Assembly (NCBI GenBank): GCA_031409335.1
Contig: JANNWY010000185.1
Location: 1-15,415, forward strand
Reading direction: 5' to 3'
Length of the DNA: 15,415 bases
DNA from: Chthoniobacteraceae bacterium
Lineage (GTDB): Bacteria; Verrucomicrobiota; Verrucomicrobiia; Chthoniobacterales; Chthoniobacteraceae
The position numbers and the translations under genes are program-made. The notes below the pieces were generated by a model. The model saw only the letters and a list, made by a program, of their open reading frames with translations. It did not search any database and had not been told where the DNA came from. Of this stretch, positions 1-15,415 are shown piece by piece (the first letter of the stretch is position 1; every line of letters begins with the position of its first letter).

Positions 1-952
1 GATGCTCGGCGATGGTGTTCACTGTGAAAGGCCGCGTCGGGTTCGTGGATGACGGAAGGACATTCAGTTCACCGCAGACGCGGATAATGTCCGGCGCGTG
101 ACCGCCGCCCGCGCCTTCGCTGTGGAAGGTGTGAATCGTCCGGCCTTTGAACGCAGCGATGGTGTCTTCGACGAAGCCCGATTCGTTCAGCGTGTCGGTA
201 TGAATCGCGACCTGCACATCAAGTTCATCCGCGACGCCGAGGCAGCAGTCGATCGCCGCAGGCGTGGTGCCCCAGTCTTCGTGGAGCTTGAGTCCGACGA
301 CTCCGGCGAGCACCTGTTCGCGCAGCGGCTCGGGCGTGGAGCAATTGCCTTTGCCGAGAAAGCCGAGGTTCATCGGGAATTCGTCCGCCGCTTCGAGCAT
401 CCGGTGAATGTTCCAAATGCCGGGCGTGCAGGTGGTGGCGTAAGTCCCGTGCGCCGGACCTGTGCCGCCGCCGATCATCGTCGTGACGCCACTCGCGAGC
501 GCATGCTCGATCTGCTGCGGGCAGATAAAATGGATGTGCGTATCAATGCCGCCCGCCGTGACGATGCAGCCTTCGCCCGCGATCACTTCCGTCGCCGCGC
601 CGATCGTCATGTTCACGCCGCGCTGAATCCCCGGATTCCCCGCGTGCCCGATGCCCACGATGCGGCCGTGCTTCACGCCGATATCCGCTTTGATGACACC
701 TTGGACCGCATCGAGAATCAGCGCGTTCGTGATGACGAGATCGAGCGACTCCGCATCGAGCGCCGTCGGCGATTGACCCATGCCATCGCGGATCACTTTG
801 CCGCCGCCAAATTTCACCTCATCGCCATACGCACCGGCCTCGGCGATGAGATCGCGCTCGACTTCAATGAACAGCTCCGTGTCCGCAAGCCGCACGCGAT
901 CACCCACGGTCGGCCCGAACATTTCGGCGTACTGCCGACGCGTCATTTTCAT
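1..952 (-). CDS. ureC: Urease alpha subunit (5' part; continues beyond the left window edge)
   Basis: Absent from the ORF track because there is no stop in the window. Manual translation from ATG 952 (ATGA overlap with the ureB stop) gives [28 protein letters not shown]...[14 protein letters not shown]...[12 protein letters not shown]...GLKLHEDWG...[11 protein letters not shown]...[15 protein letters not shown]...[10 protein letters not shown]. These include the Ni-ligand HxH, the carbamylated Lys and the catalytic His motifs of UreC. Confidence 0.98.
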
Positions 953-1257
953 AGCCTGCCGTTCACCTTTCCGTTCAGGCCAAACACTTCACGCAAGCCA
1001 GCAAGAGCGACTAGTTCCACTTCGCGCGTGTCTCCGGGTTCAAAGCGAACCGCTGTGCCCGCGGGAATGTTCAGCCGAAACCCGCGCGTGGCTTCGCGCT
1101 CAAAACGCAGCGCAGTGTTCGTCTCGTAGAAATGGTAATGGCTCCCGACTTGAATGGGTCGATCGCCGATATTCGCCACGGCGAGCACTTTGGTCTCAAG
1201 GCCCGTGTTGGCTTCGATGTCCGGTGCGTTTGCTGGGATGATTTCGCCGGGAATCAT
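949..1257 (-). CDS. ureB: Urease beta subunit
   Basis: MIPGEII...[19 protein letters not shown]...[18 protein letters not shown]. Start placed at ATG 1257 (canonical MIPGE); the ORF-track extension to 1278 lies in a repeat array. Confidence 0.97.
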
Positions 1258-1261
1258 AGGA

Positions 1262-1358
1262 AAATGACCAATGACCAATGACCAATGACCAATTCAAAAA
1301 CCAGCGCACTAAAACAGAATCCGTCTCTGGTCATTGTGTCATTGGTCATCGGTCATTT
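1262..1358. repeat. Inverted pair of heptamer tandem arrays, (AATGACC)4 ... (GGTCATT-like)4
   Basis: AATGACC at 1263, 1270, 1277 and 1284. Reverse-complement copies GGTCATT 1329, TGTCATT 1337, GGTCATC 1344 and GGTCATT 1351, after a ~35-nt spacer. The element fills nearly the whole ureA-ureB spacer. Confidence 0.93.
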
Positions 1359-1363
1359 CTTCC

Positions 1364-1666
1364 TCATCGGATCGGATTGTGAACCGTGACCAGTTTCGTC
1401 CCATCGGGAAAAGTCGCCTCGACTTGCACCTCGTGGATCATCTCCGCGACGCCTTCCATCACGTCGCTGGTTTTCAAAATGGTCGTTCCGAAGCTCATCA
1501 ACTCGGCAACGCGCCGGCCATCGCGCGCGCCTTCGAGGATTTCAAACGTGATGATCGCGATGGCTTCCGGGTAGTTGAGTTTCAAGCCGCGAGCCTGCCG
1601 ACGGCGGGCGAGATCTGCGGCCACGACGACCAGCAATTTTTCCTGCTCGCGCGGAGACAGATGCAT
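1364..1666 (-). CDS. ureA: Urease gamma subunit
   Basis: 100 aa, [12 protein letters not shown]...[11 protein letters not shown]...EGARDG...[31 protein letters not shown]. Confidence 0.98.
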
Positions 1667-1869
1667 CAGCGGCGCCGGGACGTCAGCCAGCGTGCGGTCG
1701 CGAAAAGCGCCACGGTGAGCGCGGTCGCGACGAGCAGGGTGCCGAGTTCCGCGCCATGGCCTGCGTGTGGAGGACCTGCGGAGAAATCCATGGCTGAGTG
1801 ACCGGGATGCGCGAGGGCTAGCGCGGGAAAGAGAGCAGCGGCGACGGAGGTAAGTGCGGTTTTTTTCAT
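1666..1869 (-). CDS. Small membrane protein with signal peptide, HupE/UreJ-like AHPGH N-terminus and one C-terminal TM helix
   Basis: 67 aa: MKK + hydrophobic stretch + ALA|HPGH, then PPHAGHG, hydrophobic [18 protein letters not shown], and a basic RRR tail. The stop overlaps the ureA start (TGATG). Confidence 0.75.
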
Positions 1870-1899
1870 GTTCGAGATTTTGGGTTGTAGGTGACTTTT

Positions 1900-2733
1900 C
1901 TATTTGGTGCGAGCAACGAGTTTGCGGAGCATTTCATCGCGCTCGCCGGTGGGGGCGCGATCGTGCGCGAGGAGGCTGAGGAGTTCGCGTTTGAGGTCGA
2001 AGAATTCGCGCGTGAGCTTGATCTCGGGCGGGCGCTCGACGCCGAAAGGCACGACGATTTCCCGGATGATGCGGCCTGGCCTGCCGGAGAATACGAGGAT
2101 GCGCGTGGAAAGATAGATGGCCTCCTCGACATCGTGCGTGACGAAGAGCGTGGTGATCTTTTCTTGGCGGCTGAGGAGCAGGAGCAGCTCCTGCATTTCC
2201 TCGCGGGTCTGCGCGTCGAGGGCGCCGAAGGGCTCGTCCATGAGCAGCACCTTTGGCTTTGCGGTGAGCGCACGCGCGATGGCGACACGTTGCTTCATAC
2301 CGCCGGAGAGTTCGCGCGGGTAGGCGTTGTAAAAGCTGTTGAGGCCCATCAGATCGAGCAGCGAATTCGCGCGTCCGATCTGGGTCATCACCTCGCTGGA
2401 GGTGCAGGAAAGATCCAGATTCGCGCCGAGACGGAACGCAAACTTCGTGTTCTCCTCGACCGTGAGCCATGGGAAGAGCGTGTAGTTTTGAAAAACCATC
2501 CCTCGCTCCGGACCCGGCCCGGTTACTCGCTGGCCATCGAGCCTGATCTCGCCGCCAGTCGCTTCGTCGAGCCCGGCGATCATGTAAAGAGTCGTGGATT
2601 TTCCGCAGCCGGACGGACCCACGAGGCTGACAAACTCCGCGTCGCCGATTTCGAACGAGGTCGGCAGCAACGCCTGGGTTGCGCCTTTCTTCGACGTGTA
2701 GGTTTTCTCCACCGCGCGGACTTCGAGCTTCAT
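1900..2733 (-). CDS. NitT/TauT-family ABC transporter ATP-binding subunit (probable guanidine importer)
   Basis: Start at ATG 2733 (ATGA overlap with the permease stop), 277 aa. Walker [11 protein letters not shown]-loop [10 protein letters not shown], signature LSGGMKQR, Walker [13 protein letters not shown]-loop VTHD. Confidence 0.93.
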
Positions 2734-3533
2734 CGCTTCGTCGTGTCGGCCCAGTGGAAAAGGCGCTGGTTCATTTTGCGAAATACGAAATCGAGCAGCA
2801 GTCCGACCGCGCCGAGGAGGATGAGATAGACGAAGATTTTCGGCGTCTGCACGAAGCGGTAAAACTTCAGCACGCGATAGCCCAGGCCTTCGTTGGCGGC
2901 GATGAGTTCCGCGACGACAAGGTACGTCCATGCCCAGCCATTGCATAGCCGGAGCGCATCGAAGATGCCGGGCCTGGCCGCCGGCCAGAGAACGCGTTGG
3001 ATCACTTCCCCGCGCCGCGCCCCTAGGGTGTAGCTGACTTGCAGCAACTCGTAAGACACGCGGCGCACTTCGTCGGCAACCATGAGCACGAGTTGGAAAA
3101 AGGTGCCGACGAAGATCAGCATGACCTTCGACAACTCGCCGAGGTCGAAGAGCAGCATGAGGATGGGAATCAGCGCAGGCACGGGGACGTAGCGGACAAA
3201 CTCCGTGAGCGGCTGCATGAAGCCTTCGACGAGCTTGAACGATCCGATCCAGATGCCGAGCGGCACGCCGAGCGCGGCGGAAAGCAGGAAGCCCGCGGTG
3301 ACCCGCAGGAAGCTGATCTTCAAATCGCTCCACAGCGTCTCCCCGCGCAGCAATTCGCCCGCGCTGTGCCACACCACTTCCGGCGGAGGCAGGTAAGCGG
3401 TTTCGACAAGCCCGCTGTGGCTCAACCACCACCACGCCGCCACCACGGAGCCGAAGCCCGCGATGGCAGAGCAGTAGTAGAGAGCCCGCGGCACATCCTG
3501 CCGCAGCGCCCAATAGCGGGCGGCTGCTTTCAT
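2730..3533 (-). CDS. NitT/TauT-family ABC transporter permease (probable guanidine importer)
   Basis: 267 aa with several hydrophobic segments, LPPP...SFLRV, EFVRYVPVPALIP, an EAA-like loop (SYTLGA) and WTYLVVAELIAANEGLGY, all typical of TauC/SsuC-type permeases. Confidence 0.93.
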   Translation of the reverse strand: MKAAARYWALRQDVPRALYYCSAIAGFGSVVAAWWWLSHSGLVETAYLPPPEVVWHSAGELLRGETLWSDLKISFLRVTAGFLLSAALGVPLGIWIGSFKLVEGFMQPLTEFVRYVPVPALIPILMLLFDLGELSKVMLIFVGTFFQLVLMVADEVRRVSYELLQVSYTLGARRGEVIQRVLWPAARPGIFDALRLCNGWAWTYLVVAELIAANEGLGYRVLKFYRFVQTPKIFVYLILLGAVGLLLDFVFRKMNQRLFHWADTTKR

Positions 3534-3534
3534 G

Positions 3535-4503
3535 TTACTTCTTCGAGGCTTCGACGAACGTCGCGTCGAGCGCGCCAGCGTAGTCGGGCACTTTCGTCAT
3601 CAGCCCAGTCTGGACGAGAAATTCGCTGATGACCTTTCCGCTTCCGTAAAGCGAGTGAACATCACCTTCGTCCTTCTTGAACGCCTTGAGGTTCGCCTTG
3701 AGGTCGAAGAACTTCGTGCCGGGCAGGAATGCTTTGTAGTCCTCTGGCTTCTGCTCGACGATTTTCGCCATGATCTTCACAGCCTCGTCCTCGTTCTTGT
3801 TGATGAAATCGACCACGTCGAACCACGCATCGACGACCTTCTGAATGTCCGCAGCGCGCTTTTCGACGACCTTCGTTTGAAAGACGAGCAGGTCGGGAAT
3901 CAGCCCCGGTACATCTTTCGAAGTGAAGAGCAGGTTGGCCTTGCCTTCCTTCATCACGTCGTTGAGCGATGGCTGCCAGATCACCGCGGCATCCAGTTTC
4001 CCCTGGCGGAAGGCTGCGGCGGCATCGGGCACCGTCATGTTTTTATAGACGATGTCCTTCTCGGTCATGCCATTCTTCGCCAGCGCTTGCAGCAGGAGGA
4101 AGTGATCCACCGTGCCTAGTTCCGTGGCGACCGTCTTGCCTTTCAGCGACTTGATCGTCTTAAACTCCTTCTTTGAGACGAAGCCATCGTTGCCAGCGGA
4201 GTTATCGTTGGCGAGGACGACTTTCAGTTTGATGCCTTCAGCGAGTGGCGGGATCGTATCGCTCCAGGTCTGGCAATTGGCATCAAGCTTGCCGGTGTTC
4301 AGCGCGGTGAGCGAGTCGGTGTAGATGGGAAACCAGATGAGTTTCACATCGACGCCGCGTTTCTTGAAGAAGCCTTTTTCCTTCGCGATCTCCCAGGCGG
4401 TCCAGCCGGGCCAGTCGGAATATCCGATCTTGATCGGTTCGGCAAAGGCCGGGACGGCGAGCACCGCGGCGAAGAGGGTGGTTAGAAATGTGCGGAGTTT
4501 CAT
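3535..4503 (-). CDS. NitT/TauT (NMT1/SsuA-like) ABC substrate-binding protein, probable guanidine-binding
   Basis: Signal peptide MKLRTFL...PAFA|EP, IGYSDWPGW, NDNSAGND, LKGKTVATELGTVDHFLL, PGLIPDLLV. Substrate is inferred from its position directly after the guanidine hydrolase. Confidence 0.88.
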   Translation of the reverse strand: MKLRTFLTTLFAAVLAVPAFAEPIKIGYSDWPGWTAWEIAKEKGFFKKRGVDVKLIWFPIYTDSLTALNTGKLDANCQTWSDTIPPLAEGIKLKVVLANDNSAGNDGFVSKKEFKTIKSLKGKTVATELGTVDHFLLLQALAKNGMTEKDIVYKNMTVPDAAAAFRQGKLDAAVIWQPSLNDVMKEGKANLLFTSKDVPGLIPDLLVFQTKVVEKRAADIQKVVDAWFDVVDFINKNEDEAVKIMAKIVEQKPEDYKAFLPGTKFFDLKANLKAFKKDEGDVHSLYGSGKVISEFLVQTGLMTKVPDYAGALDATFVEASKK

Positions 4504-4521
4504 GGTGTGTTGGTGATTGAG

Positions 4522-6000
4522 TTACTTGGTTTTCTTTTTGCGTTTTCGTTTTTTGGTTGCGACGGGTTTGCGCTCTGGCCAGTAAGGCGGTGGAGGAAGG
4601 CGCGTCTCGGGCTTCTTTCCGAGCTTGCCTTCGTTCACGAGCGTGCCGAGCACATCCATGATGGCGCGGCAGCCAAGCAGGCCAGTGATGTCGCCGACGT
4701 CGTACTGCGGCGCGACCTCCACGACTTCCATACCGCACAGACCTTCGCGTGCGACGAGCCGGAGCAAGCGCAGCACTTCCCGCGGAAGGAAGCCGCCCGG
4801 CTCGGGCCAGCCAGTGCCGGGAACAAAGCCCGCGTCCAGCGAGTCCACATCGAAGCTCAGGAAGACGGCTTTCGCGCCGTTGCTCCAGGCGACATCGAGC
4901 GCGATCTCCGCGGCCTTATCCACACCCATCATCACGATGTCCTCGATGGTCAGCACCGTGCTGCCGCGCGCGGTGCCGCTCCGGACACCGGGGCGCGGTG
5001 CCTGCCAGCCGCCAATGCCTAGCTGCACGAGATTGATGGGCGGCGCGTTCGGGATATTCGTCGCGTGGAACCAGGGGCATGTATGCATCCGCTCATCCAT
5101 GTCGGTCTCCTGAGTATCGACATGGCGGTCAATGTGAATGATGCCGACCGGCCCATCCATGTACGGCGCGACGCCCCGGACATCCGGGTAGCCGATGGAA
5201 TGATCGCCGCCAAGCATGATCGGGAAAACGCCATTTGAGCGGACATGCGCGACCCCTTTCGAGATCTGGTCGAAGCCCTTCTCGATGTTCGCGATTGTGA
5301 AGATGTCGCCGACATCGCACATCTTCAGCGACTCACGGAGATCCACGCCGAGTTCGTAGTTGTAGGTGCCGTAGAGCGCGGAAATGCGGCGCAAGGCTTG
5401 CGGGCCAAAGCGCGTGCCGCTCCGGTAGGTCGTGCCGATGTCGAAGGGCACGCCGATGATCGCCGCGTCATATTGCGAGACCTTCTTGACGTCTTCGAGG
5501 TAGTGCGTCTTCGCAAAGGTATTGATGCCTGCAAAGTGCGGCAGCTCCCCGCGCGCAAACGTCGAGATGCTTCGGTCTTTAATCGAAGGCGCTGCCTCCA
5601 GCCCATATTCAAGGCAGCGATCCACTTCCTCCTTCCAGCCTTTGTGACCCAGCTCTGCCTCGCGATACTTCGCCCATGCGCCCTGGCGATGTGCCGGGTC
5701 AAAGACTTCTGGGTGCGGATGCCCCGGCGGAACATGGCCAGGCTTGCTGTAGTCCGTGTGCTCCACCGGTGCCCAAGGGTAGCCTTGGGGATGGGCAGGG
5801 TGCGGGTGGTGCGAGCTAGGCAGGTTGGGATATGGCTGCCCGTGCTCTGCGTGATGATGCACGCCGGGGATGAAAGCGTGTCCGGCAGCTTCGTGGTGAT
5901 CCTTGCCTTCGTGATGAGCGAGATCATGTTGCGCTGCCTTACTGGCCGAGCGGACGCGCCGCGCGGCATTTTTCTTTTTGTGTGAGTGGCCGAAGCCCAT
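4522..6000 (-). CDS. gdmH: Guanidine hydrolase (GdmH-like ureohydrolase, arginase/agmatinase family) with His-rich N-terminal extension and basic C-terminal tail
   Basis: Metal-ligand motifs GGDHS, DRHVD and SFDVDSLD. The segments GWKEEVDRCLEYGLEAAPSIKDRSISTFARGELPHFAGINTF, DTQETDMDERMHTCPWFHATN, LVQLGIGGWQ and GFVPGTGWPEPGG closely match my recollection of Synechocystis Sll1077/GdmH, including the Trp in GTGWPEPGG where agmatinases have GTGTP. Start placed at ATG 6000 after an A/C-rich leader (492 aa). Confidence 0.88.
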   Translation of the reverse strand: MGFGHSHKKKNAARRVRSASKAAQHDLAHHEGKDHHEAAGHAFIPGVHHHAEHGQPYPNLPSSHHPHPAHPQGYPWAPVEHTDYSKPGHVPPGHPHPEVFDPAHRQGAWAKYREAELGHKGWKEEVDRCLEYGLEAAPSIKDRSISTFARGELPHFAGINTFAKTHYLEDVKKVSQYDAAIIGVPFDIGTTYRSGTRFGPQALRRISALYGTYNYELGVDLRESLKMCDVGDIFTIANIEKGFDQISKGVAHVRSNGVFPIMLGGDHSIGYPDVRGVAPYMDGPVGIIHIDRHVDTQETDMDERMHTCPWFHATNIPNAPPINLVQLGIGGWQAPRPGVRSGTARGSTVLTIEDIVMMGVDKAAEIALDVAWSNGAKAVFLSFDVDSLDAGFVPGTGWPEPGGFLPREVLRLLRLVAREGLCGMEVVEVAPQYDVGDITGLLGCRAIMDVLGTLVNEGKLGKKPETRLPPPPYWPERKPVATKKRKRKKKTK

Positions 6001-6047
6001 GGGATTAGTGTGATTGCAGAGTTCAGTTGTTGGATTGGAAAGGAGGC

Positions 6048-6219
6048 GCGACGCAGACCTCAGTCGCAGCACTTGATTCCAATCTGCGTTCTGAAATCCG
6101 CGACCTAGAATCCCACCGGCGGTCCGCAGCAGATGTCGATCAGCGTCATCCGGAGAAAGAGAGCCCTGTCGTGAGCGAGTTGCTCGGAACGACTGAGGCG
6201 CTGGTTGGACATGCGTCGC
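6048..6219 (-). other. Candidate structured 5' leader (nested inverted repeats) upstream of gdmH
   Basis: Perfect complementary pairs GCGACGCA (6048-6055)/TGCGTCGC (6212-6219) and CCTCAGTCG (6058-6066)/CGACTGAGG (6190-6198) enclose smaller possible hairpins. Confidence 0.5.
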
Positions 6220-6224
6220 CCATT

Positions 6225-6240
6225 AGCAAAGCAGATGCCA
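6225..6240 (-). promoter_or_regulatory. Sigma54 (RpoN) -24/-12 promoter for gdmH-ABC-ure
   Basis: The minus strand reads TGGCATCTGCTTTGCT, an exact GG-N10-GC spacing close to the TGGCAC-N5-TTGC consensus. Predicted start site is near 6214. Confidence 0.8.
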
Positions 6241-6249
6241 CGGCGAGGA

Positions 6250-6276
6250 AGGCGTTTGGAATACTTCGAAACGCCT
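6250..6276. other. Inverted repeat between urtE and the gdmH promoter (possible weak terminator, RNA-stabilising hairpin or operator)
   Basis: AGGCGTTT (6250-6257) / AAACGCCT (6269-6276), extendable with one mismatch. No strong U-tract follows. Confidence 0.45.
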
Positions 6277-6403
6277 GTGTAAAATAGTTCGTGAACTCGC
6301 GAATCCCATCCAAACGAATCATTCGGATGAAGACCTCCGTGCGCGATTCTCGCCATGCTGGCGGCGCGTTTTATACAGACGCAGCATCGCACGCGGCGTC
6401 GGA

Positions 6404-7360
6404 TTACACCGTTAGATGTCTGCGGACGACCTCATCGGTTAGCGCTGACACCGGCCCCGCGATCACGACAGTCCCGCGATCCATGATCGCAAATGTATCA
6501 GCCAGTTCGCGGCAGAAATCGAGATACTGCTCGACGAGAAGGATGCTGATCTTCTCCTCACCCTTGAGTCGCTGAAGTGCGCTGCCAATTTCGTCGGCGA
6601 GCTTAAAGCCGGTGGTCTGCTCCTTGCGCAATGCCTCAATACAGTCGGCGAAGCGATTCAACATGGCAGGATGCTGCTCGACGCCGTCCTTGAGCAGCAC
6701 CACCACGGTTTCGCTGGCTTCGTCGAAGAGCGGGGACTTTGGCGCGTCTTCGTTCCCGCGCAGATTTTTCAGCGATTGGTTGATCTCCGCGAGAAGGCCC
6801 GGCTCGTTGTGGTGCCCACCCCGACGGAGCAACCGAATCGCGTCGCCAATTTGGTCGATAATGTTGGGCTGAATGCCTTCGGTCGGCTCATCGAGAATCA
6901 GCACCTTGGGTTCGGTGAGCAGAGCGCGACCGATGGCGAGTTGCTGCTGCTGACCGCCGGAAAGCATGCCGCCTTTGCGGGGAAGAAACTCCTTGAGAAT
7001 CGGGAAGAGGCTGAAAACGCGATCAAGGCTGCCAGTGAGCTTCCTGCCGAGAGCGATGGCTCCGATCTTGAGGTTTTCCTCGACGGTGAGTTGCGGAAAA
7101 ATGTCGCGACCTTGCGGCACATAGCCGATGCCAGCGGCGGCGCGTGCTTCGCTGGAAAGGCTGGTGATGTCTTTCCCCGCGAGCGTGATTTTTCCTGCGC
7201 TGGGTTTCAGCACGCCAGTAATGGCGCGGAGCGTCGATGTCTTACCCACACCATTGCGACCCATGAGACAGAAACATTGGTTGCCGGGGACATCGAATTC
7301 GACGCCGCGAAGAATGCGGCTGCCACCGATGGAAAGTTCAAGGGCTTGGACGTTGAGCAC
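6404..7360 (-). CDS. urtE: Urea ABC transporter ATP-binding subunit UrtE with ~87-aa internal insertion
   Basis: GRNGVGKT, YVPQGRDIFPQLTVEENL, LSGGQQQQLAIGRAL, ILDEPTEGIQPNII, ILLVEQYLDF and C-terminal VRRHLTV. 318 aa versus about 230 aa for typical UrtE. GTG start. Confidence 0.93.
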   Translation of the reverse strand: MLNVQALELSIGGSRILRGVEFDVPGNQCFCLMGRNGVGKTSTLRAITGVLKPSAGKITLAGKDITSLSSEARAAAGIGYVPQGRDIFPQLTVEENLKIGAIALGRKLTGSLDRVFSLFPILKEFLPRKGGMLSGGQQQQLAIGRALLTEPKVLILDEPTEGIQPNIIDQIGDAIRLLRRGGHHNEPGLLAEINQSLKNLRGNEDAPKSPLFDEASETVVVLLKDGVEQHPAMLNRFADCIEALRKEQTTGFKLADEIGSALQRLKGEEKISILLVEQYLDFCRELADTFAIMDRGTVVIAGPVSALTDEVVRRHLTV

Positions 7361-7381
7361 GGGACAATTTGCGGGATGGTC

Positions 7382-8161
7382 TTAGTGGCTGCGCTTCTTG
7401 CGACCGAGATACACGTCAAGCACACGGTCATCGTTTTGCACTTCATCGACGCTGCCTTCGCAGAGCACCGAACCTTGGTGAAGGACAGTCACTTTCCGGC
7501 CTGCCGCGATCTGGCGGACGAAGACCATGTCGTGCTCGATGACCACAATCGTGTGTTTGCCGACGAGCGAGAGGAGCAGTTCGCCGGTCTTATGAGTCTC
7601 GGTGTCGGTCATCCCGGCTGCGGGTTCATCGACGAGGAGAAGCTTTGCATTCTGCGCGAGGAGCATGCCGATCTCGAGCCATTGCTTTTGCCCGTGGGCG
7701 AGCGAACCGGCTTTCGCATCGCGCTGGGATCCGAGGTTGATCGTCTTCAGGATTTCATCCATGCGATCCCGCTCGGTGCTATTGGGCTTGTGGAAGAGGC
7801 TCGCCCACACGCTGCGGCTGCCTTCCATCGAGAGCAGGAGATTTTCCCAAACGCTATGATCGGCATACACGGTCGGCGTCTGAAACTTCCTCCCGATCCC
7901 GAGCCGGTAAATCTGATATTCGTTTAGCTTCGGAATGCTGACGGTGCCTTCAAACTCGATCGTCCCCGAGTCCGGTTTGGTCCGGCCAGTGATGAGATCG
8001 AGAAAGCTGGTCTTACCAGCGCCATTGGGTCCGATGACCGTGCGCAGTTCACCGGCATCCAGATAGAAGTTGAGATCGTTGATCGCCTTGAAGCCTGAAA
8101 AACTCTTGTTCACACCCTCAGCAGCAAGGAGGAACTGCTTTTGAATGGATTCGATCTTCAC
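7382..8161 (-). CDS. urtD: Urea ABC transporter ATP-binding subunit UrtD
   Basis: [58 protein letters not shown] overlap with the urtC stop. Confidence 0.95.
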
Positions 8162-9279
8162 GACTTGGCGGCCTCTGTTTCATGTGGCGCAGTTGACTCG
8201 TCAATCACGGTGTTCGGTTTCCCAAACAATCCAAGGAGCTTGCCGAGCAGTCCGACGATTCCCTTCGGCAGAAACAATACAATCACGACAAACATTCCCC
8301 CCAGAATGATCAGCCACAGATCGGGGTAAGCCTGCGTCGCCCAACTCTTCATCCAATTCACGCCGATGGCTCCGATGATGGGGCCAATGAGGGTGCCACG
8401 TCCCCCGACTGCAACCCACACCACCGCTTCCAAGCTCTTCGTGGTCTCCATTTCACCCGGATTGATGATGCCGACCTGCGGGACAAAGAGCGCGCCGCTG
8501 ATGCTCGCAATGAGGCCGCTAACAACGAATACGAACAACTTGTAGTTCGCAGCGGCGTATCCTGAGAAAAGCACGCGCACTTCACTATCCCGGATGGCGC
8601 GCTGCACGAGGCCAAACTTCGTGCGCGTGAGCCAGCGGCAGCCCACGAACACCGCCACGATCGCGACTGCCGTGGCGATGAAGAGGGCGCGCTTGGTTTC
8701 CGGCGAACGGATGTCCGCACCGAGAATGAAGCGAAAGTCGGTGAAGCCGTTGTTGCCACCCATCGTCATGTCGTTGCGGAAAAACATCAGCGCCGCCCCG
8801 TAGGTTAGCGCCTGGGTGAGGATCGAGAAATAGACTCCTTTGATCCGGCTGCGAAAGGCCAGGTATCCGAAGACACAAGCCAGCAATCCGGGCACGAGCA
8901 GGACCATCGCGCCTGCAAAGAGCGGAGAATAGAATGGCTTCCAGAAACTCGGCAAAAAGGTGTGCCCGAGGAAGACCATGAAATCCGGCAGGTCGCTCTT
9001 GTACTGCCCGAGCTTGCCAATCATGAGCATGAGATACATGCCCATCATGTAGCCGCCGAGACTAAAGAAGAGTGCCTGGCCGAGACTGAGTAATCCGGTG
9101 TAGCCCCAGAGTAAATCCACCGAAATGGCCAGGATGGCATAACAAAGATACTTTCCCCACAGGTTGATGCTGTAATCAGAGATCATGCCCATCGCATTGA
9201 GCGCCGGGACTACTACGATCAGAAGCAGCGCGGAGATCGCGATCAGCAGCAATTCGATCTTGGAAAAGGTGCGCGTCAT
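8158..9279 (-). CDS. urtC: Urea ABC transporter permease UrtC
   Basis: [76 protein letters not shown]. Confidence 0.95.
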
Positions 9280-9285
9280 ACGAAA

Positions 9286-11097
9286 TTATCCTTCGAGACT
9301 TCGGCTCTTGGTGACGAATAGACCTGCGGGCCGCCATTGCAGGAAAGCAATGATTGCGACGAGGACGAGGATTTTACCAAGCACGGGGTTGCCAAGATAC
9401 TGCTGGAGGCTTTGATCGGTGACGCCGATTGCCAGGGCACTCAAGACCGTTCCAGCAATGCTGCCGACTCCGCCGACGACGACGGTCATGAAGCAATCGA
9501 CGATGTAGCTTTGGCCGAGGGAAGGGCCGACGTTTCCGATTTGGGAAAGAAATGCGCCGGCAAGTCCCGCGAGCCCGCTGCCGAGTCCGAATGTGAGCAT
9601 GTTCACGCGCTCGGTGGGAACACCCATGCATGCGGCCATCTGCCGGTTTTGCATGACGGCGCGGATGAGCAGCCCAAGCGATGTGCGATTGAGGATGACC
9701 CAGACGAGGGCGACAACGGCAATCGTGAAGCCGATGACAAAGACCCGGTTCCAACCAAAGATGATGTCATTGATGGTCCAGTTTCCCGAGAGCCATGCCG
9801 GGGAATACACTTGGACGTTATTGGCGCCGAAGACCAAGCGGAAGAGTTGCTGCAGGACGAGTGAGACACCCCAGGTCGCCAGCAGGCTTTCGAGCGGCCG
9901 ACGGTAAAGGAACTGGATGACGGTTCTCTCAAGCGCAATGCCGACTGCCGCGGCACTCAGAAAGGCAACCGGGAGGGCGACCAGGAAGTAGGCGTCGAGC
10001 TTCGCGCCGCTGAGGTGCATCCCGGGAATAGGCAGATGAAAGCCGAAAGGACTGATGTCCAGCCCTTCACCAAAAATCGCCTGCACGACGAAGGTAGCAT
10101 AAGCGCCGACGACCATGATTTCGCCGTGCGCCATATTGATGACACCCATAAGGCCAAATGTAATGGCCAACCCGAGCGCCACGAGCAGGAGGATGCTGCC
10201 AAGGCTCAGGCCGCGGAAGCAGGTGCCGAGGGTATTGACCGTCACCCGGTGGGAATCGATGGAAAGAATAGCGTCGCGGGCGGCGGCTGCTATCGCAGGA
10301 TTTTCAGGCGGTGCGCTGGCTTCGGCGAGAGCGGCTTTGACGAAGTCGTAGCTGGCGAGCGAGGCGAGGGACTTTAACTCGACGAGTGCCTTTAGCCTGG
10401 TATCGGGAGATTCGTCTTTGAGCTGAATCAGCGCGATGGCTTCGCGAAAAGCGCGATTTGTGGCGTGGTCGGTTTCGACGGACTGGCGCGAGAGGAGCGC
10501 CGGAAGTTTGTCGGGATCTTGAGCCATGCCGAGGGTGCCGATCGCGAGGATGCGTTTGGCCGGATTGGGGTTGGCGAGGGCTTGCAGATCGAGCACGCCC
10601 TTCATCACTCCACGCAGATTTGAATCGTGCGCGGCAGCATCAAGATCGGAGGCGAGGATGCGGACGGGCTGGCCTGTCGCGTCCTTCAATGGTGAGGCGT
10701 CTTCGACGAGTATTGCTGTCTGTTTGCCATTGGCGTCTTTTTCTTCGGCGAGGAGGACGGGGATGACTTTATCTTCGGGAGTCTTGAAAAGGTAGATGGC
10801 ATCTTCCTTCCATGCCGCCATCAGCGGCGCGATGTCGGCGGAAGCATTGCCTGAGAGCGAAGAGATCAGCGCGGCCTTCTTTGCGTCGTCTTCTTCGAGG
10901 ATGGCCGCGACGATGGTTTGACGCGGGGTGTTCGCAGAGAATGCGGACAAAGTGGTGAGGAGAAGGAGAAAGACGGCAAGTAGTCTTCCTCTCCGAACTG
11001 CTCTTGAGGTTCCTTCTTCTACTGCTGTGGTGATGCCTCGCAGATTGGGTGAAAGATTAAGAGGAAGAGGAAGGTTTATAGCGGCGGAGTTGTTCAA
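9286..11097 (-). CDS. urtB: Urea ABC transporter permease UrtB with N-terminal periplasmic helical domain (start uncertain)
   Basis: GLSLGSILLLVALGLAITFGLMGVINMAHGE, LYRRPLESLLATWGVSL, SQIGNVGPSLGQSYIVDCFMTVVVGGVG, and a signal-like LLAVFLLLLTTLSAFSA. No in-frame ATG/GTG precedes the signal peptide. TTG 11097 was chosen because the ORF-track start at 11193 lies upstream of a terminator hairpin. Confidence 0.88.
   Translation of the reverse strand: MNNSAAINLPLPLNLSPNLRGITTAVEEGTSRAVRRGRLLAVFLLLLTTLSAFSANTPRQTIVAAILEEDDAKKAALISSLSGNASADIAPLMAAWKEDAIYLFKTPEDKVIPVLLAEEKDANGKQTAILVEDASPLKDATGQPVRILASDLDAAAHDSNLRGVMKGVLDLQALANPNPAKRILAIGTLGMAQDPDKLPALLSRQSVETDHATNRAFREAIALIQLKDESPDTRLKALVELKSLASLASYDFVKAALAEASAPPENPAIAAAARDAILSIDSHRVTVNTLGTCFRGLSLGSILLLVALGLAITFGLMGVINMAHGEIMVVGAYATFVVQAIFGEGLDISPFGFHLPIPGMHLSGAKLDAYFLVALPVAFLSAAAVGIALERTVIQFLYRRPLESLLATWGVSLVLQQLFRLVFGANNVQVYSPAWLSGNWTINDIIFGWNRVFVIGFTIAVVALVWVILNRTSLGLLIRAVMQNRQMAACMGVPTERVNMLTFGLGSGLAGLAGAFLSQIGNVGPSLGQSYIVDCFMTVVVGGVGSIAGTVLSALAIGVTDQSLQQYLGNPVLGKILVLVAIIAFLQWRPAGLFVTKSRSLEG
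10984..11074. repeat. Degenerate inverted hexamer-repeat element in the 5' end of urtB
   Basis: Right arm AAGATT-AAGAGG-AAGAGG-AAGG (11053-11074). Left arm TCTTCCTCT (10984-10992) is the exact reverse complement of AGAGGAAGA (11060-11068), with further CTCTT/CTTCTT units. Confidence 0.5.
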
Positions 11098-11134
11098 TGC
11101 TTTGATGACGTGTGGTGATGACCGAGCTTCCTTG

Positions 11135-11175
11135 AAAAAAAGAGGGGCGGGCCCCAAACCAAGGACCCGCCCCTC
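11135..11175 (-). terminator. Intrinsic terminator between urtA and urtB
   Basis: Minus strand GAGGGGCGGG-TCCTTGGTTTGGGG-CCCGCCCCTC followed by TTTTTTT: a perfect 10-bp GC-rich stem plus U7. Confidence 0.85.
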
Positions 11176-11225
11176 GCTACCCCATATAATCAAAGCAATT
11201 TGCCAGACGGGGCGGAGCTGGCTTT

Positions 11226-12503
11226 CTATCTGGAAGCGCTCTTGGGCTTGAAGGTGCCTTTCAGGAAGGGCTCGCCGAACACGTCCTTGTATTCCTTGAG
11301 GATTTTGAACTGCCCGTCGGCCTTTGTCTCTCCGATGAAAACGTTCTTCGTCAGGTGATGATTCTTCTGAGTCGTCACCTTGCCGCCTGGGCCATCAAAA
11401 CTGATGCCGGATTGCAGCGCGGCAACTACCTTGTCCACATCGAAGCTTTTGGCCTTCTCGACCGCTGCTTTCCAGAGATACACGCCGTTGTAACTGAGGA
11501 CCATGGGCGAACAGGTGACGCGCCCCTCCTTTTTTACCCCTTCCGCGGTGGTGGTCTTCAGCCACGCATTCCACGCGGCGAGGAACTTGGTATTCGCGGG
11601 CGATTTGATGCTTTGGAAATAGGTCCAGCAGCCGAGCTGCCCAACGAGTTGCTTGGCTGGCAGGCCGCGGAATTCGTCCTCGCTGATCGAGAAACTTACG
11701 ACCGGCGCGGTCTCGGCGGAGAGGCCGGAAGCGGCGTATTCCTTAAAGAATGGAACGTTTGTATCGCCGTTCAAAGTGGAGACGATGCAAGCCTTCCCGC
11801 CCGCGGCGAACTGCTTGATTTCAGCGACGATCTGCTGGTAGTCGGTGTGGCTGAATGGCGTGTATTTTCCCGCGGCGATGATCTTGCCGGTTTCATCCTT
11901 CTTGAAGCCGCCGCCGATGTTTTCGAGCGGGACGCCTTTGCTTAGAAGGTATTCGAGAAGGACCAGATTGGTTGTCTGCGGATAGACGTAGTCGGTGCCG
12001 AGGAGGTAGAATTTTTTCTTCCCCTGAGCGAGGAGATAGTCGATCGCTGGTGTGGCTTGCTGACCGACGGCTTCGGCAGTGTAGAAGATGTTCGGGGACA
12101 TTTCCTCGCCTTCATATTGAACTGGGTAGAAGAGGAGACCTTTCTTTTCCTCAAAGACGGGAAGAACGGACTTGCGGGAAACGCTGGTCCAGCAGCCGAA
12201 AGTCACGGCGACCTTGTCCTGGCCGAGGAGCTGTTTCGCTTTTTCGGCGAAGAGCGGCCAGTCGGAAGCGCCATCGACGACGACGGGCTCGATTTTCTTG
12301 CCCATCACGCCACCTTTGGCGTTGATCTCGTCGAAGGTGAAGAGGAGGACATCCCGGAGCGAGGTCTCAGAGATGGCCATGGTGCCACTGAGCGAATGGA
12401 GGACGCCGACTTTGACGGAATCATCCGCCGCACGTGCGGAAAAAGAGGTTAGAGCGACGACGCCGGTGAGTGCGGCGAGGCAAAAGGAACGGATTGGAGT
12501 CAT
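11226..12503 (-). CDS. urtA: Urea ABC transporter substrate-binding protein UrtA
   Basis: Signal peptide, then [79 protein letters not shown]. Start placed at ATG 12503 after an A/C-rich leader. Confidence 0.96.
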
Positions 12504-12637
12504 TGGTGTGTTGGTGTTGGTGATTGCTTGGAACCGAGGCGGATGGTCCAAAAAGAGGAAGGAAGATTCGCGGCGGGTGATTGGGAAGGGATCGCCGCGA
12601 GCCGACTTGCAGACTGACTGAAAAGAACCGTGATTTT

Positions 12638-12689
12638 GGAACCCTTCCGGGCTCCAAGGATTCCCCCGGGCCGAAGCCCGGGGGAACCC
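12638..12689 (-). other. Tandem stable hairpins downstream of the porin gene (UUCG and GGAA tetraloops)
   Basis: Minus strand TTCCCCCGGGC-TTCG-GCCCGGGGGAA (12661-12686) followed by GGAGCCC-GGAA-GGGTTCC (12638-12655). No U-tract follows directly, so a stabiliser or pause site is as plausible as a terminator. Confidence 0.7.
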
Positions 12690-12714
12690 GTAGAATTAGC
12701 CTTTGGAAGCTCGC

Positions 12715-13659
12715 TTAGAAGGCGAGCACGATGCCCGCCGAGAAGACGTGCTCATGCTCGTCGAAGTCGCGAACTGCTCCGCCGCGCGCCGCGGTATTGA
12801 AGTCCGAAGTGCCGTCGCCGAGGTAGTAGTAGGAGTAGCCTGCGGAGGCGGTCCACTTGCCGTAGCATTCTGGGATGAAGGCGAGGGCGTAGCTGGCGCT
12901 CACACCCGCGGTGAAGTAGCCAAACGCTTCGTCGTCAATATTGCCCGTCGTGGTGTTGAGCGATCCGTAGAAGTCGTTTGAACCAAAACCCGCGGCAATG
13001 GGAACGGATACCGTGAGTCCGGTTGTGCCGATTGGGAAGCTCGGGGTGATGCCGATTTCGTAATAAACGCCTTCGTCAGCACCGGTGCCGGCTTTGTTTT
13101 CCAGCTCAAACAGAACCTGCACTTTTGGCGCGAGGTTGAAGCCAATGAGGTCGGTGGTGTCGTAGCCGAGTGCGAGGTTCAGGCCTTGGAAGGTCGAAAA
13201 ACCGTCGTTCGGGCTGAGGAACGCGTAGTAGCTCGGCGTGAAGACGAAGTTCTTCGCGAAGGTGAAGCTGACACCTGCGGTGAAGTCGAACTCATACCAG
13301 CTCCGCGTGGAGCTGCTGCCCGCACCGCTGGCGATGCCGGCGTCGGTCTTGCGGGAGTGGAAGCTGTTCCAGATTCCGAGATTGAGGCTGACTTTGTTAA
13401 GGAAGCCCTCGCCCTCGTAGAGTTTGAAGTAGAGGTCGGCGTATGGCTGGGTGATTGCGCCCTGATTCTCGAAGATCACGCCGCGGGAAATGTACTGCGA
13501 GACGACATTGATGCCGAGGTCGCCGGTGATGCAGGATTCTTTGCATTTCTCCACAACTTCCTTCATCTCCTTCGACGGAGTGCCCGCGAAGCTGAGGGCC
13601 GGAATGCTGAGGATTGCCGCGGTCAGGATTCCGACTTTGGCGAGGTTCTGTTTGATCAT
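12715..13659 (-). CDS. Outer-membrane beta-barrel protein, paralog 1 (putative porin, possibly TorF/TIGR02001-like)
   Basis: Signal peptide ending SFA|G, alternating aromatic beta-strand pattern, VSQYISRG...QPY, WYEFDFTAG, and C-terminal GIVLAF with terminal Phe. The family assignment is tentative. Confidence 0.8.
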   Translation of the reverse strand: MIKQNLAKVGILTAAILSIPALSFAGTPSKEMKEVVEKCKESCITGDLGINVVSQYISRGVIFENQGAITQPYADLYFKLYEGEGFLNKVSLNLGIWNSFHSRKTDAGIASGAGSSSTRSWYEFDFTAGVSFTFAKNFVFTPSYYAFLSPNDGFSTFQGLNLALGYDTTDLIGFNLAPKVQVLFELENKAGTGADEGVYYEIGITPSFPIGTTGLTVSVPIAAGFGSNDFYGSLNTTTGNIDDEAFGYFTAGVSASYALAFIPECYGKWTASAGYSYYYLGDGTSDFNTAARGGAVRDFDEHEHVFSAGIVLAF

Positions 13660-13722
13660 GGGTGTTTTCTATTGGTTGGTTTTCGTTTGGTTTTGATGCC
13701 GAATTTCGGCACGGGCGCAATT

Positions 13723-13738
13723 AGCCAAAGGCGTGCCA
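13723..13738 (-). promoter_or_regulatory. Sigma54 -24/-12 promoter for porin-urtABCDE
   Basis: Minus strand TGGCACGCCTTTGGCT: perfect TGGCACG and GG-N10-GC spacing. Predicted start near 13712, immediately followed by the inverted repeat TGCCGAA-A-TTCGGCA (13697-13711). Confidence 0.8.
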
Positions 13739-13917
13739 CGAAGGCGGAAAATTTTCCCCTCTGCTGGCATTCACGCGGCAAATTCAGCCAGTCCCCTCGT
13801 GGATTTCACGGGATGGAGATGGAAGTTTCTGCCGCCTCTCGGTGCCGACTGGCGCTGAAATGAGCGAACTTCTTCAGCCGGCAGAAGGCGAACTGGCCGA
13901 ATATCGCCACCGCGTAC

Positions 13918-13958
13918 AAAGCAAAAGCTCCCCCGGGGAGAACCCCGGAGGAGCTTTG
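13918..13958 (-). terminator. Intrinsic terminator after porin paralog 2 (possibly bidirectional)
   Basis: Minus strand AAAGCTCCTCCGGGG-TTCT-CCCCGGGGGAGCTTTTGCTTT, about 25 nt after the stop codon. Confidence 0.85.
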
Positions 13959-13982
13959 TAATACTTTCTCTAAACGCGGGCC

Positions 13983-14897
13983 TTAGAACGCAACGCGCAG
14001 GCCGCCGCCGAAGACGAATTCGTTTTCGTCGCGGTCGCGAACAGCGGGAACGTTGGCATCATCGGTGCCGTCACCGAGATTGTAGTAGGTCGCGTTGGCG
14101 TGGAGCGACCAGTCGCCGAGGCACTCGGGGATGCAGACGATCTTGTAGTCCGCATTCACGCCAATGGAGAAGAAGCCGTAGGTTTCGTCACCCGCATAAT
14201 AATCGCTCGATCCAAACCCGGCCTTGATCGGGAAACTGACATACACCGGTCCAGCCTGGAGGCCGGGAGCGATGCCGATTTCGTAGTAAACGCCTTCGTC
14301 GCCGCCGTTGCCGGAGGTGTTCTCGACGTCGAACTGGACGAGGGCATACGGGTGAAGCGCGAACGCACCGAGGAGATCGGTGTCGTCGAACGCGAGGCGC
14401 AGGCCGAGATCGTGGGCGGTCTCGAACGCGTCGTTCGGGCTCATGTAGGCGCGGTAGTAGGGATTGACGGTCAGGTTCTTGTTGAACACGAAGCTGAGCC
14501 CGGCTGTGAAGTCGGACTCGAACCAGGCATTCGTCGTGGAACCGCCGCCGCCGAAGACGCCGCCGGAGCCAGTCTTGCGGCTGTGGAAGCTCTGCCAGAA
14601 GCCGAGGTCGAAGCTGACGCTGGTCAGTGCGCCCTCGCCTTGGAAGAGGCGGAAGCGGAGGTCCATATAGGGCTGCAGGATCGCGCCTTGATTCTCTCTC
14701 GAGATGCCGCGCGAGATATACATGGAGACGACGTCGATGCCGATGTCGCCGCTGATGCAGGACTCTTTGCACTTCTCGATGACTTTTGCGTCCTTGTAGT
14801 CTTTCCCAGCCGATGCAGTTCCGGCGAGGCTGATGGCGGGGATCGCGAGGATCGCCGTCGAGAGAACGCCCAACTTGGCAATGAATTGATTGCTCAT
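13983..14897 (-). CDS. Outer-membrane beta-barrel protein, paralog 2 (putative porin)
   Basis: Start placed at ATG 14897 (MSNQFIAKLGVL..., signal peptide ISLA|G). Colinear with paralog 1 (EKCKESCI.GD.G, YISRG, ENQGAI.QPY, SFHSRKT, DEGVYYEIGI.P, AGFGS.D, IPEC.G.W). Ends GLRVAF. Confidence 0.82.
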   Translation of the reverse strand: MSNQFIAKLGVLSTAILAIPAISLAGTASAGKDYKDAKVIEKCKESCISGDIGIDVVSMYISRGISRENQGAILQPYMDLRFRLFQGEGALTSVSFDLGFWQSFHSRKTGSGGVFGGGGSTTNAWFESDFTAGLSFVFNKNLTVNPYYRAYMSPNDAFETAHDLGLRLAFDDTDLLGAFALHPYALVQFDVENTSGNGGDEGVYYEIGIAPGLQAGPVYVSFPIKAGFGSSDYYAGDETYGFFSIGVNADYKIVCIPECLGDWSLHANATYYNLGDGTDDANVPAVRDRDENEFVFGGGLRVAF

Positions 14898-14920
14898 GGT
14901 GTAGTTATTTTCTGGTTTCT

Positions 14921-14940
14921 TGGTTTGGTTTGGTTTGGTT
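14921..14940. repeat. (TGGTT)4 short tandem repeat in the leader of porin paralog 2
   Basis: tggtttggtttggtttggtt, which reads (AACCA)4 on the coding strand. Confidence 0.8.
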
Positions 14941-15276
14941 TTTTCGCCGCCCAGACGGGCAGCGACGTGGGGATTAGCAGCGGTGGAAAATGGGCGCAAA
15001 CACTTTTTTTGCATGAAAACTTGGCCCGCCCGCCCCAACGCGCGCCGCAAAGTGAGGACAAATCGCGCCACACACTTTGTTCATCTTGGGTAAAGATCAC
15101 CATGGAACGCGTCGGATTTCTGCCTACATCCGAGGGCTGCGCCGTCTGTCATTTCGCGGAAAATCTTGCGCTTCGGTTGCGGCTGAACATCGCGTTCACC
15201 ACGATCTCGACGCTCAGAACGAGGGATGCCCTTGGGCTTCCGGCGCGGATGGAACTCGCCGGTCGCCGGGGATGCC

Positions 15277-15415
15277 TAGTGCTTTGTCAGCAGTGAGATG
15301 ATGGGTAGAGCTTGATGAGTTTCACGCGGGCGTCTGCGGTGGTGAAGTGCCAGCGGATGCCCGTGGCGGCTTGATTACGGTCGCACTGCCAGGCGCGCAA
15401 TTGCTGCGCGAGCGT
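15277..15415 (-). mobile_element. Downstream end of an IS630-family insertion sequence
   Basis: Transposase C-terminus followed 8 nt after the stop by ...CAC-TA(G). On the plus strand this is CTAGTGCTTTGTCA, consistent with an IS630 terminal repeat abutting a TA target. Confidence 0.75.
15287..15415 (-). CDS. IS630-family transposase, C-terminal 42 aa (partial)
   Basis: Manual translation TLAQQLRAWQCDRNQAATGIRWHFTTADARVKLIKLYPSSHC*. The W..RN.....I.W.FT..DAR.KL..LYP pattern is a characteristic C-terminus of an IS630 subgroup. Confidence 0.85.
   Translation of the reverse strand, partial: TLAQQLRAWQCDRNQAATGIRWHFTTADARVKLIKLYPSSHC

What the first reader, a model, noticed from the sequence alone, without database searches (positions are those of the whole stretch)
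5689..6000. 21-histidine, proline-rich N-terminal arm on the guanidine hydrolase: possible built-in nickel store replacing HypA/HypB
Seen: residues 1-104 contain 21 His (HHEGKDHH, HHHAEH, HHPHPAH, GHVPPGHPH) ahead of the conserved GWxxEVD segment, whereas the cyanobacterial enzyme as I recall has only about 25 residues there. No hypA/hypB is present between gdmH and the transporter or elsewhere in the window. Established: His-rich tracts in HypB, UreE, SlyD and Hpn bind Ni2+. Inference: the arm may capture or deliver nickel in cis, or interface with urease maturation proteins.
Basis: partly seen in the sequence, partly recalled or inferred. Interest (0 to 1): 0.75.

Follow-up and report, generated by a model that had tools for sequence, protein, structure and literature searches.

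The report
Histidine-armed guanidine hydrolase with leader peptide
In one group of Verrucomicrobia the predicted guanidine-splitting nickel enzyme carries a conserved 100-residue histidine-rich arm that likely stores nickel for it where the usual nickel-loading helpers are often missing, and the gene is preceded by an apparently undescribed short leader peptide that likely senses guanidine in place of a riboswitch.

Summary
The arm is real. The ORF 6000-4522 (-) is a GdmH-type ureohydrolase whose residues 1-104 hold 21 His and 15 Pro. It is almost certainly translated: relatives all start MGFGHSH, the arm is under purifying selection, and 17 of 21 His are conserved. The 98%-complete genome has no HypA or HypB; 6 of 11 armed genomes lack both. 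'Replaces HypA/HypB' is only partly supported. The arm arose once, has no GTPase or HypA motifs, and 16 of 43 genomes whose GdmH has only a short His leader also lack HypA, so the long arm is not required. Best reading: an in-cis Ni2+ buffer (0.5), perhaps with a strapping role; UreG is the only candidate GTPase partner. The larger surprise lies upstream: a sigma-54 promoter and a 35-codon leader ORF (6212-6105, ending RxTxxD[IV]CCGPP), conserved as peptide, found in 121+ metagenome loci, mostly directly before guanidine/urea carboxylase-pathway genes, with no guanidine riboswitch in the loci tested and no family or paper found. It is probably a ribosome-arrest sensor; the ligand is untested.

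The parts
5689..6000 (-). His/Pro-rich N-terminal arm of GdmH (residues 1-104): basic MGFGHSH..RRV.S head, His clusters at 25-50, Pro/His segment 56-102
   Evidence: residues 1-66 low confidence and 71-110 pLDDT 60-89 in the full-length model; no fold alone, pTM 0.24
4615..5688 (-). GdmH-type ureohydrolase core with six metal ligands (H267, D291, H293, D295, D384, D386) and W398
   Evidence: 519 and 517 bits to 9FEK and 7ESR/7OI1, next best 153; Foldseek top hits 9FEK/7ESR; residues checked against Supplementary Table 9 of PMC11410670
4522..4614 (-). clade-specific C-terminal tail, LPPPPY motif followed by Lys/Arg run, and stop
   Evidence: conserved in armed clade only; pN/pS 0.29
6105..6212 (-). 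35-codon leader ORF ending FLRMTLIDICCGPP + 3 residues; candidate ribosome-arrest/attenuator peptide
   Evidence: 10 of 11 armed loci, start codon at -25 codons from the Asp in all 10; pN/pS 0.15 in frame, 1.9 and 3.7 out of frame; 121 metagenome loci; no NCBIfam or Pfam family
6225..6240 (-). sigma-54-type promoter (GG-N10-GC) about 13 nt before the leader start
   Evidence: motif at this place in 11 of 11 loci, 0.002 expected by shuffling; only such site on this strand of the window; rpoN present in the genome
1900..4503 (-). ABC importer (SsuA-family binding protein, permease, ATPase), predicted guanidine importer of the GimABC type
   Evidence: follows gdmH in the armed loci long enough to show it
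2..1666 (-). urease ureA, ureB, ureC (cut by the contig end; ureC end, ureE, ureF, ureG, ureD on contig C98)
6404..12551 (-). urea ABC importer urtABCDE upstream
   Evidence: also upstream in L016, L017, L018, L106, L107, L108

Best explanation
The gene encodes a GdmH-type hydrolase, predicted to split guanidine with a nickel centre, whose N-terminus is extended by a conserved, translated 104-residue His/Pro arm that likely binds several Ni2+ ions and would act as a tethered nickel buffer for the active site rather than as a full HypA/HypB substitute. Shown: the arm, its conservation, its single origin, the absence of HypA/HypB from this genome, the presence of UreE/F/G/D. Inferred: the distal part (about 1-65, 12 His, predicted disordered without metal) captures Ni2+; the proximal Pro/His part (about 66-105) packs on the hexamer next to the GdmH N-terminal loop, as the short N. 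inopinata extension does, and holds the store near the active-site tunnel; six arms per hexamer raise local Ni2+ so that loading happens by exchange, with UreG/UreE from the co-regulated urease genes as the only candidate for any energy-driven step. The arm looks like an expansion of the short MxF[YF]xxH His leader of other chaperone-less GdmH. Upstream, a sigma-54 promoter would switch the operon on under nitrogen limitation and the 35-codon leader peptide likely adds ligand control by ribosome stalling (separate confidence 0.45 that guanidine is the signal).
For: 21 His, second densest in the genome. 17 of 21 His in at least 20 of 22 homologous arms; pN/pS 0.22 against 0.10 for the core. The arm is found fused to GdmH in 17 of 18 full-length and all 13 short hits as far as their sequence reaches. 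No HypA, HypB or NiFe hydrogenase in G000; none in 6 of 11 armed genomes; in the three of the other five that I read, hypA/B lie in hydrogenase operons. His-leader and neighbouring hypA exclude each other in 86 loci; the hypA-linked, His-poor type falls in three separate branches. Alphaproteobacterial loci without hypA/B carry a separate His-rich protein right after gdmH, in one case followed by HupE/UreJ, a parallel solution. Precedent: B. japonicum HypB binds 9 Ni with 24 His, R. leguminosarum HypB 4 Ni with 17 His (PMC7055735, passages). A UreG-like hit is in 9 of 10 armed relatives and urease genes flank the locus in 5 of the 12 armed loci mapped.
Against: No metal-binding or activity data. 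One evolutionary origin only, so the anticorrelation cannot be tested statistically for the long arm. 16 of 43 genomes with short-leader GdmH lack HypA too, L236 and L237 have neither His nor hypA/B nearby, and N. inopinata grows on guanidine with no chaperone found and an extension in which one His is among the listed contacts: the long arm is not necessary. Strict positional conservation of non-His residues (R14, R15, V16, S18, Q24, L27, E31, W76, F100, D101) is unlike a low-complexity metal sponge and fits a structural or docking role. His clusters bind Zn and Cu as well as Ni (PMC7055735), so the arm cannot by itself give selectivity. The locus sample is the best 80 of 557 hits and misses Bacillota and Chloroflexota contexts.
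Confidence: 0.5

Rival explanations
1. [quoted passage not shown]
For: N. inopinata's 14-residue extension packs on a neighbouring subunit and stabilises the hexamer (PMC11410670). Residues 71-110 are modelled at pLDDT 60-89 only in the presence of the core. Many invariant non-His residues. A clade-specific C-terminal tail co-occurs.
Against: Residues 1-66 have no confident fold in either model; 15-residue insertions and a 13-residue deletion removing three His are tolerated; 17 conserved His are far more than a strap needs. The monomer model misplaces the N-terminal part relative to 9FEK (rmsd 15 A), so its order is weak evidence.
Confidence: 0.25
2. One reading: the arm is a complete built-in chaperone that makes GdmH self-loading and replaces GhaA/GhaB.
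For: 0 of 11 armed loci have hypA nearby; 6 of 11 armed genomes have no hypA/hypB; ordered His positions could form defined transfer sites.
Against: No HypA MHE or CxxC motif, no Cys, no P-loop; chaperone-less GdmH without the arm is common; His-rich tails of UreE are dispensable for delivery (PMC7055735).
Confidence: 0.13
3. The arm is a docking or localisation module (for UreE/UreG, for the importer, or for polyanions through its basic head and the basic C-tail), with metal binding secondary.
For: Invariant basic RRVxS head and Lys-rich tail; urease maturation genes are co-located; an N-terminal loop of MfmB was proposed to bind HypAB (PMC10927577, passage).
Against: No interaction was tested; G104 has no full UreG-like match (86% complete).
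Confidence: 0.09
4. The arm is untranslated or a neutral extension.
For: Codon usage of the arm scores below the core (-0.05 against 0.25 per codon; GC3 0.64 against 0.80); GTG codons at 47 and 79 could be starts and one database protein (P0016) is called from a later start.
Against: pN/pS 0.22 along the whole arm, including residues 1-30 (0.195); invariant MGFGHSH start; Shine-Dalgarno before it in L108.
Confidence: 0.03

Closest known systems
Synechocystis sp. PCC 6803 GdmH (Sll1077; PDB 7OI1/7ESR) with GhaA/GhaB, GimABC and the guanidine-I riboswitch
   Same: Core 517 bits, six metal ligands and the Trp305 equivalent, ABC importer in the operon, nitrogen-linked promoter (NtcA there, sigma-54 motif here)
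   Different: About 95 extra N-terminal residues with 21 His; no ghaA/ghaB in operon or genome; no guanidine-I riboswitch, a leader ORF instead
Nitrospira inopinata guanidinase (PDB 9FEK)
   Same: Core 519 bits; no Ni chaperone in the genome; has an N-terminal extension; the paper calls its Ni-loading mechanism unclear (PMC11410670)
   Different: Its extension is 14 residues, structural, with one His among listed contacts; riboswitch-controlled; APC permease rather than ABC importer
His-rich tracts of HypB (B. japonicum, R. leguminosarum), UreE (K. aerogenes), SlyD, Hpn; LarC-type His tract
   Same: 17-24 His in a terminal stretch, expected to bind several Ni2+
   Different: Those sit on chaperones or free proteins, not on the nickel enzyme; this arm is Pro/aromatic-rich with fixed His positions and no Cys
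Alphaproteobacterial His-rich protein encoded after gdmH (L234, L235; earlier scan notes)
   Same: His-rich element tied to hypAB-less gdmH
   Different: Separate gene with its own C-terminal domain; no similarity to the arm and no copy in G000
Metabolite-sensing arrest peptides SpeFL and TnaC; RAPP/RGPP arrest peptides (for the leader ORF)
   Same: Short ORF of fixed length with conserved C-terminus directly before catabolic genes; C-rich sequence after it; ends in xGPP
   Different: Motif is CCGPP, not RAPP/RGPP, followed by about 3 residues; linked to guanidine/urea genes; no match in NCBIfam, Pfam, Rfam or the papers searched

Membership tests
GdmH / guanidinase | Closest to 7OI1/9FEK, far above agmatinase and other ureohydrolases | tested here: met
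   519 and 517 bits against 153 for the next structure; below all agmatinase/arginase cut-offs; Foldseek
GdmH / guanidinase | Six metal ligands and active-site Trp (9FEK H182, D207, H209, D211, D299, D301, W313) | tested here: met
   H267, D291, H293, D295, D384, D386, W398
GdmH / guanidinase | Ni2+-dependent, specific hydrolysis of free guanidine | not testable with these tools
   inferred from homology and from importer plus urease neighbours
Synechocystis-type gdmH operon | ghaA/ghaB (hypA/hypB) beside gdmH | tested here: not met
Synechocystis-type gdmH operon | Guanidine-I riboswitch upstream | tested here: not met
   none in the window, in 9 armed loci at E up to 5 or in G000; control: 6 of 7 cyanobacterial loci positive
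HypA/HypB-type nickel chaperone (arm) | HypA N-terminal MHE and CxxC zinc site, or HypB P-loop GTPase | tested here: not met
   no Cys and no such motif in residues 1-104; only PF00491 on the protein; no NCBIfam match for the arm
His-rich nickel-storage tract (arm) | High His density in a terminal, largely unfolded segment | tested here: met
His-rich nickel-storage tract (arm) | Binds several Ni2+ at micromolar affinity | not testable with these tools
   needs ICP-MS or ITC
Ribosome-arrest leader peptide (leader ORF) | Translated short ORF, fixed length, C-terminus conserved at the peptide level | tested here: met
   pN/pS 0.15 in frame in 10 loci found through gdmH, not through the peptide; ATG exactly 25 codons before the Asp in 59 of 112 metagenome leaders, a position not in the search pattern
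Ribosome-arrest leader peptide (leader ORF) | Expression platform (Rho site, terminator or sequestered RBS) released by stalling | tested here: inconclusive
   C exceeds G in the 50 nt after the Pro-Pro codons in 95 of 114 (50 of 112 upstream); RBS pairing with the leader end above shuffled control in 13 of 16 gdmH, 32 of 54 cgdA, 3 of 11 creatininase loci; no terminator on the minus strand in the window
Ribosome-arrest leader peptide (leader ORF) | Ligand-dependent stalling | not testable with these tools
   needs toeprinting
RAPP/RGPP arrest peptides | C-terminal R-A/G-P-P | tested here: not met
   motif is C-C-G-P-P, invariant in 22 aligned leaders; CCGPP not in PMC12992588 text or in 9 of its 10 supplements

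The most novel reading that the evidence does not exclude
The 35-codon leader (6212-6105) is a ribosome-based guanidine sensor: the nascent RxTxxD[IV]CCGPP peptide stalls the ribosome when guanidine is present and so turns on gdmH or the carboxyguanidine deiminase/guanidine carboxylase genes in Verrucomicrobia and Acidobacteria, a peptide counterpart of the four guanidine riboswitch classes. In the boldest form the same operon has also dropped GhaA/GhaB because the His arm makes GdmH self-loading (probability about 0.13 on its own), which would answer the open question of how chaperone-less guanidinases get nickel.
Probability: 0.4. Interest if true: 0.85.

Novelty: new variant of a known kind. 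Interest (0 to 1): 0.64.

Why it matters
How GdmH is loaded with nickel in bacteria without GhaA/GhaB is stated as unclear in the comammox paper (PMC11410670), and my sample shows that chaperone-less loci are common (54 of 86). The armed enzyme is the cleanest test case, because a deletion series of one protein separates storage, structure and delivery; a self-sufficient GdmH would also be useful where guanidine must be removed, such as ethylene-producing strains. The leader peptide matters more: only a few metabolite-sensing arrest peptides are known (TnaC, SpeFL; recalled, with the SpeFL abstract read), guanidine sensing is so far known only through riboswitches, and this leader marks guanidine-related operons in poorly studied phyla. 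One toeprinting experiment tests it.

Tried and rejected
Upstream GTG start at 6072: rejected, not conserved. Riboswitch upstream: none. Leader as a structured RNA rather than a peptide: disfavoured, third codon positions vary (0.69 majority against 0.94 and 0.96); not among GGAM-1 to -6 by lineage and gene context (PMC7736828). Tat signal in the RRVRS head: no hydrophobic region follows (seen directly). Homology of the arm to the alphaproteobacterial His-rich partner: none. Arm as a mobile domain: one fusion to an ABC ATPase (P0122, G012) in a region where ureA-ureC is also internally deleted, read as decay or misassembly. ESM Atlas: no usable hit for the arm (no evidence either way). AlphaFold of the arm alone: pTM 0.24. 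GdmH in 400 other genomes of the phylum: not found in those searched. RNA runs: none was listed. Funck et al. 2022 is not held; its content is cited only through other papers. RBS-sequestration modelling gave a weak, mixed result. No complex prediction was run. Earlier scan notes on the leader: nothing found.

Full report
1. Observation. The minus-strand ORF 6000-4522 encodes 492 residues. Residues 1-104 hold 21 His, 15 Pro and no Cys; the remaining 388 hold 9 His. GWKEEVD begins at residue 121, against chain position 29 in 7ESR (native 27 after an offset of 2 that I infer from the Trp305/Trp313 numbering in PMC11410670). Among 4455 genes called with a crude script, only one has a denser 104-residue His window, a LarC-type nickel insertion protein on C83 (26 His). 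The binomial chance is about 2e-15.

2. The enzyme. The core scores 519 and 517 bits against N. inopinata guanidinase (9FEK) and Synechocystis GdmH (7ESR/7OI1); the next structure scores 153. The six metal ligands and the active-site Trp are kept. The gene is followed by an ABC importer and ureABC and preceded by urtABCDE; the rest of ureC and ureE, F, G, D lie on contig C98. Guanidine specificity and nickel dependence are inferred, not shown.

3. The arm is translated and selected. Sixteen other 90% clusters among the best 120 of 4500 hits listed carry the whole arm (P0002-P0015, P0017, P0018), as do the gdmH genes of 6 of 150 family genomes (two, G014 and G100, are frameshifted in their assemblies) and four loci titled Verrucomicrobiia/-ae or Verrucomicrobia (L015-L018). 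All start MG[F/L]GHSH. No ATG lies between M1 and M227; in L108 the gene follows urtE directly with AAGGAG 9 nt before the ATG. Over 9 intact genes the mean pN/pS is 0.22 for the arm (0.195, 0.23, 0.23 in thirds) and 0.10 for the core (uncorrected proportions, pS near saturation). In 22 aligned arms (not independent) 17 of the 21 His are present in at least 20, and so are R14, R15, V16, S18, Q24, L27, E31, W76, F100, D101. Length varies from 91 to 120 and His from 15 to 21. Against translation: arm codon usage is poorer than the core's. A search with the arm alone found 18 full-length and 13 short proteins; all continue into GdmH as far as they go, except P0122, where the arm joins an ABC ATPase in a region of G012 that has also lost the middle of ureA-ureC. 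The arm has no match in Pfam, NCBIfam or the Atlas. AlphaFold gives residues 1-66 pLDDT mostly under 50 and 71-110 60-89 in the full protein, and no fold for the arm alone (pTM 0.24); the monomer model departs from 9FEK by 15 A rmsd, so arm placement is unreliable.

4. HypA/HypB. G000 (97.98% complete) has no HypA, no HypB over the cut-off (its hits are UreG, CobW and a CobW-like GTPase) and no NiFe hydrogenase; it has two weak HupE/UreJ matches and an RcnA-like NicO-family protein. Of 11 armed genomes, 6 have neither gene (G000, G087, G100, G104, G552, G554), G552 being one 5.9 Mb contig; 5 have both, and in the 3 that I read (G014, G085, G098) they lie in hydrogenase operons. HypA is rare in this family anyway: 18 of 151 over the cut-off. 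For linkage I scored 86 loci (window, L015-L018, L020-L094, L105-L110; L005, L007-L014 and L019 dropped as duplicates): long arm 0 of 11 with hypA nearby, short His leader of the MxFYxxHAPxHRxH type (22-27 residues, 2-5 His) 0 of 43, His-poor start 30 of 32 (9 loci have under 1.5 kb downstream; I defined the classes after seeing the data). On the tree the armed proteins are one clade (support 1.0), the short-leader loci one clade (0.94), and the hypA-linked ones fall in three branches (cyanobacteria, Planctomycetota, one Armatimonadota locus), so there are about five independent points, not 86. The sample is the best 80 of 557 hits. Sixteen of the 43 short-leader genomes have no HypA at all, two of them single chromosomes (G573, G586). 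Six of 11 plasmid-collection records were read: none has hypA/B within 6 kb; two alphaproteobacterial ones have a separate His-rich gene right after gdmH, one followed by HupE/UreJ; L233 starts with three His; L236 and L237 have no N-terminal His, which is against a strict rule. Earlier scan notes describe the alphaproteobacterial partner; I saw it independently in two records only.

5. What is known. PMC11410670 (passages, supplement file 7 part 5; files 13-15 not searched): comammox genomes have no Ni chaperones, the loading mechanism is unclear, the recombinant enzyme held 0.42 Ni per subunit, and a 14-residue N-terminal extension stabilises the hexamer, with His14 the only His among listed contacts. 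PMC12704784, PMC12186494, PMC11399263, PMC10927577, PMC12623156 (passages): GdmH and metformin hydrolase depend on GhaA/GhaB or HypA/HypB, thought to give selectivity. PMC7055735 (passages): His-rich HypB termini bind 4-9 Ni and other metals; the UreE tail is dispensable. Funck 2022 was not available. Searches listed no paper on a His-rich GdmH extension; most subscription papers are not covered.

6. Mechanism for the arm. Most likely (0.5) a tethered Ni2+ buffer: distal His clusters capture metal, the proximal Pro/His segment anchors them to the hexamer near the N-terminal loop, and loading proceeds by exchange, helped if at all by UreG/UreE (UreG-like hit in 9 of 10 armed relatives). Rivals: structural strap (0.25), complete self-loading chaperone (0.13), docking module (0.09), untranslated or neutral (0.03). 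Every step from metal binding on is inferred.

7. The leader. Aligning upstream DNA showed, in 10 of 11 armed loci, a 35-37 codon ORF ending F-x-R-[LM]-T-[LM]-x-D-[IV]-C-C-G-P-P plus 2-5 residues, with ATG or GTG exactly 25 codons before the Asp in all 10; in the window it is 6212-6105. A sigma-54 motif lies just upstream in 11 of 11 loci (these 10 and L248; 0.002 expected) and rpoN is present. The last 14 codons have pN/pS 0.15 in frame and 1.9 and 3.7 in the other frames. In the family, 7 of 151 genomes have it: 6 before gdmH and G012 before the arm-ATPase fusion. Of 122 matches the next gene was, by motif, the UAAP1/CgdA-type deiminase in 71, a creatininase-family gene in 13, armed gdmH in 6, the carboxylase in 2, a binding protein in 1, something else in 24, and too short in 5 (families confirmed on L125 and L016). 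By eye the 24 include more cgdA, allophanate-hydrolase-like and GAF-ANTAR genes, but also several with no evident guanidine link (L121, L122, L137, L190, L201; also L256), which is against a pure guanidine sensor. Rfam found no riboswitch in 20 of the 121 loci tested, in 9 armed loci or in G000, but found guanidine-I in 6 of 7 cyanobacterial loci; 10 non-cyanobacterial gdmH loci in that call had no riboswitch either, and no leader was seen before their gdmH. It was found in only 2 of 301 genomes of the phylum of G558 (candidates were capped, so an undercount is possible). The sequence after the Pro-Pro codons is C-rich in 95 of 114, as for a Rho site; RBS sequestration is mixed. No NCBIfam or Pfam family matches; paper searches and reading of PMC7736828 (passages) and PMC12992588 (abstract, passages, 9 of 10 supplements, one cut) found no description. 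The nearest model is SpeFL (10.1101/604074, abstract). I put 0.8 on cis-regulation by translation, 0.4-0.45 on guanidine as the signal; urea, a methylated guanidine, general nitrogen status, or cysteine supply (polycysteine leaders, 10.1101/834739, listing only) are the rivals.

8. Verdict. The arm is a real, apparently undescribed variant of GdmH, confined to one verrucomicrobial clade; the claim that it replaces HypA/HypB is plausible but weaker than first stated. On its own I would score it about 0.5. The leader peptide found beside it raises the locus to 0.64.

Noticed in passing
window 6105-6240 (-); L111-L231: Conserved 35-codon leader ORF ending CCGPP behind a sigma-54 motif; widespread before guanidine/urea carboxylase-pathway genes; no family or paper found. 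Deserves its own follow-up.
   Followed up: yes
L023:18600-19900 (+); L172: Two tandem copies of the leader directly before a GAF-ANTAR gene (Pfam), near urease genes.
   Followed up: partly
window 4522-4614 (-): Clade-specific C-terminal tail (LPPPPY then Lys/Arg run) on all armed GdmH; both ends of the protein are basic.
   Followed up: partly
window 6404-7360 (-): UrtE is 318 aa and matches the 230-position model in two stretches, i.e. it has an insertion of about 85 residues that relatives seem to lack.
   Followed up: no
window 12715-13659 and 13983-15071 (-): Two tandem, 53% identical secreted beta-barrel-like proteins before urtA with no Pfam or NCBIfam match; a homologue sits at the same place in L106 and L107. 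Possible urea/guanidine porin.
   Followed up: partly
L248:1686-2753 (G012): The whole arm fused in frame to an ABC ATPase; ureA-ureC nearby is also internally deleted, so decay or misassembly is likely.
   Followed up: partly
L234:7214-7729; L235:7142-8303: Alphaproteobacterial gdmH followed by a separate His-rich protein of no family, and in L235 by HupE/UreJ.
   Followed up: partly
L016, L017, L106, L107, L110; L133, L145, L162, L163: Creatininase-family, glutamine-synthetase-like and Rieske oxygenase genes travel with armed gdmH or directly follow the leader; may be a creatinine or methylguanidine pathway.
   Followed up: no
L023:11251-13137 (+): 628-aa protein right after an acidobacterial gdmH, no NCBIfam match; its first half looks by eye like a CbiX-type chelatase (recalled motif), a possible nickel-insertion candidate.
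   Followed up: no
G000:C83:52445-53305; C171:6710-9169; L003:1387-2601: Other metal-handling genes of the genome: LarC-type Ni insertion protein with 26 His, RcnA-like NicO protein with a His-rich MFS neighbour, and a 404-aa CobW-like GTPase beside a glycine-cleavage-H-like gene.
   Followed up: partly
L109, L110: gdmH is frameshifted in the G014 and G100 assemblies, probably sequencing errors.
   Followed up: no
L077: Record titled Sphingobacterium, but its GdmH nests inside the cyanobacterial branch with hypA/B; likely a mislabelled or mixed bin.
   Followed up: no
window 502-793 (+): Rfam 5_ureB_sRNA match antisense to ureC; probably reflects conserved urease coding sequence.
   Followed up: no
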